This document shows positions 1 to 64,000 of a stretch of DNA of 64,000 nt, one piece after another; the first letter of the stretch is position 1; each line of letters begins with the position of its first letter. The stretch is from an uncultured Candidatus Nanopelagicus sp. Its GTDB lineage: Bacteria > Actinomycetota > Actinomycetes > Nanopelagicales > Nanopelagicaceae. Below the pieces are notes generated by a model, which was not told where the DNA came from, did not search any database, and saw nothing but the letters and a program-made list of their open reading frames with translations. The position numbers and the translations under genes are program-made. The stretch lies in NCBI GenBank assembly GCA_964628535.1, contig CAZVNE010000001.1, positions 8,792-72,791 on the forward strand, written 5' to 3'.

Positions 1-582
<582 letters not shown>

Positions 583-662
583 CTAACTTAAAGCGGGTGA
601 AATCAGCCACCTAATTTTGTAGATATCCGTAGATTAACCCGATCTAAATGTAGAGTTTGAAT

Positions 663-1022
663 ATGGATATTGCATACAAATTATTATTAGTTCTTCACTT
701 TATCGCTCTAGCTGGCTTACTTGGCGGCTTACTTGCTCAGATCCCGAATAAACCAAAGAAATTACAACCATTTGTTCTTCATAGCGCCTGGTTGATTTTA
801 ATTGTCGGGATAGCAATGGTGGGCTTGAACCGAGCAATGCATGCAAATGATGCAACGGTTGAGATTTTAGATCATGTACCTGTCTCGATTAAATCAACTG
901 TAATTACGGTAATTCTGGTACTCGGTTATTTGAATGTTAAGAAACCGATATTGAGTACCAAGATCTGGGGCGTAATGACTGTGCTTGCTGTTGCAAATAT
1001 AGTCGTTGCCGTATTTCTCTAA
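663..1022 (+). CDS. Small integral membrane protein (about 4 TM), unknown function
   Basis: Four hydrophobic segments. ATG 663 preferred because TAGAGT lies 6 nt upstream. Confidence 0.75.
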   Translation: MDIAYKLLLVLHFIALAGLLGGLLAQIPNKPKKLQPFVLHSAWLILIVGIAMVGLNRAMHANDATVEILDHVPVSIKSTVITVILVLGYLNVKKPILSTKIWGVMTVLAVANIVVAVFL

Positions 1023-1034
1023 GCAATAACTTCT

Positions 1035-2225
1035 CTAAGCAATAGCTTCTTTAATCCACTCTAGATCTCGAGCTCTGAAGGTATCTAATAGGTAGAAGTC
1101 GATCTCAGTAATATTTAATTGCTTAAGTCGATCTACCTTCTTTATTAAATTATCTTTCTCAGTGCAATCTGGATAGGTTGGGCGCAAGATTGCACTTACC
1201 TTTGTTGAAACAGTTTGCTGGTATGAGCTTGCTAAATCTGCTACCTCTGAATCGGTAGGACGATAAATCAATGGTTCAAAGCAATCAACTACTGCTGCGA
1301 TCTGTTGATTATTGATGCCAATCTCCCAGCTTTTAGCAAGTGAGTTAGTACTTTTAAAATCAATAAGTGGGGATTGATCCTCGTACTTAAACTTAACGCC
1401 AGCTGCATGGGCGATGGCAACAGCTTGGCTATATAGATCTGCTACCGCATCTTCTCGTGCTGACAGGTATTGCAAGATCTCCGGCCCTAAAATTTGTGCT
1501 AAGAACTCCTTGGTCAGTACTTCTCCTAGCCATGGATCTCTATCATCAAAAACTACTTGCAATGATTGCTTAATCTTCTGCGCCAATAAATTAGCATCTC
1601 CAGCAAAGTTTGATTTACATGCCTCACAAAAACATAGTGAAAACAAAAATTCAGTGACGGGGCTTAGCTCCATGAAAAAACGCTCATGGTGTTCACCATG
1701 TCTTGCGCCATGAAAGTGCAGTGACTCAGCCATAATGGCGGTAACGCCCCTGCTTGCTAAATCCTTGGTCATGCCAAGTGCATAACCTTGAACAGCTTTA
1801 TTAATTGGACAAAGCTCAGATAGAAACTTGTTGCCAAAAACATTTGTCACAGTTGCAGATGGGTGGGTCATGCCAATCGCTGAGTTATGCAGATAAACCG
1901 CCCAGGCATTTACCTCAAAATCTTGCTTCGCCGCCTCGGCTAATACATTTTCAAGAAGTTGATTAGATGGCAGTTGATCAAACTCAGCTGGCGTTAATGC
2001 CCCGACTTCATACTTTGAGTTATCAACCTTGTAGTAGTGAAATCCATCAGATAGATACTCAAGTTGTGGACCTTGGCGAAGCAGGAAGTCACGACTTGCG
2101 TGGTAATTTAAAGCAAGATTAATCCCCGATAAACCAGCTGCCTTTAAATCAGTAATTACCTTTGCGGCTGGTTCACGAAAAAATGTGTATGGCAGGGTAA
2201 AAGCGTTTGATTTTACCGAACTCAT
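1035..2225 (-). CDS. Uncharacterised TIM-barrel protein, glycoside-hydrolase-like
   Basis: 396 aa; YH-x-x-R, AWAVYLHN, LCP, AESLHF and LCFCEAC motifs. Last gene of the sugar ABC operon (overlaps permease stop). Confidence 0.6.
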   Translation of the reverse strand: MSSVKSNAFTLPYTFFREPAAKVITDLKAAGLSGINLALNYHASRDFLLRQGPQLEYLSDGFHYYKVDNSKYEVGALTPAEFDQLPSNQLLENVLAEAAKQDFEVNAWAVYLHNSAIGMTHPSATVTNVFGNKFLSELCPINKAVQGYALGMTKDLASRGVTAIMAESLHFHGARHGEHHERFFMELSPVTEFLFSLCFCEACKSNFAGDANLLAQKIKQSLQVVFDDRDPWLGEVLTKEFLAQILGPEILQYLSAREDAVADLYSQAVAIAHAAGVKFKYEDQSPLIDFKSTNSLAKSWEIGINNQQIAAVVDCFEPLIYRPTDSEVADLASSYQQTVSTKVSAILRPTYPDCTEKDNLIKKVDRLKQLNITEIDFYLLDTFRARDLEWIKEAIA

Positions 2226-3052
2226 TTCACGCTGCCGGCGGTTAAGCCACCAACTAAATACTTTTCAATCATGATAAACAAAATTACAACTGGAACAATT
2301 GCAATCATTGTTGTGGCAAAGAGGTACTCCCATGCGGTGTCATAGGCGCCAATAAATGAGGTTAAGCCAACGGTCAGAGGTTTCTTATCAACTGAGCTCA
2401 TAATTGTTAATGCGATTGTGAACTCATTCCAGGCTGCAACAAAGGTAAAGATTGTCGCAGTTACCAAACCTGGCAATGCGATTGGCAGCGTTACCTTGCG
2501 AAGTGCTTGAACGCGAGTGCAGCCATCAATCATCGCCGCCTCTTCAATCTCAACTGGAATACTTGAGAAGAAGCCAGCTAATAACCAGATTCCAAATGCC
2601 AGGTTAAATCCAGCATTCAAAATAATTAAGGCCGAGTAAGTATCCAGAGCGTTAAAGAAATCAACCTCTTTAAAAATACCAATAATTAACGCAGTCGGTG
2701 AAAACATTTGAGTAGCTAGAACCAATAACAAAAATGGCCCTCGGAATTTGAAGCGGTATCTAGAAATAAAGTAAGCCGCTGGAATTGAGACTGCTAAGAC
2801 CAGCAAGGTGGCGGAGATCGAGACGATCAAGCTTGTCTTTACATATCCCCAGATTGGAGCCTCTCGCCAAACCTCGATGTAGTTGCTCCATTTCCAATTC
2901 ACTGGAAAGTGGGTTGTGGGAATAGCATAAATTTCATCTCTAGATTTTAGAGAGGTGAAGAACATATTGAAGTATGGATAGACAAATATCCAGGCAATAA
3001 AGTAGGCACCAGATATCGTCGCTATCTTTTTCGGTGTAATGCCTTTTTTCAT
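2222..3052 (-). CDS. Carbohydrate ABC transporter permease (MalG-like)
   Basis: EEAAMIDGCTR EAA loop; C-terminal GLTAGSVK; 6 TM. Confidence 0.95.
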   Translation of the reverse strand: MKKGITPKKIATISGAYFIAWIFVYPYFNMFFTSLKSRDEIYAIPTTHFPVNWKWSNYIEVWREAPIWGYVKTSLIVSISATLLVLAVSIPAAYFISRYRFKFRGPFLLLVLATQMFSPTALIIGIFKEVDFFNALDTYSALIILNAGFNLAFGIWLLAGFFSSIPVEIEEAAMIDGCTRVQALRKVTLPIALPGLVTATIFTFVAAWNEFTIALTIMSSVDKKPLTVGLTSFIGAYDTAWEYLFATTMIAIVPVVILFIMIEKYLVGGLTAGSVK

Positions 3053-3984
3053 ACTTCTGTCCTTGTCGCCTTAGTTGCCTTTAAATAGAAGCCCACCACA
3101 ATTAAAATCAGTATGAAATTCAATACGCCAAGCGCTGTTGATTGACCCATATTTGATTCAATAAAGGCCAACTTATATGCAAATGTAATTGTGGTATCGG
3201 TGTCGTAACCTGGCCCACCTCTGGTCATTACCCAAATAATTGGGAATGAGTTAAAGACGTTTATCAGGTTAATAATTGTCGCAATTAACAAGGAGTTACG
3301 AAGTAATGGAAACTTAATTTTGCGATAGATCTGCCAAGATGATGCACCATCAACAGATGCGGCCTCCACGATGTCATTTGGAATAGATTGCAGACCAGCT
3401 AGAAGTACAAAGGTGGTAAATGGTATAGATACAAATACCGCTACCCACATCAAGAAGTAAAAGGATGTGCCAGGGTTTCCGATCCAATCCACCGGCTCAT
3501 TTATCAGACCCAATTGAGTCAAGGTTAAATTTAACTCGCCAGAGAAAGCATCCAGGATCCAGGACCAGATCATTGATGTCATAACCACTGAAGCTGCCCA
3601 AGGGAAAATTAAGGCCCAGCGAACAAATCTGCGTCCTGGGAAATTTTGATTAATTAATTGTGCAAGTGGCAAAGAAAGTGCGATTGTAAAGAAGACAATT
3701 CCAAATACCCATAAAAAAGTTCTTCTTAAGACTGGATATAAATCCATATTGGCAAATAAGTCTCGATAATTAGCCAAACCATTAAATTCAAGTAAGCTGC
3801 CAGCTAATGAAATGTCGGTAAATGATGTTCTGACCAAAATAACAACTGGCCAAATTACGACCAGAATAATTAAAAATAGGGCGGGACCAATCCACGGTAG
3901 AGCGCTTACAAATGAGACATTTTGGCTGACCTGAGATTTTTTGGTGCGCTTTGGTTTGGTCTCACTTAGTGTCGCAGTGGCCAA
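3049..3984 (-). CDS. Carbohydrate ABC transporter permease (MalF-like)
   Basis: GLANY, EAASVDGA and TRGGPG motifs; TTG start. Confidence 0.95.
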   Translation of the reverse strand: MATATLSETKPKRTKKSQVSQNVSFVSALPWIGPALFLIILVVIWPVVILVRTSFTDISLAGSLLEFNGLANYRDLFANMDLYPVLRRTFLWVFGIVFFTIALSLPLAQLINQNFPGRRFVRWALIFPWAASVVMTSMIWSWILDAFSGELNLTLTQLGLINEPVDWIGNPGTSFYFLMWVAVFVSIPFTTFVLLAGLQSIPNDIVEAASVDGASSWQIYRKIKFPLLRNSLLIATIINLINVFNSFPIIWVMTRGGPGYDTDTTITFAYKLAFIESNMGQSTALGVLNFILILIVVGFYLKATKATRTEV

Positions 3985-4027
3985 ATTTCATCACCCCTAA
4001 AAAGTTCATTGGAAAGGAATTTTTCAT

Positions 4028-4061
4028 GTAATGAGATCCCCCGGTTAGGGGATCTCATTAC
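4028..4061. terminator. Perfect 14-bp stem-loop between binding-protein and permease genes (mRNA stabiliser or partial terminator)
   Basis: GTAATGAGATCCCC-cggtta-GGGGATCTCATTAC. Confidence 0.75.
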
Positions 4062-4094
4062 CAATCAATTTAAAGTTAAATAAACCTTTCGGTC

Positions 4095-5345
4095 TTACTT
4101 AACTCCAGCAGCAACAGCAGTTCTCTGTATCGAATCTAGAACTGACTTTGCATCCTTAGTGATACCGCCACCGATTTGGGTGGTGATTCTTGCAACTACT
4201 GCTCCCCATGAACCAAGGGTTGCTGGGTAGAAGATAGCGTTGTCTAGCTGCTCAATGAATGGAAGCAATGATGAATCCACCTCAGTTGATGCTGACTTAG
4301 TTGCTGGAATAAATCCACCAGTTGCCTTTAGGAAGGCAGCGTAGTTCTTTGGCTCGTAGATGAAGTTAAGCCACTTTGATACTGCATCCTGGTTACCTGG
4401 CTTCTTAAAGCCCATGAAGTAATCCTGAACACCCAAAGTGATTGGCTTCATTCCTGCTCTTGCAGTTGGGAATGGTGCTACACCGTAATCAACCTTGCTC
4501 TTGTAAATTGTCTTCAAATCTGAAGGGAAAAATACAGAGGCGTTGATCATCGCAACTTTACCTTGAGCAAAAAGTCTAAAGGCATCAGAGCGATTTGTTG
4601 ATGCAGGGTTTGGCTGGGTGTAACCAGCGCGAGTCCATGCCTTCAACTGATTAAGGGTTTGGATATTTTGAGGTGAGTTAATGACCCACTTGTTTGTCTT
4701 CTCATCAAAGTAACGTCCACCATTACCGCCAGCCCAGATTTGGAACTCAGCTTGAGCTTCCTCTGCACCTAGTGGAATAGCTAATGGGAATACTCGTGAG
4801 CCGTACTTAGCTTTGATTCGCTTTGCAGCAGCTGTTACCTCTGCCCAAGTTGTAGGAATCTTTGTATTTCCTGCACCGTAGAACAATGTCTTGTTGATGA
4901 AGAACATACGTGCTGAAGCAAGGTCAGCAACTGCATACTCAACGCCGTTGTACTTTGAGTTATCGCGGAAAGCTGTTGCGAAATCTGAAAGTTTGGCAGC
5001 TGTGAATAGATCACTTGCCTTGTAAAGAAGATCCTCTGCTGCAAACTCAGAGAATGTGTTTAAGTTAAGGATATCTGGGTATGACTTTGTTGAAATTAAG
5101 GTACGTCCCTTAACCAAAATTGCATCCCATTCAAGATTCTCGTGCTCAACCTTGATATTTGGGTTAGCTGCCATGAAACGCTTGTTTAGATCCTCATAGA
5201 ATGCAGGCATCAACGGCGTGTAGTTAGGCGTCATTACCTTGATCGTGATTGTATTTGCTTGCGCTGGTGTAGCTGCAACAAGTGCACCTGCCGCTAACGC
5301 AAATGAAGCCGCAACGGCAACGCTGCGATTTATTAGTTTCTTCAT
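4095..5345 (-). CDS. Sugar ABC transporter substrate-binding protein (family 1)
   Basis: Signal peptide ending AQA; FAQGKVAMI and YGVAPFP motifs; strong RBS AGGAGG. Confidence 0.92.
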   Translation of the reverse strand: MKKLINRSVAVAASFALAAGALVAATPAQANTITIKVMTPNYTPLMPAFYEDLNKRFMAANPNIKVEHENLEWDAILVKGRTLISTKSYPDILNLNTFSEFAAEDLLYKASDLFTAAKLSDFATAFRDNSKYNGVEYAVADLASARMFFINKTLFYGAGNTKIPTTWAEVTAAAKRIKAKYGSRVFPLAIPLGAEEAQAEFQIWAGGNGGRYFDEKTNKWVINSPQNIQTLNQLKAWTRAGYTQPNPASTNRSDAFRLFAQGKVAMINASVFFPSDLKTIYKSKVDYGVAPFPTARAGMKPITLGVQDYFMGFKKPGNQDAVSKWLNFIYEPKNYAAFLKATGGFIPATKSASTEVDSSLLPFIEQLDNAIFYPATLGSWGAVVARITTQIGGGITKDAKSVLDSIQRTAVAAGVK

Positions 5346-5487
5346 TAAGTTATTTCCTCCTAGGATCCCACCCTGTGGTGGGTTGGGCCATACCCCATCA
5401 TTAAATGACCCTTACCAGCAAGGTGGATTTGGGAAAATTAGATAAATTTTTTGGTATCAAAGTTGAAGGCTGAGCATGAAATCTCAC

Positions 5488-7083
5488 TTAGCGAGATCTA
5501 ATAGCCCGGCCTGGAACCGCTTCGGTTCGCTTGCCCCTAAGCAGGGTGGCAATCCCGCCAATCCAGACATTTTCAATACCCGCCGCCGGCAATCTTGGGC
5601 TTTCATAGGTTGAACGATCAAGCACAGTTGTCGCATCCAATAAAACCAGATCTGCTTTTAATCCAGCTTTTACAAAGCCGCGATCTTTTATTCCTAATCT
5701 TTTTGCAGCACGACCACTCATGCGTGCAACCGCTCCTTCGAAGGATAAAACCTTCTCTTCTCTTGCATACACACCAAGGTAACGAGCAAAGGTGCCATAA
5801 CTTCTTGGGTGCGGCCGGTTGCCAGTTAAAATTCCATCGCTACCAATCATGTGTCTGCGATCTTGCATGATGGCACGAACATTTCCTTCATGGCCGGAGA
5901 AGATAATGCAAGAGGCTTTTAACTCCTCATCAGCAATAAAATCTAAGTAAAACTCAGTTACATCTTTATTAACCATCGCAGCGCACTCGATCATTGATTT
6001 ACCAACAAACTTTAAATTGTGATCGTTGCTGATTCCAGCAACGGTAATAGCTGGCCAATTAACAACACCACCCTGATTTCCATCACTGCCTGTGACATTT
6101 AAATCATTGGTTACTCGATCACGATGCTCTTTAATCTTTAGCCGTTTTAGAGTCTCACCATTTCCACCTGCTTGAATCCAAGATGGCAAAAGTGCATGCA
6201 GGTAGGTGGAGCCAGCTAGGTATGGATAGGTATCAAGGGTTACATCTACCCCTTTACCTTCTGCTTTATCCAACATCTCAAATAAGAGATCAGTTTTGTC
6301 ATGAAAATTTGGATGGCTCATGTGGCAGTGGGTTAAGTGCAATGGTGATCTCGATTGTTCTGCAATATCTAAACACTCAGCAACTGCATCTAAGAATTTT
6401 GCTCCGTAGTTGCGGTGGTGAGGCGCGTAATAGCCCCCATACTTTGCGACCACCTTGCATAGTTCGATAATCTCATGATCATCTGCATAAATTGCTGGCA
6501 CATAGGTTAAGCCGGCAGATAATCCAAAGGCACCCTCCTTCATTCCAATTTCAACCAGATGGCACATCTGCTTTAACTCATCAGCATTTGCTGTGCCCTC
6601 CTCATTGCCGCGAACTAGCATTCGCAAAGTTCCATGTGGAATTAAATAAGCAACATTAACTGCAGCGCCGGCATCGACTCTGGCTAAGTACTGAGCAACA
6701 GAGTGAAAATCCCATTTGAAACCATCAGGATCACCATTCCAACCAAATAACTGGCTGCGTAACTGTTGCAATGTTTCGGGATTACTTGGCACATATGACA
6801 AACCATCTTGGCCCAATACCTCTGTTGTAACTCCTTGAGTTACCTTGGCTAAATGTTGTGGATCTGTAATTACCGCAAGATCTGAGTGCGCATGCATATC
6901 GATAAAGCCTGGCGTAATTGTTAAGCCAGAGCCATCAATAATCTTTCCTTGCTCTTCACCCTTAAGTATTGAACCTACCTTTGCAATATAGCCATCAACT
7001 ATTAAGAGATCATCTCTAGTTGCCGGCTTATCCGTGCCATCAATAACTTCTGCGCCACGGATAGTAAAGGTATTTTCAGCCAT
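5488..7083 (-). CDS. N-acyl-D-amino-acid deacylase family amidohydrolase
   Basis: PGFIDMHAHSD, QGVTTEVLGQDG, DTYPYLAGST and HPRSYGTF motifs. Confidence 0.92.
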   Translation of the reverse strand: MAENTFTIRGAEVIDGTDKPATRDDLLIVDGYIAKVGSILKGEEQGKIIDGSGLTITPGFIDMHAHSDLAVITDPQHLAKVTQGVTTEVLGQDGLSYVPSNPETLQQLRSQLFGWNGDPDGFKWDFHSVAQYLARVDAGAAVNVAYLIPHGTLRMLVRGNEEGTANADELKQMCHLVEIGMKEGAFGLSAGLTYVPAIYADDHEIIELCKVVAKYGGYYAPHHRNYGAKFLDAVAECLDIAEQSRSPLHLTHCHMSHPNFHDKTDLLFEMLDKAEGKGVDVTLDTYPYLAGSTYLHALLPSWIQAGGNGETLKRLKIKEHRDRVTNDLNVTGSDGNQGGVVNWPAITVAGISNDHNLKFVGKSMIECAAMVNKDVTEFYLDFIADEELKASCIIFSGHEGNVRAIMQDRRHMIGSDGILTGNRPHPRSYGTFARYLGVYAREEKVLSFEGAVARMSGRAAKRLGIKDRGFVKAGLKADLVLLDATTVLDRSTYESPRLPAAGIENVWIGGIATLLRGKRTEAVPGRAIRSR

Positions 7084-7088
7084 TTAAA

Positions 7089-7886
7089 TTAATCAGAGCC
7101 CTCAACGATTTTATACATCGGCGCCATGCCAGCAAGTAGGCCACCATCAACAACCATCTCGCTGCCACTCATCCACTCAGATTTATCAGAGAGTAAAAAT
7201 ATAACCGCTTCTGAAATATCCTTTGGCTTTCCAACGCGACCTAGTGGGTACCAAGGCTTTAGATTTTCAAAGATTGTTGGATTGCGATCAACCCGTGATT
7301 GCCATGCATCAGTTGCAATAGTGCCGGGAACAACTGTGTTACAGCGAATGCCGTGTGGACCATAGCGAACTGCAACTGTGCGAGTTAATGCATGTAGGCC
7401 AGCTTTAGCAACACTGTAAGAGTCACTGCCCACCATTGTTTTGGCATTTACTGTGCCGATATTGATGATATTTCCAGCTTTGCGCTTCATCATCTCTGGC
7501 AGTACCGCACGAATTGTTAAGAAGCTGCCAGTTAAAGTAATTGAAAGAGAGCGGTTCCAACTATCAAGTGAGGTCTTAACTAAATCCTCTGCCTCATGAA
7601 CCATGGCGTTATTTACTAAACAATCAATTTTGCCAAAATCCTTTTCAATTGCCTTAAAGTTTTCAATTACCTGCGCCTCATTGCCAAGATCGGTGTGGTA
7701 ACCACGAACCTCTGCACCAGTTGCGGCGATCTCCTTAACCGTTGCATCGAGATTCTCTTTGATAACCTCAACTAAGGCTAAGCGAGCGCCATGTGCTGCA
7801 GCATCAATCGCCATCTCTTTTCCAATGCCACGGCCGGAGCCGGTGATAACAACTACCTTGCCAGCGAGGCTTTGTTCGACGCTCAT
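7089..7886 (-). CDS. Short-chain dehydrogenase/reductase
   Basis: TGSGRGIG, VNNA and catalytic YSVAK. Confidence 0.93.
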   Translation of the reverse strand: MSVEQSLAGKVVVITGSGRGIGKEMAIDAAAHGARLALVEVIKENLDATVKEIAATGAEVRGYHTDLGNEAQVIENFKAIEKDFGKIDCLVNNAMVHEAEDLVKTSLDSWNRSLSITLTGSFLTIRAVLPEMMKRKAGNIINIGTVNAKTMVGSDSYSVAKAGLHALTRTVAVRYGPHGIRCNTVVPGTIATDAWQSRVDRNPTIFENLKPWYPLGRVGKPKDISEAVIFLLSDKSEWMSGSEMVVDGGLLAGMAPMYKIVEGSD

Positions 7887-7888
7887 CT

Positions 7889-8266
7889 TTATAGCGCCAC
7901 TACAAAATCAATTTCAACCAAGATGTTGATTAGATCTGAACCAACTGTTGTACGCACTGGAAATGGTGCTGAGAAAAACTCGCGATAAACCTCATCATAT
8001 GCTTTGAAGTCGCGATTAACATCTTGCAGGTGTGCAGTAACTTTTACGACATCTTCAAACTTTGCACCCTTTACATCAAGGATCTTTTGCAGATTCTTCA
8101 GAGTCTGACGGGTTTGCTCAGCTACGCCACCATCAACAATTTTTCCCGTTGCTGGATCAACTGGACCCATGCCGCATGTGTAAAGAAAGCCATTGGCTAC
8201 GACACCGTGTGAGTATGAACCACCTGGTGCTGGTGCATCTTTAGCTTGGATATGTTCGACCTTCAT
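7889..8266 (-). CDS. RidA/YjgF family enamine/imine deaminase
   Basis: GSYSHGV, FPVRTTVG (catalytic Arg) and VEID. Confidence 0.93.
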   Translation of the reverse strand: MKVEHIQAKDAPAPGGSYSHGVVANGFLYTCGMGPVDPATGKIVDGGVAEQTRQTLKNLQKILDVKGAKFEDVVKVTAHLQDVNRDFKAYDEVYREFFSAPFPVRTTVGSDLINILVEIDFVVAL

Positions 8267-8290
8267 GGTTCTCTCCTTAGGTTGGGTTTT

Positions 8291-9514
8291 TTAAAAAAAG
8301 GTATGAATACAATCTACAACATCATAATTGTCATTGACTAATGGAATCAACCGCCACTTATCAAAGGTGGTACAAGGGTGGGATATGCCTAAACCGATCA
8401 AATCACCAACTGCAAATTTATCTGAACTTCGCATAAATCCATGCTGATCATTTAATTTTTCGATTTTGCCAGTAAATTTCTCAACCTTGCCTTGGTACTT
8501 AGCAATTGGCATTGGATTGTGCAGATCACAACCAATATCTCGTTTTCCTAAATTCAAAACACCAAAATCAGATTCCGGAGCGCTTAATAATTGGCTCCAA
8601 ACCTCTATCGCTGGCAACAAGGGATCGCCTGTGCTCTTCGCTGGATAAACCTCTTCATAATAAATATGGTCATGAGTTACATAGCCACCACTGCGAAGTA
8701 AGAGCATTCTTGGTTTACTAAACTTACCTAACTCCTCAGCTACGATCTCAAAGTAGGCACTTCCTCCGGCACTGACAATAAATAGATCATCAGATTTAAA
8801 CTCGTAAGCAACCTCACCAGCTGCGACAATTTTTTTACAGAACTCATGCACAGCGCTCTCACCTGTAGCGCTTCTGGCGGCTGTTGGAACTGCACCTTCA
8901 AAGCCAGTAACGCCTCGCAGATTTAATCTTGCATCTGCTTTAATCTCCTGCGCAATACTTTTTACTAAAGCTAGATCGCGAACGCCACCTCTACCATTAT
9001 CGGTGCCGATTTCAATAAAGAGATTTACCTTGCCATCTGCCGGCGTAGCAGCTTTAACAAGCTCTAAACCAGCCAATGAATCAACATAGAAAATAATCTC
9101 AGCTTTATTCCTCTTATTTAAACGGGCAATCTTTGCAATTGCACTGCTCTCTAAAACCTCATTTGCAATTATTAATCTTTTGAAGCCAAATTTACGAAAG
9201 ATCTCTGCCTGCCAAAAGTTTGCAATAGTCAGCGCCCAAGCACCAGCATCTATCTGCATCTGCGCAATTTGTGGTGACATTGTGGTTTTTACATGGGGTG
9301 CTAACTCCGCGCCCACTGATTTACAGTACTTTGCCATCACATCAATATTGTTTTTTAGGGCACTCTCTTTGAGTACCATCATTGGAAATTGAAAATCAGC
9401 TTGAAATAGGTTGGGCTTTGATTTGAGAAACTTCTTAATGCTTTTGCCGTGAGAAGCTAGTGGAAAATTCTTTTGAGTTTCATCGATCTTTACCTGATCT
9501 AGCTTTACCTTCAT
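8291..9514 (-). CDS. Fold-type III PLP enzyme, D-serine dehydratase / amino-acid deaminase family
   Basis: LAPHVKT PLP-lysine motif; GFEG, SAGGS, RSGGYVTHD, LNDQH and SHPCTTFDKW motifs. Confidence 0.88.
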   Translation of the reverse strand: MKVKLDQVKIDETQKNFPLASHGKSIKKFLKSKPNLFQADFQFPMMVLKESALKNNIDVMAKYCKSVGAELAPHVKTTMSPQIAQMQIDAGAWALTIANFWQAEIFRKFGFKRLIIANEVLESSAIAKIARLNKRNKAEIIFYVDSLAGLELVKAATPADGKVNLFIEIGTDNGRGGVRDLALVKSIAQEIKADARLNLRGVTGFEGAVPTAARSATGESAVHEFCKKIVAAGEVAYEFKSDDLFIVSAGGSAYFEIVAEELGKFSKPRMLLLRSGGYVTHDHIYYEEVYPAKSTGDPLLPAIEVWSQLLSAPESDFGVLNLGKRDIGCDLHNPMPIAKYQGKVEKFTGKIEKLNDQHGFMRSSDKFAVGDLIGLGISHPCTTFDKWRLIPLVNDNYDVVDCIHTFF

Positions 9515-9516
9515 AT

Positions 9517-10206
9517 TTACTCCCGACCATATTTAGCGATGAACTCATCCAAAATACTAGCGGTTGATGATGAACCGCTGCGATCGATTCCGGCATCTAA
9601 GAATTCAAGCAATTGGTCTAAAGATTTCACACCACCTGCGCTCTTAACCTTTACCTTTGGGCTGCAGGTGGCGCGCATTAACTTAACATCGGCCAAGGTG
9701 GCACCAGTTGGTGCAAATCCAGTAGAAGTTTTTACATAATCCGCTCCTGCTGCCTCAACTAATTTACATGCGGTGATCTTCTCTTCATCAGTTAAGTAAG
9801 CATTCTCAAGAATTACCTTTACCTGCTTGCCGGCAGCTGCAACAACGACGGCGGCGATCTCATCCTGAACCGCTTTGGTTTTTCCAGATTTAAGGTGGCC
9901 AATATTGATTACTACATCTATTTCTACCGCACCATTAGCGATCGCCTCTTTTGTTTCAAATACCTTTGACGCAGTTGTTGATGAACCGTGTGGAAAGCCA
10001 ACCACTGTTCCAACCAAAACATTACTGCCCTTTAAAATATCGGCAACAAATTTCACATCAGCTGGCTTGCAACAAACCGATGCAACATCATATTTAAGTG
10101 CAACCTCACAACCCGCTTCAACCTCATCTAGTGTCATGGCTGGTCCCAATGTTGAGTGATCAATTGTCTTTGCAACTTTTTTTAAAGAGTATTTAGGATG
10201 TGACAT
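9517..10206 (-). CDS. deoC: Deoxyribose-phosphate aldolase family class I aldolase
   Basis: IDHSTL, VGFPHG, KVILE, YVKTSTGF and VKSAGG motifs. Confidence 0.9.
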   Translation of the reverse strand: MSHPKYSLKKVAKTIDHSTLGPAMTLDEVEAGCEVALKYDVASVCCKPADVKFVADILKGSNVLVGTVVGFPHGSSTTASKVFETKEAIANGAVEIDVVINIGHLKSGKTKAVQDEIAAVVVAAAGKQVKVILENAYLTDEEKITACKLVEAAGADYVKTSTGFAPTGATLADVKLMRATCSPKVKVKSAGGVKSLDQLLEFLDAGIDRSGSSSTASILDEFIAKYGRE

Positions 10207-10218
10207 GAGTGAAAGGTA

Positions 10219-11091
10219 TCAAACCTCTCTAGATAGATAAGCCAGCCCAGTTGCCACTACCGCTATACCCAGCCAGCCTTGAAAAGTAATTGCTTCATTT
10301 AAAACCACCGCTGCCAAAATAGTTGCAGTGGCAGGCTCTGCCAAAATCAAGGTAGAGGCCACGCTGGGCTTAATTCCAGTTAAACCCTTTGCATAGAGAA
10401 TATAAGCCAAAGCGGTAGGAACGAGTGCAAGCCAAGCAATCATCGCTGCACCATCAACGGTAGCAAGCCAGGAGAATCCAGAGAGCAGTAAAACTGGAAG
10501 TGAAAGTAAGGCAGCTAAGAGAAATATTTTATAAATTGCATAGGTGGAATCAACGCCGGCAATTAATGCGCGTTTACTAGAAACTGCTAGTAGCGCAAAG
10601 GAGGCGCCAGCAATTATCGCCAAGATAAATCCAAATAAATCAAAATCAGCTACACCATTTGCAGTTCCTAAAATAATTATTCCTACCGTTGTAATAATGG
10701 TTGCACTAAACCATCTTCTGCTTGGCCGCTCTTTATAAATTAGATAATCCAATACACCGGTCAGCGCCGGTACAGAACCAAGTGCGGTGATAGTTCCAAT
10801 TGCTACTCCTGTTTGTTTTACCGCAGAGAAAAAGGTTAATTGATAAGCCAAAATTCCAATTGCAGCCAACCACATATTTAACTTTGGCATTGGGATTGAG
10901 ATTGTTTTACTTAACTTGATATATAAAAATAGTAAGAATGCGCCAAGGATTAAGCGAGCGCTACCAATTGAAAGTGATGAGATTCCTTCTGGTCCAAGTG
11001 CTTGCGTTGTACCAGTGGTGCCAAAGCAAATACCAGCGGCTATTACCAGCAGGTAGTTTCGCCTCACATTGTGAGATTCCACTCGACTCAT
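10219..11091 (-). CDS. EamA/DMT family transporter
   Basis: 10-TM pattern; FGTTGT and LAEP motifs. Confidence 0.88.
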   Translation of the reverse strand: MSRVESHNVRRNYLLVIAAGICFGTTGTTQALGPEGISSLSIGSARLILGAFLLFLYIKLSKTISIPMPKLNMWLAAIGILAYQLTFFSAVKQTGVAIGTITALGSVPALTGVLDYLIYKERPSRRWFSATIITTVGIIILGTANGVADFDLFGFILAIIAGASFALLAVSSKRALIAGVDSTYAIYKIFLLAALLSLPVLLLSGFSWLATVDGAAMIAWLALVPTALAYILYAKGLTGIKPSVASTLILAEPATATILAAVVLNEAITFQGWLGIAVVATGLAYLSREV

Positions 11092-11132
11092 GTGGCAACG
11101 GTAGCCGAAGTTAAACCGCTAGGATTTTCGCC

Positions 11133-12521
11133 ATGACCTGGCAGCGAGTGGATTTAACAACAGCGCAAATTGATCACCTAAAAACATTGGTAACTGGGAT
11201 GGTCTCCACAAATGAGAGTGTGCTTGATCAACATGGCCGAGATGAATCTGCCATCGCGCCAGTTCGTCCATCTGCAGTTGTTATGCCACGCAGTACTGAA
11301 GAGGTATCTGCGGTTTTGGCTTACTGCAACCAAGAGAGGATTCCAGTAGTTGCCTTTGGTGCTGGTTCATCCCTTGAAGGACATGTACTTCCATTGTTTG
11401 GTGGCATCTCCCTTGATCTAACTGAGATGAACAAAATTATTGATATTCGAGCTGATGATTTATTGGTGCGAGTACAGCCAGGTGTTACTCGAATGGCGTT
11501 AAATGAAAAGTTAGCTACATCGGGTTTATTTTTCTCAGTCGATCCAGGAGCCGATGCCACATTAGGCGGTATGGCCTCTACCGGTGCTGCCGGCACAACC
11601 ACCGTTCGCTACGGCTCAATGCGCGAGAATGTTTTAGCACTAACTGCGGTAATGGCAGATGGCACAATCATTAAAACTGGACGTGAGACTAGAAAATTAT
11701 CTGCCGGCTATGACCTAACCAGATTACTTGTGGGTTCAGAGGGAACTCTGGCGATTATTACCGAGTTAACACTTCGAGTATTTGGTATTCCCGAGAAAAT
11801 GGCGGCAGCAATTGTGCGATTTCCAACCTTGTCTGAGGGTGTAAGCGCGGCAACTGCAATTGTTAGATCTGGTATTTCAATTGCTCGTTGTGAATTCTTA
11901 GATGCAAAGTGCATCAAAAATGTAAATGCACATGATGGCTTAACTCTCGCTGAAGTACCGACCTTATTCTTCGAGTTTCATGGAAGCCCGCAAGGTGTGC
12001 AAGAGGATGCAAACTCAGTTAAAGATATTGTGGAAGAGTTTGGTGGAAGTGATTTTGAATGGACAACTGATGAGGGTGCTCGTCGTAAATTATGGCAAGC
12101 TCGTCATAACGCATACTGGGCCGGAATTGCGGCAAATCCCGGTAAGCGTGCAGTAAGCACCGATGCTGCAGTTCCACTTTCAAAGTTAGCTGAAGCGGTA
12201 ACTGTTGCTGATGAGGTGCTAGCCAAGTACAAGTATCCATACTCAATATTGGGACATGTTGCAGATGCAAACTTTCACTGCTTTATTGTTACTGAACCAA
12301 GTAAGCCAGAGGAGCTAGAAGAGGTTCGTCACGTAACTCATGAGATCACCATGCGAATTATCGAGATGGGTGGAACCTGCACCGGTGAACATGGAATTGG
12401 TTCAGGCAAAATCGATGCATTAGTTGCAGAAACTGGTGCGGCTGCGGTCGGCATTATGAAATCGATTAAACAATCACTTGATCCAAATAATATTTTAAAT
12501 CCAGGAAAAGTATTTAAGTAA
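11133..12521 (+). CDS. FAD-linked oxidase, D-lactate dehydrogenase (cytochrome)/GlcD family
   Basis: GAGSSLEGH, DPGADATLGGM, GSEGTL, GHVADANFH, GEHGIG and LDPNNILNPGK motifs. Confidence 0.9.
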   Translation: MTWQRVDLTTAQIDHLKTLVTGMVSTNESVLDQHGRDESAIAPVRPSAVVMPRSTEEVSAVLAYCNQERIPVVAFGAGSSLEGHVLPLFGGISLDLTEMNKIIDIRADDLLVRVQPGVTRMALNEKLATSGLFFSVDPGADATLGGMASTGAAGTTTVRYGSMRENVLALTAVMADGTIIKTGRETRKLSAGYDLTRLLVGSEGTLAIITELTLRVFGIPEKMAAAIVRFPTLSEGVSAATAIVRSGISIARCEFLDAKCIKNVNAHDGLTLAEVPTLFFEFHGSPQGVQEDANSVKDIVEEFGGSDFEWTTDEGARRKLWQARHNAYWAGIAANPGKRAVSTDAAVPLSKLAEAVTVADEVLAKYKYPYSILGHVADANFHCFIVTEPSKPEELEEVRHVTHEITMRIIEMGGTCTGEHGIGSGKIDALVAETGAAAVGIMKSIKQSLDPNNILNPGKVFK

Positions 12522-13430
12522 ATGAGCTCAACTGTTTGGGCTATCACTTTTGCTGCGCTCTTTACCGTACTAGCAATTGATTTAAGTATCGCAATCCTGC
12601 GACGAAACATGGAAACCTCATTTAAAGAGGCTGCCACCTGGACTGTTGTTTATGTTACCGCTGCAATCATCTTTGGTATCGCTATGGGTCAGTGGAGCAC
12701 CTCTAAAGCTCAATCTGAATTTTTTGCCGGCTGGATAACTGAATACTCTCTATCAATTGATAATCTCTTTATTTTTATTATTATTTTAGCTAGGTTAAAA
12801 ATTGCAAAATCAAAGGAGCAGTTGGTTCTTTTGATTGGAATCATTATGGCGCTAGTTCTACGTGGCATCTTTATATTCCTCGGAGCTGCCGCGGTTGAAA
12901 GATATACCTGGGTCTTCTTTATCTTTGGCGCCTTCCTGCTCTTCACTGCATTAAAACTGCAGGGCGAGAGTGATCATGAATGGCAGGAGGGGAGATTAAT
13001 TGTTTGGCTTAAAAAACGTGGCTCATCCCCTGTAACTATTGCATTATTTGCTCTCGCATTTACCGATTTAATATTTGCACTGGATTCGATTCCAGCAATC
13101 TTTGGCTTAACTAAAGATCCATACATTGTTTTTACGGCAAATGTCTTTGCACTCATGGGGCTACGCCAGCTTTACTTTTTAATAGGTGGGTTGATGAAGC
13201 GGCTAATCTATTTAACTAAGGGGCTCTCATTTATTCTCGCCTTTATTGGAGTGAAATTAATTTTTGAGGCCTTCCATGGCATCGACATCCATACTTTGCT
13301 TGGCGTACATATTCCAGAAATTTCTACTCAACTCTCCTTGGTAGTAATAATTGGAACACTGGCAATCACAGCTGTCTCAAGTTTGGTGGTAAGCGGTAAA
13401 CGGGGCAGCAATAAGGTAAATCACCACTGA
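12522..13430 (+). CDS. TerC/Alx family membrane protein
   Basis: EYSLSIDNLF, DLIFALDSIPA and FALMGLRQLYF motifs. Confidence 0.92.
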   Translation: MSSTVWAITFAALFTVLAIDLSIAILRRNMETSFKEAATWTVVYVTAAIIFGIAMGQWSTSKAQSEFFAGWITEYSLSIDNLFIFIIILARLKIAKSKEQLVLLIGIIMALVLRGIFIFLGAAAVERYTWVFFIFGAFLLFTALKLQGESDHEWQEGRLIVWLKKRGSSPVTIALFALAFTDLIFALDSIPAIFGLTKDPYIVFTANVFALMGLRQLYFLIGGLMKRLIYLTKGLSFILAFIGVKLIFEAFHGIDIHTLLGVHIPEISTQLSLVVIIGTLAITAVSSLVVSGKRGSNKVNHH

Positions 13431-13450
13431 TAGGTGGCACAATACTGGGC

Positions 13451-14323
13451 ATGAGTGTGGTCTCAAATAAAATTCAGGTTTTCGAACCGCATCGTGCCTC
13501 ACTCCCTAAATTAAAACCTTACTTCAAAGAGTTTTGGCGCCGGCGAGAATTTGCAATTCAACTCTCTAAATTTAGCGATAAGGCGGAGTACCTAGACTCA
13601 AAATTGGGAAAGCTTTGGTTGGTTCTTAATCCATTATTTTTGGCGGTGATTTACTATTTACTGGTCTCCATAATAAGAGGTGGCGAGTCAGAAACTGATG
13701 GCATTACTACCTTAAGCCATATTTTAATCGGCTTATTTACCTTTTATTTTGCACAAAATACAATTTTAATGGGTGCGCAATCAATCACCTCTGGCGGACG
13801 CTTGATTTTAAATCAAGCATTTCCCAGAGCACTACTTCCACTATCAAGTGCAATTAGCGCTTGGCGTCAATTTGTACCAACAATTCCGGTTTATATAACC
13901 ATTGTGATTGCTGGAAAATTACTCTTTCCAGATAGTGCCCTGCCAGGGCTGACCTGGAATTACTTGTTTGTACCACTTGTTTTTTTGCCCTTGGTTATTA
14001 CTAGCTTTGGATTAGCATTAATTTTTGCCACCATGAATGTTTACTTCCGTGACACTAGTAAATTGCTCAGTTACATAATGCGGATTTGGTTATACGCATC
14101 ACCAGTTTTATGGCTACCGCAAATGCTGACCGGAGCATCTCAAATTTTACTTTACCTAAATCCATTCGGCCCAGTGCTATCGGCAAATAGTCGGATTTGG
14201 ATTGATGGTTTAGCACCAACTCCGTTGCAATTTATCACCGCCTATGCCTGGGCAGCTATCACCCTAATTATTGGTGGCTACTTCTTTATCTCAAGGGAGC
14301 GCGATTTTGCTGTCCGAATCTAA
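13451..14323 (+). CDS. ABC-2 polysaccharide/teichoic acid export permease (Wzm/TagG-like)
   Basis: LGKLWLVLNP, FPRALLP, VYFRD and YASPV motifs. Confidence 0.9.
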   Translation: MSVVSNKIQVFEPHRASLPKLKPYFKEFWRRREFAIQLSKFSDKAEYLDSKLGKLWLVLNPLFLAVIYYLLVSIIRGGESETDGITTLSHILIGLFTFYFAQNTILMGAQSITSGGRLILNQAFPRALLPLSSAISAWRQFVPTIPVYITIVIAGKLLFPDSALPGLTWNYLFVPLVFLPLVITSFGLALIFATMNVYFRDTSKLLSYIMRIWLYASPVLWLPQMLTGASQILLYLNPFGPVLSANSRIWIDGLAPTPLQFITAYAWAAITLIIGGYFFISRERDFAVRI

Positions 14324-15116
14324 TTTACAGAGCGCTTTACCATCTGATTTGGCGATCCGAATTGAGGATCTCTCAATTACTTACAAAATTAATGTGGAAT
14401 CAAAGAAGACTTTAAAAAATGCAGTAATGCGGGCCAGTAAAGGCCAGAAGATTAAAACCAAGACTGTAAATGCAATCAGCAATCTCTCATTGGATATTCC
14501 ACATGGCTCAGTTGTTGGCATTGTTGGTGCAAATGGTGCAGGTAAATCAACCTTGATGCGTTCGATAGCAGGAATCCTGCCTCCTACCTCTGGGCGAATT
14601 ACAGTTGATGGAAAAATCTCTACCCTGTTAGCACTTGGTGTTGGATTTAATCCTGCCTTATCTGGTCGAGATAATATTATTTTAGGTGGCTTAGCAGCTG
14701 GTATGACCAGAGATGAGATTGAAGCACAGACCGATGCAATCGCTGATTTTGCTGATTTACCTGAGGGATTTATTGATATGCCGGTACGAACTTACTCCGC
14801 GGGTATGTATGGCCGAGTTGCATTCTCAGTGGCGGTAAATTTAACACCAGATATCTTGCTGCTAGATGAAGCTTTATCAGCCGGTGATGCAGCATTTAAA
14901 GAGAAATCATTTGCCCGCATGCGCGAGTTGTGCACACAGGCAAGCACTATTTTGATTGTCTCTCATGCTTTGGCATCCTTAAATGAGTTATGCGATACAG
15001 CTGTCTGGATTAACAAGGGAAGGTTGGTGGCACATGGAAAACCAAGTGAGATCACCGATCAATACTTGACCTTCCTAAATGCTGGGAAATTACCTTTTTC
15101 TTATGAGGATCTTTAA
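14307..15116 (+). CDS. Polysaccharide export ABC ATPase (Wzt/TagH-like)
   Basis: GANGAGKST, YSAGM, LLLDE and VSH motifs. TTG 14307 follows RBS AAGGGAG. No C-terminal carbohydrate-binding domain. Confidence 0.92.
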   Translation: MLSESNLQSALPSDLAIRIEDLSITYKINVESKKTLKNAVMRASKGQKIKTKTVNAISNLSLDIPHGSVVGIVGANGAGKSTLMRSIAGILPPTSGRITVDGKISTLLALGVGFNPALSGRDNIILGGLAAGMTRDEIEAQTDAIADFADLPEGFIDMPVRTYSAGMYGRVAFSVAVNLTPDILLLDEALSAGDAAFKEKSFARMRELCTQASTILIVSHALASLNELCDTAVWINKGRLVAHGKPSEITDQYLTFLNAGKLPFSYEDL

Positions 15117-15190
15117 GAAATACTCCTAAAAAAGGCTGAGAGCGCAGTTGGTTTACCGTTTTTTCAAAAGTAGCAGGTTAGAGTCGTGGT

Positions 15191-16093
15191 GTGAAGCGGC
15201 GCCAGGGTAAGTTGATCCGATTAATTAAAACTATCAAGTTTTTACCGCTGGAAGCTCTTTACTTCCTGATTTTACCGATCAGAAAATTACTTTCTAACTC
15301 AAAGGCCGATCCACAATCCAGATTTGTATTTGTTATCTCTTTTCCAAGATCTGGCACGACCGCACTGGGCTCATTACTCCAGCAACCAGCTGCCAAAATA
15401 AATTACCACGGCGAATTTTTCGCCCTAAATCATTGGAATAAAACATTACGAGAGATATCAAAGTTTTATCCCTTTTTTGTACTCAGATACTTTGTTGGTT
15501 TCTTACTTCAAAAGCGAAAATGGCGTTATTACCAATTTGAACATCTAAAGTTAGATCCAGATAAAGCTTTAACCGCCTTAGCTCGAGTTCCCGGCACTCA
15601 TGTATTTAAGATATTTCCATTTCATATTTACGATCAAAGCTTACAGGCGGCGATTACTAAGTTTAAGCCAGATATTTTATTTCTGCGCCGCAATCACCTT
15701 GATCGACTGGTCTCCCATAAGAAAGCAATGGCAACTGGTGTGTGGCACGGCGTGAGCACCGAGTCAGTGGAGGTTGAGATTGATGAAAAACAACTGAATA
15801 AGTACATTGATGATTATCAGAGTTTTTATCAGAAAATGAGTCAGACAGCACTTTCAATTTCAGCAAATATTTTAGATGTTGAGTATGAAACACTTTTTAA
15901 CCCGGGAAATATCGAAAAGGTAATGAATTTTATTTTAGCTGACGCTAAAAAAGTCGGTAATTTGAATGTTAAACCTCGAACCCTGAAACAGGATGCCAGT
16001 GGCGCCAGCCAGCGGGCCTTCTTAGAGAAAATTTCAATTGGTGGCGTGAAAAAAGAGATTTCTGATTTTAATTTCCATAGGATAAACAAGTGA
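15191..16093 (+). CDS. PAPS-dependent sulfotransferase (Stf0/NodH-like)
   Basis: 5'-PSB loop FPRSGTT, 3'-[13 protein letters not shown] and late YE motif; overlaps cysD start. Confidence 0.8.
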
Positions 16094-17004
16094 ATCAAGC
16101 GTTGAGTAATCGATTAGTTCTGCAAGAGCTAGAGAATGAATCGCTCGAGATTTTCCGAGAGACAGCAGCCACCTTTAAAAACCCAGTAATGATGTACTCG
16201 ATTGGTAAGGACTCCTCAGTTCTTCTGCACCTGGCTAAGAAAGCTTTTTATCCTGCCCCAATCCCATTCCCACTCCTACATATCGATACCACCTGGAAGT
16301 TTAAGGAGATGATCTCCTTTCGGGATCGAATCGCCGCAGAATTGGGAGTTAAATTATTTGTGCACACAAATCTTGAGGGTGTAAAAAATGGCGTCAATCC
16401 ATTTACATTAAGTGCCTCCGAGTACACCCGAATTATGAAGACGGTAGCTTTAAGACAAGCGTTAGATAAGTACGAGTTTGATGCAGCTATTGGTGGCTCA
16501 CGACGAGATGAGGAGAAGTCACGGGCTAAAGAGCGAGTATTTAGTGTTCGCGAGGCTGGACATAAATGGGATCCAAGAAATCAACGGCCAGAGTTGTGGC
16601 AAACCTACAATACAAAATTAGTATCCGGACAAACGATGCGAGTTTTTCCAATTTCAGATTGGACTGAAGCAGATATCTGGCATTACATCCTGCAAGAAAA
16701 TATTGAGGTAAATCCACTTTACTTTGCCAAGGAACGACCAGTAGTTCACCGCGGTACTCAATTGATTATGGTTGATGATGAGCGCTATCAACTAAACCCA
16801 AATGAAAAGCCAGAGCTAAAGCAGATCAGATTTAGAACATTGGGTTGCTACCCATTAACAGCTGCAGTTGAATCTGATGCTAAGAGTATTGAAGAGGTCG
16901 TTGAAGAGGTATTGCAGGTTAAGTTAAGTGAGCGGGCAACGAGATTAATTGATGGTGAGAATGAAGATTCGATGGAGAAAAAGAAATCTGAAGGTTACTT
17001 CTAA
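16090..17004 (+). CDS. cysD: Sulfate adenylyltransferase subunit 2
   Basis: [26 protein letters not shown] and [10 protein letters not shown] motifs. Confidence 0.97.
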
Positions 17005-18824
17005 TGGAAAAGAGCATAATTAGATTATTAACCTGCGGCAGCGTAGATGATGGAAAGAGCACTTTGATCGGCAGATTACTTGTCGAAACCGATAGCGTCC
17101 CACATGACACCATAGATACAACGCGAAAAGTTAGAAGATCTGGCTCCACAATTCCCGCTGGTGAGATCGATTTTAGTTTACTTACCGATGGCCTAGAGGC
17201 GGAGCGCGAACAAGGCATCACCATCGATGTGGCATATCGATCTATGAACCTACTTAATGGAAAGAGATTAATTATCTCCGATGCACCAGGCCACGAGCAG
17301 TACACCAGAAATATGGCGGTGGCAGCATCCCGAGCAGATATTGGTCTTATTTTGATTGATGCTACAAAAGGAATCAGAGTTCAAACTTTAAGGCATTTAA
17401 CTATCTGTTCCTTGATGAAAGTTTCACAAATTGTGGTTGCAATCAATAAGTTAGATGCAATTAACTTTGATCAGATTAAGTATGAGCAAATCCTTGCCGA
17501 TTTAACTATTGCCGCCGACCGCCTTGGTATCTCTAATCTGGTATCGATTCCGCTAAGTGCACTGGCTGGAGACAATGTTGTAGTTAAAAGTGAAAATACA
17601 GATTGGTATGGCGGCCCGACATTGCTTGAATTTATTCAAGGTTGGGTCCCAGCGGATTTTCCAACTGCGTCACCATTTCTTCGAATTCAATCAATTGCCC
17701 GAGCCAATGATTTCCGAGGTGTTGCAGGTACGGTAATTAATGGTCAATTTAAGGTTGGCGACGAGGTTAGAGTTTTTCCAGCCGCAAAGAAAGCGATAAT
17801 TTCAGAGATTTTCTGCGGTGATAAATCTACAAAACAAAGTGATCATGGTTTTGCAACGACTCTGGTACTAACTCCCGAAGTGGATGCCACTCGGGGTGAT
17901 GTGGTAATCCCAGCAGATTATGAGTTAACTGGCACCGATCGGTTCACCGCAAATTTAGTTTGGCTTGATGAGTCAGAGTTAGTGCATAGCCGCTCTTACC
18001 TCTTAGTAGCTGGATCATCAGAGTCACCTGCGGTTGTAACAAAAATAAAGTTTAAATTAGATGTAAATACCGGAGCTCAAGAGGCAGCAAATACCTTGAA
18101 GGTGAATGAGATTGGATCGGTTGAAATTGCAACTAATTCACTAATGGCGCTTTTGCCATATGAAAAATCTAGATTACTCGGAAATTTTGTTTTAGTTGAT
18201 CGGCAAACCATGCACACCGTTGCTGCCGGAATGTTTGATCACTCGCTTCGACGCAGCAGTAATGTTCACCATCAAGATTATGAAATTGATATGAATAAAC
18301 GAGCGGCTGCCAAGAACCAGAAGGCCAAGGTAATTTGGTTAACTGGGCTATCTGGCTCTGGAAAATCTACAATTGCAAATGCAGTTGAAAAACAATTATT
18401 TATCGATGGCAAACATGCTTATGTCCTAGATGGTGATAATTTAAGGTTGGGTTTAAATAAGGATTTAGGTTTTACCCCTGGTGATCGCGCAGAGAATGTT
18501 CGACGAGTTGCCGAAATAGCTAAGTTAATGAGTGATGCTGGATTAATTGTTATCGTTGCGTTGGTCAGTCCATTTGAAGCTGATCGCCAAGCTGCAAAAG
18601 CTATCTTTACATCAACACCGTTTTATCAGATCTTTGTTGATACACCAGTTGAAATTTGTCAGCAACGTGATCCTAAGGGTTTATACGCCAAAGCTAATAA
18701 GGGTGAGATTCCGAACTTTACCGGCCTAGGTCAGGATTATGAGATGCCAAAAAATCCAGATTTAATCTTGGATGGAACTGCAGAATTAAGTAAAAACTTA
18801 GAGGCGGTCTTAAAGCTGATTTAG
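17004..18824 (+). CDS. cysNC: Bifunctional sulfate adenylyltransferase subunit 1 / APS kinase (CysN-CysC)
   Basis: GSVDDGKST, EREQGITIDVAY and GHEQYTRNM, plus C-terminal GLSGSGKST, LDGDN and RDPKGLY. Confidence 0.96.
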   Translation: MEKSIIRLLTCGSVDDGKSTLIGRLLVETDSVPHDTIDTTRKVRRSGSTIPAGEIDFSLLTDGLEAEREQGITIDVAYRSMNLLNGKRLIISDAPGHEQYTRNMAVAASRADIGLILIDATKGIRVQTLRHLTICSLMKVSQIVVAINKLDAINFDQIKYEQILADLTIAADRLGISNLVSIPLSALAGDNVVVKSENTDWYGGPTLLEFIQGWVPADFPTASPFLRIQSIARANDFRGVAGTVINGQFKVGDEVRVFPAAKKAIISEIFCGDKSTKQSDHGFATTLVLTPEVDATRGDVVIPADYELTGTDRFTANLVWLDESELVHSRSYLLVAGSSESPAVVTKIKFKLDVNTGAQEAANTLKVNEIGSVEIATNSLMALLPYEKSRLLGNFVLVDRQTMHTVAAGMFDHSLRRSSNVHHQDYEIDMNKRAAAKNQKAKVIWLTGLSGSGKSTIANAVEKQLFIDGKHAYVLDGDNLRLGLNKDLGFTPGDRAENVRRVAEIAKLMSDAGLIVIVALVSPFEADRQAAKAIFTSTPFYQIFVDTPVEICQQRDPKGLYAKANKGEIPNFTGLGQDYEMPKNPDLILDGTAELSKNLEAVLKLI

Positions 18825-20338
18825 TAAGAGCGGCTATTTCTTAAGACAACAAAGGTGCGCTTTATTAGATTCTTTACCTGCTTAGGTCTTCTTATTTTGG
18901 CAAAACTTCTTAATCCCAAAGCAATCATTGGAAAAATATTGGTTATTGAAAGTTGTTTGGTGAAATCAAATGATCCGACCTCGGCCCAGCAGATACCCCA
19001 TTGATCTTGTAGATTTTGATAGCACTCACCAGGCATACTTCGAGCTCGGTTTAATGCTGGGGCGTACACAATAAATGCGCGTTGATCTAAAGCATCCACC
19101 AACCCTTCTAACCCATTCTTACTCTTACTTAATTTTCGCTTCAATGCTTTATAAATAATCCGTTGATCTGGATCACCCTCTACAAAGTAGATATAAGGCG
19201 TAGAGCTGCTTTGAATTAAATCGAGAATTTGTTGAATACTCAATATTTGTTGACCAGTTACTTTAATTAGGGTGAATCTAATATCGCTTTGCACAAATCT
19301 TGAAATTGCCCGAAGATCTTTAGCACCATCATTGATTACGCTGTAGCGCTGCTCAAGACGTTGCCAATCACCAAGTAATTTAAATTGAGATTGTCCATCC
19401 TTGAGGAATTGATTTATCACTTGTTTAAAAGTTTCAAAGCTCATCTTCCGGCAATCGAGCAATACCTCATTGTCGGGAACCTTCCACTGCAAATCTGACT
19501 TATTGCGTAGGTAGGTTAAAGCTGGAATGTAATTAGCAAATAATGGTTGATTATGAGTGATGACAGTGTTGGTATTTTGATCAACTGTGCTAATTCCTAA
19601 ATGCCATGAATAAGCTTTCTCTTCTGGCACCATCCGCATACCAGCCATTAATACTCGCCAACCTAACTCGGTATCCTCGCCAGTTTTAAACAAGGGGTTG
19701 TATCCGCCCAAAGAGAGCCAATTTTTCCGATGGATTGAAAAGGTTGCGCCAACTAATGCCCTAAAGCTCTCTAAAGTTACATCCTGCAAATTATTGGTAG
19801 CGCTAACTAAACTCTCCCAGCTCTCTTTGCCCTCACTGGTCTGATGTAGTTTGTGAAAATTACCTAAATTTAACTCTCTCACCAACTGCAGCGAGTTATA
19901 TGACCATTCGGCAACAAATCGTTTCCACCCCAATACTAAGTAATCCTGTGATTCATGGTGCCACTTCATCATCTGCGCCAAGTGATCTGGATGAAGAACC
20001 ATATCTGCATCAATGCACCAAATAACATCCTGCTTTATTGATTTAATTGCATAATTAACTGCTTGGGTTTTTCCCCAACTTTTATCATTATTTTTGAAGT
20101 AGATTAATTTGCATTTAGCTGGCTTTATCACAGGCAGCTTTAATTTTTTAGTAGATCCATCATCGACAACATAAACTGATATCAATCTTTGCGGATAGCT
20201 TTGTACAGAAAGTGAGGCAAGAAGTAAATCTAATTTGCTCTGCCCATCACGACAGGCAATTACCACCGCCACACTTAGCTTGGGATTTTTAACTATCTCT
20301 AGACTCTTTGGCCTGTCATACCTAAAGGTTGCACTCAT
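18821..20338 (-). CDS. Family 2 glycosyltransferase
   Basis: VVDDGS, IDADM (DxD) and GEDTELGWR motifs. Confidence 0.88.
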   Translation of the reverse strand: MSATFRYDRPKSLEIVKNPKLSVAVVIACRDGQSKLDLLLASLSVQSYPQRLISVYVVDDGSTKKLKLPVIKPAKCKLIYFKNNDKSWGKTQAVNYAIKSIKQDVIWCIDADMVLHPDHLAQMMKWHHESQDYLVLGWKRFVAEWSYNSLQLVRELNLGNFHKLHQTSEGKESWESLVSATNNLQDVTLESFRALVGATFSIHRKNWLSLGGYNPLFKTGEDTELGWRVLMAGMRMVPEEKAYSWHLGISTVDQNTNTVITHNQPLFANYIPALTYLRNKSDLQWKVPDNEVLLDCRKMSFETFKQVINQFLKDGQSQFKLLGDWQRLEQRYSVINDGAKDLRAISRFVQSDIRFTLIKVTGQQILSIQQILDLIQSSSTPYIYFVEGDPDQRIIYKALKRKLSKSKNGLEGLVDALDQRAFIVYAPALNRARSMPGECYQNLQDQWGICWAEVGSFDFTKQLSITNIFPMIALGLRSFAKIRRPKQVKNLIKRTFVVLRNSRSY

Positions 20339-21117
20339 TTAACTGTGCCAAACTCTGGATCAACCCAAACTCCAACCCGCTGATCATCAATCTCCCTTAA
20401 ATACTTTGAGTAGTTGGTGGCGTAGGTATGTGAGATTAAGGATCTCTTATAAATATAGCCAAGGCCGGGCATGCGCCAAATTTTACCGCCATTTTTTTTA
20501 ACGCCGGAAAGCAAAAATTTATCAACCGCACTTCTGCCCTCGCCAAACCAGCCAGCAGATTGTGCACTTTCACGCCGAACTAATATTGTGCCGCCACAGA
20601 CCCAATCACTCCAGTGATCATATGTTGAAACCTCTGTAATTGGTTTTCTTCTGACTGTTACATCAAGTGCTTGTAGATAAACATAATTCATCGCTTTTCC
20701 AACCACATCTGCACTCTTTGTAATAGCCACATCAAGTAAATCCTTCAGATGTTCGGGGCCGTAAATATCATCATCATCAATCTTTGCCAGATATTGGCCG
20801 GATGAACTCTTTGAAAGTTGAGTCAAAATCTTGCCAAGGGTGGCAGATTCGGGAAAACTTTGTACAACTACCGAAATCTTTCGTCGCTTTAACTTACTGA
20901 TCAAGCTTTTTTGTTGTGCGGTAAGTGCAAAATTATGTAATCCAATTAAGAGTTCAAAACCGCTTAGAGTTTGATTAAGTAGTTGATTTAAGATTGCAGT
21001 TAGATCCTTGGGCCGAGATGTTGCTAGAACCGCAGACAGGGTTGGGTATTTCTTTATATTTGATCTGTGATTGGCTCGTACTTTAGCTAATGCAGCTACC
21101 TCTTCCTCAAACTTCAC
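20335..21117 (-). CDS. GT2-like glycosyltransferase
   Basis: AKIDDDDIYG and VCGGT motifs; overlaps downstream GT2 start. Confidence 0.78.
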   Translation of the reverse strand: MKFEEEVAALAKVRANHRSNIKKYPTLSAVLATSRPKDLTAILNQLLNQTLSGFELLIGLHNFALTAQQKSLISKLKRRKISVVVQSFPESATLGKILTQLSKSSSGQYLAKIDDDDIYGPEHLKDLLDVAITKSADVVGKAMNYVYLQALDVTVRRKPITEVSTYDHWSDWVCGGTILVRRESAQSAGWFGEGRSAVDKFLLSGVKKNGGKIWRMPGLGYIYKRSLISHTYATNYSKYLREIDDQRVGVWVDPEFGTVK

Positions 21118-21125
21118 TATGCTGA

Positions 21126-21530
21126 TTAATTACCGATTGAACCGATAAGAATAAAAATTGCGGTGATGGTCGCAGCTAGCAAAACTGCTTGGCCCAAAAT
21201 CTTTAATGCGGTAATTTGATCAGCTCGACGATCTTGTAATGATGCTACTCGGGAAATCTTTCCTAACTTACCAAAATTAAAGGTACCAGCAAATCCATAG
21301 GCCAAGCAAAACTTTTTACGAGCTTGAATAAATCCAATTGCAAAGATCATGGCGGGTAGAAAGATTGTTAATTTAGCACTGGTGCTTGCATCGGTGGTTA
21401 ACAAACCAACTCCAGTACTTATAGTGAAGAGCAAACCAATAATTGCTACAAATTGGCGGCGTGCAATCTCACCCTTACCAATATTGCAGCTACCAGGTAT
21501 GTACTCTGAGTTAACGGAGTTGCTAGACAT
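21126..21530 (-). CDS. Small membrane protein, unknown function
   Basis: YIPGSCNIG...RR and FC motifs, 3 TM. Confidence 0.75.
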   Translation of the reverse strand: MSSNSVNSEYIPGSCNIGKGEIARRQFVAIIGLLFTISTGVGLLTTDASTSAKLTIFLPAMIFAIGFIQARKKFCLAYGFAGTFNFGKLGKISRVASLQDRRADQITALKILGQAVLLAATITAIFILIGSIGN

Positions 21531-21679
21531 TAAGCCTCCTCCCGCTCCTCTTCATCGCTCCAGACCTCATACTTATCTACATCGGTACGAGAGATCCAAT
21601 TAAACAACGCCTTTATCGCACCAGCAATTACAGCAAGGAAAGCTAGTGAGGCAATAATGCGGCGAAAAACTTTTATCAT
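21530..21679 (-). CDS. 49-aa single-TM microprotein with acidic tail
   Basis: Below ORF-track cutoff: MIKVFRRIIASLAFLAVIAGAIKALFNWISRTDVDKYEVWSDEEEREEA. Fills the operon gap; TAATG coupling to next gene. Confidence 0.75.
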   Translation of the reverse strand: MIKVFRRIIASLAFLAVIAGAIKALFNWISRTDVDKYEVWSDEEEREEA

Positions 21680-21688
21680 GAGTTAAAT

Positions 21689-22171
21689 CTACCCTTGGGC
21701 CGCAAGTTTTGTCAGCGCATCGCCCGAGACGCGGTAGACCGTCCACTCATCCATCGCCTGTGCTCCGATTGATTGATAAAAATCAATTGCATCTTTATTC
21801 CAATCAAGCACCCACCATGAGAATCTTGAATAGCCACGCTCAACACATATTTGTGCCAACTTAATTAAGAGCGCCTTGCCATGACCCTGTCCACGGTACT
21901 TGGGATTGACAAACAAATCCTCTAAGTAGATTCCATGCTTACCTAACCAGGTCGAGTAATTTAAAAACCAAATAGCAATTCCAGTAACCTCATTATTGAG
22001 TACCGATAGGTGGCAGTAGACCTGTGGGTTATCACCAAATAATGATTGGGTTAAGTCAGTCTTGGTTAAGACCGCATCCAAAGGTGCTTTTTCATACTCA
22101 GCTAGTGCGTGGATGTAACGGTAAATATCATCGATATCACCAATCTCTGCTGCTCTAATTTCAAAGCTCAT
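21689..22171 (-). CDS. GNAT N-acetyltransferase (SSAT-like)
   Basis: LAEYEK, YSTW, YLEDLFV, RGQGHG and VLDWN motifs. Confidence 0.92.
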   Translation of the reverse strand: MSFEIRAAEIGDIDDIYRYIHALAEYEKAPLDAVLTKTDLTQSLFGDNPQVYCHLSVLNNEVTGIAIWFLNYSTWLGKHGIYLEDLFVNPKYRGQGHGKALLIKLAQICVERGYSRFSWWVLDWNKDAIDFYQSIGAQAMDEWTVYRVSGDALTKLAAQG

Positions 22172-22177
22172 TTTTAC

Positions 22178-23332
22178 CTAACTAATTTTTGCTGCAGAGA
22201 TTGCACTTTGAATATCTGCCCACAGATCATCAACATTCTCTATACCAACTGAGAGTCTAATTAAATTCTCGGGAATGCTCTTGCTCTCACTTGGCCAACG
22301 TCGACGACGCTCCCATAAAGATTCGACGCCACCGAGTGAGGTAGCGTTTGTAATTAATTGGCTGGCATCACACATCTGATCAACTTGAGCAACATTTGCA
22401 TTAACCTCAAAGGAGATGATTGCACCAAACCCCTTCATAAAGGATTTAGCTCGCTCATGAAATGGATCTGTTACTAATCCTGGATATCTAACCCTAGATA
22501 TTTGTGGGTGATTTGCTAATCGTTGCGCCAACTCCATTGCATTCGCCTGGGCTCTGCTCATTCGAATTGAAAATGTACGTAGGCCACGAAGTGCAAGCCA
22601 TGCTTCAAATGGACCGGCAATAGCTCCGCCATAACGGCGAGATTGCTCTAGTCGATTATTTAATGCTGGGTCCGTGACTGAAGTTGATCCTAATAAAAGA
22701 TCACTGTGTCCAGATAGGTACTTAGTAACTGAGTGAATTGAAATATCAGCACCCATCGCAAGTGGGTTTTGGATCATTGGTGTTGCCAAGGTGTTATCAA
22801 CTGCAACACCACAACCAGCAGCTTTACCAGCGGCAATTAACCTTGGCAGATCAACAATTTCAAGTGCTGGATTGATTGGAGATTCAATAAATAACATTTG
22901 GCAGCCAGGCAGTTGTGCCAGAGTCGATTCAGTATCTGCTAAATCTACAAATCTAACGGTTAATCGACCATCATCATGCATCTGTTTCAACATAGTGGTG
23001 GTGCCTTGATATCCATGATCGGATGCAACAACTACACCGCCAATTGGCAGTAGTGAAAAGACAGATGAGATCGCAGCCATGCCAGATGAGTAAATCAAAG
23101 TTTGACCACCTTCAAGGGCTGAGATCGCCTCCTCTAAAGCACTCCAACTCTCATTACCAAATCGGCCATAACCGATCTCGCCACCAACATGAAAGGTTGA
23201 GTTCAAAGCGATTGATGGATTTAATGCGCCATCTGCCTTCTTTGCTGGTCTGCCAGCGGCAACAACCTTGGAGTCATTGTGATACTTACTCCAAGTATTA
23301 TTTGAATTATTATTTGAATTATTGTTGCTCAT
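22178..23332 (-). CDS. Cys/Met metabolism PLP enzyme (cystathionine gamma-synthase/lyase family)
   Basis: YGR, SSGMAA, DNT, HSVTKYLSGHSD and SLGGVES motifs. Confidence 0.92.
   Translation of the reverse strand: MSNNNSNNNSNNTWSKYHNDSKVVAAGRPAKKADGALNPSIALNSTFHVGGEIGYGRFGNESWSALEEAISALEGGQTLIYSSGMAAISSVFSLLPIGGVVVASDHGYQGTTTMLKQMHDDGRLTVRFVDLADTESTLAQLPGCQMLFIESPINPALEIVDLPRLIAAGKAAGCGVAVDNTLATPMIQNPLAMGADISIHSVTKYLSGHSDLLLGSTSVTDPALNNRLEQSRRYGGAIAGPFEAWLALRGLRTFSIRMSRAQANAMELAQRLANHPQISRVRYPGLVTDPFHERAKSFMKGFGAIISFEVNANVAQVDQMCDASQLITNATSLGGVESLWERRRRWPSESKSIPENLIRLSVGIENVDDLWADIQSAISAAKIS
23297..23323. repeat. 12-bp tandem duplication encoding N-terminal NNNS repeats
   Basis: (ATTATTTGAATT)x2 plus partial copy. 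Confidence 0.7.
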
Positions 23333-23376
23333 TACTTAAGCATAACTCATAGCAAAATTACTTATTTCTACCTACT

Positions 23377-23808
23377 TTATTTTTTAGCTTCAAGCACCAT
23401 AGCAACTGAGTTAATGCACCAGCGCTCATCAGTTGGAACTGCATAACCCTCGCCCTTAAATACATGGCCTAAGTGCGAGCCACAGGCGGCACAGCGGACC
23501 TCAGTTCTGATTCGTGGAAAGAGTGATCGATCCTCAAGCAACTCAACTGCATCATCGGCGGTCGGTGCATAAAATGAGGGCCAGCCACAACCGGAGTGAA
23601 ACTTAGTTTCAGATGTAAATAATTGTGCAGAGCATGCTTTGCATTTGTAAACACCAATTGTTTCAGTATCGGTGTACTCACCTGTGAATGCCACCTCTGT
23701 TGCAGCTTTACGAAGCACATCAAATGAGAGCGGGTCGATCTTTGCCGCCAGTGCCGCCTCATCAATCTTTACTGGGTAATTTTCTGAGCTAATTGGCTTG
23801 TTGCTCAT
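23377..23808 (-). CDS. msrB: Peptide-methionine (R)-S-oxide reductase
   Basis: CxxC pairs, GCGWPSF, HLGHVF and RWCINS. ATG 23808 overlaps the msrA stop (ATGA). Confidence 0.95.
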   Translation of the reverse strand: MSNKPISSENYPVKIDEAALAAKIDPLSFDVLRKAATEVAFTGEYTDTETIGVYKCKACSAQLFTSETKFHSGCGWPSFYAPTADDAVELLEDRSLFPRIRTEVRCAACGSHLGHVFKGEGYAVPTDERWCINSVAMVLEAKK

Positions 23809-24341
23809 AATCCGATTAACTCCAACGGAAAGGCGACTCCAGTTGATGAGTGGCAATCATAACCATTTGGATTTTTAGCTAAGTACTTTTGATGATACTC
23901 CTCAGCGATCCAATAGGTATGCGAATTTGCGGACAGTATCTCAGTCACAATTTTAGGCATATCACTTTTATCTAATTCAATCTGATAAGCATCCTTAGTT
24001 AGTTGCGCTTCATGTAGCTGTAAATCAGTTGTTGTAAAGATTGCACTGCGATATTGAGTTCCGATATCGCCACCTTGTTGATTTAAAGAGGTTGGATCAT
24101 GCATTACCCAAAACTCAGCGAGCAAACGTTGATAGGAAATTAGGTTTGGATCAAAGTTAACTTCAACTACTTCAGCATGTGCTGTCCGGCCAGTACAAAC
24201 CTCTTCATAAGTTGGATTTGATTTCTCGCCACCCATGTAACCAACAGATGTGGAGATAACTCCATTTAATTGCCAAAATCTTCGCTCTGCACCCCAAAAA
24301 CAACCTGTTGCAAAGTATGCGGTTTGAGTCGATGCGGTCAT
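23805..24341 (-). CDS. msrA: Peptide-methionine (S)-S-oxide reductase
   Basis: GCFWG, HDPT, GTQYRS and AEEYHQKY motifs. Confidence 0.96.
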   Translation of the reverse strand: MTASTQTAYFATGCFWGAERRFWQLNGVISTSVGYMGGEKSNPTYEEVCTGRTAHAEVVEVNFDPNLISYQRLLAEFWVMHDPTSLNQQGGDIGTQYRSAIFTTTDLQLHEAQLTKDAYQIELDKSDMPKIVTEILSANSHTYWIAEEYHQKYLAKNPNGYDCHSSTGVAFPLELIGL

Positions 24342-24427
24342 GGCGTAATTCTCCCTGATTGATTCAAGTTGATCAATTTGTAACTGCTAACCTTGTTTTC
24401 TAGGCTGATTAGGTTATTTCTAATCAC

Positions 24428-24499
24428 GCCCCCGTAGCTCAGGGGATAGAGCACTGCCCTCCGGAGGCAGGTGCGCAGGTTCGATTCCTGCCGGGGGCA
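24428..24499 (+). tRNA. tRNA-Arg (anticodon CCG)
   Basis: Acceptor stem GCCCCCG/CGGGGGC, D-stem GCTC/GAGC, anticodon arm CTGCC-CTCCGGA-GGCAG, T-loop TTCGATT. CCA not encoded. Confidence 0.97.
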
Positions 24500-24658
24500 C
24501 GCTGAAAAAAATAATTAATTGCTCAGATAATTTTAAATCACAGTTAAATATCCTTGTTTATTTAATAATTTCACGGGAGAATTACCGCCTGAGAGGGATT
24601 TCCTCTCCATTTATTAATTAGTCGAAAGATATCGAGAGACAAAAGGAGTTAATGACCT

Positions 24659-24928
24659 ATGGATTGGCGACATGAAGCCGCTTGTCGCGAAGAGGATCCA
24701 GAGGTTTTCTTTCCGGTAGGAAACACCGGGCCTGCACTCGCACAAATCGAAGAGGCAAAAAAGATCTGTGAACGCTGTTCCGTTAAAGAGCCATGTCTTG
24801 CCTGGGCGCTTGAAAGTGGTCAGGATGCCGGAGTTTGGGGCGGCCTATCTGAAGATGAGCGTCGGGCGATGAAACGTCGGGCGGCTCGAAATCGCGCTCG
24901 CCAATTAGAGAATCAAAATACCTTCTAA
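24659..24928 (+). CDS. whiB1: WhiB family Fe-S transcription factor (WhiB1/WblE)
   Basis: MDWRHEAACREEDPEVFFPVG, 4 Cys, GVWGG; convergent with pdtaS as in mycobacteria. Confidence 0.93.
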   Translation: MDWRHEAACREEDPEVFFPVGNTGPALAQIEEAKKICERCSVKEPCLAWALESGQDAGVWGGLSEDERRAMKRRAARNRARQLENQNTF

Positions 24929-24930
24929 AT

Positions 24931-26406
24931 CTAAATTGTTTGGTTGGCTACAAAAGTTAATCTAGCTGTTGTTAATGCACCTTCTCGATTAACACCAATC
25001 TCCCCGGCCAACTCATTTTGGGTAAGGGTTTTTACAATTTGTAATCCTAAATTTGCCGATTGCTCTAAATTAAAATCAGCTGGTAGGCCATCGCCATTAT
25101 CACTCACGCAAACAATGTAATTATTACCTTCAGTTGAGATGCTGATCTGAAGCAGATCTCCTGAATTAGCTAACCCATGCTCTAGCGCATTTTGAATTAA
25201 CTCAGCAATCACTAGGGATAAAGCGGTAGCAACCTTTGAATCAAAGGAGCCAAACTCACCTAACTTTTCATATCTAATTGGCCGGGGTGCCAAACTGATC
25301 GCATTTTTTACAACTTGATCAAGCACTGAATCAAACTCAACAAACTCAGCAGATTGATTAGATAGTGTCTCATGCACAAGTGCAATTGAGGCCACGCGTC
25401 TAACCGCTTCAGCTAGGGCGGCGCTAGCTGTGGGATCCTCTACCCTTCTTGATTGCAATCTAAGCAGGGCAGAAACTGTCTGTAAATTATTTTTTACTCG
25501 ATGATGAATCTCTTTAATAGTTGCATCCTTGGTAATCAACGCCTTATCTCGGTTTCGTAGCTCAGTCACATTGTGCAACAGAACTATTGCGCCGATGTGA
25601 TCATTAGCCGCGGTAAGTGGCAGTACTAAGAGATCAATTACACCCTTACTATTTTCATACTCAACTCTTCTTAAACTCCTACCCGATAACACACTCTGCC
25701 AAGCCTCATCAGTTGGTTCACTCTTACTCTTTGGCAGCTTTGCAAATAATTCACCTAAATTCTCCTGCTCAAGCTCCTTGTCAAAACCAACTCGACTAAT
25801 TGCAGATCTTGCATTTGGACTGGCAAAGTTGATGGTGCCATTTTTATCCAATCGAATTAAGCCATCCCCAACCCGTGGGGCTGACTCGGAGTTATAAATA
25901 CTGTTACGGATCGGGAAATTTCCCTCCGCAACCATTTGAAAGATCTTGTGGGCAATTTCGCGATAATTTAACTCTAACTTTGAAGGTGATCGCATTAACT
26001 CTGAATTACGGTGGCGCGCAATAATCGCAATGGTTTTACCCGCAAAGTGAACTGGAATGCTCTCCTCTTTAATCATTAACTCACCCACCTTTATCGGTTT
26101 GGTGTCTCGCAAGATTTCACCACTAGAAAGCGCCTGATCTACTCGATCATTCACCCCCCAACTCATCTCGCTGCCGATTAAGTCATTGTTAAAAACGGTA
26201 GCAGTTGTTGTGGGACGGATTTGGGCGATCGCGACATATCCAGTGGGCCAAGATTTATCATCTTTACGAATTGGTAACCACAAAAGTAAATCTGCAAATG
26301 AGAGATCAGCTAATAATCGCCACTCAGCAACTAACTCTGAAAGGTGCTCGATCTCTGCCGGCTGTAATCGTGAGTTACTTGAGATCAACTCAGTAAAGGT
26401 AGCCAT
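24931..26406 (-). CDS. pdtaS: Cytoplasmic sensor histidine kinase (PdtaS-like)
   Basis: LADLSFADL N-terminus, EIHHRVKNNLQ H-box and HATPase boxes; no TM. Confidence 0.9.
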   Translation of the reverse strand: MATFTELISSNSRLQPAEIEHLSELVAEWRLLADLSFADLLLWLPIRKDDKSWPTGYVAIAQIRPTTTATVFNNDLIGSEMSWGVNDRVDQALSSGEILRDTKPIKVGELMIKEESIPVHFAGKTIAIIARHRNSELMRSPSKLELNYREIAHKIFQMVAEGNFPIRNSIYNSESAPRVGDGLIRLDKNGTINFASPNARSAISRVGFDKELEQENLGELFAKLPKSKSEPTDEAWQSVLSGRSLRRVEYENSKGVIDLLVLPLTAANDHIGAIVLLHNVTELRNRDKALITKDATIKEIHHRVKNNLQTVSALLRLQSRRVEDPTASAALAEAVRRVASIALVHETLSNQSAEFVEFDSVLDQVVKNAISLAPRPIRYEKLGEFGSFDSKVATALSLVIAELIQNALEHGLANSGDLLQISISTEGNNYIVCVSDNGDGLPADFNLEQSANLGLQIVKTLTQNELAGEIGVNREGALTTARLTFVANQTI

Positions 26407-26433
26407 GGCTCAAGGGTAAGAGTAATTCGGGAT

Positions 26434-27390
26434 TTAGACCAAACCCTTGCAGAGCAAATCTAATTGTTTAGAGAATGTGGAGTAGGTAAAGAGTTTGGCT
26501 CGATTACTACTTGGATAGCGCTGAGCTGCTCGATAATCAAATGGCAGTTGTAGGTGATCTTTGCCATTAACGATTGAGAGAAATTGGGTGTTTACCAGTC
26601 GGGCAGCGCTATCAAATCTCTGTTGATTTAGTAGATATGTAATTGCTGGTGGTGAAATCAAATTTTGATAATCAGCGATAAATTTCGCTAGATAATTGAT
26701 GCCACCGGTATCGGCACGAATCACATAAATTATTCGCTTTGCACAACTTAAGACTAAATCCTGCAGCTGGCCAGATATTCGACGATCGGTCAAGGTTGAG
26801 GTTAACGCCTTAGTTGATCCAGCATCCATTACATAGCTTTGGTCACTCAGTAACTTATCTGAAAAATTTAACTCTTCAACCATCATTAATTTATTTATCG
26901 GCGATATTTCTGCGCGATAAGCATCTGATTTAAGTGCGATTAATTGGGCGCCTTGAAATCTGGCAGCGACTTGGTTAGCAACCGTACTTACACCAGGTGC
27001 GCCAGGTGAACCAAACACTGCAATAAAATTATCTAATCGATCTCTACCTCGAACCATGGGTTTACGGATAGATTCAGATATCGATGCGATTAATTCGGTA
27101 GCATCAAATTGGTTGGGCGTGATTGAGATAAATCTAAACTTTGAAAAGGTCTTACCTACTCTTGCGATCTCAGATTTATCAATTAGATCTGTTGAATAGA
27201 TGATAGTTAACTCTTCATCATTATTATGTTCAGTTAGGTAATTAGTTAAAGCAGAAAGAGTTAATGCTCGATAAATGATGTTGTTTCCGTGAGAGAACAG
27301 GAGGTTTGCTACCTCAGCCTCACACTCACTATTTACGATTGCGGTGATAAAGGATCTGCCGCTCGACTTGTTAATAACTACCCCTGACAA
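26434..27390 (-). CDS. Degenerate MinD/CpaE-like P-loop protein
   Basis: FGSPGAPGVSTVA Walker-A-like loop without Lys; follows the SAF gene. Confidence 0.55.
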   Translation of the reverse strand: MSGVVINKSSGRSFITAIVNSECEAEVANLLFSHGNNIIYRALTLSALTNYLTEHNNDEELTIIYSTDLIDKSEIARVGKTFSKFRFISITPNQFDATELIASISESIRKPMVRGRDRLDNFIAVFGSPGAPGVSTVANQVAARFQGAQLIALKSDAYRAEISPINKLMMVEELNFSDKLLSDQSYVMDAGSTKALTSTLTDRRISGQLQDLVLSCAKRIIYVIRADTGGINYLAKFIADYQNLISPPAITYLLNQQRFDSAARLVNTQFLSIVNGKDHLQLPFDYRAAQRYPSSNRAKLFTYSTFSKQLDLLCKGLV

Positions 27391-27991
27391 TTATCAATCG
27401 ACTATCTGCAAGATGGTTGAGAATTAGGGGTATTAATGGTTGTGGCAGCGAGACCACAACGCTCGCCTTGCCAGAGTTGTTGCGCTCTGAAACCGCGCTA
27501 ACACTTACCCGCTCTGTCAGTAAGGTGGATTCAATAATGCTCCTCGGGTTAGATGTTGAGTTTGATGTTGAGTTTGAGGTTGGAATTGCATAGATATCAA
27601 TTACCTCACCTCTAGTTAATCCCATCGGCAGATCGGTGGATTCAACAGTAAGTGGCACCGCCCTTAGCTCAATTTGATCTGGAGTGGCTGCAATCGCTGC
27701 CAATGGAATTAGATCACCAGCTGCTACCCGAAACTTAACTACCGCTCCAATAATTTGGGCAGATGCAGATAGGTAATTTTTGGCGGACTCTGGCAATAAG
27801 ACTGGGGTGGCTTTGATATCTGCCTGAGTAATTATGTTGCCAGGTGCCAGCTCGGTAGAGCTGGCCCAAACATAAACAGTTCGATTTGCCTCTTTGGCAA
27901 TTAATGAAGCAGTTAGCAGTGCAATGATAAAAAGTGATATGCCAGTTACTAATCTTGAATTTTTTAGAAGTTGTAAATCCTTTATTTTCAT
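27371..27991 (-). CDS. SAF-domain (CpaB/FlgA-like) membrane-anchored protein
   Basis: N-terminal TM, then LAPG...ITQAD SAF pattern and GEVIDIY. Confidence 0.7.
   Translation of the reverse strand: MKIKDLQLLKNSRLVTGISLFIIALLTASLIAKEANRTVYVWASSTELAPGNIITQADIKATPVLLPESAKNYLSASAQIIGAVVKFRVAAGDLIPLAAIAATPDQIELRAVPLTVESTDLPMGLTRGEVIDIYAIPTSNSTSNSTSNPRSIIESTLLTERVSVSAVSERNNSGKASVVVSLPQPLIPLILNHLADSRLIIVRGSY
27552..27577. repeat. 12-bp tandem duplication (NSTS linker)
   Basis: (GATGTTGAGTTT)x2 plus partial copy. Confidence 0.65.
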
Positions 27992-28075
27992 GGGCATAGA
28001 TTGGCGAAGGATCACTGAATAAAACTCATCCGTTCGGATGATCTATATGTAAAACCGCCCCTTCATATTTATCCC

Positions 28076-28612
28076 ATGTCAATTACTTATCCCATGAATA
28101 CCCAGCTGCACTTCAAAGAGGGTGCTTTAATAAATGAAATTGTCCACGTTGAGTTTGCTCACCCAATGTTGGATTTACAAAGTTATGAACTGCCACCAAT
28201 TCCCTCACTAACCAATAAGTTATATCTCGTCCCCACCGCTGATTGTGGTCTGGCAGATGTAAGTGTTGACCCGATCTTTGGCCCGCAACCCTCCGCCCTG
28301 GTTGATCTGCCAAGTGTTGAAGGTTGGAGCAAGGCCTTTGTGATTGGATTGATTGAGATTTGGTCTGGCAAGCGACCACCAATGCAGATCGCAAGATCTT
28401 GTCATCGAAATGTGCACAGTAAGTTAATGAACTATGGAAAGAGTTTCTCTAGCAATCTGCCAAAGATTAGAAAAATTTACCTAACCCAGCCAATCGAAGG
28501 AGTGATTGAAGCAACTGTTACATTGCGAATTGCTGATCGAGTTAGATCATTAATCTTAAGATTTGAGGGTGTTGATAAAAGATGGATCTGTACCGAATTA
28601 TTTCTGCTTTAA
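28076..28612 (+). CDS. Rv3235-family protein
   Basis: GKRPPMQI and RVRSLILRFE...RWIC motifs; convergent on secA. Start uncertain. Confidence 0.8.
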   Translation: MSITYPMNTQLHFKEGALINEIVHVEFAHPMLDLQSYELPPIPSLTNKLYLVPTADCGLADVSVDPIFGPQPSALVDLPSVEGWSKAFVIGLIEIWSGKRPPMQIARSCHRNVHSKLMNYGKSFSSNLPKIRKIYLTQPIEGVIEATVTLRIADRVRSLILRFEGVDKRWICTELFLL

Positions 28613-28613
28613 G

Positions 28614-31274
28614 TTAATTGCCACCATGACAGCGCTTGTACTTTTTGCCAGAACCACATGGACAGGCTGCATTTCTTGAGGTGCCGCCACCTTCGCCCCG
28701 TTCAATCTCCGCCGCTGAATACTTCAACTCTTTTGCCTTTGCTGGTGCCGGAGTTAAGCCTTTAGCACCTACTTGATCTCCTTCAACTTGAACCTCAACA
28801 TTAAAGATAAATCCAACTAACTCCTCTTTGATTGCCTCCATCATTGCTGTGAAGAGATCGTAACCTTCACGTTGATACTCAACTAGCGGATCACGCTGGG
28901 CCATGGCACGAAGCCCAATGCCCTCTTGCAAATAATCCATCTCATAAAGGTGCTCACGCCACTTGCGATCTAGTACTGAAAGTAAAATTTTTCGCTCTAG
29001 TTCACGCATTACAGGCGTTGTTAAATCAGACTCTCGTTTTTCATAAGCTGAGTTAGCATCTGCTAATACTCTTGTTAGTAGGAAATCCTGATCCATGCCA
29101 GTTACGCCGCCGACTTCACTGGCTAACTCTTCGATAGTAAATGAGATTGGATACAAACCCTTCAGCGCTACCCATAATGTTTCTAAATCCCAATCCTCGG
29201 CAAAGCCTGTTGCAGTTGCTGAAGCAACATAAGCCTCAATTGTTTCAGCTAAAAATGATTGAACTAACTCTCTGATATCAGCACCCTCTAGAACCTCGCG
29301 ACGCTCGGTGTAAATAACCTCACGCTGCTTATTCATCACATCGTCATACTTCAAAACATTTTTACGCATCTCAAAGTTAAGTGACTCAACCTGAGTTTGT
29401 GCTGATTTAATTGCATTTGAAACAATCTTTGACTCGAGTGGTGAATCCTCTGGCATGCCAGCAGCAGATAGGAATCGTTCCACTAAACCAGAGTTAAATC
29501 GACGCATCAACTCATCTTGTAGTGAGAGATAGAAACGAGATTCGCCAGGATCGCCTTGTCTGCCAGATCGGCCACGCAACTGATTATCAATTCGACGTGA
29601 TTCATGACGTTCGGTTCCTAATACATATAAACCACCGAGGGAAACTACCGCTTCATGCTCTTTGGCAACTGCAGATTTTTGTTTATCAATCTCTGCTGGC
29701 CAAGCAGCTTCATACTCCTCTGGAGTTTGTGCTGGATTTAATCCTCTTTGTTGTAATTCAAAATCTGCCATGAACTCTGGATTTCCACCAAGCATAATGT
29801 CGGTTCCTCGTCCAGCCATATTTGTTGCGACAGTTACTGCACCAACTACACCTGCACGAGCAATGATCGCAGCTTCCCGCTCATGTTGTTTAGCATTTAA
29901 TACCTCGTGCGGAACACCATTGCGCTTTAATACCGCAGATAGCTCCTCAGATTTTTCAACACTAACTGTTCCAACTAAAACTGGTTGACCTTTCTTGTGA
30001 CGCTCAACAATATCTTGGGCAACCGCGACAAACTTTCCTTTTTCAGATTTGTAGATTAAGTCTGGTTGATCGATGCGCTGCATATCCTTATTGGTTGGAA
30101 TTGGGATTACACCTAATTTGTAGATCTGCATGAACTCGGAGGCCTCAGTCATAGCAGTACCAGTCATGCCACCTAATTTTTCGTACAACCGGAAGTAATT
30201 TTGCAGCGTAATTGTCGCCAGAGTTTGATTCTCATCCTTAATTTCAATCCGCTCTTTTGCCTCGAGCGCTTGATGCAAGCCTTCGCTATATCTGCGACCT
30301 GACAACATACGGCCGGTGTGCTCATCCACAATCAATAATTCGCCACCCATTACAACATAATCCTTATCCCGCTTAAACAACTCTTTGGCGCGGATTGCAT
30401 TATTTAAATAGCCAATCATGGGCGTGTTTACAGATTCATAAAGGTTTTCAATTCCTAAAAACTCTTCAACCCGAGTAACACCCTCTTCTAAAATTCCAAC
30501 GGTGCGTTTCTTTTCATCAACCTCGTAGTGAGTATTTCTGGTTAATTTATTTACTATATTAGAAAATTCAAGGTACCACTTTGTGGCTTTATCAGCTGGT
30601 CCACTAATGATCAACGGAGTACGAGCCTCGTCTATCAGAATTGAGTCAACCTCATCTACGATGGCAAAGTTGTGTTCGCGTTGCACGCAATCTTGCAGCG
30701 ACCATGCCATATTGTCACGAAGATAATCAAAACCAAATTCGTTATTGGTGCCATAGGTAATATCACACTCATACGCGACTCGACGTTGCGCTGGTGTCAT
30801 ACTCGCCAAAATTACGCCCACCTTTAAACCAAGAAAGCGATGTACTCGGCCCATCCATTCACTATCACGCTCAGCTAGATAATCATTAACTGTAACGATA
30901 TGAACACCTTTACCAGTTAAGGCATTTAAGTATGCAGGCAAGGTTGATACCAGAGTTTTACCTTCGCCGGTTCGCATTTCTGCAATATTTCCACGATGTA
31001 ATGCAGCACCACCCATTAACTGAACATCGTAATGTCGTTGCCCAAGTGTTCGTTTAGCGGCCTCGCGAACTGTGGCAAATGCTTCTGGAAGTAAATCATC
31101 TAATGATTCACCATCTGCAAATCTCGCCTTTAATAAATCAGTTTGTCCGCGTAACTCTTCATCGGTAAGAGATGAGATTTTGGTTTCAAATTGATTTACC
31201 TTGGTAGCGATCTTTGCTAAATCTTTAACCGCGCGACCTTCGCCGGCACGCAAGATCTTGTCTAATAAAATCAA
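28614..31274 (-). CDS. secA: Preprotein translocase subunit SecA
   Basis: [27 protein letters not shown] and [17 protein letters not shown] 31274 follows RBS AGAGGA. Confidence 0.98.
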
Positions 31275-31333
31275 GGTTAATCCTCTTCTACTCTCATTTG
31301 CGGCCCAAGCTATGCCGACCTGTACCCATCTTA

Positions 31334-32014
31334 TTAGAGATGAGCGGTAACTGCACATGCGGTAAGAACCGCAACTGGCCTCAGATTTACGATGGATAAG
31401 GCGGTGATGGCCGCTCGGATTGAAGCGCCAGTGGTTGTTAAATCATCAACAATTATCAGATTTTTACTGCTTAATTCTGGGTGAATTGCCAGATAGGCAC
31501 CGGACATATTGGTGCCTCGCCTAACTTTGTTCAGACCGGTTTGATCCTTAATTTTTTTAACTATCTGCAAAATGTCTAACCGCCTTAATCTTACCTTTGA
31601 GTGTGGCTTTAGTTCATTTCTGTTATGAATACTTATTATTGAATTAATTAAATCATCGATATGCGCTCTCCCACGAACTCGATTTACCGCAGCTCTTGAT
31701 GGAATACCAATTAAGCCAATCTCATCTGTAATTTTAAGATCAATAATTGATTGTTCTAATCCCTGATAGATCGAGAGCGCTAGTAAATTTCTAGCTACCT
31801 GATTACCGCTCTCCTTTGCAGCTAGTAGTAATCGAGCACCTTTCTCATCATAGTGATTTGAGAAATAAAGCGGCACACCCGCAACTTTCCTTTTATTAAT
31901 CGGTTGCTGCCATTGCGATGAACATGTTGTGCAAACCGCCTCATTGGGTTTTTTGCAGAGCAGGCAGAAAGGTGGATAGATCAGCTGCGATAGTGATTTT
32001 AGAGTTGTGAGCAC
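31334..32014 (-). CDS. ComF family phosphoribosyltransferase-like protein
   Basis: N-terminal CxxC...CxxC and [12 protein letters not shown] motif. Confidence 0.88.
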
Positions 32015-32039
32015 TCACTCTTTATAGCAAATAAGTTAC

Positions 32040-33581
32040 TTACACCTTTATGTCGTTGGGGATAATATAAATTGGATGAGTTTGAATTAAATCACCGCGA
32101 CGTTTAGGAAGAGTTAGGACGAAGTGTGCACCTAAATTAGGTTTGCCCCAAGCTAGTAGCTCACCTTGATGTAACTTTGCATCCTCTAATGCAATTGATA
32201 AACCAAGACCGGTACCGCCACTTGTACGAGCTCGAGATGGATCAGCACGCCAAAATCGATCAAATAACTTCTTTGCATCATTTTCATTAAAGCCCATACC
32301 GAAATCACGAACTGAAACAGCAACCTCTTTTTCGCTTTCAGCTATCTCAATTTGAACTGGTTTACCCTCGCCATGATCAATGGCGTTCGCAATCAAATTT
32401 CTTAAAATTCGCTCAATTCTGCGGGGATCGCCATCAACTCTTACGGGTTGATCGGGTATCGATATTTGAAATTGATCAATCTTGCTTGGGTGCAGATAAT
32501 CAACGGTTTTTCGGACAACTTCAGTTAAATCAAAGTTAACAAAATCAAGTAAAACCTCATTAGCATCAAACCTACTTACCTCCAGTAGATCTGAGAGAAG
32601 AAGCTCGAAGCGATCAATTTGATTGATTAAAAGCTCTGCACTTCGCGCAATTACCGGATCAAAGGTAGATTTTTGATCATGGATGATCTCCGCTGCCATT
32701 CTCATAGTGGTCAGTGGGGTTCTAAGCTCATGTGAAACATCAGATACGAAACGTTGCTGTAACTGAGACAAATTCTGCAAGCGATAAATCTGTTGTTCGA
32801 TTGAGAGTGCCATCTCATTGAATGATCTACCTAAAGAGGCCAGCTCATCCTCACCACTTACCTGCATGCGACTGGTTAAATCACCTTCAGTAAATTTCTC
32901 TGCAACCTGCGCGGCTTGGGTAATTGGTGAAACTACCTGCCTGATCAAAAATCTAGTGATTAAGCCAATCAAAAGCACTAGTAGAAAGCCAAAGAAGAAT
33001 AAGGTCCAGGCGATTGAATTAATGGTTTCATACTGGGCATTGAGATTAAAAAAGTAGTAAATTTCATAGACTCCGGCTCGTGGAATTTGTAACTTTCCAC
33101 CAATTATAAATCCTGGATTAACAACTCCATTGGTGTACTCAATATCTAAACGCATATCGAGAATCTCATCACTTTCAACCACTTGCTTGCGAAAATTTGT
33201 TGGGATTGAATCTTCACTTAGTATCGTTGGTATCGTTTGATAAATATCTTTACTGTTGCTGGTATTTGGAATTCTAAGGATTACAGTCTCACGGCCAGAA
33301 AGTAAGCCATCCTCGCGAACTGAGGTAATAAAATCAGTCACAACCCTGCGTACCTCTGTATCATCTTGAAAGCGAGAGATATTGAAATGTCCTTGCGTAA
33401 GGGATAAAGCACTTCGGGTTTCGATCTTAGAAATCGCTATTTTTTCATTAATTACAGTTGTAGATACACGAGAGTAGACACTGACTCCGATAATTGTTAC
33501 CGCTAGAATCGCAAAGAAAATATTTATAACTAGTACTCGAAGGCCAAGGGATTGTTTAATCTTTGGCTTTGCCAATAACAT
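32040..33581 (-). CDS. mtrB: Two-component sensor kinase MtrB
   Basis: 2 TM, HAMP, FVSDVSHELRTPLTT and FDRFWRADPSRAR; follows mtrA. Confidence 0.92.
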   Translation of the reverse strand: MLLAKPKIKQSLGLRVLVINIFFAILAVTIIGVSVYSRVSTTVINEKIAISKIETRSALSLTQGHFNISRFQDDTEVRRVVTDFITSVREDGLLSGRETVILRIPNTSNSKDIYQTIPTILSEDSIPTNFRKQVVESDEILDMRLDIEYTNGVVNPGFIIGGKLQIPRAGVYEIYYFFNLNAQYETINSIAWTLFFFGFLLVLLIGLITRFLIRQVVSPITQAAQVAEKFTEGDLTSRMQVSGEDELASLGRSFNEMALSIEQQIYRLQNLSQLQQRFVSDVSHELRTPLTTMRMAAEIIHDQKSTFDPVIARSAELLINQIDRFELLLSDLLEVSRFDANEVLLDFVNFDLTEVVRKTVDYLHPSKIDQFQISIPDQPVRVDGDPRRIERILRNLIANAIDHGEGKPVQIEIAESEKEVAVSVRDFGMGFNENDAKKLFDRFWRADPSRARTSGGTGLGLSIALEDAKLHQGELLAWGKPNLGAHFVLTLPKRRGDLIQTHPIYIIPNDIKV

Positions 33582-33589
33582 GGTTAAAC

Positions 33590-34264
33590 CTAACTCCTGA
33601 CCGGTCCTGCTTTGTAACCAACACCACGCACCGTTTGTACTAACTCTGGATTCTCGGCATCAGCTTCAATCTTGCTGCGTAATCTTTGGACATGAACATT
33701 TACTAATCGTGTATCAGCTGCATGCTGGTAGCCCCAGACCTCACTTAGCAGGGCCTCTCTAGTAAATACTCGGCCCGGCTCCTTTGCAAGTGCTACCAAA
33801 AGATCAAACTCAAGTCTGGTTAATGGAATCTGTTTATCATTTCGAGAGATTGTGTGCTCCATTTGATCAATAACTATGTCACCGATTTTTAAGGTGCCTA
33901 CCTTTGAAGTTCTGCGCAATCTAGTTTTGATTCTTGCAATTAGCTCCTGATTTTTATAAGGCTTAACCATGTAATCATCAGCGCCAGCCTCTAGCCCTAA
34001 AACTACATCGTGAGTGTCGCCTTTTGCTGTCAACATAACAATTGGCACCATTGATATTTCACGAATTAACTTACAAACTTCAATTCCATCTAAACCAGGA
34101 AGCATTACATCTAGTAAAACTAAATCTGGCGGATTCGCCGTAAAAACCTCAATTACCTCATCACCACGACCAACTAAATCTACCTCCATGCCAGCATCGT
34201 TTAAAACGATGCTGAGCATTTCAGCTAAGTCTTGGTCGTCATCAACGACCATGACTAATGGCAT
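33590..34264 (-). CDS. mtrA: Response regulator MtrA
   Basis: OmpR family; VWGYQHAADTRLVNVHVQRLRSK signature. Confidence 0.95.
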   Translation of the reverse strand: MPLVMVVDDDQDLAEMLSIVLNDAGMEVDLVGRGDEVIEVFTANPPDLVLLDVMLPGLDGIEVCKLIREISMVPIVMLTAKGDTHDVVLGLEAGADDYMVKPYKNQELIARIKTRLRRTSKVGTLKIGDIVIDQMEHTISRNDKQIPLTRLEFDLLVALAKEPGRVFTREALLSEVWGYQHAADTRLVNVHVQRLRSKIEADAENPELVQTVRGVGYKAGPVRS

Positions 34265-35542
34265 TTATGAACCGTGTTCCCAAGAGTTTAGGTAAAGCTC
34301 TTGTGCTGGTGTTAGTTGATCAAGCTCTGCACCCATGCTGGCCAGCTTTAAGGTTGCAACATTCTTATCAATCTCTGTTGGCACATTGTGTAGGCCAGCA
34401 GTTAATGATTTACCAACCTTTAGTAGCCACTCAGCGGTTAAGGCTTGATCAGAGAATGACATATCCATTACTGATGCCGGGTGGCCTTCAGCTGCACCTA
34501 GATTTGCTAGGCGGCCTTCTGCGATTAACAAAATACGACGACCATCTTTCATCTCATACTCATCTGTTTGAAAGCGCATCTTTGCATTTTTGTTCTTTGC
34601 ATTTTTCTCTAACCAGGCAACATCAATCTCGATATCAAAGTGTCCTGAGTTAGCCAGAATTGCGCCATCCTTCATCTGCGTAAAGTGCTCATCGCGCAGA
34701 ACATCGCGGTTACCAGTGACTGTAATAAAAATATCGCCAATTGCGGCCGCCTTTGTCATTGGCATTACTCGGAATCCTTGCATCATTGCATCTAAGGCCT
34801 TTGTTGGATCAATCTCAGTAACAATTACCTCAGCGCCTAGACCTTTTGCACGCTCGGCAACACCCTTACCGCAGTAGCCAAAACCTGCAACTACGACAAT
34901 CTTGCCCGCTACTAAAGTATTTGTGGCACGGAAAATTGCATCAAATGTTGATTGGCCAGTTCCGTAACGATTATCAAACATGTGCTTCGTGTCAGTGTCA
35001 TTTACTGCAATCATTGGGAATTTAAGTGCACCATCCTTAGCCATTTGGCTTAGACGAATAACACCAGTAGTCGTCTCCTCGCAGCCAGCAATTACGCCAT
35101 CTAATAACTCGGTGCGTGTTGTATGTAAAACATTTACCAAGTCACAACCATCATCAAATACAAATTGTGGCTTGATATCTAGCGCAGCATTTAAATGTTT
35201 GTAATACCCATCGCGATCAACTGCGTTACGGGCATAGACAGAGATTCCATACTCTTTTACAAGAGCAGCTGCAGTGTCATCCTGTGTTGAAAGTGGATTA
35301 GATGCACATAATGCTAATTCAGCACCGCCTGCTTTCAATGCCAACATTAAATTTGCAGTCTCAGTTGTGACATGCATACAAGCTGCAATACGAATACCAG
35401 CGAATGGTCGCTCTTTGGCAAACCGCTCTTTGATTTGATTTAGCACCGGCATATTTCGGCCAGCCCATTCAATTCTCTTCTTGCCTTCTGCAGCTAAGGA
35501 TAGATTTGCTACATCATTATTTATCACAGTAGTGGTGCTCAT
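34265..35542 (-). CDS. ahcY: Adenosylhomocysteinase (short 425-aa type)
   Basis: SNPLSTQD, EETTTG, KHMFDNRYGTGQS, GHFDIEID and EGHP motifs. Confidence 0.97.
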   Translation of the reverse strand: MSTTTVINNDVANLSLAAEGKKRIEWAGRNMPVLNQIKERFAKERPFAGIRIAACMHVTTETANLMLALKAGGAELALCASNPLSTQDDTAAALVKEYGISVYARNAVDRDGYYKHLNAALDIKPQFVFDDGCDLVNVLHTTRTELLDGVIAGCEETTTGVIRLSQMAKDGALKFPMIAVNDTDTKHMFDNRYGTGQSTFDAIFRATNTLVAGKIVVVAGFGYCGKGVAERAKGLGAEVIVTEIDPTKALDAMMQGFRVMPMTKAAAIGDIFITVTGNRDVLRDEHFTQMKDGAILANSGHFDIEIDVAWLEKNAKNKNAKMRFQTDEYEMKDGRRILLIAEGRLANLGAAEGHPASVMDMSFSDQALTAEWLLKVGKSLTAGLHNVPTEIDKNVATLKLASMGAELDQLTPAQELYLNSWEHGS

Positions 35543-35545
35543 TTT

Positions 35546-35650
35546 CGCTCCTAATTAAGTTATGTATCTTTGACTTTTTTCTTAATTATTACCGAGGCTA
35601 GTGGGCTCACTATGTAGGTAACCAGAAGGCAAAGATACCCTGAATGGACG
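35546..35650 (-). promoter_or_regulatory. Candidate structured cis-regulatory RNA leader of ahcY
   Basis: Nested complementary segments GTATCTTTG/CAAAGATAC, TTACC/GGTAA and TAGTG/CACTA, plus crossing TAATTAAG/CTTAATTA abutting SD AGGAG. Confidence 0.45.
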
Positions 35651-35653
35651 GGG

Positions 35654-37009
35654 TTATCGAGTTTTAATAACTGCTAGTACAGCATCTCGAATCTTCTTCA
35701 TCTGCGCTTGCGTATTGGCCTCTACATTTAATCGAAGTAATGGCTCGGTATTTGATGCCCGCAGATTAAACCACCAGGTATCGGCGGTAAAGGTCAGGCC
35801 ATCTAACTCATCAATCTCAGATTGATCTTGATAAGCATTACGAACTCTTGCAATTGCAGCTGGTAGATCTTTGACCTCACTATTTATTTCGCCACTGGAA
35901 AAGTAACGATTGTATGGGGCTAGTAATTCAGATAGTGGCTTCTTTGTTGCCATTAACTCTGCTAAGGCGTACAGCGCAGCCAACATGCCAGAGTCGGCTC
36001 GCCAAAAGTTTGCAAAGTAGAAGTGGCCGCTGTGTTCGCCACCAAATATTGCACCAGACTCTGCCATTAACTTTTTAATGTATGAGTGCCCAACTCGACT
36101 GCGAAGAGCCACTCCACCATTTTCAGCGATTACCTCGGGTACCGCTTTAGATGAGATTAAATTATAAATAATGGTTGATCCAGCCTTTGCCTTTAACTCA
36201 CGGACTGCAATTAAAGATGTTAGGGCTGATGGATTCACTAACTCACCATTCTCATCAACTAAAAAACATCGATCTGCATCACCATCAAAAGCCAAGCCAA
36301 TATCTGCGCCCTCTTTCTTTACCCGTTTTTGTAAAGCAATTAAGTTTGCGGGTTCGATTGGGTTTGCCTCGTGATTTGGAAATGTGCCATCTAACTCGAA
36401 GTACATAGGTGTTAGATCCACCTTTAGCTTTGCCATCACCGCAGGTGCGGTAAATCCAGCCATTCCATTTCCGGCATCAATCACAACCTTTAATTTTCGT
36501 TTTTGGAAAGTACCATCTGGAAAGGTTCCAAGTAGGTAATCAACATACTCACTTAATAGATCTTGCTGGTGGCTCATTCCAACTGGCCGATTAATCATTG
36601 GTGCGCCATCTTCAATAAATTTTCTAATTTGCAGTAAGCCAGATTCTTGACCAATAGGTATGGCGCCAGATTTACACAATTTCATTCCATTGTATTGAGC
36701 GGGATTATGACTTGCAGTGAACATGATGCCTGGTAAATTTAATTTGCCCGATGCAAAGTACAACATATCGGTAGATGCCAATCCAATTCTGATTACATCC
36801 ATACCTTGACTATTTGCACCATCTGAAAATGCATCAGCAAGTAATGGTGAGGATGGCCGCATATCTTCACCGACCACAATGGTGGCTGGCTCTCGTTCAA
36901 TCTCTAGAAAGCGGGCAAATGCAACACCAAGGGCGAAGGAGAAATCTGGGGTTACCTCTTTATCAACCAAACCACGGATATCGTAAGCCTTGATGATTTT
37001 TCCAAGCAT
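35654..37009 (-). CDS. manB: Phosphomannomutase/phosphoglucomutase
   Basis: TASHNP, DGDADR, GEHSGH and RASNTEP motifs. Confidence 0.95.
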   Translation of the reverse strand: MLGKIIKAYDIRGLVDKEVTPDFSFALGVAFARFLEIEREPATIVVGEDMRPSSPLLADAFSDGANSQGMDVIRIGLASTDMLYFASGKLNLPGIMFTASHNPAQYNGMKLCKSGAIPIGQESGLLQIRKFIEDGAPMINRPVGMSHQQDLLSEYVDYLLGTFPDGTFQKRKLKVVIDAGNGMAGFTAPAVMAKLKVDLTPMYFELDGTFPNHEANPIEPANLIALQKRVKKEGADIGLAFDGDADRCFLVDENGELVNPSALTSLIAVRELKAKAGSTIIYNLISSKAVPEVIAENGGVALRSRVGHSYIKKLMAESGAIFGGEHSGHFYFANFWRADSGMLAALYALAELMATKKPLSELLAPYNRYFSSGEINSEVKDLPAAIARVRNAYQDQSEIDELDGLTFTADTWWFNLRASNTEPLLRLNVEANTQAQMKKIRDAVLAVIKTR

Positions 37010-37040
37010 GTAAGTATCTTAAATCTAAATTGTTAAATTA

Positions 37041-37391
37041 TTAATTTGAGGGCAATGCTCGCAGATGACCACGTCTTCCTAGCTCTGGCTGCATGGTGCT
37101 TTTATTCAAATCTAGGTTAGCTACCTCTCGAACTGCATTTGCAATTGCCATTAGATCATCATCAGATGGTCCTTGTTGCTCAGTTGCTGCCTCTTGCTTA
37201 ATTACGCTCCATCCAACCGGTACAGTCAATCGCTCGCTGTGAGCTAAACACAAATCATAATTATGTGGTTCGGCATAGGTAGCGAGTGGGCCTAAGACAG
37301 CTGTCGAATCTGAATAAACATAGGTTAAGGTTTTTATTGCTGAGTTGGTACAACTAGCCCGAGAGCAACTTCTACCAGTTAACCTTTTCAT
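37041..37391 (-). CDS. DUF3499 family protein
   Basis: TLTYVYSDSTAVLGPLA and YDLCLAH motifs; usual position beside pmm. Confidence 0.88.
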   Translation of the reverse strand: MKRLTGRSCSRASCTNSAIKTLTYVYSDSTAVLGPLATYAEPHNYDLCLAHSERLTVPVGWSVIKQEAATEQQGPSDDDLMAIANAVREVANLDLNKSTMQPELGRRGHLRALPSN

Positions 37392-37430
37392 ATCAGCAGG
37401 TTAATGGCTTAATGATCGAAAAGTTGGGAT

Positions 37431-38762
37431 TTAGCCCCGAGAAATTACATCTGCATCAGAAATCGGTTCAGATGCGCTTTCTAAGTTGGCCCCGGTATTC
37501 AGAGGGATGTAACTACTTCCTATGCCCGCACCCTCCGGCTGCAAAATGATTCCGCCAGTTGTTCCCTTGGTTCGGGATACAAATTGAATTCGATTTAATC
37601 CAATTGGCGCCTGCCAAATCGCAAAGTTACTACCCTTAACATCTACCTTGTACTTCTTTCCGTTAGTTCCAACGGCATCAATAGTGACATTGATATTTGC
37701 GCCGGAAAAAGCAACTAATGGTTTAGATCCAGTTAAATTCATAGTTAAACGGGATAGCTCATCAACTCCAGTAGCCCAAGCGATTTCACCACTTCTACCA
37801 ATTGCATATGTGCTGAGAACTGATCCAAGAATTGGCTGATCTGATTTAACAATGATTGAAAATGCCTCTTTGGCTGGCGCAAATGTGAGTGGAATATTTA
37901 ATACTCGCTGGCTCTTAACCTCTAGCTCTGCTAATCCAACTGGAACAAAGTTTCCATCATTTGAGTTTATTGAAACTTCGACATTTGCATCTATTGTGCC
38001 AGGCACCATCAGTCGCAATGAGTGCGCCGATGAGTTGGAAGCGGTCGCCATTCGGCCGCGTAACCCAGAGATTGCTGGAATTGTTAAGAGTTTAGTTGGT
38101 GAGCCGACTGGTGCAACAAAATCTGCACCTAGAGAACGTAATCCTCGTCTGCGCTCATCAAAAACAAATGAGCTAACTCGACCAGATTTAGTTTTAACCG
38201 CAATGACTAGTGAATCCTCGCCTGGCGCTAAAGTATCAATTAAAATATTTCTTGTTGAGTTTGATGAGATGGTGACCGGCTTAACTTCAATTGGACCAGT
38301 TGGTGTATAAATCTCAACCTCAACCGCTGATTCGCTAAATCCGCTATTAACGATAGAGAGAGTTGATTTACTGGTCAGCGCACCTGATCCACCAACAAAC
38401 CACTGTTCACCATTACTGACTGAACAAGGTACTACCGCCTTCCAACCCTTATTTGAAAAGGTCAGTGAGGTTCCGGGATTGCCATCTATCAACAGTGATG
38501 CGCTGCCCAGGGTAATTGCACTTGCACTCTTTGTTGAAAGTTTCTGGCTCTTTCCTTCAATTACACGTCTGCCAATCTTTGCATTTGGTAGTGCAGCGAT
38601 GGCTGGTGCTTGGTTGTAACTGGCTGGACAAACCGTTGCTGGATAGGAGTAGGTAATTTTTACCTGTTCATTGCGACTAGGAGCAATATAAGCGATAAGT
38701 GAGAGTGAAATAAGCGCCACAGTTACAGCTAAAAACTTTTTATTAATTTGTAAATTTCTCAT
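37431..38762 (-). CDS. DUF5719-like secreted/anchored protein
   Basis: N-terminal TM, CP, QWFVGG; TGATG coupling to upstream GT2; typical synteny. Confidence 0.7.
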   Translation of the reverse strand: MRNLQINKKFLAVTVALISLSLIAYIAPSRNEQVKITYSYPATVCPASYNQAPAIAALPNAKIGRRVIEGKSQKLSTKSASAITLGSASLLIDGNPGTSLTFSNKGWKAVVPCSVSNGEQWFVGGSGALTSKSTLSIVNSGFSESAVEVEIYTPTGPIEVKPVTISSNSTRNILIDTLAPGEDSLVIAVKTKSGRVSSFVFDERRRGLRSLGADFVAPVGSPTKLLTIPAISGLRGRMATASNSSAHSLRLMVPGTIDANVEVSINSNDGNFVPVGLAELEVKSQRVLNIPLTFAPAKEAFSIIVKSDQPILGSVLSTYAIGRSGEIAWATGVDELSRLTMNLTGSKPLVAFSGANINVTIDAVGTNGKKYKVDVKGSNFAIWQAPIGLNRIQFVSRTKGTTGGIILQPEGAGIGSSYIPLNTGANLESASEPISDADVISRG

Positions 38763-41700
38763 CAAACCAGCTCCTCAAGTGGAACTTCTTTACGCTTTCT
38801 TCCTGCTGGTAGAGCAAGAACAATCAGAGTTAGGAGTGATATCAACTGCAATGAAACCCAGCCACGCCTAGCCGTTCCATCATGAATCAATGAGATCTCC
38901 CCTGGCATATCAATTACAAAAGCCGGTACACCAAACTCTGATTTACCTAAGGTAATACTTCTGCCATCTAACAATAATCTCCAAGCTTTGTCATACTTTT
39001 CAGCTAACAAAATAGTGCCTGGTTTAGCAACATATGCAGTCGAAGAGTTTTCATCAATTGCCAACGCAAATCGCTGACCTTTCTCATCAACTAATGTGAC
39101 TCTGGCATTTGCATTATTAATCTTCCAAACCACCCCATCTTTAGTCTCAGAGGATCTTGTAAATCCCCCAATTCCATCTATGGTTCTAATTAATGAAACA
39201 TCAGCTGGATTCTTAATAAAAATATACTGCACTCCATATTGCCCAAGGACAGCGCTGCTACTTGTTCCAGTACCGCTGACTAGATCTGAGATCGCCTGTT
39301 TTACTGGATCAGGTGTATCAGAAGACATATCTGGGTCACCGAGTTGCAGATCCCCGCCTCGGGTAATGAAGTATTGCAACTGTTCGATATTTTTTCGCAT
39401 CACTAAAGTTTTAGGTTTATCACCAGTTCCCGCTAAATCTGTAATAAAGGCTGGAATGACTAGCTCTTGATTTGATCTAACTAAGGAGTTAGCTCCTAAT
39501 GTCGCAGCCCAAATTGGAAAAACAATTAATCCGAGTGCGGTAATTACCGCTGTTACTGAGCTTAGAAAATGTTGGTAGCCAATATTCTTGCTACGTAATA
39601 TTGGTAATAACCTTTCAAATAAGGAAAAGGCGGCTAGCAAAGCTAGTAATTGGGCAAAAATTATTAATGGCCCAGTCCAGATTCGCTGAGCAGCACTGCC
39701 ATTTCCAACAACGTAGTAGTTAGATAAGGTAGCTGCGAAAAAAATCGTAATGATGCCAAGCAATCCAAGATCTCGATAATTAGGTGTTATGAGTGAGATC
39801 AACAGGAATAAGGCGAATGGTGAAATTAGGTACCACGCTGGAGATGAGACTCCCCCTGGATTGAAACTCAAGATAGAAAAGAAGCCAGAGCTAGCAACAG
39901 ATAAACCCGGTTCAACTAAGCCTCGAATTGGGCGGAACAAAAAGGAGAATGCCCATGGCAGATTCATGGCCAATGGCGCGATTATTAACAGCAGATGATT
40001 TTTAATTTTCTTATTACTTAAATTTTTTATGATCTCTGAGCCAACCGTGCTTTTCCAATTTGGCGAATCTAAGTAGTAACTCCTCAATAGAAGGAATAGG
40101 TTTAAAAGTAGCCAGCTAATGGCAAATAATGGAGAGAAGGCAACAGCGATGCCAGCAATTAATGAGATGCTAGCTAATCTACGAAGCGATATCTCTGAGA
40201 TTGATGGGTTTTTAGTGAATAGAGTGAAGAGAATTGGCATAATCAAGGCGATTGCTACGGTACCAACTCTTCCCTGATTTATCGAAGTTAAAACTACTGG
40301 TGAGAATGCGTAAAGTAGAGCAGCGGTAAATGCTGAGTACTTTTGTAATTTAAAGTTTATTGAAATTCGGTAAAAGATTATGAAGCATAAGGTTGGTGCT
40401 AGAAAGAAGATCAAGGATAAAAGTGTTTGCGGATTTCCTAGGGTGATAATTGAGGAGATTGCAATTAATGGCAGCCATGTAGGTACCGCTGATGAACTTC
40501 CTAACCCCACTAAATGCCAAGAATCTACATAACGCCTGATTAGCTCCATCGCTGAATCTGGTGCAACTGGTAAAGCGCCACCAGCTAGGGATCCATATCT
40601 ATTTCTTGCATAAAAAATTGAAACTGTAAGGGTAATTAAAATTCCAAAAAGCATTGGCTGCTTTGCTAATGATCTTAATTTTGTAAAGCTCTTAGTTGGT
40701 TCAAATTGCAGCTCATCAAAGCTCTCATCGATCAATCCAATATCTGAGTAACTCTTTGAAACTATTGCTTGATCTTGGTTTTTTCCAAATTTAAAGGCGT
40801 TAAGAATTGATGAAGAGATACGTTCAAGAGTCAATCGATATCTAACACTTCTTGAAGGAATAAAGGGTTTAATTACTCGGGCACTTAAATACTTTCCATC
40901 TTTGCGATACCTTCTAGATTTAATTAAATCAGCTGGCTTAAAAATTAATAATGCGATAGCAGCTATTTCATCTGCTGCATATCCTGGTAATTTCGCTAGT
41001 AAGTAAATAATGGAACGTCCAATTGCCGTGAAGAGCAGCTGAACCGCCACCCACGGCAAAATCCAACGACTTGAATTAGCTAGTAAAACAAAGGCGGCAT
41101 TTCGTCGATCTAATAAAAGTGGTCGGTGAAGAAGTGCATCTTTTACATCAACACTTCTGCGCTCAGATGCCGCGGCTTCCGCGTGGTACAGGACCGCTTC
41201 ACCTACGCAGATTACAGAGTAGCCGGCGATGTGAGCCCGCCAACCTAAATCCACATCATCTCTAAACAGTTCAAGGCTTGGGTCGAAACCACCTAGCTCC
41301 TCATATAGCGAGCGCTTGATCAACATGCCAGCGGTACTTACCGCCAAAACTATTTTGGTTTCATCATGTTGGCCTTGATCATGTTCGCGCTCTTCTAAAC
41401 CTGTCCACCTTGAGCCATTTTCCGTAATGCTTATTCCGGTTTCCAAAATATGTTTACGGTCATACCAACCTAAAATCTTGGGGCCAGCAATTCCAACTTG
41501 TGGTCGCTCTAAAGCTGCGGTTAACAATTGTTTTAAAGCTTGGCGATCAGGTGCGCAATCATCATGCAAAATCCATAGCCACTCATTGCTATCACCATTT
41601 GCATTAACTTCTAATTTTGGAAGGGTGGCAACCGCGGCTGCAATCGCTGATCCAAAGCCAGCCTCGCGATCTTGTTCAATTACCTTGATGCCCGCATTTC

Positions 41701-41884
41701 GTAATAACTTTGGCGAGCCATCTATTGAGCCATTATCAACTGCAATTATCTGATCGATCTTTAATTTTTGTGAGGAGAGTGAAGCAACAACCTCGCTCAG
41801 CCAAGTGACCCCATCATGAGAGACAATGATGGCGGTGACATTTTGCTCAGATAACGCGGCGCTCACTGAAACACCGTATTGCAT
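38762..41884 (-). CDS. Large membrane-integral family 2 glycosyltransferase
   Basis: GT2 domain (AVDNGS, LHDDC, RDDVDLGWR) followed by many TM helices; follows whiB. Start uncertain. Confidence 0.88.
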   Translation of the reverse strand: MQYGVSVSAALSEQNVTAIIVSHDGVTWLSEVVASLSSQKLKIDQIIAVDNGSIDGSPKLLRNAGIKVIEQDREAGFGSAIAAAVATLPKLEVNANGDSNEWLWILHDDCAPDRQALKQLLTAALERPQVGIAGPKILGWYDRKHILETGISITENGSRWTGLEEREHDQGQHDETKIVLAVSTAGMLIKRSLYEELGGFDPSLELFRDDVDLGWRAHIAGYSVICVGEAVLYHAEAAASERRSVDVKDALLHRPLLLDRRNAAFVLLANSSRWILPWVAVQLLFTAIGRSIIYLLAKLPGYAADEIAAIALLIFKPADLIKSRRYRKDGKYLSARVIKPFIPSRSVRYRLTLERISSSILNAFKFGKNQDQAIVSKSYSDIGLIDESFDELQFEPTKSFTKLRSLAKQPMLFGILITLTVSIFYARNRYGSLAGGALPVAPDSAMELIRRYVDSWHLVGLGSSSAVPTWLPLIAISSIITLGNPQTLLSLIFFLAPTLCFIIFYRISINFKLQKYSAFTAALLYAFSPVVLTSINQGRVGTVAIALIMPILFTLFTKNPSISEISLRRLASISLIAGIAVAFSPLFAISWLLLNLFLLLRSYYLDSPNWKSTVGSEIIKNLSNKKIKNHLLLIIAPLAMNLPWAFSFLFRPIRGLVEPGLSVASSGFFSILSFNPGGVSSPAWYLISPFALFLLISLITPNYRDLGLLGIITIFFAATLSNYYVVGNGSAAQRIWTGPLIIFAQLLALLAAFSLFERLLPILRSKNIGYQHFLSSVTAVITALGLIVFPIWAATLGANSLVRSNQELVIPAFITDLAGTGDKPKTLVMRKNIEQLQYFITRGGDLQLGDPDMSSDTPDPVKQAISDLVSGTGTSSSAVLGQYGVQYIFIKNPADVSLIRTIDGIGGFTRSSETKDGVVWKINNANARVTLVDEKGQRFALAIDENSSTAYVAKPGTILLAEKYDKAWRLLLDGRSITLGKSEFGVPAFVIDMPGEISLIHDGTARRGWVSLQLISLLTLIVLALPAGRKRKEVPLEELV

Positions 41885-41935
41885 CTACACACAACGGGAG
41901 AAGTTAGATGTAAAGAAAAAAACAGTTACGCAGCT

Positions 41936-42202
41936 TTACGCTGGACGACGCTTTAATCTGCGACGCTCACGCTCAGATAAGCCGCCCCAAATACCAAATC
42001 GCTCATCATGCGCTAGTGCGTACTCAAGACACTCAGCCCTTACCTCGCATGAAAGGCAGACCCGCTTAGCCTCACGTGTTGAGCCACCCTTTTCTGGGAA
42101 AAATGCCTCTGGATCGGTCTGCGCACATAGGGCGCGCTCCTGCCAGGAAAGGCCTTCCGATGAGATTACTAATGCTGGTGACTCTGCGCGTGCTTCAGAC
42201 AT
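41936..42202 (-). CDS. whiB2: WhiB family transcription factor (WhiB2/WhmD)
   Basis: WQERALCAQTDPEAFFPEKGGSTREAK...GIWGGLSERERR. Confidence 0.95.
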   Translation of the reverse strand: MSEARAESPALVISSEGLSWQERALCAQTDPEAFFPEKGGSTREAKRVCLSCEVRAECLEYALAHDERFGIWGGLSERERRRLKRRPA

Positions 42203-42254
42203 AAAGCTCCTTCTAATCTCTGTGGCTTCCTTTAATGGGTAACCGCTATAGGAG

Positions 42255-42284
42255 AATTACACGCATGTAAGTACTTTAAGTCAA
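42255..42284 (-). promoter_or_regulatory. Putative sigma-A promoter of whiB2
   Basis: TTGACT-N17-TGTAAT on minus strand. Confidence 0.55.
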
Positions 42285-42320
42285 GTTGGGAGGGGGTGAA
42301 TTTTGAGCGTAATTTAAGAG

Positions 42321-43292
42321 TTAAAAGCCCAAATAATTATTAATTACAACTGTTCCGGCTGGAATTTTACAATTTGGTGCAATAAATGAATCAATTACTT
42401 TGCTCCCTGCTCCAATTACTGCGCCTTCACCAATTATCGAACCAGAGATCTCACTTTCACTCTCAACTACTACTTTAGGGTGAATAAATGAACCATCAGA
42501 GATTGTGCAGCGATCTGCCACCATCGCATCTTTGCTAATTATTGAATCGCCATCATGAGATGGAGTAGCTGGTGAAAGGACCTTTCCGGTAATTAAATCC
42601 TTTGATGCCTTAATCAATGCGGCAGGCGTGCCAATATCTAGCCAGTATGAGGAGTCAACAAAGCCAAATACTTTTTTATCAGCAGCTAATAATTGTGGAA
42701 AGCTCTCTCGTTCAACTGAGACCACTCGACCAACTGGGATCTCATCAATAATCGATCGGTTAAATACATAGCAGCCAGCATTAATTAAATTACTTGGTGG
42801 AGTCTCTGACTTTTCAAGAAAGGATTTAACTCGGTCGCCCGGCAGTAATTCAACACAACCATAAGCCCGAGCATCTGTAACCTGGGTTAAGTAAAGAGTT
42901 ACATCTGCCTGCATCTCTTTGTGAAATTTAATTTGTGCGGCTAGATCATGAGCACTAAGGACATCACCATTAAAAATGACTACCTGATCAGCTGGTGATA
43001 GCAGGCTAGCTGCATTTTGAATCGCACCTCCAGTACCAAGTGCAACCTCCTCCACCGCATACTTAATCTTGATACCAAATGCAGATCCATCACCAAAGTA
43101 GGGTTTGAAAACTTCAGCAAGATATGAGGTGGCTAGGACAATCTCGGAAATTCCTGCCGCCTTTGCCTTTACGATTTGATGTTCGGTAAATGGAACTCCA
43201 CCTACTGGCAACATTGGTTTAGGTGATTTATTGGTAATTGGTTGTAATCGAGTTCCCATTCCCCCGACAAGCAAAATTGCAGCAGTTGTCAT
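42321..43292 (-). CDS. manC: Mannose-1-phosphate guanylyltransferase / NDP-sugar pyrophosphorylase
   Basis: LVGGMGTRL..PKPMLP, FNGD, WLDIGTP and C-terminal hexapeptide repeats. Confidence 0.88.
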   Translation of the reverse strand: MTTAAILLVGGMGTRLQPITNKSPKPMLPVGGVPFTEHQIVKAKAAGISEIVLATSYLAEVFKPYFGDGSAFGIKIKYAVEEVALGTGGAIQNAASLLSPADQVVIFNGDVLSAHDLAAQIKFHKEMQADVTLYLTQVTDARAYGCVELLPGDRVKSFLEKSETPPSNLINAGCYVFNRSIIDEIPVGRVVSVERESFPQLLAADKKVFGFVDSSYWLDIGTPAALIKASKDLITGKVLSPATPSHDGDSIISKDAMVADRCTISDGSFIHPKVVVESESEISGSIIGEGAVIGAGSKVIDSFIAPNCKIPAGTVVINNYLGF

Positions 43293-44335
43293 GCGCTGAT
43301 CCGATCTGCCACTGATTTAATCTGCTCATCCCTCGCCGTCAATGCGATTCGAATAAAGCTCTGATCCCCGTAAAAACTTCCCGGTGTAACTAGAACTCCA
43401 AGTGCGGCAAACCAATCAACACTCTGCCAACAATCCTCATTACGAGTGCACCAGATATATAGGCCAGCCCCACTGTGCTCAATGGTGAAACCACTCTTCT
43501 TTAATGCCGGTATCAAGATACTGCGACGATTTTGGTATCGAGCGGATTGCTGCTGCACATGGCTCTCATCAGATAAGGCAGCCACCATCGCATTTTGTAC
43601 CGGTAACGGAACCATCATGCCCGCGTGCTTTCTGATCTGGCGAATTTCGGCAATCAATGATGGATCGCCAACAATAAAGGCGGCCCGATACCCCGCTAGG
43701 TTTGAGCGTTTAGAGAGTGAATGCACCGCAATTAAATTTTTATTATCCCCATCAGCTACCGCCAAAATTGATTTGGCATCATCGCTAAAACTTAAGTAAC
43801 ACTCATCGCTGGCAACTACCGCATTATTGTGCCGAGCCCAGGCAATTACCGCTCGTAGTTGCGCCTCGTTTTGCACCTGTCCAGTTGGATTTGATGGTGA
43901 GTTTATCCAAGCTAAATCTGCTGCTGGCCAAGTAGTGGCATCAATCTCTACCGCTTGTGAATTACTTTGAGAAATTTTGCTACCGACTAAGTATGTTGGA
44001 TAGGCAACTGCTGGATACAAAACCATTTTACTTTGCAAAAAGGTTGGCAACCAAGCGACTAACTCCTTTGATCCAATTATTGGTAAAACATCAAACTCAC
44101 CACTTACTCCCAATTTTATCCTTGCCCATTTTGATATCGCCTCACGCAGTTGCGCAGTTCCGGCGGTCAATGGGTAACTTGGTGAGTTCGCTGATTTTAT
44201 AAACTCATCTTGAATAAACTTTGGTGTGTCATCAACTGGAGTTCCTTGAGATAAATCTATAAAGCCAGCTGGGTGGGTTTTAGCTTTTTCACCGTAGGGT
44301 GCAAGTAGATCCCAGGGAAAATCTGGAAGATTCAG
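43289..44335 (-). CDS. dapC: N-succinyldiaminopimelate aminotransferase
   Basis: Frame is open 55 codons upstream of the track's start, giving LNLPDFPWD...DLSQGTPVD. NSPSNPTG, SDECY and SLSKRSNLAGYR motifs. Probable CTG start at 44335. Confidence 0.9.
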   Translation of the reverse strand: MNLPDFPWDLLAPYGEKAKTHPAGFIDLSQGTPVDDTPKFIQDEFIKSANSPSYPLTAGTAQLREAISKWARIKLGVSGEFDVLPIIGSKELVAWLPTFLQSKMVLYPAVAYPTYLVGSKISQSNSQAVEIDATTWPAADLAWINSPSNPTGQVQNEAQLRAVIAWARHNNAVVASDECYLSFSDDAKSILAVADGDNKNLIAVHSLSKRSNLAGYRAAFIVGDPSLIAEIRQIRKHAGMMVPLPVQNAMVAALSDESHVQQQSARYQNRRSILIPALKKSGFTIEHSGAGLYIWCTRNEDCWQSVDWFAALGVLVTPGSFYGDQSFIRIALTARDEQIKSVADRISA

Positions 44336-44341
44336 GGAGTT

Positions 44342-44662
44342 CTACTTTTCTTGAGCAGGTAATGCAGCAACAGTTGGGTGGTCTTTGCCAACTGCGCCCA
44401 TCTTTGCAGCCCCACCAGGTGAGCCGATCTCAACAAAAAATTTACTATTTACTTCACTGAAATCTTTCCATTGGGATGGCACATCATCCTCATAATAAAT
44501 TGCCTCTACTGGACAAACTGGTTCGCAGGCACCGCAATCAACGCACTCATCAGGTTGGATATAAAGCATTCGATCGCCCTCATAAATACAATCAACGGGA
44601 CACTCTTCGATGCAAGATTTATCCTTCACATCAACACATGGTTGAGCGATTATGTAAGTCAT
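44342..44662 (-). CDS. fdxA: 7Fe ferredoxin
   Basis: CVDVKDKSCIEECPVDCI and CVDCGACEPVCP motifs. Confidence 0.96.
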   Translation of the reverse strand: MTYIIAQPCVDVKDKSCIEECPVDCIYEGDRMLYIQPDECVDCGACEPVCPVEAIYYEDDVPSQWKDFSEVNSKFFVEIGSPGGAAKMGAVGKDHPTVAALPAQEK

Positions 44663-44751
44663 GTGCGCCTTTCACTCATGAAGCCAGTTTTTAGTACCAG
44701 TAAGATACACAATACCGCCACTTAGCCTCATAGATTAGTTGAAGGAGCAGG

Positions 44752-44934
44752 ATGCAGCCATCAGCGGCTCAAATCGGCCAGCGAGTAAGTATCCGCTTGC
44801 ATGATCCCGAGGGTGGTTACCGCGATTTATTGGGCACCTTAGAAAGTGTCACACAGGTAAGGAAGCGAGATGGCTCTTTGGTCACATTTGACCCAGCAAG
44901 GATCGCGCTCTGGAAGGTTGTTCCACCTAAATGA
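44752..44934 (+). CDS. Small SH3-like protein resembling the N-terminal domain of actinobacterial GNAT proteins
   Basis: IGQRVSIR...RDLLGTL...KVVP; RBS AAGGAG; ATGA overlap with cysS. Confidence 0.7.
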   Translation: MQPSAAQIGQRVSIRLHDPEGGYRDLLGTLESVTQVRKRDGSLVTFDPARIALWKVVPPK

Positions 44935-46331
44935 TTGAGACCGGAATTCAAGTATTTGATACTAAATCTCGAATGAATCAAAGCTTAAAGATTAGCAATG
45001 ATAAATTCATCAGAGTCTACGGATGTGGACCTACCGTATATCGCGATGCTCATGTCGGCAATATGCGCACCTTCCTGCTGGCTGACAACATAATTAGATT
45101 AAGTAATTTTCTAGGTTATAAAGTTAAGTTCATCCAAAATATTACAGATGTAGGACATATGTCTGAAGATTTTTCTGAAGACAAAATGTTGGCACAAGCG
45201 AAGTTAGAGGCGAAGGATCCCTTTGAAGTAGCAAAGATATATGAAGGTAGATTTCATCAAGATTTGAAAACTCTAAATATATTACCGGCAGATCTTTATC
45301 CAAAGGCAAGTGAGTCAATTGATTTAATGATTGATTTGATTACTTTATTAATTAATCAAGGGCACGCATACTTAGCTGAAGATGATTGCGTTTACTTCTC
45401 TGCCCAATCCTTCTCCTCTTACGGTGCAATAAGTGGTAACCGATTGGCCGCGCTAAAACCTGGTCATAAACATGATCACACTGAAGATGGGGCAAAGAGA
45501 TTTCATGCAGATTGGGCGTTATGGAAAGCAGCTGCTGGAAGAACAGAGATGATTTGGCCATCACCTTGGGGTCCAGGTTTTCCGGGGTGGCATATTGAGT
45601 GCTCTGCGATGTCGCTAAAGTATTTAGATAACTTTGTTGATCTGCACCTAGGTGGAATTGATCTGCGTTTTCCGCACCATGAAAATGAACGGGCGCAATC
45701 AAATGCGGCAATAGATGATGAGGCGGTAGCACTTTGGCTTCATGGTGAACACCTACTTTTTGAAGGACGCAAGATGTCGAAGAGTGCCGAGAATGTGGTT
45801 CTAGTTAAGGATTTAATTGAGAAAAAGCTAGATCCGCTCTCATTGCGGTTATGTTTCCTAGAAAATAGGTACCGCAGCCAAATGGATCTAACCTGGCAAT
45901 CAATTATTACAGCTAATGCATTGTTAGAACGCTGGCGAAACAAGATGGCGCAATGGAGTGCTGCTACAGATTTAAATCCAGAGATTGTGAAAACTTATCT
46001 TGATCAGATAGTGGCAGATTTTGCTTTGGATTTAGATACACCAAGAGCATTACTTAAATTGCGAGAGGTAGAGCGATCAAGTGATGTGTCAGATGGCAGC
46101 AAGCACAGTATTTTTATCGAAGCGGATCGATTGTTTGGTTTAGATTTAAATCGAGCACCTAAAGCAGTTGCAGAGTTAACTAAAGAACAAGCAGGATTAT
46201 TAGCAGAGCGAGCTGATGCTAGAGCCAGTGGAAACTTTGCCGAGAGTGATCGATTGCGAGAGGTATTAAAAGCCAATGGGATTGAGGTTAGAGATAATCC
46301 CGACGGGCAAAGCTGGATTTGGGCGCTCTAG
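44931..46331 (+). CDS. cysS: Cysteine--tRNA ligase
   Basis: CGPTVY, HVGN, PGWHIECSAM, FPHHENE, KMSKS and a C-terminal anticodon-binding helix domain. Confidence 0.95.
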   Translation: MIETGIQVFDTKSRMNQSLKISNDKFIRVYGCGPTVYRDAHVGNMRTFLLADNIIRLSNFLGYKVKFIQNITDVGHMSEDFSEDKMLAQAKLEAKDPFEVAKIYEGRFHQDLKTLNILPADLYPKASESIDLMIDLITLLINQGHAYLAEDDCVYFSAQSFSSYGAISGNRLAALKPGHKHDHTEDGAKRFHADWALWKAAAGRTEMIWPSPWGPGFPGWHIECSAMSLKYLDNFVDLHLGGIDLRFPHHENERAQSNAAIDDEAVALWLHGEHLLFEGRKMSKSAENVVLVKDLIEKKLDPLSLRLCFLENRYRSQMDLTWQSIITANALLERWRNKMAQWSAATDLNPEIVKTYLDQIVADFALDLDTPRALLKLREVERSSDVSDGSKHSIFIEADRLFGLDLNRAPKAVAELTKEQAGLLAERADARASGNFAESDRLREVLKANGIEVRDNPDGQSWIWAL

Positions 46332-46635
46332 GAAGTAAAACCGCCAAAATAATAGTTAGAAATCCCAGAAGCAAAAATAGATTTCCATAAGTATTTCCAT
46401 AAATCAATAGCTCATCTCCTAAGCCAACAGTTGAACCACGCAAAACAACTGCCAGCCATGAGATTGCACAAAGTAATTTAAATCTTTTGTAGTAGTACTT
46501 AATTCCCAGTAATTTAATTCCTAAATATGTCACTAATAAAGATGCGATTAAACCCGCTGGTTGCCAAGCATTATGCAAAAGTGTGGCGGTAAAACCTAAG
46601 AATGCACCAAAGATCATTGAGTTTAAGTACCTCAT
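46288..46635 (-). CDS. Membrane protein (DUF6113-like)
   Basis: 4 TM; directly downstream of mshB as in other actinobacteria. Confidence 0.65.
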   Translation of the reverse strand: MRYLNSMIFGAFLGFTATLLHNAWQPAGLIASLLVTYLGIKLLGIKYYYKRFKLLCAISWLAVVLRGSTVGLGDELLIYGNTYGNLFLLLGFLTIILAVLLPRAPKSSFARRDYL

Positions 46636-47498
46636 GAGTTCACTCCTGCAAATAAATCTAGCTCGCGGCCCTGAGAGTCAAGTGGCTCAGCTATTTCACC
46701 CTTAACCAAGGTGTAATACTCATCAGCCCAAACTGAAAGACCTAAATTGTTGGAGAGGGCAAAAAATGGACCGTCGACTGAGATCTGGGTGGCATGCGCT
46801 TTCATTGCACTCATCTTCTGATCAACAAAATCTGGTGCGCTTATAAGAGAGGTTACAAACTCATCCGCTTTAGCAAAAGGTAGATCATCAGCACTCTCTG
46901 CGCCAAAGAAATCTGAGCCAACCTCCTTCATTTTATCTATCCCACTTTGAATTACCGATCTTGGCATTGTGTTCCAATAAATTTTTGAGATCTCCCAGCC
47001 GCCAGCTTTTGCTAGCTCAGCAGCGCGCATTGCAACCTGATGTGCCTTTATATGATCGGGATGTCCATAACCACCAAAATCATCATAAGTAATCATCACT
47101 TGAGGCTTAATCTCTAAAATAATCTTTACCAACTCATTTGCCGCATCATTTAAATCTGCCTGCCAAAATACATGTGCGCCATTATTTTGTTCAGTGCCCA
47201 TCATTCCACTATCTCGCCACTGTTTGTTTGGTGCACCTAAAAATCTAAAGTCTGTAACCCCGAGCTCTGCCATCGCATTTTTTAACTCGATTTCGCGATG
47301 CTCTCCTAACTTGTCATCCTGATTGCTTGCTAAATTGGCAAGCTCTGGAATTAAAACCTCTCCCTCTTCACCTCTTGTACATGTCACAAGAGTTACCGAT
47401 ACACCTTCAGCTGCATACTTCGCCATCGTTGCACCATTATTAATCGTCTCATCATCTGGATGAGCATGTACCAATAGGAGCCGTTTTTCGAAGTTCAT
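46632..47498 (-). CDS. mshB: GlcNAc-Ins deacetylase (mycothiol biosynthesis)
   Basis: HAHPDDE, WRDSGM, YGHPDH, AHATQI and FALSN motifs. Confidence 0.93.
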   Translation of the reverse strand: MNFEKRLLLVHAHPDDETINNGATMAKYAAEGVSVTLVTCTRGEEGEVLIPELANLASNQDDKLGEHREIELKNAMAELGVTDFRFLGAPNKQWRDSGMMGTEQNNGAHVFWQADLNDAANELVKIILEIKPQVMITYDDFGGYGHPDHIKAHQVAMRAAELAKAGGWEISKIYWNTMPRSVIQSGIDKMKEVGSDFFGAESADDLPFAKADEFVTSLISAPDFVDQKMSAMKAHATQISVDGPFFALSNNLGLSVWADEYYTLVKGEIAEPLDSQGRELDLFAGVNS

Positions 47499-47564
47499 GC
47501 GCTGAATATAACCTGAGATGATGGCAAATTCCCGTTGGATAAATCTCTCGATTAAGATAAGCAG

Positions 47565-48173
47565 ATGAGTGAAGATAAGGTCAATCGATTACCTCGTGAT
47601 GAGCGTCGAGCGCAATTACTCACCGCTGCATTAGAAGTATTTACAGCTGCGGGATACCACTCTGCAGCGATGGATGAGATCGCAGATCGAGCAAGGGTAA
47701 GTAAGCCGGTTCTTTATCAGCACTTTCCATCTAAATTAGAGTTGTACTTAGCAGTCCTAGATCTGCATATTGATTCACTGGTCTTTGCAATTCAAAAAGC
47801 GATTGCACAACATCGCAGCAATGCTGATCGAGTTAAGGCAACTGTTGAGGCGTACTTTGGCTTTATTGATTCTGAGGGTGAAGCATTTCGACTTTTATTT
47901 GAGAGCGATATGAGTTTAGAGCCACAGGTTCGCGAACGATTAAATCGAATGACCTACGATTGCGCCGCAGCTGTTAGCGCAGTTATTTCAATTGACACCG
48001 GGTTAGCAAAAGAGGAGTCAATGATGCTGGCGGTTGGATTAATTGGAACTGTGCAAACAATAGCTCGTCACTGGTTAGATCGTGATGGCAAGATTGATCG
48101 CACACGTGCAACCGAGTTGGTAATGAACTTAATCTGGCGCGGAATTTCCGGATTCCCAAAATCTGCACAGTAA
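47565..48173 (+). CDS. TetR family transcriptional regulator
   Basis: HTH MDEIADRARVSKPVLYQHFPSK; precedes DUF3107. Confidence 0.93.
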   Translation: MSEDKVNRLPRDERRAQLLTAALEVFTAAGYHSAAMDEIADRARVSKPVLYQHFPSKLELYLAVLDLHIDSLVFAIQKAIAQHRSNADRVKATVEAYFGFIDSEGEAFRLLFESDMSLEPQVRERLNRMTYDCAAAVSAVISIDTGLAKEESMMLAVGLIGTVQTIARHWLDRDGKIDRTRATELVMNLIWRGISGFPKSAQ

Positions 48174-48215
48174 TTTCAATTGGCAAGTAAGCCAGGAAGT
48201 AGATAGGGTTTAAGT

Positions 48216-48470
48216 ATGGCTACAGTTAAAAAAGGTTCTGCTCGTACTGAAGTAAAGATTGGTATCTCAGATAGCACCCATGAATTAACCTTCGAGTGTG
48301 GCAGCAGCCAAGCCGAGGTTGTTGCAGCGGTTAACGCAGCGATTAAGGCAAATGCTGTTCTCTCACTCAGTGATACCAAAGGACGCGAACTTCTAGTTCC
48401 ATACAACAAAATTAATTATGTTGAGGTTGGAGAATCCTCAGAGCGACGTGTTGGATTTGCCTCCGAGTAA
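48216..48470 (+). CDS. DUF3107 family protein
   Basis: EVKIGI...YVEVG..RRVGF pattern. Confidence 0.88.
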   Translation: MATVKKGSARTEVKIGISDSTHELTFECGSSQAEVVAAVNAAIKANAVLSLSDTKGRELLVPYNKINYVEVGESSERRVGFASE

Positions 48471-49151
48471 CTCCTCTAATAAAAAGTAGGTTACATCGCG
48501 GTAAGCATCTGCAACATCACTAAGCTTCGCAAAACTCATCACCGATTTATTCGCAATTTGTGCCAGTAGAACATCTTCACTCTCTGGAATCGCTGGATCA
48601 AGAAGTTTAAAATCTGCGCTCAATGCTGGAATGGTTGAATTCTGGGCAAGAGTTCGCTTGATTGGTAAGACTCCGACTTGGATTAGATCTCGATAAAAAT
48701 CACTCGCCTGCAAAACCCCTCTAATCGATGAAATTGAATCGGTTGTTGGATACAGCACCGCATCACTGATCTCTGCAACTAAATTACTGCGTTGACTTAA
48801 TGCTGATGATGTATCAACTACAACTAGATCATACTTTGCAAATTTCTGCTTAATTAAAGTGGAATCAAATTGCAGATTATCTAGCGCGGTCACTCTTGGC
48901 GCTGATGGTAGAAAATCAATTCGCTCTGATGTGCGAGTAATTGCTAGATCTAAGCTGGTGTTATCTCGCGCTACCTCTAGCATGGTAAATCTTGGATTTT
49001 CAATCATAAATTGAAAGCTCAGGCTGGCACGTTCATCTAGATCAACTAATAGGACATTACGTCCATACTCAGCAGCAGCAACAGCAATACACATAGCGGT
49101 TGTTGATTTTCCAGTACCGCCACTTGAGTTTGCAATTGCTAAAAGCTTCAT
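48438..49151 (-). CDS. ParA family ATPase (divergent)
   Basis: ANSSGGTGKST and VLLVDLD. ATG 49151 overlaps the upstream stop. Confidence 0.8.
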   Translation of the reverse strand: MKLLAIANSSGGTGKSTTAMCIAVAAAEYGRNVLLVDLDERASLSFQFMIENPRFTMLEVARDNTSLDLAITRTSERIDFLPSAPRVTALDNLQFDSTLIKQKFAKYDLVVVDTSSALSQRSNLVAEISDAVLYPTTDSISSIRGVLQASDFYRDLIQVGVLPIKRTLAQNSTIPALSADFKLLDPAIPESEDVLLAQIANKSVMSFAKLSDVADAYRDVTYFLLEELLGGKSNTSL

Positions 49152-49912
49152 CTGCTCTTCGCCTCTTTTAATTGCGGAGGTGACCGAAAGGCCTCTGGCA
49201 GTAATTGAAGTGATGATCGAAGAGCTTTTAATGCAATATCTGTTGCTAGCTCCTGTCCTGGAAGTGTTGGTGCACCATAAAGATCTCTCGCCCACTTTGG
49301 AAGTGCAGCACCTGCCAGAGTTGAGATTGCAGCCCAGGTTGGTGCAAATGGCGTAGCAAATCTAATTACTTTTGGTAGTGGCGGAACGGTAATAAAAAGG
49401 GCGGCTCGTTTTGCATCATCACTAGCACGTAGCTCCGGCCGAATATCTGCAAAGTACTGTTTACTTTGAGAAAGTGAGTTAGGAACATCAGCTGGTGCAA
49501 CGCCAACTAACTCAGCAAACTTAACCATTTCAAGAAAGTACTGATCCTGTTCGGCAACTGTTAATTTAAGGCCAGATCTAACCGCCACATCCAAGAATGC
49601 ATCCACCATCGCCATATGAACCCACAGCAATAGATGTGGATCATCTAGAGATAACTTTGAATGCACACTTCTTACTCGTGCCGCTAACTTATCGGCATCA
49701 GCTTTAGGCGAGAAGGTAAGAATTCCAACGTAATCACCAGTTCTTTGTAATCTGCCCCAAGTATCATCACGAAAATTTGAGTGCGCGCTTACTCCGGCCA
49801 TCGCATCTGGTTGCAGTGCTTGTTCAAGAAGTGCGCGAAGCCCACCGACAACCATCGATGGATCAGAGTGAACCCGCCAAGTAATTGAATCTGGTGAAAA
49901 GTATGAACTCAT
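49148..49912 (-). CDS. MpaB/DUF2236 oxygenase family protein
   Basis: GGLRALLEQAL, HSNFR, RLQRT and LLLWVH motifs; ATGA coupling. Confidence 0.85.
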   Translation of the reverse strand: MSSYFSPDSITWRVHSDPSMVVGGLRALLEQALQPDAMAGVSAHSNFRDDTWGRLQRTGDYVGILTFSPKADADKLAARVRSVHSKLSLDDPHLLLWVHMAMVDAFLDVAVRSGLKLTVAEQDQYFLEMVKFAELVGVAPADVPNSLSQSKQYFADIRPELRASDDAKRAALFITVPPLPKVIRFATPFAPTWAAISTLAGAALPKWARDLYGAPTLPGQELATDIALKALRSSLQLLPEAFRSPPQLKEAKSR

Positions 49913-50754
49913 AAACTTATGACTCGTCGCTGTGTTGCCAGCGCCTCTAATCTCTCCCACTGCTCTGGATTAGTTGTGTACTCGGCAAGTTGATTAAGTT
50001 TTCCATTGCCATGGTAATCACTCGCACCTGTCATCACTAGATTATTATCTCGTGCTAATTCAATTAGTGCATTTTTTTCATCTGGTGAGTGATCTCTGTG
50101 ATCTACTTCAACACCATCTAAGCCAGCGGTGATTAAATCGCCAAAGCTCGCAAATGAGATGGTTCTGCCTCTGTGAGAAGCCATTGGATGGGCAATTACT
50201 GCTACACCGCCAGCTGCTTTAATTAATTTGATCGCTTCTACTGGTGTTGGTGAGTAGTGGGCAACATAAAACTTAGATTTATTGTGGAGCATCTGGGTAA
50301 ATGCTTCGTCGCGCGATTTAACTACTCCCTTTTTTACTAAGGCATCAGCTAAGTGAGGTCTGCCTAAGGTTGCACCATCTGCTAGCTCTGCTAATACATC
50401 ATCAATTGAAATCGCTATGCCCGCCTCATTTAATCGCTCAATTATGCGCTGCATTCGGCCATGGCGATTCTCACGCGTCTTCTCCATGGTTGCAATCAAC
50501 TCTTGATTTTCAGTATCAAAAAGTAAGCCCAACATGTGCACACTTACACCATCATCACTTTGGCAGGAGATCTCCGCTCCTGGCACCAATGAGATCCCAG
50601 GACGAAGTGCTGCACTAGCCTGGGCAATACCCGCGACGCTGTCATGGTCGGTTAATGCAATTATCTTTACACCTGCAGCTAATGCTTTATTAATTAATTC
50701 AGCGGGTGAATCTGTGCCATCACTAAAGTTTGAATGGGTATGTAAATCAATCAT
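49909..50754 (-). CDS. PHP domain phosphoesterase
   Basis: DLHTHS, LTDHD, AHP and ASDYHG motifs. Confidence 0.93.
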   Translation of the reverse strand: MIDLHTHSNFSDGTDSPAELINKALAAGVKIIALTDHDSVAGIAQASAALRPGISLVPGAEISCQSDDGVSVHMLGLLFDTENQELIATMEKTRENRHGRMQRIIERLNEAGIAISIDDVLAELADGATLGRPHLADALVKKGVVKSRDEAFTQMLHNKSKFYVAHYSPTPVEAIKLIKAAGGVAVIAHPMASHRGRTISFASFGDLITAGLDGVEVDHRDHSPDEKNALIELARDNNLVMTGASDYHGNGKLNQLAEYTTNPEQWERLEALATQRRVISL

Positions 50755-51635
50755 TGTTTAGACCTTACAACAAAGAAGCCGCAACCGATTAACAAGCCAA
50801 TGATTCCTGGAATTGTGCCGGCGGGTGGTGTTTGGTCTAGCCAAAAAAATGCAAGTATCGCACTTACCGGTACCTCAAAAAACACAACTAAGCCCACGAT
50901 CGCAGGTGAGACCCGTTTTAAAGTTAAGTTAAACATGGTGTGACCCATAATCTGAGCGGTAATTACCAGAGCAATTAATAAAAGCCATTCATAATTTGAA
51001 AAGCCGATTAGATCATAGCCACCAATAATTGCAATTGGCAGAGCGGTCAAAGCGCATGAGAGGTAACAAACAGTAGTAAAGGTAGATGTAGAAATTTCCC
51101 GCTGCACATTTGATCCAATAATTATGTAAAGCGCTGCAAGTGCGCCGCCAATCACAGCAAGTAGATCACCTTGGAATGATCGCAGCGACAAACTTAAATC
51201 TACACCTGTAATAAGTAGTACTGAAGCAAAGGCAATAAACATGCCACTCCAAGATCTACGTGGAATATGCCCGCCACTTAACTTTATAAATAGGGCAGCA
51301 AAGATCGGTTGGGTTGCTGTTAGTGCGGTTCCGGTTGCAACGCTGGTCATGCGCATTGCCAAAAAGAAACAGATAAAGTGCAGGGCAAGCAAAACTCCAG
51401 AGATTGCTGACCATTTAATCGCATTGCGTTGAGCAGATGTTTGCCACTCTCTGCGCCTAAGTGCGAAGGGCAACATCACTAAACCGCCCAGTAAATTACG
51501 CCACATAATCATCGTCGGAACCGGCATCAAGCTCTTTGCAATTATTGGGCCAGATGCACCAATGCCTAAAACTCCAGATATCAAAAATGGGATATCCCGA
51601 CCGGTAGGTAATTTGGTGTGGTCTTGATCCCTCAT
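50751..51635 (-). CDS. EamA/DMT family transporter
   Basis: 10 TM; ALHF, TQP and QIMGH motifs. Confidence 0.88.
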   Translation of the reverse strand: MRDQDHTKLPTGRDIPFLISGVLGIGASGPIIAKSLMPVPTMIMWRNLLGGLVMLPFALRRREWQTSAQRNAIKWSAISGVLLALHFICFFLAMRMTSVATGTALTATQPIFAALFIKLSGGHIPRRSWSGMFIAFASVLLITGVDLSLSLRSFQGDLLAVIGGALAALYIIIGSNVQREISTSTFTTVCYLSCALTALPIAIIGGYDLIGFSNYEWLLLIALVITAQIMGHTMFNLTLKRVSPAIVGLVVFFEVPVSAILAFFWLDQTPPAGTIPGIIGLLIGCGFFVVRSKQ

Positions 51636-51700
51636 AAAGCAAAACCTACCTGTATTTAAATATTCTGCTTAATCGTAGGCGAAGCGGTTACCCTGAGACC

Positions 51701-52990
51701 ATGAATATGGGCAAATTAAAGTTAAATAACAGCTCTAATTTAAATCGCATATTCCTTGCCCGACTTGCTGGCACATCAGTCTTTGATCCAAATGGCGACC
51801 CTGTTGGAAAGGTTAGAGATGCGGTTGCTACCTTGCGAGCAAATAATCAACCACCTCGCGTGCTGGGATTAATAATTGAGGTACCACCTCGTCGCAGAAT
51901 TTTTGTGCCAATAACCAGAGTAACCTCAATTGAAAGTGGCACAGTTGTCATGACTGGCTTATTAAATATGCGCAGATTTGAACAACGAACAAATGAGATC
52001 ATGGTTATTGCCGAAATGTTAGATAGTTCTGTAAAACTAATTGAAAGTGATGAAACAGTTGTTGTTGAAGATGTTGCCATGGAGTTAGCAAAGAGTGGTG
52101 ATTGGTTTATTGAACGAGTGCATGTGATGAAGCGTGGCTCTGGCTTACGCAGGCGCGGTGCATCATCCACCGTTAACTGGGAGGATATATCTGGCTTCGC
52201 TATCTCAGAGGCAAATCAAGGTGTTAGTAATTTACTAGCGACCCTAACAAATCTACGCGCTGTTGATTTAGCATCGGTACTACATAACTTAAATATTAAA
52301 AGACGTGCTGAAGTTGCTCGGGCGTTAGATGATGAGCGATTAGCTGATGTCTTAGAGGAGATGGATGAGGCAGCACGTGTTGAGTTACTTGCAGAGCTTG
52401 AAGGAGAGCGAGCTGCTGGCGTACTAGGTGAGATGGATCCAGATGATGCTGCAGATCTACTTCGAGAGGTCGGCAGTGAAAGAGCGCAAGTATTGCTCGC
52501 TTTAATGGAGCCAGAGGATGCTGAGGGTGTTCAACGCCTAATGCACTACGAGGATTACTCTGCTGGCGGCATGATGACTACCGAACCAATTGTTCTTCCA
52601 GCTGATGGAACTGTTGCTGAAGCTTTGGCGCATATTAGATCAAGTGAAATTGCACCAGGGTTGGCATCTCAGGTCTTTATTTGTCGCCCACCAACTGAAA
52701 CTCCAACTGGCAGATTTCTTGGTGTTGTACATTTTCAAAGATTATTGCGTGAGCCACCTGCGACTTTGTTGGGTTCAGTAGTTGATAATGATATTTCGGC
52801 ACTAACTACCAATGCATCCTTACATGAGGTCTCCTCATACTTAGCAAGTTACAATTTGTTGGCGGCACCAATTGTTGATGCAAATGAGAGATTACTTGGC
52901 GCAGTTACAGTTGATGATGTGCTCGATCATCTACTTCCAGAGAATTGGCGTTTTAATGAATCAACCCGCACAGATATTGAGAATCGGTAG
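51701..52990 (+). CDS. MgtE intracellular (N + CBS) domain protein without TM domain
   Basis: PRC-barrel-like N-terminus, acidic MgtE_N repeats, SAGGMMT, CBS pair and VTVDD. Confidence 0.88.
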   Translation: MNMGKLKLNNSSNLNRIFLARLAGTSVFDPNGDPVGKVRDAVATLRANNQPPRVLGLIIEVPPRRRIFVPITRVTSIESGTVVMTGLLNMRRFEQRTNEIMVIAEMLDSSVKLIESDETVVVEDVAMELAKSGDWFIERVHVMKRGSGLRRRGASSTVNWEDISGFAISEANQGVSNLLATLTNLRAVDLASVLHNLNIKRRAEVARALDDERLADVLEEMDEAARVELLAELEGERAAGVLGEMDPDDAADLLREVGSERAQVLLALMEPEDAEGVQRLMHYEDYSAGGMMTTEPIVLPADGTVAEALAHIRSSEIAPGLASQVFICRPPTETPTGRFLGVVHFQRLLREPPATLLGSVVDNDISALTTNASLHEVSSYLASYNLLAAPIVDANERLLGAVTVDDVLDHLLPENWRFNESTRTDIENR

Positions 52991-52995
52991 GAAAA

Positions 52996-53517
52996 ATGGT
53001 TAAAAAAATTACTCCTAAGTTAGGTAAAAACTCACTTGAATTTCCTCGTGAGGCTGGGCGCTCAATTCGTCCTTCATATGATCCAGAAGCATTTGGTCGT
53101 TGGTCAGAGCAGTTTGCACGCTTTTTAGGAACTGCTCGCTTCCTAATCTTTATGAGCTTCTTTGTAATCTTTTGGGTAGGTTGGAATGCGCTCTCCCCTG
53201 GTCAATTACGGTGGGATCAGTATCCATTTATTTTCTTAACGCTCTTACTTTCATTGCAGGCGTCATACGCAGCACCATTGATCTTGCTTGCACAAAATCG
53301 ACAAGCTGATCGAGATCGAATTCAAGGTAATGAGGACCGCGCGCGGGATGAGCGAAATGTTGCAGATACTGAGTATTTGGCGCGAGAACTTGCCAGCCTT
53401 CGAACCGCAATTTCAGATTTAGCAACCCGTGACTTTCTTCGATCTGAAATTGGTGATGCGATGGATGATCTGCTTAAGAAGTTAAAGGATTCGAAGGACC
53501 AAAAAGATTCGAAGTAA
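52996..53517 (+). CDS. DUF1003 membrane protein
   Basis: YPFIFLTLLLSLQASYAAPLILLAQNRQ. Confidence 0.92.
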   Translation: MVKKITPKLGKNSLEFPREAGRSIRPSYDPEAFGRWSEQFARFLGTARFLIFMSFFVIFWVGWNALSPGQLRWDQYPFIFLTLLLSLQASYAAPLILLAQNRQADRDRIQGNEDRARDERNVADTEYLARELASLRTAISDLATRDFLRSEIGDAMDDLLKKLKDSKDQKDSK

Positions 53518-53528
53518 TCTTCAGTGAA

Positions 53529-54644
53529 TTAAGTACTAACCCCAAGTCGAACACCAACCAATGATTTTGGACGAATAATTACCTTATCTAAAATACTGTT
53601 AAATGTGGCAAAGACCGATTCATCTGAAAGCACTAGTGGATTACCTGCGTCCCCGCCCTCACGTAGTTGAGAGTTAAATGCCACCTTTGCTAGCAATGGA
53701 ACATCTGCTCCAACCAGCTCACTTAAGCGCTTTGCAGTCTCTTCGCCGCCGCCACTTCCAAATATGGAAATAGCCTCACCACACTTACTGCAACTGGTAT
53801 CAGACATATTTTCAATTACACCAATTACTGGTTGTTTCATCTGATGCGCAATTCGGCCAGCACGTTCGGCAACTTCCGCTGCTGCAATTTGTGGTGTAGT
53901 GACTACAACAATTTCACTAGTTGGAATTAATTGTCCTAATGAGATTGCAATATCACCAGTGCCCGGTGGTAGATCTAATAAAAGTAGATCAAGATCGCCC
54001 CAATAGGCATCACTTAATAATTGCTCTAAAACTCGGTGAAGTAAGGGGCCTCGGTATGCAACTGGATCAGATCGCTCTGGCTTAAACATCTCCATAGATA
54101 CAACCTTCACGCCGTACTTTTCAACTGGTATAAATGTTTGATCAATTGCAGTTGGGCGCTGACCTAGAATTCCCATCAATCTAGGAACTGAATGTCCATA
54201 AACATCGGCATCTAAAATTCCTACCTTTAATCCGCGTTTTGCGGCTGCAACAGCTAAATTAACAGTGACTGATGATTTTCCTACTCCACCTTTACCAGAT
54301 GCGATACCTAGGACTCTGGTCAATGAATCTGGCTGAGCAAATGGAATAAATTTTTCGCGGCCCCCACGAATAAGCTTCTTTACATTATTTCGTTGTTCTT
54401 CACTCATTACGCCAAATACAATTTCAACAGATTTAATCTCTGAGATATCAGCTAGCGCCCCAGAAATATCTGCCTGTAATCGATCCTTCATTGGGCAGCC
54501 GACAATTGTTAGTAAAATTCCTAATTTAGCCACACCATCTTTAAACTCAACGCTGTCAACCATTCCGAGTTCCGTTAACGGTTTATGTAGCTCTGGGTCA
54601 TTAACCTTTGATAACGCTTGATTAATATCCTCAATTATCTTCAT
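53529..54644 (-). CDS. mrp: Mrp/NBP35 (ApbC) Fe-S carrier ATPase
   Basis: VNDPEL, SGKGGVGKS, DLPPGTGD and ENMS..CxxC motifs. Confidence 0.94.
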   Translation of the reverse strand: MKIIEDINQALSKVNDPELHKPLTELGMVDSVEFKDGVAKLGILLTIVGCPMKDRLQADISGALADISEIKSVEIVFGVMSEEQRNNVKKLIRGGREKFIPFAQPDSLTRVLGIASGKGGVGKSSVTVNLAVAAAKRGLKVGILDADVYGHSVPRLMGILGQRPTAIDQTFIPVEKYGVKVVSMEMFKPERSDPVAYRGPLLHRVLEQLLSDAYWGDLDLLLLDLPPGTGDIAISLGQLIPTSEIVVVTTPQIAAAEVAERAGRIAHQMKQPVIGVIENMSDTSCSKCGEAISIFGSGGGEETAKRLSELVGADVPLLAKVAFNSQLREGGDAGNPLVLSDESVFATFNSILDKVIIRPKSLVGVRLGVST

Positions 54645-54931
54645 AAGATATCTGGATCAATCTTGGGAGCTGGCTTCACTTCTGTCTTATCCATGACATC
54701 CCCAATGGTTTTTTTAAGAAAGGTTCGTGGATTTAAATCCTTAACCTGTAAATCCTCATAACCTGGTCCTAAATTGCTCTTTAACTCATTGGTTGCATTT
54801 TGCGCTAAATTCTTTAACTTATGTAGGTACCTTGCCGCATCCGCGGCGATTGATGGCATGCGATCTGGGCCCATTAAAATTAAGCCAATTACTGCAAGCC
54901 CGAGAATTTCACCACCACCGATATTAAACAT
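54641..54931 (-). CDS. tatB: Twin-arginine translocase TatB
   Basis: MFNIGGGE..GPDRMP and DLNPR; htrA-tatB-mrp synteny. Confidence 0.88.
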   Translation of the reverse strand: MFNIGGGEILGLAVIGLILMGPDRMPSIAADAARYLHKLKNLAQNATNELKSNLGPGYEDLQVKDLNPRTFLKKTIGDVMDKTEVKPAPKIDPDIL

Positions 54932-54934
54932 GAT

Positions 54935-56086
54935 CTACCTCTTCGATGCGATCAATGTAACTGTTACCTCACGGGTAATTGCATTTCGCTTAAACTTAAT
55001 TGTAACTTTATCGCCAACATTTTTAGAGCGAATTGCAACAATTAACTCATCTGAGTTTTGAACCTCTTTGCCATTAATCTCTGTAATTAAATCGCCAGCC
55101 TTTAATCCCGCTTTATCTGCCGGGCCATCTGGTGTAACACCATTACCTTCAGATGAGATTAATGCACCCACCCCGGTGTATCTGGAATCAACAGAGATTC
55201 CCATAATTGGGTAGGTCGCAGATCCAGTAGTGATTAATTGTTCTGCAGTTTTCTTTGCTTGATTAATTGGTATCGCAAAACCTAATCCAATGGAGCCAGA
55301 TTGTGAACCAATCGATCTGCCGAGGGTGGCGATCGCAGAGTTAACTCCAATCACCGCACCTGTTGCATCAACTAGTGGTCCGCCTGAGTTTCCTGGATTA
55401 ATTGCAGCATCGGTTTGAAGTGCATTTATAAATGAACTGTCCCCAAATCCTGAGCCAGTTGTTACTGCTCGATTCTTGGCACTAAGAATTCCTGATGTAA
55501 CAGTTCCTGCCAAGCCAAGTGGTGAACCAATTGCAATTACTGCATCTCCAACTTGAGATTTGTCACTATCGCCTAATTGCAAGGTTGGTGCCCCTGTTAC
55601 ATCTATCTTTAATACCGCTAAATCATATGAACTATCCCGACCAACAATGGTTGCGGTGTATTTAGTGCCAGTTGAAATAGCGACGGTAATTCTGCCTCGA
55701 TTAGCAGCTGCCTCTACAACATGGTTGTTGGTTAAGACAAAACCATCGCTGCTTAAGAAAAATCCAGAGCCAGTACCAGATTCGCTACCAGCATCTACTG
55801 AGATTGAAACCACACCCGGAATTACACGCGAGGCTAAATCTGCAATGGATCCAGGGGCTCGTTCCACAACATTTTCAGTACTGACAAAATTTCCAGAAAT
55901 ATTAGAGGAGGTTGTCCGGCCAATAGTGGCGCCAACTCCACCTGCAATTAAAGCAATTACAACAGAGGTAACAATAAAAAATGAGTTACTTTGGTTTTTA
56001 ACAGAGCGCTTTACTACAGAGGTAGTACCTGGTTGCCACCATGGAACATCAGGCAGATCAGATGGTGATGGTAGTTGAGAGCTCAT
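54935..56086 (-). CDS. htrA: HtrA/DegP-like serine protease with PDZ domain
   Basis: TNNHV, DLAVLK, QTDAAINPGNSGGP, C-terminal PDZ and N-terminal TM. Confidence 0.94.
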   Translation of the reverse strand: MSSQLPSPSDLPDVPWWQPGTTSVVKRSVKNQSNSFFIVTSVVIALIAGGVGATIGRTTSSNISGNFVSTENVVERAPGSIADLASRVIPGVVSISVDAGSESGTGSGFFLSSDGFVLTNNHVVEAAANRGRITVAISTGTKYTATIVGRDSSYDLAVLKIDVTGAPTLQLGDSDKSQVGDAVIAIGSPLGLAGTVTSGILSAKNRAVTTGSGFGDSSFINALQTDAAINPGNSGGPLVDATGAVIGVNSAIATLGRSIGSQSGSIGLGFAIPINQAKKTAEQLITTGSATYPIMGISVDSRYTGVGALISSEGNGVTPDGPADKAGLKAGDLITEINGKEVQNSDELIVAIRSKNVGDKVTIKFKRNAITREVTVTLIASKR

Positions 56087-56698
56087 TTAGGTAAGTTTAT
56101 TGGCAAGTAATATGCCGGCGCCAATTGGAATTACGGTAGAACTCCATCTGGCATCCTCTTTAATAACCTTAATTGCATCTCGGCGAGAGATGCTCTCTGG
56201 ATCACGTTGCGTAGAGTCGGCAACCTTGCCACCACTTAACGCATGATCAATTACTAGTAAGCCACCAGATCGAAGTAAACGATATGACTCTTGAACTACC
56301 TCAAATAGATCCATGCCATCTCTGGTAATTACTACCTCGTAAGAGTTATCAGCCAACTTTCCAATTACATCAATTAGGTTCCCAGTAATAATTCGATACT
56401 TAGTTGATGGAACATCAGCCTCTTCAAAAATATTTCGTGCGATTTTCGAGTGTTCCCGTTCTGCATCAATTGTGGTTAACACTCCATCACTTGGCAATCC
56501 CTGCAGTACCCAAAGCCCACTAACGCCAGAACTAGTTCCTATCTCTACAACTGACTTGGCACCAGTTAACTGAGTGAGAAACTTTAGAAAATTACCAACC
56601 GCAGCAGTTGGTTCAGTTGATCCAACCTCTTCGCCATTCTTTCGTGCCAATTGCATAAAGTAATCCTCATGAATAAAACTCTCGGCAAAGGCACTCAT
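56087..56698 (-). CDS. O-methyltransferase (Rv1220c-like)
   Basis: VVEIGTSSGVSG SAM motif. ATG 56698 follows RBS GAGGTG. Confidence 0.88.
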   Translation of the reverse strand: MSAFAESFIHEDYFMQLARKNGEEVGSTEPTAAVGNFLKFLTQLTGAKSVVEIGTSSGVSGLWVLQGLPSDGVLTTIDAEREHSKIARNIFEEADVPSTKYRIITGNLIDVIGKLADNSYEVVITRDGMDLFEVVQESYRLLRSGGLLVIDHALSGGKVADSTQRDPESISRRDAIKVIKEDARWSSTVIPIGAGILLANKLT

Positions 56699-56724
56699 AT
56701 CACCTCGCGCTGGAATAAAACTGT

Positions 56725-58227
56725 TCAAATTGAGACCAGCCAACCAATTAAGAGTCGAGTAGCAAATCCAGTGCCACCTTTTATGTTCTCGCCTGCATCA
56801 ACCTCTGATCTGCCAGTACCAGCAATATCAAAGTGAACCCACTTACGTTTACCAACAAACTTCTCTAAAAATAAAGCTGCGGTTACAGAGCCCGCTGAAA
56901 ACTTATACTTATCTGCAGTGTGGTTTAGATCTGCAACATCGCTTGCCAGCGCTGCTTCATAATCATCAATTAACGGCATATGCCAAACCTTCTCGCCCAC
57001 ATTATTTCCAATCAGATGAAACTTCTTTGCTAGTGAGTTATCTCTGGTGTACATCGCTGCATATTGTCGTCCTAAGCCAAGGGTGGCAGCCCCAGTTAAT
57101 GTCGCGACATCCAATAAATAATCTGGATCTAGCTTTTGATCTGCATACGCCAAGCCATCAGCTAGCAGCAATCTTCCTTCGGCATCGGTATTTATAACCT
57201 CTACCGTAGTCCCACCGTAATGTTTAATGACATCGGATGGTCGTTGTGCAGTTGCACTCAAAGCATTTTCAGCGCACATCAATAATGCTGTTACCTTCAC
57301 CTTTGGCTTTAATTCAGATACTGCGATTGTGGCGGAAAGGATTGCAGCAGCACCCGCCATATCACTCTTCATTCCAATCATGGAGTCATATGGACGCTTT
57401 AATGAAAACCCACCAGTATCAAAGGTGACACCTTTACCCACCATAACAATGTGAGGCCAATTGTTGGAGCCTTTAGGTGCATAGGTAATTTCAACCAATC
57501 TTGGCCCAGGTTTTGGTGATGAGTTTCCAACAGCTAATAAGCCACCAAATTCGCGCAACTCTCTGCCAGATTTAATTTTAATTGTTAACGCGGAGTTTTT
57601 ACTGGTAGCAACCATAGCTTTAGCTTGATTGGCAAACCATAATGGGTTTTTAATATTAGATGGTGTATGAATTAAATCCCGAGTTTGCCAGGTAGCTTTG
57701 GCAAAAACTAGCGCTCGTTCAACCTCCTCTTTAAAATCTCCGTAAATAGCAAAGCTTGGTTTCTTAGATTTTTTCTCAGATTTCATGTTGAATTGATAAT
57801 TTGCTAACACAAGGGCAATTACATTTGTTTCAATGACTTTCTTATCCTCGACAAGTGCAGATAAAACCTTTGCATCAGTTCCCTTTACCTGTCGGCTCAA
57901 GGCAGCGCTTGCCTTACGAATATCATCTGGATTGGATTCGCCAACTCCTACTAAGTAAATTCTGGTCAGCTTTCCTACTGATAATGGAATTTCAATAATT
58001 TCACCCGCCTTAGCAGAGAAATCTGGCCAATTACTCAACTCGATACTTAAATCAATCTTGGTATAGGTTGTTAAATTATTTATAACTGCAGACTTAGCAA
58101 TACTTGGTTTCTCATTTGCATTAACGGGTATAGCTACTGCATTTACATCTGCAAATAACTTCTCGTTTTTTAAATTAATGCAGGTAATTGTTGGATAAAA
58201 ATCAATTAATTTGATACTCAATTTCAA
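56725..58227 (-). CDS. pepA: Leucyl aminopeptidase (M17)
   Basis: GKGVTFDTGG, KSDMAG, NTDAEGRL and ATLTGA motifs. Confidence 0.94.
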   Translation of the reverse strand: MKLSIKLIDFYPTITCINLKNEKLFADVNAVAIPVNANEKPSIAKSAVINNLTTYTKIDLSIELSNWPDFSAKAGEIIEIPLSVGKLTRIYLVGVGESNPDDIRKASAALSRQVKGTDAKVLSALVEDKKVIETNVIALVLANYQFNMKSEKKSKKPSFAIYGDFKEEVERALVFAKATWQTRDLIHTPSNIKNPLWFANQAKAMVATSKNSALTIKIKSGRELREFGGLLAVGNSSPKPGPRLVEITYAPKGSNNWPHIVMVGKGVTFDTGGFSLKRPYDSMIGMKSDMAGAAAILSATIAVSELKPKVKVTALLMCAENALSATAQRPSDVIKHYGGTTVEVINTDAEGRLLLADGLAYADQKLDPDYLLDVATLTGAATLGLGRQYAAMYTRDNSLAKKFHLIGNNVGEKVWHMPLIDDYEAALASDVADLNHTADKYKFSAGSVTAALFLEKFVGKRKWVHFDIAGTGRSEVDAGENIKGGTGFATRLLIGWLVSI

Positions 58228-58257
58228 CTCATTTACTAAAGATTACTTCAGGTTTTT

Positions 58258-58437
58258 TTATTTTTTAACCAGTGCAACCGCTGCTTGAAGCACATTTCCT
58301 AAATTTGTAGCTTCTTCTACATTTAACTCAACTACTAAGCGTCCGCCACCTTCAAGAGGAATTCGCATCACCATTGATCTCGCCTCTTTAGTAACCTCCA
58401 TCGGCCCATCACCAGTGCGTGGTTTCATAGCAGCCAT
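58258..58437 (-). CDS. DUF3117 family small protein (59 aa)
   Basis: Below track cutoff: MAAMKPRTGDGPMEVTKEARSMVMRIPLEGGGRLVVEL...; RBS GGGAG. Confidence 0.92.
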   Translation of the reverse strand: MAAMKPRTGDGPMEVTKEARSMVMRIPLEGGGRLVVELNVEEATNLGNVLQAAVALVKK

Positions 58438-58525
58438 TTATGAGTCTCCCCTACTGAAAAGTCCTTAACTTAGAGGGGTAATTATCCCTCATCTGGGGGG
58501 TTGTGGGAAATTGAGTAAGAAAAAC

Positions 58526-58726
58526 TTAAAAAATTGATGAAATCAAGCGGGATCTTCCACTTGCAATCACTGTTAGCACTGCGCGTTCTGGCACACCAAG
58601 TTTTCCAGCAATCTCTGCAGCAGTAACTTGATAAACATAATGCATCGTCAAAATTAATCGCTCCTCTTCTGGCAAACTCTCCAGAATTTCAGCGATGCTT
58701 TTTTTTGCGCTTTGATTCTCAGACAC
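58526..58726 (-). CDS. Stand-alone sigma-70 region 4-like microprotein (66 aa)
   Basis: LESLPEEERLILTMHY...TAAEIAGKLGVPERAV pattern. GTG 58726 has TAATCT 7 nt upstream. Confidence 0.7.
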   Translation of the reverse strand: MSENQSAKKSIAEILESLPEEERLILTMHYVYQVTAAEIAGKLGVPERAVLTVIASGRSRLISSIF

Positions 58727-58736
58727 AGGATAAAGA

Positions 58737-59225
58737 TTACTGCTCGCGAGCACTTCTCTCGACTAAGCGAGCAAATCTCCGTAAGGAGATGCGCACGCCT
58801 AACAGTATAAAAGGCTTAAGAATTGCTATGAATATAGCAGGAGCGATGATCTCCTCGCTCCAGTAAAAAATAGTGCCACCCTCTTTACTCTTCGTTTTAC
58901 TTACTAATTCAAATGTGCCAGTGCCTCTAATAATCCGACCAATATGCAGCACATCGCACCGATAAGGCGGCTGCCAATTTACTACCTCCATAGTGTCTAG
59001 GACACCTAACTTTAACTTTGGATAAAGTTTTGGAAATAAGCCGGTGAAGGCAAATATTAAAACTCCGCGACCATTTTTTATGGTGCGATCTTGATCTAGC
59101 TCCGACCAAACCTTAGTTTGTAGCATCCAATCACTTTGCGAACGCCAATCAACTAAATGCTGCCAGACAACCTTAATCGGCTGATTTATCTCAATTGTTA
59201 AGGCTAATTTATTTTGGTTACTCAT
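58737..59225 (-). CDS. SRPBCC (START-like) family protein
   Basis: VWQHLVDW..QSDWM, LDTMEV..WQPP..C.V.H.G..IRGTG pattern. Confidence 0.82.
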   Translation of the reverse strand: MSNQNKLALTIEINQPIKVVWQHLVDWRSQSDWMLQTKVWSELDQDRTIKNGRGVLIFAFTGLFPKLYPKLKLGVLDTMEVVNWQPPYRCDVLHIGRIIRGTGTFELVSKTKSKEGGTIFYWSEEIIAPAIFIAILKPFILLGVRISLRRFARLVERSAREQ

Positions 59226-59227
59226 TT

Positions 59228-59770
59228 TTACCTTACCCCTTGTGAGATGGCCCGAATCGCACTAGGTACATCTTCACACCATGTTACAAGCTCTGCTTGT
59301 CCAGCTTTCATAAAATTTTGTTGCGCCAGATGATCGAGTGCGGTTCGCAATGGTTTGTATACTCCAGTTGGATCACAAACCGCTATTGGCTTATTGTGAA
59401 ATTTTAAGTACCTGCCTACCCAAATCTCAAAAAACTCTTCTAATGTTCCTATCCCACCAGGCAGTGCAATAAAGGCATCTGATAACTCCTCTAACTTTGC
59501 CTTCCTTGTTCTCATGTTTTCAACAACATGCATCTCATGAGCTGCTTCATCTTCAAACTCAATATTTTGCAATGCTTGTGGAATAACTCCAACAGTTCTT
59601 GCGCCAACCGATCTAGCACCCTGCGCAACCTTGCCCATCATCGATGCTTTACCGCCGCCCCAAACTAACTCCCAGCCCGCTTTACCGATCGCAACACCAA
59701 CTTCAAAGGCAAGATCCAATGAATGTTGCGGAATATCTTTCGCAGAGGAGCAATAAACACTTACACGCAT
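59228..59770 (-). CDS. LOG family (TIGR00730) nucleotide phosphoribohydrolase
   Basis: VYCSS, MRTRK and PGGIGTLEE motifs. Confidence 0.93.
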   Translation of the reverse strand: MRVSVYCSSAKDIPQHSLDLAFEVGVAIGKAGWELVWGGGKASMMGKVAQGARSVGARTVGVIPQALQNIEFEDEAAHEMHVVENMRTRKAKLEELSDAFIALPGGIGTLEEFFEIWVGRYLKFHNKPIAVCDPTGVYKPLRTALDHLAQQNFMKAGQAELVTWCEDVPSAIRAISQGVR

Positions 59771-59814
59771 TTAATTAGTCTATAACCTATGTTGAATTTT
59801 GATACCTTTGTCCT

Positions 59815-60747
59815 ATGAGTACAGCCAATTCAGCACAACAAACCGCTTTTGGAATTGGTATTGCGACCCAAAATCAGGCTGGCGAAATACTCGAGTGTTG
59901 GTTTCATACATTAGGTCTCGGCACAAAAAGTGGCGTTGATAAATTCCCAGAGCTTTTAACCACAGATGAAATTCGCAAGGTTAAGCGGGTTAACTTAACT
60001 CTTGAAGTAGATCTAAGTAAGCCAGCTGAGAATGTGGCTGATGTTTACCTGCGATTGCAATTGCTCTCGCATCGGATCGTGAAACCACATGGCTTAAATC
60101 TTGATGGCATCTTCGCTATTTTGCCCAACCTGGTCTGGAGCTCAGTCGGTCCTTGCGAGGTAGCAACATTTAATGAGATACAACCACTATTGCGAGCTAA
60201 ACATCAAAGTTTGGTTATTTACGGAGTAGATAAGTTTCCACGAATGATTGATTACGTAATTCCAGATGGTGTTCGCATTGCAGATGGTGATCGAGTCCGC
60301 CTCGGTGCCCATTTAGCAAGTGGTACAACAGTGATGCATGAAGGCTTTGTTAATTTTAACGCCGGCACATTAGGCAAATCGATGGTCGAAGGAAGAATTA
60401 GCGCTGGTGTTGTAGTCGGTGATGGCAGTGATGTTGGTGGTGGGGCATCAATTATGGGAACCCTAAGTGGTGGTGGCAAAGAGGTTATTTCAATTGGTGA
60501 GCGGACATTGTTAGGCGCTAACTCTGGAGTTGGCATCTCGCTCGGAGATGATTGTGTAGTTGAAGCTGGTACTTACATTACTGCTGGTTCAAAGATCTCT
60601 CTGCCTGATGGAACAACTGTGAAAGCGAAGGAGTTAAGCGGTGCAAACAACCTACTATTTCGTCGAAACTCGCAGAGTGGCGCCCTAGAAGCACTACCTA
60701 AAAGTGGTGGATGGAATGGCCTGAACTCAGTTTTACACTCAAATTAA
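59815..60747 (+). CDS. dapD: Tetrahydrodipicolinate N-succinyltransferase
   Basis: YLRLQLLSHR, VDKFPRM, MHEGFVNFNAGT and FRRNS motifs. Confidence 0.96.
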   Translation: MSTANSAQQTAFGIGIATQNQAGEILECWFHTLGLGTKSGVDKFPELLTTDEIRKVKRVNLTLEVDLSKPAENVADVYLRLQLLSHRIVKPHGLNLDGIFAILPNLVWSSVGPCEVATFNEIQPLLRAKHQSLVIYGVDKFPRMIDYVIPDGVRIADGDRVRLGAHLASGTTVMHEGFVNFNAGTLGKSMVEGRISAGVVVGDGSDVGGGASIMGTLSGGGKEVISIGERTLLGANSGVGISLGDDCVVEAGTYITAGSKISLPDGTTVKAKELSGANNLLFRRNSQSGALEALPKSGGWNGLNSVLHSN

Positions 60748-61730
60748 TCTTGTAATAAATTTCTAGGGCTAGTCAAAAAGCCCAATCCCCAGGACATATG
60801 CATAGTTAGAAAGACTGAAGGCAGACCTAATTTTTCAAGAAGAGATTTTCCTTCAAATAATCCACCAATAATTAATAGCAAAAGGTATGAGATGACAATC
60901 GCAAAGAAGATTGGATCAACGGTTACTCCAAGAATCAAAGAGATCAAACTCAAAATTAACGCAACTGGTGGTGCCAAGTATCTAAAATTTACGGTACCTG
61001 GATGTGCTCTGGAAACCGCCCGGCGCCATCGACCATACTCGAAGTACTGCTTAGCTAATTTAGTAAATGATTCGCGGGGTCGATAGGTAACAATTAATCT
61101 TGGATCAAACCAAATCACACCGCCAATTGAACGAAGGCGATGATTTAACTCCCAATCTTGGGCACGAATGTAATTCTCATTGAAGCCACCTGCCTGGAGC
61201 ACTGCACTCTTTTTAAATGTCCCTAGATAAACAGTGTCGGTTGGGCCAGCTTCACCCCCGGTATGAAATTTAGCGGCTCCTACTCCAAGTTTAGATTTCA
61301 TAGCACGCGCAACCACTGATTGAAATCCACTGGGTGCATCAGCATTCATAACGCCGCCAACATTTACTGCACCAGTCTTTTGTAGAATCTTTATAGCGGT
61401 ATCAATATAGGTAGTACTAATTTCAGCATGACCATCAATCCGACAGATAATCTCATTTGTAGCCGCAGCAATCGCCAGATTTAATGCAGCTGCTGTTTTG
61501 CCAGTTGGATTCTTAACTAATTTTATTCGCTTATCTTGTGCCGCCAATACTTCTGCAATTTCATCAGTTTTATCCGATGAAGGACCAAGCGCCAAAATAA
61601 CCTCGATCTCGCCATCGTACTTCTGCTGAAGGATCGCTGAGATACATGCTGCTAGATCACGCTCTTCATTAAGAATTGGTAGAACTACTGATACCGAAGG
61701 ATTCCCACTTTTATTCATATCTTGGTTCAT
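60744..61730 (-). CDS. Family 2 glycosyltransferase (ExoA-like)
   Basis: PILNEE, RIDGH, QDWELN, QYFEYGRWR and C-terminal TMs. Confidence 0.9.
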   Translation of the reverse strand: MNQDMNKSGNPSVSVVLPILNEERDLAACISAILQQKYDGEIEVILALGPSSDKTDEIAEVLAAQDKRIKLVKNPTGKTAAALNLAIAAATNEIICRIDGHAEISTTYIDTAIKILQKTGAVNVGGVMNADAPSGFQSVVARAMKSKLGVGAAKFHTGGEAGPTDTVYLGTFKKSAVLQAGGFNENYIRAQDWELNHRLRSIGGVIWFDPRLIVTYRPRESFTKLAKQYFEYGRWRRAVSRAHPGTVNFRYLAPPVALILSLISLILGVTVDPIFFAIVISYLLLLIIGGLFEGKSLLEKLGLPSVFLTMHMSWGLGFLTSPRNLLQD

Positions 61731-61789
61731 ATTAGGCTCATCATAACTTTCTACGGAGAAATTACCGAGTTTTAATCTAGAATGCAGAA

Positions 61790-62890
61790 GTGAAATCCAA
61801 TCGAGGTATCAAATTTTTGAGGATTGTTTCCCTTGCCACCTTGGCGGTTTCAGCAATAAGCGCACTTGCCTTTACTACCGTTTCTGCCTCGATTGAAAAG
61901 ATTGATGCCTTTACTGGATTAAGTGATCGTCCCGAAAAAGCCTCATCTGCCATTAATTACTTAATTGTTGGTTCAGACACCAGAGAGGGATTAAGTAAGG
62001 CGGAGTTAAAGGCACTTCGAGTTGGCTCTGTTAAGAGCGCGGCCGGTAAGCGATCTGACACGATGATGTTAATTCATATCTCAAAAGCTCGAGATAAAGC
62101 GGTGATTGTTTCCATACCCCGGGATTCTTTTGCATTAATTCCAGAGCATAAAAATAGTCAAGGAAAATTAATACCAGCGGCTTACTCAAAGATTAACTCC
62201 GCTTATAACTGGGGCGGTGCTCCGCTTTTAATTGAAGCCTTTGAAAATATGAGTGATTTAAAGATTGATCATTATGTTGAAGTGAATTTTGCTGGCTTTG
62301 CAGATGTTGTCGACTCTCTTGGCGGCATTCAAGTTTGCACAAAGAAAGATATCAATGATTCTAAGAGCCATTTAGTGCTACCAGCGGGTGTTCATACATT
62401 AAATGGAATTGACTCCTTAAAGTTTGTTCGTACCCGTGAGTTTGATGGACTTGGTGATATCGGCAGAATGCAACGTCAGCAACAATTTGTTAGTGCTGTA
62501 CTTCGCAAAGCTACAAGTGCTGGCGTTCTTCTAAATCCAGTCACAATGGTTAACTTTGTTAACTCATCCTTATCAGCCGTAACTACCGACTCAGGTTTGC
62601 AAAGCGAGGATTTAATAACCTTAGCCAGACAAATGAAATCACTCTCGACTTCAAAGGTGCGAACCTTAACTGTTCCACTCTCAAATCTTTATTACAATGC
62701 AAATGGAGTCACTGCATCTGTTTTATGGGATCCAGTATTGGCACCTGAACTGTGGCAACGATTAAAAGAGGATCGGGCGGTAATTGATGAGGTAACCCCA
62801 TCTCCTTCACCATCTGCAACATCTACTGCAGCTCCAATAATTATTGATAAGTTTAAAACCAAAACTGCAGCTGATGACCCTTGTAAGTAG
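61790..62890 (+). CDS. LCP (LytR-CpsA-Psr) glycopolymer transferase
   Basis: GSDTR, RSDTMML, SIPRD, KINSAY and RMQRQQ motifs. Confidence 0.94.
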   Translation: MKSNRGIKFLRIVSLATLAVSAISALAFTTVSASIEKIDAFTGLSDRPEKASSAINYLIVGSDTREGLSKAELKALRVGSVKSAAGKRSDTMMLIHISKARDKAVIVSIPRDSFALIPEHKNSQGKLIPAAYSKINSAYNWGGAPLLIEAFENMSDLKIDHYVEVNFAGFADVVDSLGGIQVCTKKDINDSKSHLVLPAGVHTLNGIDSLKFVRTREFDGLGDIGRMQRQQQFVSAVLRKATSAGVLLNPVTMVNFVNSSLSAVTTDSGLQSEDLITLARQMKSLSTSKVRTLTVPLSNLYYNANGVTASVLWDPVLAPELWQRLKEDRAVIDEVTPSPSPSATSTAAPIIIDKFKTKTAADDPCK

Positions 62891-62904
62891 ATAGGCTGAT
62901 CTCT

Positions 62905-64000
62905 ATGAGTTTAAAGCTTTCGGTAATTGGTACCGGCTACCTCGGTGCAACCCACGCCGCATGTATGGCGAGTTTAGGTTTTGAGGTAATTGGGGTTGAT
63001 GTTGATCCAGCCAAGATAGATCTACTTTCGCAGGGCAAGGTACCTTTTTATGAGCCAGATTTAGAGGAGCTCCTTGCTGAACAAATAAAATCTGGCAGAT
63101 TAAAATTTAGTAAAAATATATCTGATATTGCAGATTGTGATGTGCACTTTATTTGTGTTGGTACACCACAAGTTAAAAATGGTATTGCAGCTGATCTAAC
63201 ATATGTAAATGCAGCGCTAGAAAATGTTGCACCTATCATTAAAGCAGGCTCACTAGTTGTCGGAAAATCAACGGTGCCGGTTGGTACCGCCGCTAGATTG
63301 CGGGATCGATTGATTGAGGTAAATCCAAAAACAGATTTAGCTTGGAATCCAGAGTTTTTACGAGAAGGTTTTGCAGTTGAAGATACATTGCGGCCAAATC
63401 GTCTGGTTGTTGGCACAAATAGTGATCAAGCAGAGGCAACTTTAAAGAAGGTTTATGCCCAAAACTTAGCGGAGGGAACTCCTTGGGTTCGGGCCGATCT
63501 GCCAACCTCTGAATTGGTAAAGGTAGCAGCTAACTCATTTTTAGCTACCAAGATCTCATTTATTAATGCGATGGCAGAGATATGTGAGGCAGCTGGTGGT
63601 GATGTAACGGTTTTGGCTAAGGCGATTGGTTATGACCCACGAATTGGAAATAGATTTTTACAAGCTGGTATTGGTTTTGGTGGTGGCTGTCTGCCAAAGG
63701 ATATTCGTGCATTTATGGCAAGAGCAGAGGAGCTTGGTGCTCAGCAAGCACTTGAATTCTTGAAGGAGATCGATTCAATTAACTTAAGAGCAAGGCAGCG
63801 AATCATCGAGTTGGTGCGTAAGGATTTAGTTGATGATTTAAATGGTAAGAAGGTTGCCATCTTGGGTGCGGCATTTAAGCCAGATTCTGATGATGTACGT
63901 GATTCTCCAGCACTAGATATTGCAGCACAACTTCAAGCAGCGGGTGCCATTGTTACAGTGCATGACCCTAAAGCGATTGCAAATGCACAAAAACGTTTTC
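62905..64000 (+). CDS. ugd: UDP-glucose 6-dehydrogenase family (truncated by window edge)
   Basis: Not in track. ATG 62905 gives MSLKLSVIGTGYLG; ICVGTP, KSTVPVGT, NPEFLREG and GFGGGCLPKD motifs. Confidence 0.95.
   Translation, partial: MSLKLSVIGTGYLGATHAACMASLGFEVIGVDVDPAKIDLLSQGKVPFYEPDLEELLAEQIKSGRLKFSKNISDIADCDVHFICVGTPQVKNGIAADLTYVNAALENVAPIIKAGSLVVGKSTVPVGTAARLRDRLIEVNPKTDLAWNPEFLREGFAVEDTLRPNRLVVGTNSDQAEATLKKVYAQNLAEGTPWVRADLPTSELVKVAANSFLATKISFINAMAEICEAAGGDVTVLAKAIGYDPRIGNRFLQAGIGFGGGCLPKDIRAFMARAEELGAQQALEFLKEIDSINLRARQRIIELVRKDLVDDLNGKKVAILGAAFKPDSDDVRDSPALDIAAQLQAAGAIVTVHDPKAIANAQKRF

Follow-up and report, generated by a model that had tools for sequence, protein, structure and literature searches.

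A predicted intracellular Ong-like route for N-acylated amino sugars in a Candidatus Nanopelagicus gene cluster

Introduction

The ong cluster of Pseudoalteromonas prydzensis ACAM 620 (Jiang 2022, PMC9537276; Wang 2025, PMC12017989) imports an acid made by LPMOs through an SSS transporter and carries a GH20 enzyme (OngA) and an RpiR regulator, along with a D-aminoacylase-fold deacylase (OngB), a fold-III PLP deaminase (OngC) and a RidA protein (OngD). No phosphorylation precedes the deacylase and the deaminase; KdgK and KDPG aldolase act afterwards. The cluster has been reported almost only in Gammaproteobacteria. Also relevant are the Cys-less ('cluster B') D-acylases Gox1177, Sco4986 and a Microbacterium enzyme, which share the absence of the metal-bridging Cys of OngB. 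The Cys-less Streptomyces enzymes have D-acylase activity in vitro; however, the group has been assayed on N-acyl-D-amino acids only, and a review suspects other activities (PMC12149444).

The acI actinobacteria, to which Candidatus Nanopelagicus, the host of the cluster described here, belongs, are dominant in lake plankton. They take up amino sugars, reportedly GlcNAc among them (PMC3526179, PMC5574706), and metabolic reconstructions did not recover this uptake (PMC5574706). Here we analysed a window of 64,000 nucleotides from this organism in which a kinase-free, oxidative pathway for N-acetyl amino sugars had been predicted. The three enzyme families of the ong core are clustered in it, and with a probability of roughly 0.62 the module represents an intracellular Ong-like pathway, from which its DeoC is excluded.

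Results

All nine open reading frames of the predicted cluster were confirmed at the positions given, each on the minus strand, and their families were borne out by Pfam and NCBIfam profile matches. The claim of tight spacing holds for gaps of −4 to 24 bp but fails at two places, a 142-bp gap between the deacylase and sugar-binding protein (SBP) genes and a 110-bp gap between the SBP and permease genes. The latter contains a 15-bp hairpin 3′ of the SBP gene (4028..4061, minus strand; z of the intergenic region −4.2), which is probably a transcript stabiliser or attenuator. Most relatives have the enzyme block facing the SBP–permease–barrel block in convergent orientation, and the cluster may therefore consist of two transcription units brought into line. 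A promoter and terminator scan did no better than chance, with 14 found where 23 were expected, and so does not establish the operon borders.

A close ortholog of the deacylase is present in 41 of the 251 genomes of the family, across seven genera, and nearly always has the same partners in the loci examined; the clustering is therefore not due to chance, in line with the co-occurrence that the original prediction required. Many of the loci counted are kin, and the counts are not independent; the unpublished genomes G050, G059 and G299 were left out as a basis for any claim. The neighbours include nagB-II, nagK and nagA in Planktophila-type and some Nanopelagicus loci. In Streptomyces-type loci kdgK is accompanied by IclR and RidA; Tsukamurella has kdgK, eda and a gluconate symporter, and another locus (G142) has GH20, ROK and nagB. 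One locus (L152) has a complete set comprising a GH20–barrel fusion, PfkB–RidA, the PLP enzyme and the deacylase. Elsewhere the module is reduced or altered: one genome (G032) lacks the SDR and the transporter at the locus, and in one genus an enolase-family protein takes the place of the PLP enzyme.

The deacylase (5488..7083, minus strand; Amidohydro_3) is an N-acyl-D-amino-acid deacylase of the Cys-less long type, a homologue of OngB (E 2e-55) rather than a member of its group. It keeps H222, H252 and D416, while Asp93 replaces the bridging Cys97, and the OngB substrate contacts Ser292, Glu226, Ser290 and Lys254 correspond to T293, Y226, G291 and H254, as mapped through an AfDam alignment and the published numbering rather than the OngB sequence itself. 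By counting, the position of OngB Gln298 is a Leu in an insertion domain that is longer and unaligned. Because the bridging Cys and most of the sugar-binding residues of OngB are missing, the sugar may be one other than GlcNAc. Streptomyces-type orthologs are 44–48% identical to the deacylase and share its GQDG motif.

The fold-III PLP ammonia-lyase (8291..9514, minus strand; D-ser_dehydrat and Ala_racemase_N) resembles OngC and D-serine deaminases. It matches 3GWQ (E 3e-53), and both the PLP lysine, K76, and the His-x-Cys zinc motif of OngC and DSD1-like lyases, H379-x-C381, are intact. The OngD-like RidA-type enamine/imine deaminase (7889..8266, minus strand; Ribonuc_L-PSP) has R105. The core chemistry is thus already known, since the deacylase, PLP deaminase and RidA match the Ong pathway from GlcNAc1A to KDG; the predicted logic of deacylating and then deaminating a 2-amino-aldonate proved to be the published OngB/OngC/OngD route (PMC9537276). 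That this core had been published went unrecognised in the original prediction. Unlike the ong cluster, the acI module has a CUT1 importer, a cytoplasmic SDR, an unnamed barrel and a Cys-less deacylase, while kdgK and eda are unlinked. Neither an SSS importer nor an RpiR or other regulator occurs in the cluster, and no GH20 OngA was found in the genome (G000, 86% complete).

The same three enzymes might instead salvage ordinary N-acyl-D-amino acids or D-serine and D-threonine, the transporter, SDR and barrel forming a separate sugar module. Such a role would agree with the D-aminoacylase-like G-S-T of the deacylase at 291–293 (the OngB 290–292 region), with the deamination of D-Ser and D-Thr by OngC (PMC9537276), with the frequent convergence of the two blocks and with the persistence of PLP–RidA, apart from deoC the sole remnant, in genome G033. 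However, the SDR always lies within the enzyme block in acI, fusions of the barrel to an amidohydrolase exist, and kdgK, eda and nag neighbours recur across phyla; we regard salvage as unlikely.

The SDR (7089..7886, minus strand; adh_short) is, judging from its context, a putative NAD-dependent N-acylhexosamine 1-dehydrogenase (EC 1.1.1.240). Its best family match, PRK07074, falls below the cut-off, and no characterised member was present among its PDB or NCBIfam hits; the SDR tree was a quick version. Its subfamily co-occurs with the barrel in 26 of 54 barrel loci, including one in Haloferax with eda and kdgK, a GH88/kduD locus and one in an alphaproteobacterium. It is plausible that the SDR acts as a C1 dehydrogenase producing an aldonate from a neutral sugar. 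The sugar would enter through a CUT1 importer composed of an SBP (4095..5345, minus strand; SBP_bac_1), which has no cysteine and so no lipobox, and MalF-like (3049..3984) and MalG-like (2222..3052) permeases, both on the minus strand and matching BPD_transp_1. The search for a close liganded relative of the SBP found none. The ATPase is absent from the cluster, and an MsiK-like ATPase is encoded elsewhere on the contig.

The last gene (1035..2225, minus strand) encodes a (β/α)8 barrel of 396 residues that belongs to no Pfam family and has the GH-like fold of GHL10/Cwp19 and of the PgaB C-terminal (GH153) hydrolases. Its fold matches Cwp19 best (Z 25.9, rmsd 3.4 over 300 residues), with BpsB at Z 23.4; yet it is only 11–13% identical to these hydrolases, has an invariant His set and lacks a signal peptide. 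After strand 4 the alignment places Glu-Ser in the barrel against Asp-Asp in Cwp19. Retaining hydrolases of clan GH-A carry a Glu after strand 4 and a Glu nucleophile after strand 7; in the barrel E167 is invariant, and alignment with DSSP gave no conserved Glu at strand 7. Cys is conserved at four positions, and a motif rich in His is present. A single-sequence PDB search gave no match and PF02638 (GHL10) no hit for this barrel, while 17 of 111 homologues matched GHL10 (E up to 0.01). The unnamed family comprises 614 clusters at 50% identity (E up to 1e-10) and accompanies the SDR from acI to Haloferax.

Two other substrates have to be weighed here. The first is MurNAc from cell-wall debris, from which the PLP step would expel D-lactate in a MurQ-independent route. 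No MurQ scored above the cut-off in five cluster-bearing genomes, the top fold match of the barrel is Cwp19, and the residues that contact C3/C4 in OngB are changed in the deacylase. Moreover, in Halosolutus an SDR of the same type is accompanied by two genes of DUF1343, which we take to be the NamZ muramidase family, and by GH3, lactonase, enolase-family and RidA genes. That is a single archaeal locus, however, and tests of acI loci and genomes turned up no muramidase, GH3 or GH20 genes, which makes MurNAc quite improbable. The second is the import of oxidised chito-oligomers (GlcNAc-GlcNAc1A) that other microbes produce, an OngA-like barrel supplying NagK/NagA/NagB with GlcNAc and the deacylase with GlcNAc1A. 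The GH fold of the barrel, the nagB-II/nagK/nagA genes beside the cluster in many relatives and the failure to find GH3 or GH20 in five genomes are consistent with this scheme. Under it, however, the conserved SDR would have no function, the barrel is itself fused to GH20 in L152, and the barrel ortholog has been lost from four genomes that keep everything else; we consider it very improbable.

The barrel also occurs in uronate-oxidation operons. Of the oxidative hexuronate pathway (Udh, lactonase, aldarate dehydratase, KdgD), kdgD and Udh-like genes lie beside members of a sister clade of the barrel; some of these loci also encode a glucarate-dehydratase-like enolase and an aldehyde dehydrogenase. 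To our knowledge, the known lactonases of this pathway have folds other than that of the barrel. Searches using one query for each lactonase family detected none of them in the barrel uronate loci; of the 54 barrel loci, 2 contain genes of the PTE family, whose products may be lactonases. With some uncertainty, a lactonase fits the contexts of the barrel at least as well as a glycosidase does. A sugar-lactone hydrolase is our tentative first choice, at somewhat less than even odds, with a glycosidase ranked just below it. The broader suggestion, which we rate as rather unlikely, is that metal-dependent hydrolases of sugar lactones with a GH fold form a widespread family, of which the barrel is the first member. 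Such an enzyme would fill the missing lactonase step in SDR-initiated intracellular N-acylhexosamine oxidation in acI, other Actinomycetota, Rhizobiales and haloarchaea, and likewise in the oxidation of uronates by actinobacteria. The pathway would then continue with either of two enzymes, a PLP lyase or a dehydratase of the enolase family. A search of the literature on SCO4986-4990, the Haloferax genes and Streptomyces uronate lactonases found nothing on the module.

The original prediction ended in kinase-free cleavage of an unphosphorylated 2-keto-3-deoxy-aldonate by the DeoC of the operon (9517..10206, minus strand). This enzyme passes the deoxyribose-5-phosphate aldolase equivalog TIGR00126 (232 bits, cut-off 117) and, aligned to DERA, keeps K159, K188 and the GG and SS phosphate-site motifs. 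The donor of DERA is an aldehyde, not pyruvate. No match to a KDG or KDPG aldolase of the Eda or NAL type was obtained, the hits being limited to PF01791 and TIGR00126. Linkage offers the prediction some comfort: deoC lies 2 bp from the PLP gene, is retained with PLP–RidA in three genomes (G014, G032 and G033) while being otherwise rare in the genus (8 of 38 genomes), and in G019 PLP–RidA precede the SDR of a deoC module. However, deoC lies outside the conserved module, being absent from all 20 further family loci. Its usual setting in the genus is an SDR–deoC–ROK–GntR–SIS module, which in G006 is 13 kb away from the PLP gene and in G018 and G027 occurs in genomes where no PLP ortholog was found. 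Eda, by comparison, is present in 28 of 38 genomes of the genus. The predicted absence of a sugar kinase, NagA/NagB and KDPG aldolase thus stands for the operon but not for the genome, where nagA and nagB-II occur and a kdgK-like gene, scoring below every KdgK cut-off, abuts eda on another contig (C4). No kdgK was seen in the window cluster or in the 20 family loci, whereas kdgK is adjacent in 9 of 9 Streptomyces- and Rhodococcus-type loci examined. Kinase-free cleavage by DeoC is accordingly the least probable of the readings considered, and its gene is probably a bystander remaining from an SDR–deoC–ROK–SIS module. Although it shares the equivalog, catalytic lysines and phosphate-site motifs with known DeoC, it is natively encoded next to a ROK kinase and a SIS protein, and its physiological sugar phosphate may therefore be other than deoxyribose-5-phosphate.

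Discussion

In the Ong-like pathway that we favour, the CUT1 importer would take up a neutral N-acyl-2-amino sugar or small glycoside, the NAD-type SDR would oxidise C1 to give a lactone, and the barrel might open this lactone or else release the monomer. The deacylase would then remove the acyl group from the N-acyl-aldosaminate, itself an N-acyl-D-amino acid, in a reaction homologous to that shown for OngB. β-Elimination at C3 by the PLP enzyme, as shown for OngC, followed by hydrolysis of the enamine by RidA, whose counterpart OngD is essential in vivo, would yield ammonia and a 2-keto-3-deoxy acid, which could pass to the KdgK and Eda encoded on the other contig. All these substrates are ones that we infer. 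On stereochemical grounds C2 must be D-configured, so that gluco- and galacto-type sugars would fit and D-ManNAc would not. The pathway is a variant of a known one; what is new is the SDR step, the Cys-less deacylase with altered sugar-binding residues and the unnamed barrel.

The module offers acI a candidate importer and an oxidative route that would supply carbon, ammonia and NADH. Ong-type chemistry would thereby reach further than LPMO products and Gammaproteobacteria. It also suggests a physiological substrate class for the Cys-less D-acylases and a testable function for the barrel family, with Haloferax volcanii, Streptomyces and Rhizobium as culturable hosts.

Some smaller observations concern the genome and the edge of the cluster. 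Decarboxylation of KDPG to deoxyribose-5-phosphate was considered as a link to DeoC and dropped, a decarboxylase occurring in none of the loci seen; thymidine phosphorylase and purine nucleoside phosphorylase families are present in the genome. Composition gives no support to horizontal transfer (GC 0.429 for the operon, 0.433 for the genome). A tenth co-oriented gene, overlooked in the original prediction, lies 12 bp upstream of deoC and encodes an EamA/DMT transporter by family match (10219..11091, minus strand). It also adjoins the deoC–ROK module in G027 and PLP–RidA in G019, and is a resident gene of a variable site.

The cluster and its published core

The cluster is real and coherent. 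The nine co-oriented genes originally predicted are all found, as minus-strand ORFs from 10206 to 1035 with families as assigned, and an EamA transporter gene 12 bp upstream of deoC forms a tenth, the first of the run. The source genome (1.1 Mb, 43% GC, 86% complete) has relatives at 87–91% identity that carry the label Ca. Nanopelagicus. The gene for the sugar-binding protein (SBP; 4095..5345, minus strand) is flanked by both long gaps of the run (142 and 110 bp), and the cluster is likely to comprise two transcription units, because the enzyme block (PLP enzyme, RidA, SDR and deacylase) and the block of transporter and barrel genes converge in many relatives. The SBP carries a signal peptide yet lacks cysteine and would therefore be without a lipid anchor, which would be unusual for a monoderm actinobacterium.

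Counts among kin genomes and loci are descriptive here, and absence means not found with the query used. A close deacylase ortholog occurs in 41 of 251 family genomes, spread over 7 genera, and the genes travel together: the conserved set of PLP enzyme, RidA, SDR, deacylase, SBP, two permeases and barrel recurs in family loci, most frequently next to nagB-II, a BadF-type kinase gene and nagA. In Streptomyces-like genomes, deacylase orthologs (44–48%) lie beside kdgK, mostly with IclR and RidA genes; the Tsukamurella locus also has eda and a gluconate symporter, the G142 locus GH20, ROK and nagB, and contig L152 the deacylase and PLP enzyme with PfkB-RidA and GH20-barrel fusions. Gene surroundings of this kind suggest a link with amino-sugar acids and with KdgK/Eda. 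At L049:18176-21191 and L189–L193, genes resembling uronate isomerase and mannonate/fructuronate reductase adjoin nag genes beside the cluster, perhaps a sign of mixed HexA-HexNAc substrates. Two contigs with acI-like sequence, labelled Bifidobacterium breve (L040) and Saprospiraceae (L057), are probably mislabelled or misbinned.

The core of the pathway is already published. In Pseudoalteromonas, OngB, of D-aminoacylase fold, deacetylates GlcNAc1A, the fold-III PLP enzyme OngC deaminates the product to KDG, and OngD, a RidA protein essential in vivo, precedes KdgK (PMC9537276). The window shares the three enzyme types; new over Ong are the barrel family, a Cys-less deacylase, a proposed entry through the SDR and the exchange of PLP enzyme for enolase. 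In the PLP enzyme, for which 3GWQ is a match, K76 and H379-x-C381 are intact; in RidA, R105 is present. The deacylase aligns with OngB (E 2e-55), Alcaligenes D-aminoacylase being the better match. By its residues it falls outside OngB, since Asp93 replaces the bridging Cys and the sugar contacts differ (Tyr226, His254, Gly291 and Thr293 at OngB positions Glu226, Lys254, Ser290 and Ser292, by an indirect mapping). Other activities are suspected for this Cys-less type (PMC12149444), and the enzyme could act in the manner of OngB on a substrate other than GlcNAc1A.

Kinase and aldolase

Two parts of the original prediction did not hold: that the route is kinase-free, and that DeoC (9517..10206, minus strand) cleaves the 2-keto-3-deoxy-aldonate. 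Contig C4 of the source genome carries a KDG-kinase-like PfkB gene beside eda, whose product passes TIGR01182; Eda is present in all five near-complete family genomes tested, and nagA and nagB-II lie on the same contig as the window, about 105 kb along. C4 holds an oxidative sugar operon distinct from the window's (L031:9952-17111) with SBP, permeases, SMP-30 lactonase, kdgK-like gene, eda and two SDRs. DeoC scores above the cut-off of the DERA equivalog and has retained the two lysines as well as the GG and SS motifs of the phosphate site. No deoC was found in 20 further family loci, nor, with the query used, in several cluster-bearing Nanopelagicus genomes. Elsewhere in the genus deoC belongs to a module, SDR-deoC-ROK kinase-GntR-SIS-ABC (G006, G018, G019, G027), which in G006 lies on the contig and strand of the PLP gene, 13 kb upstream of it; most simply, deoC would have come to lie next to the PLP gene through a deletion in the source lineage. 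The site is unstable: G032 lacks SDR and transporter, G033 retains only eamA-deoC-PLP-RidA, and G019 has eamA-PLP-RidA followed by the SDR of the deoC module. Given this retention of deoC with PLP-RidA, a functional link keeps some small probability. In several Nanopelagicus (L080:4308-15136, L081, L082) an uncharacterised module reads SDR-deoC-ROK-GntR-SIS (PRK02947)-CUT2 ABC-Gfo/Idh/MocA-AP_endonuc_2; the L080 binding protein resembles the window SBP in having a signal peptide without cysteine.

A DHDPS-family gene immediately follows the barrel in G010, G021, G036 and G656 (L038:8643-9539). The nearest match of its product is L-2-keto-3-deoxyarabonate dehydratase, whose Gln, Lys and Glu motifs it retains, and it could provide a truly kinase-free exit in these four genomes. 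The source genome has a 60% ortholog on contig C45 (L077:1416-2327), beside aldose epimerase and PfkB genes.

Proposed sugar oxidation and candidate sugars

Gene context suggests that the SDR oxidises C1. Its closest matches, PRK07074 (230 bits against a cut-off of 361) and 5TT0, are both uncharacterised; Glu40 presumably indicates NAD use. In 26 of 54 loci, an SDR sharing its [ST]VN...YxxxK pattern is encoded no more than 8 kb from the barrel. Among these, the loci of Haloferax volcanii and H. mediterranei keep the order SBP-permease-permease-barrel, after which come genes for an enolase-family protein, SDR, RidA and Eda, with kdgK additionally in H. mediterranei; barrel-SDR loci also occur on a Burkholderia plasmid (with GH88 and kduD) and in Ciceribacter (with deacylase and homologous permeases), and other acI bacteria have a second operon built on a paralogous barrel-SDR pair. 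The H. volcanii pHV4 locus (L169:2790-12434, HVO_RS03090-03140), for which a literature search found no paper, is a full archaeal counterpart in a genetically tractable host.

In genus g348 an enolase-family gene stands in place of the PLP gene in all five loci, the PLP enzyme having no match in four of the five genomes; genes for enolase, a creatininase-family protein and RidA are present in Haloferax too. The same keto acid would then be formed by dehydration, deacylation and the action of RidA, in that order. An enolase-family gene where the PLP gene is expected speaks for sugar-acid chemistry rather than simple salvage of D-amino acids. As the enzymes are of D-amino-acid type, gluco or galacto configuration at C2 is favoured and D-ManNAc disfavoured, and the full phosphorylative GlcNAc set next door, together with the altered deacylase contacts, hints that the sugar may not be GlcNAc, with GalNAc and MurNAc among the candidates. 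A Halosolutus locus (L179:1-13681) with SDR, two DUF1343 genes, GH3, lactonase, enolase and RidA is possibly an archaeal oxidative peptidoglycan-sugar route.

The barrel family

The 396-residue barrel (1035..2225, minus strand) belongs to a family with no Pfam entry, named automatically 'alanine-rich protein'. Lactone hydrolysis is the step needed yet missing in both the amino-sugar and the uronate pathways, and we give a lactonase a probability of about 40%. Eight actinobacterial loci encode a separate barrel clade immediately next to kdgD and genes resembling Udh (L133: Udh, KdgD, glucarate-dehydratase-like enolase, barrel, aldehyde dehydrogenase); this clade shares the N-terminal residues of the window barrel and differs in the C-terminal half. 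The SMP-30 and Halosolutus lactonases have no match in the 54 barrel loci, and L179 and L191, with SDR and without barrel, have a lactonase. A glycosidase is only slightly less likely. The confidently predicted structure (pLDDT 96.6) most resembles those of Cwp19 and PgaB/BpsB (Z 25.9 and 23.4, respectively), with 11–13% identity. The alignment has Y41, H42, W108, H113, E167, H176, H179, H180, E181, R257 and four Cys invariant or nearly so, with no evident clan-A nucleophile. Four genomes (G655, G688, G807 and G630) have lost the barrel ortholog; importer and enzymes are retained in the three such loci examined, and G655 has no GH3 or GH20 match. This fits an enzyme that accelerates a reaction able to proceed by itself more readily than a glycosidase on which the pathway depends, although the paralog could stand in for it. 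Another role, as epimerase, dehydratase or mutarotase, is less likely than either but still has a sizeable share of the probability.

In the Streptomyces-type loci where paired kdgD and barrel genes diverge from a gene resembling Udh (L123–L133), the role of the barrel might go beyond hydrolysis; no aldarate dehydratase was detected in most of these loci. In G006 the barrel gene is split into two ORFs (L063:10001-11196).

What the first reader, a model, noticed from the sequence alone, without database searches (positions are those of the whole stretch)
35543..35653. Candidate novel riboswitch-like pseudoknot in the ahcY leader
Seen (mRNA sense): GUAUCUUUG-ccuucugg-UUACC-uaca-UAGUG-agcc-CACUA-gccuc-GGUAA-UAAUUAAG-aaaaaagu-CAAAGAUAC-auaa-CUUAAUUA-GGAG-cgaaa-AUG. 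A 9-bp P1 encloses two nested 5-bp stems. An 8-bp helix crosses P1 and ends on the first base of the SD, as either a pseudoknot or a competing fold. A 111-bp leader is unusual in this compact genome. Known: ahcY is often controlled by SAH/SAM riboswitches, and several of these are SD-proximal pseudoknots. I do not recognise the SAH or SAM-I/II/IV/V consensus here.
Basis: partly seen in the sequence, partly recalled or inferred. Interest (0 to 1): 0.7.

Follow-up and report, generated by a model that had tools for sequence, protein, structure and literature searches.

The report
Small conserved hairpin leading ahcY mRNA
The proposed pseudoknot riboswitch is not supported, because half of its main stem is the gene's promoter, but the small hairpin nested inside it recurs with compensating base changes in front of the SAH-hydrolase gene in five genera of abundant freshwater Actinobacteria and is probably an uncatalogued regulatory RNA site.

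Summary
The window is from Ca. Nanopelagicus (acI). All four helices are in the 111-nt manB-ahcY gap as written. The 9-bp P1 is not a conserved RNA stem: its 5' arm is the genus-wide extended -10 promoter box (inferred start about 35625-35623), and its 3' arm is broken in sister genomes with 98-99% identical AhcY. Without P1 there is no pseudoknot; the 8-bp helix is a subclade-specific hairpin abutting the SD.

What survives is the nested part: a 4-5 bp stem capped by an RGYC tetraloop just after the predicted start. It occurs in about 10 of 36 AhcY lineages of Nanopelagicaceae (5 genera), with different stems but the same loop type; shuffles reach at most 5. A longer form with an outer stem is shared with Planktophila, once per genome, only before ahcY. 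No Rfam family matches, while a real SAH riboswitch elsewhere was detected.

Best reading: a cis-regulatory RNA hairpin read by a protein (0.45); a compact riboswitch is possible (0.12). Nothing was tested by experiment and no RNA reads were available. The scan noted a different ahcY hairpin in Acidimicrobiales before (e1-5293829); my models do not cross-match it.

The parts
35654..37009 (-). manB (phosphomannomutase/phosphoglucomutase), upstream gene; no terminator-like site found between it and ahcY
35632..35640 (-).
   Evidence: Shared by 49 distinct Nanopelagicus leaders whose downstream sequence differs; the aligned box sits 7-8 nt before a leaderless ATG in genus g37, L123 and L186; TANNNT lies 6 nt before an in-frame ATG 158 times in this genome versus 12-31 at other spacings except 7; PMC3898074
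35623..35625 (-). Predicted transcription start (6-8 nt after the box); inferred, not measured
35589..35621 (-). Long form of the motif: outer stem (35621-35617 / 35593-35589), internal loop with CA on the 5' side and GCC on the 3' side, inner hairpin
   Evidence: Invariant in the 7-leader subclade; aligns with the Planktophila leader; model R1 finds one copy per genome, at ahcY
35599..35612 (-). Core hairpin: 5-bp stem with AGCC tetraloop (loop 35607-35604); RGYC loop class across lineages
35552..35588 (-). 8-bp AU-rich hairpin (35588-35581 / 35559-35552) ending on the first base of the SD; subclade-specific, a plain hairpin once P1 is discounted
   Evidence: Intact in 4 of 7 subclade leaders, one mismatch in L085, replaced in L086 and L284; folds next to the nested stems from the predicted start
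35564..35572 (-).
35548..35552 (-). Shine-Dalgarno AGGAG
   Evidence: sequence
34265..35542 (-). ahcY, adenosylhomocysteinase, short form (425 aa); followed without a gap by mtrA

Best explanation
The leader holds the ahcY promoter followed by a small cis-regulatory RNA hairpin. Transcription starts about 6-8 nt after the -10 box (inferred), so the mRNA begins with the nested stem, then a lineage-specific AU-rich hairpin, then the SD. The conserved feature is a 4-5 bp stem displaying an RGYC tetraloop within about 8-23 nt of the start (shown by comparison). Free stem sequence with a fixed loop is the signature of a site read by a trans-acting factor, most likely an RNA-binding protein not identified here (inferred). 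Binding would hold the 5' hairpin folded and tune translation initiation or stability of the ahcY-mtrAB message; in the long form the 3' strand of the outer stem can instead pair towards the SD, giving a plausible on/off choice (computed, 2-4 kcal/mol apart). The element is found only in lineages that lack the divergent MerR-like gene and operator seen beside this ahcY type in relatives, so it may have taken over that control (inferred).
For: At least eight different stems carry the same loop class. All four inner pairs show double-sided changes, 3-4 Watson-Crick pair types each (rows were chosen for having the hairpin). Unbiased test: one leader per AhcY lineage at 92% identity, 36 lineages, mean 10.4 with an RGYC hairpin (minimum 7) against a maximum of 5 for the best of 3456 equally loose loop patterns in 500 shuffles. 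With the loop left free in the search, 33 of 33 ahcY-linked Planktophila-type hits have AGCC. 0 of 30 malY upstream regions have such a hairpin. G-U pairs lie inside the 4-bp core in four hairpin types and A-C in one probably chance case; loop changes are all of one strand sense. Some lineages carry a second RGYC hairpin nearer the SD. MerR-like gene found only in genera g32, g39, g42, in none of the hairpin-bearing genera sampled.
Against: The element is missing from many sister lineages, including most Nanopelagicus, and from genomes that also lack the MerR-like gene, so the replacement idea is not one-to-one. At 88% identity clusters the excess is marginal (4.5 of 17 versus a shuffle maximum of 4). 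No candidate protein was identified and no copies before metK, metH or malY were found. SD-occluding folds 2-4 kcal/mol below SD-free folds are common in any leader. A second TANNNT (35600-35595) overlaps the hairpin's 3' side and scores as well as the main box in this genome.
Confidence: 0.45

Rival explanations
1. The 12-14 bp inverted repeat is a DNA operator for a dimeric repressor, placed just after the -10 box, with half-sites drifting along with the protein.
For: Position (+3 to +25) is typical of operators (own knowledge); perfect stems read equally on both strands; relatives control this ahcY with a palindromic operator and a MerR-like gene.
Against: The arms vary and the asymmetric spacer is fixed, the reverse of an operator; G-U inside the core; no further sites above the reversed-pattern control in five genomes; the MerR-like gene was not found in hairpin-bearing genera.
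Confidence: 0.18
2. A 5'-terminal stabilising hairpin with a favourable NGNN-type tetraloop, with no conditional regulation.
For: Lies at or near the predicted 5' end; in several genera it is followed by an unstructured AU-rich linker with no switch; it is lost cleanly in sister lineages.
Against: Generic stabilisers need no fixed loop; RGYC is not among the common stable loops of this genome's upstream regions; the long form keeps unpaired CA and GCC across two genera.
Confidence: 0.2
3. The long form (about 31-35 nt) is a compact metabolite-binding on-switch for SAH, adenosine or homocysteine, and the short forms are degenerate remnants.
For: Gene context; conserved internal-loop and terminal-loop bases; computed alternative fold that buries the SD in one Planktophila group; by eye the junction resembles the P2 arm of the RF01057 consensus printed; in one group the loop can pair 5 nt downstream with one compensatory change (L322).
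Against: Very small; the outer stem needs a register shift between Planktophila groups; single gene target; the SAH P1/P4 elements are missing; no SAH or SAM model hit up to E 10; loop pairing is absent in four other hairpin types.
Confidence: 0.12
4. One reading: a P1-enclosed pseudoknot riboswitch with the 8-bp helix crossing P1, formed on manB read-through RNA.
For: The helices exist and exceed shuffle chance; no terminator-like site separates manB from ahcY, so read-through RNA could contain the 5' arm.
Against: Outer five P1 pairs are 54% paired in the seven closest leaders, with no double-sided change; of 49 leaders with the same box only this genome has a 9-nt complement, median 5; RNAalifold does not recover P1.
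Confidence: 0.03

Closest known systems
SAH riboswitch (Rfam RF01057; SAH motif of PMC1950547)
   Same: Sits in ahcY leaders; a canonical copy precedes ahcY in another class of the phylum (L647, 44.4 bits); loose by-eye likeness of the long form to the P2 arm of the consensus.
   Different: No CCGAG/CUCGG P1 enclosing the element, no GAGCG or AACGGCGC pseudoknot strands; no hit in the genome or leader; half the size.
SAM-Chlorobi motif (RF01724; PMC2864571)
   Same: Lineage-restricted orphan RNA motif before metK/ahcY, next to promoter-like sequence; reported not to bind SAM or SAH in preliminary probing.
   Different: Different phylum, no model hit, and here only ahcY is served, not metK.
SAM-IV, SAM-I/IV, SAM-II/V, SAM/SAH, SAM-VI riboswitches
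   Different: No Rfam 15 match in the window or in 15 related loci; no conserved pseudoknot here.
Protein-bound leader hairpins with fixed loops and free stems (CsrA/RsmA GGA hairpins, ANTAR dual hexaloops, PyrR loops; from own knowledge)
   Same: Short stem, fixed loop, sometimes two copies with one near the SD: what the element works like.
   Different: Loop is an RGYC tetraloop, matching none of these; no cognate protein identified.
Acidimicrobiales ahcY leader hairpin noted earlier in this scan (e1-5293829; unpublished AI note)
   Same: About 40 nt at the 5' end of an ahcY mRNA in the same phylum; stem, asymmetric loop, short stem, tetraloop with G at position 2 (my loci are presumed to be that family).
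   Different: Different sequence and pairing; precedes the long-form AhcY; models R1, R2 and R3 do not cross-match.

Membership tests
SAH riboswitch RF01057 | Covariance-model match at or near the 37-bit cut-off | tested here: not met
   positive control L647 scores 44.4
SAH riboswitch RF01057 | P1 core plus P4 pseudoknot strands | tested here: not met
   Consensus compared with the leader and relatives
SAH riboswitch RF01057 | Selective SAH binding | not testable with these tools
   needs probing
Other SAM-class riboswitches and Rfam cis-regulatory motifs | Match to any of 4227 Rfam 15 models | tested here: not met
   only unrelated chance hits up to E 10; none at gathering in 15 loci
Riboswitch in general | Conserved, covarying secondary structure 5' of metabolically related genes | tested here: inconclusive
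   core hairpin covaries; outer stem weakly; one gene family only
Riboswitch in general | Expression platform that changes SD access or termination | tested here: inconclusive
   alternative SD-burying fold in one Planktophila group and weakly here; none in the short forms; no terminator
Protein-binding leader hairpin | Fixed loop on a stem of free sequence, on the transcribed strand near the RBS | tested here: met
   transcription itself inferred
Protein-binding leader hairpin | A cognate RNA-binding protein | not tested
   no candidate sought genome-wide; only the MerR-like gene was checked
Actinobacterial sigma-A promoter | TANNNT box 6-8 nt before the start, often preceded by SRN | tested here: met
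   PMC3898074; start not measured

The most novel reading that the evidence does not exclude
The long form (outer stem, CA/GCC internal loop, short stem, AGCC loop) is a new, very compact riboswitch class sensing SAH, adenosine or homocysteine that switches on ahcY translation in acI, one of several independent small ahcY leader RNAs in Actinomycetota that replaced the SAH riboswitch or a MerR-type regulator.
Probability: 0.12. Interest if true: 0.8.

Novelty: new variant of a known kind. Interest (0 to 1): 0.42.

Why it matters
acI bacteria are among the most abundant in lakes and have shed most regulation, so an RNA element kept before ahcY in five genera points to a control on the methyl cycle (or on the co-transcribed mtrAB) that is still under selection. 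I found no description of it in Rfam 15 or in the papers searched. It gives a defined 33-nt test object with natural variants. If a protein reads it, the protein is an unknown regulator; if a metabolite does, it would be among the smallest aptamers known. It also shows how a promoter box can pass for a riboswitch stem in single-genome reading.

Tried and rejected
Rfam scans: nothing relevant. Regulon search: no hairpin before metK (operonic) or metH (leaderless) in this genome; RGYC hairpins before other genes of this genome, including glyA and pyrR, are at background frequency and were not followed; exact-pattern hits before uraA and kgd are single genomes at about control level. A weak R1 hit before malY-metB in G103 (E 0.004 per genome, 100 genomes) is not conserved and lies upstream of a leaderless promoter: rejected. 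R1 weakly matches ahcY's own codons for the GRLANLGAAEGH stretch, but that stretch shows no synonymous constraint (rank 248 of 348): treated as coincidence. No ahcY-independent copies among scanned genome or viral contigs except one inside a coding region; no phage match. Not found in 29 short-form ahcY leaders from other classes by R1. First clusterings by leader sequence over-merged lineages and were replaced by AhcY-based lineages. REP, MtrA box, ANTAR and PyrR readings were considered from memory and did not fit the loop or spacing; not formally tested.

Full report
Setting. The window is 42% G+C and the region reads, on the minus strand, manB (35654-37009), a 111-nt gap, ahcY (34265-35542), mtrA, mtrB, a comF-like gene and secA. 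The closest AhcY proteins come from Ca. Nanopelagicus and Ca. Planktophila, so this is an acI actinobacterium.

The observation. In shuffles of the gap a 9-bp helix is uncommon (1.5%) and a 9+8 pair was not seen in 1500 trials, but 14 of 125 real gaps of similar length in this genome have a 9-bp helix and 4 have both. The region as a whole folds no better than shuffles (z -1.1). No Rfam family matches, even up to E 10, and RF01057 finds nothing in the genome; the same scan does detect a real SAH riboswitch before ahcY in another class of the phylum.

P1 is not a conserved RNA stem. I collected 226 distinct manB-ahcY gaps from the family. The 5' arm of P1 lies in a block shared by 49 distinct Nanopelagicus leaders whose downstream sequence is otherwise unrelated. 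That block has the form of an actinobacterial extended -10 box (PMC3898074). In this genome TANNNT stands 6 nt before an in-frame ATG 158 times and 7 nt before 50 times, against 12-31 at other spacings, and TATCTT is among those boxes; metH is a clear leaderless case. In the sister genus g37 the aligned box is followed 7-8 nt later by the ahcY ATG itself (L123, L186). The start is therefore inferred at 35625-35623, downstream of the P1 5' arm. The 3' arm is broken in genomes whose AhcY is 98-99% identical: the outer five pairs are only 54% paired over the seven closest leaders, with no double-sided change, only this genome of 49 has a 9-nt complement (median 5), and RNAalifold does not recover P1. 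Read-through from manB is possible, as no terminator-like site was found, so P1 could form in this one genome, but nothing suggests selection for it. A caveat: a second TANNNT at 35600-35595 scores as well as the main box; it is not kept in Planktophila.

The 8-bp helix. From the predicted start the RNA folds into the nested stems followed by this helix as an ordinary hairpin. It is intact in four of seven subclade leaders, has one mismatch in a fifth and is replaced in two. It may dampen ribosome loading, but it is not a pseudoknot.

What is conserved. The inner hairpin recurs just after the predicted start in five genera (g1 subclade, g26, g27, g29, g36), with at least eight different 4-5 bp stems and loops AGCC, GGCC, GGUC or AGUC. 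On an ungapped alignment all four inner pairs show changes on both sides; those rows were picked for having the hairpin, so I also ran an unbiased test. Taking one leader per AhcY lineage at 92% identity (36 lineages), on average 10.4 carry an RGYC hairpin, while the best of 3456 equally loose loop patterns reaches at most 5 in 500 shuffles; at 88% identity the margin is small (4.5 of 17 versus 4). With the loop left free in a genome-collection scan, 33 of 33 ahcY-linked hits had AGCC. None of 30 malY upstream regions from the same family has such a hairpin. G-U pairs occur inside the core in four hairpin types, which favours RNA over a DNA palindrome, though only mildly. Some lineages carry a second copy nearer the SD. 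Many lineages, including most Nanopelagicus, lack the hairpin and have short or leaderless messages.

The long form. The query subclade and most Planktophila share more: an outer stem, CA on the 5' side and GCC on the 3' side of an internal loop, and the AGCC loop. The outer stem is invariant in the query subclade and pairs in Planktophila, but two groups need a one-base register shift, so its support is weaker. A model of this form finds one copy per genome, at ahcY. In one Planktophila group the 3' strand of the outer stem can instead pair through to the SD, about 3 kcal/mol more stably than the SD-free fold; here the difference is 3.6 kcal/mol with a weaker helix. Such margins are common and are not evidence of switching. 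In another group the loop can pair with three bases 5 nt downstream, with one compensatory event via a wobble intermediate (L322, L327), but four other hairpin types lack this.

Context. Relatives outside these lineages place a divergent MerR-like gene and a palindromic operator before the same short-form ahcY. In a 60-genome family sample that gene was found only in g32, g39 and g42, never in hairpin-bearing genera, and not in this 86%-complete genome. No copy of the hairpin was found before other methyl-cycle genes.

Mechanism. Shown by comparison: a fixed loop on a free stem, at a fixed place in the ahcY leader. Inferred: it is transcribed, it is read by a trans-acting factor, most likely a protein, and binding tunes translation or stability of the ahcY-mtrAB message (0.45). 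RNA reads could not be obtained.

Comparison with what is known. It is not an SAH or SAM-class riboswitch by any tested feature. It works like protein-bound leader hairpins and resembles in status the orphan SAM-Chlorobi motif (PMC2864571). I found no paper describing it. All three end in a short stem with a tetraloop bearing G at position 2, but the three models do not cross-match, so homology is not shown.

Verdict. Observation partly confirmed, pseudoknot riboswitch not supported, a smaller uncatalogued conserved RNA element supported. Interest 0.42.

Noticed in passing
L625:2972-3008 (-), L626:1362-1398 (+), L615, L628, L632, L636, L637, L639, L643: A second uncatalogued motif in ahcY leaders of another Actinomycetota class (presumed Acidimicrobiia): conserved GCUGUCAY, a covarying 5-bp stem with a UGAU loop, then GCCGAC; 9 of 30 loci from 7 families, 100% paired, 2 pairs with double-sided change, no Rfam hit in the loci scanned. 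It looks like a better riboswitch candidate than the present finding.
   Followed up: partly
L638:1336-1379 (+), L646:1392-1435 (+) and eight more loci: About 40-nt hairpin with an AGNN-type loop at the start of ahcY mRNAs in the same class; probably the motif of e1-5293829.
   Followed up: partly
L647:1326-1446 (+): Canonical SAH riboswitch (RF01057, 44.4 bits) before ahcY in an Actinomycetota genome; the motif was first described mainly from Proteobacteria.
   Followed up: no
L111:1028-1429 (-), L113:1028-1378 (-), L185:1011-1400 (-), L203, L204, L207, L209, L210, L266: A divergent MerR-like HTH gene with a TGACA...TGTCA palindrome precedes short-form ahcY in many actinomycetes; a possible SAH-cycle regulator for which my one literature search found no description.
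   Followed up: partly
window 34265-35542; L115-L118, L267-L282: AhcY here is the short form. Several actinomycetes (for example Actinomadura) carry long-form and short-form ahcY in tandem, so acI may have kept the second gene of such a pair rather than received an in-place replacement. No tree test was made.
   Followed up: partly
window 34491-34517 (-); L185:2505-2543: The Planktophila-type leader resembles ahcY's own codons for the GRLANLGAAEGH stretch (E 0.007 in the best case); no synonymous constraint there, left unexplained.
   Followed up: yes
L123, L186 (genus g37): ahcY is leaderless in the genus closest to Nanopelagicus, so leader and SD were gained or lost wholesale between sister genera.
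   Followed up: no
G000 C12:26727-27620 and C60:933-1826: Two similar but not identical copies of the mshC-metH junction in this assembly, possibly strain mixing in the bin.
   Followed up: no
window 22178-23332: The metB-like gene is present, but the malY-like gene that precedes it in G103 was not found with this query in this genome or its closest relative G032.
   Followed up: no
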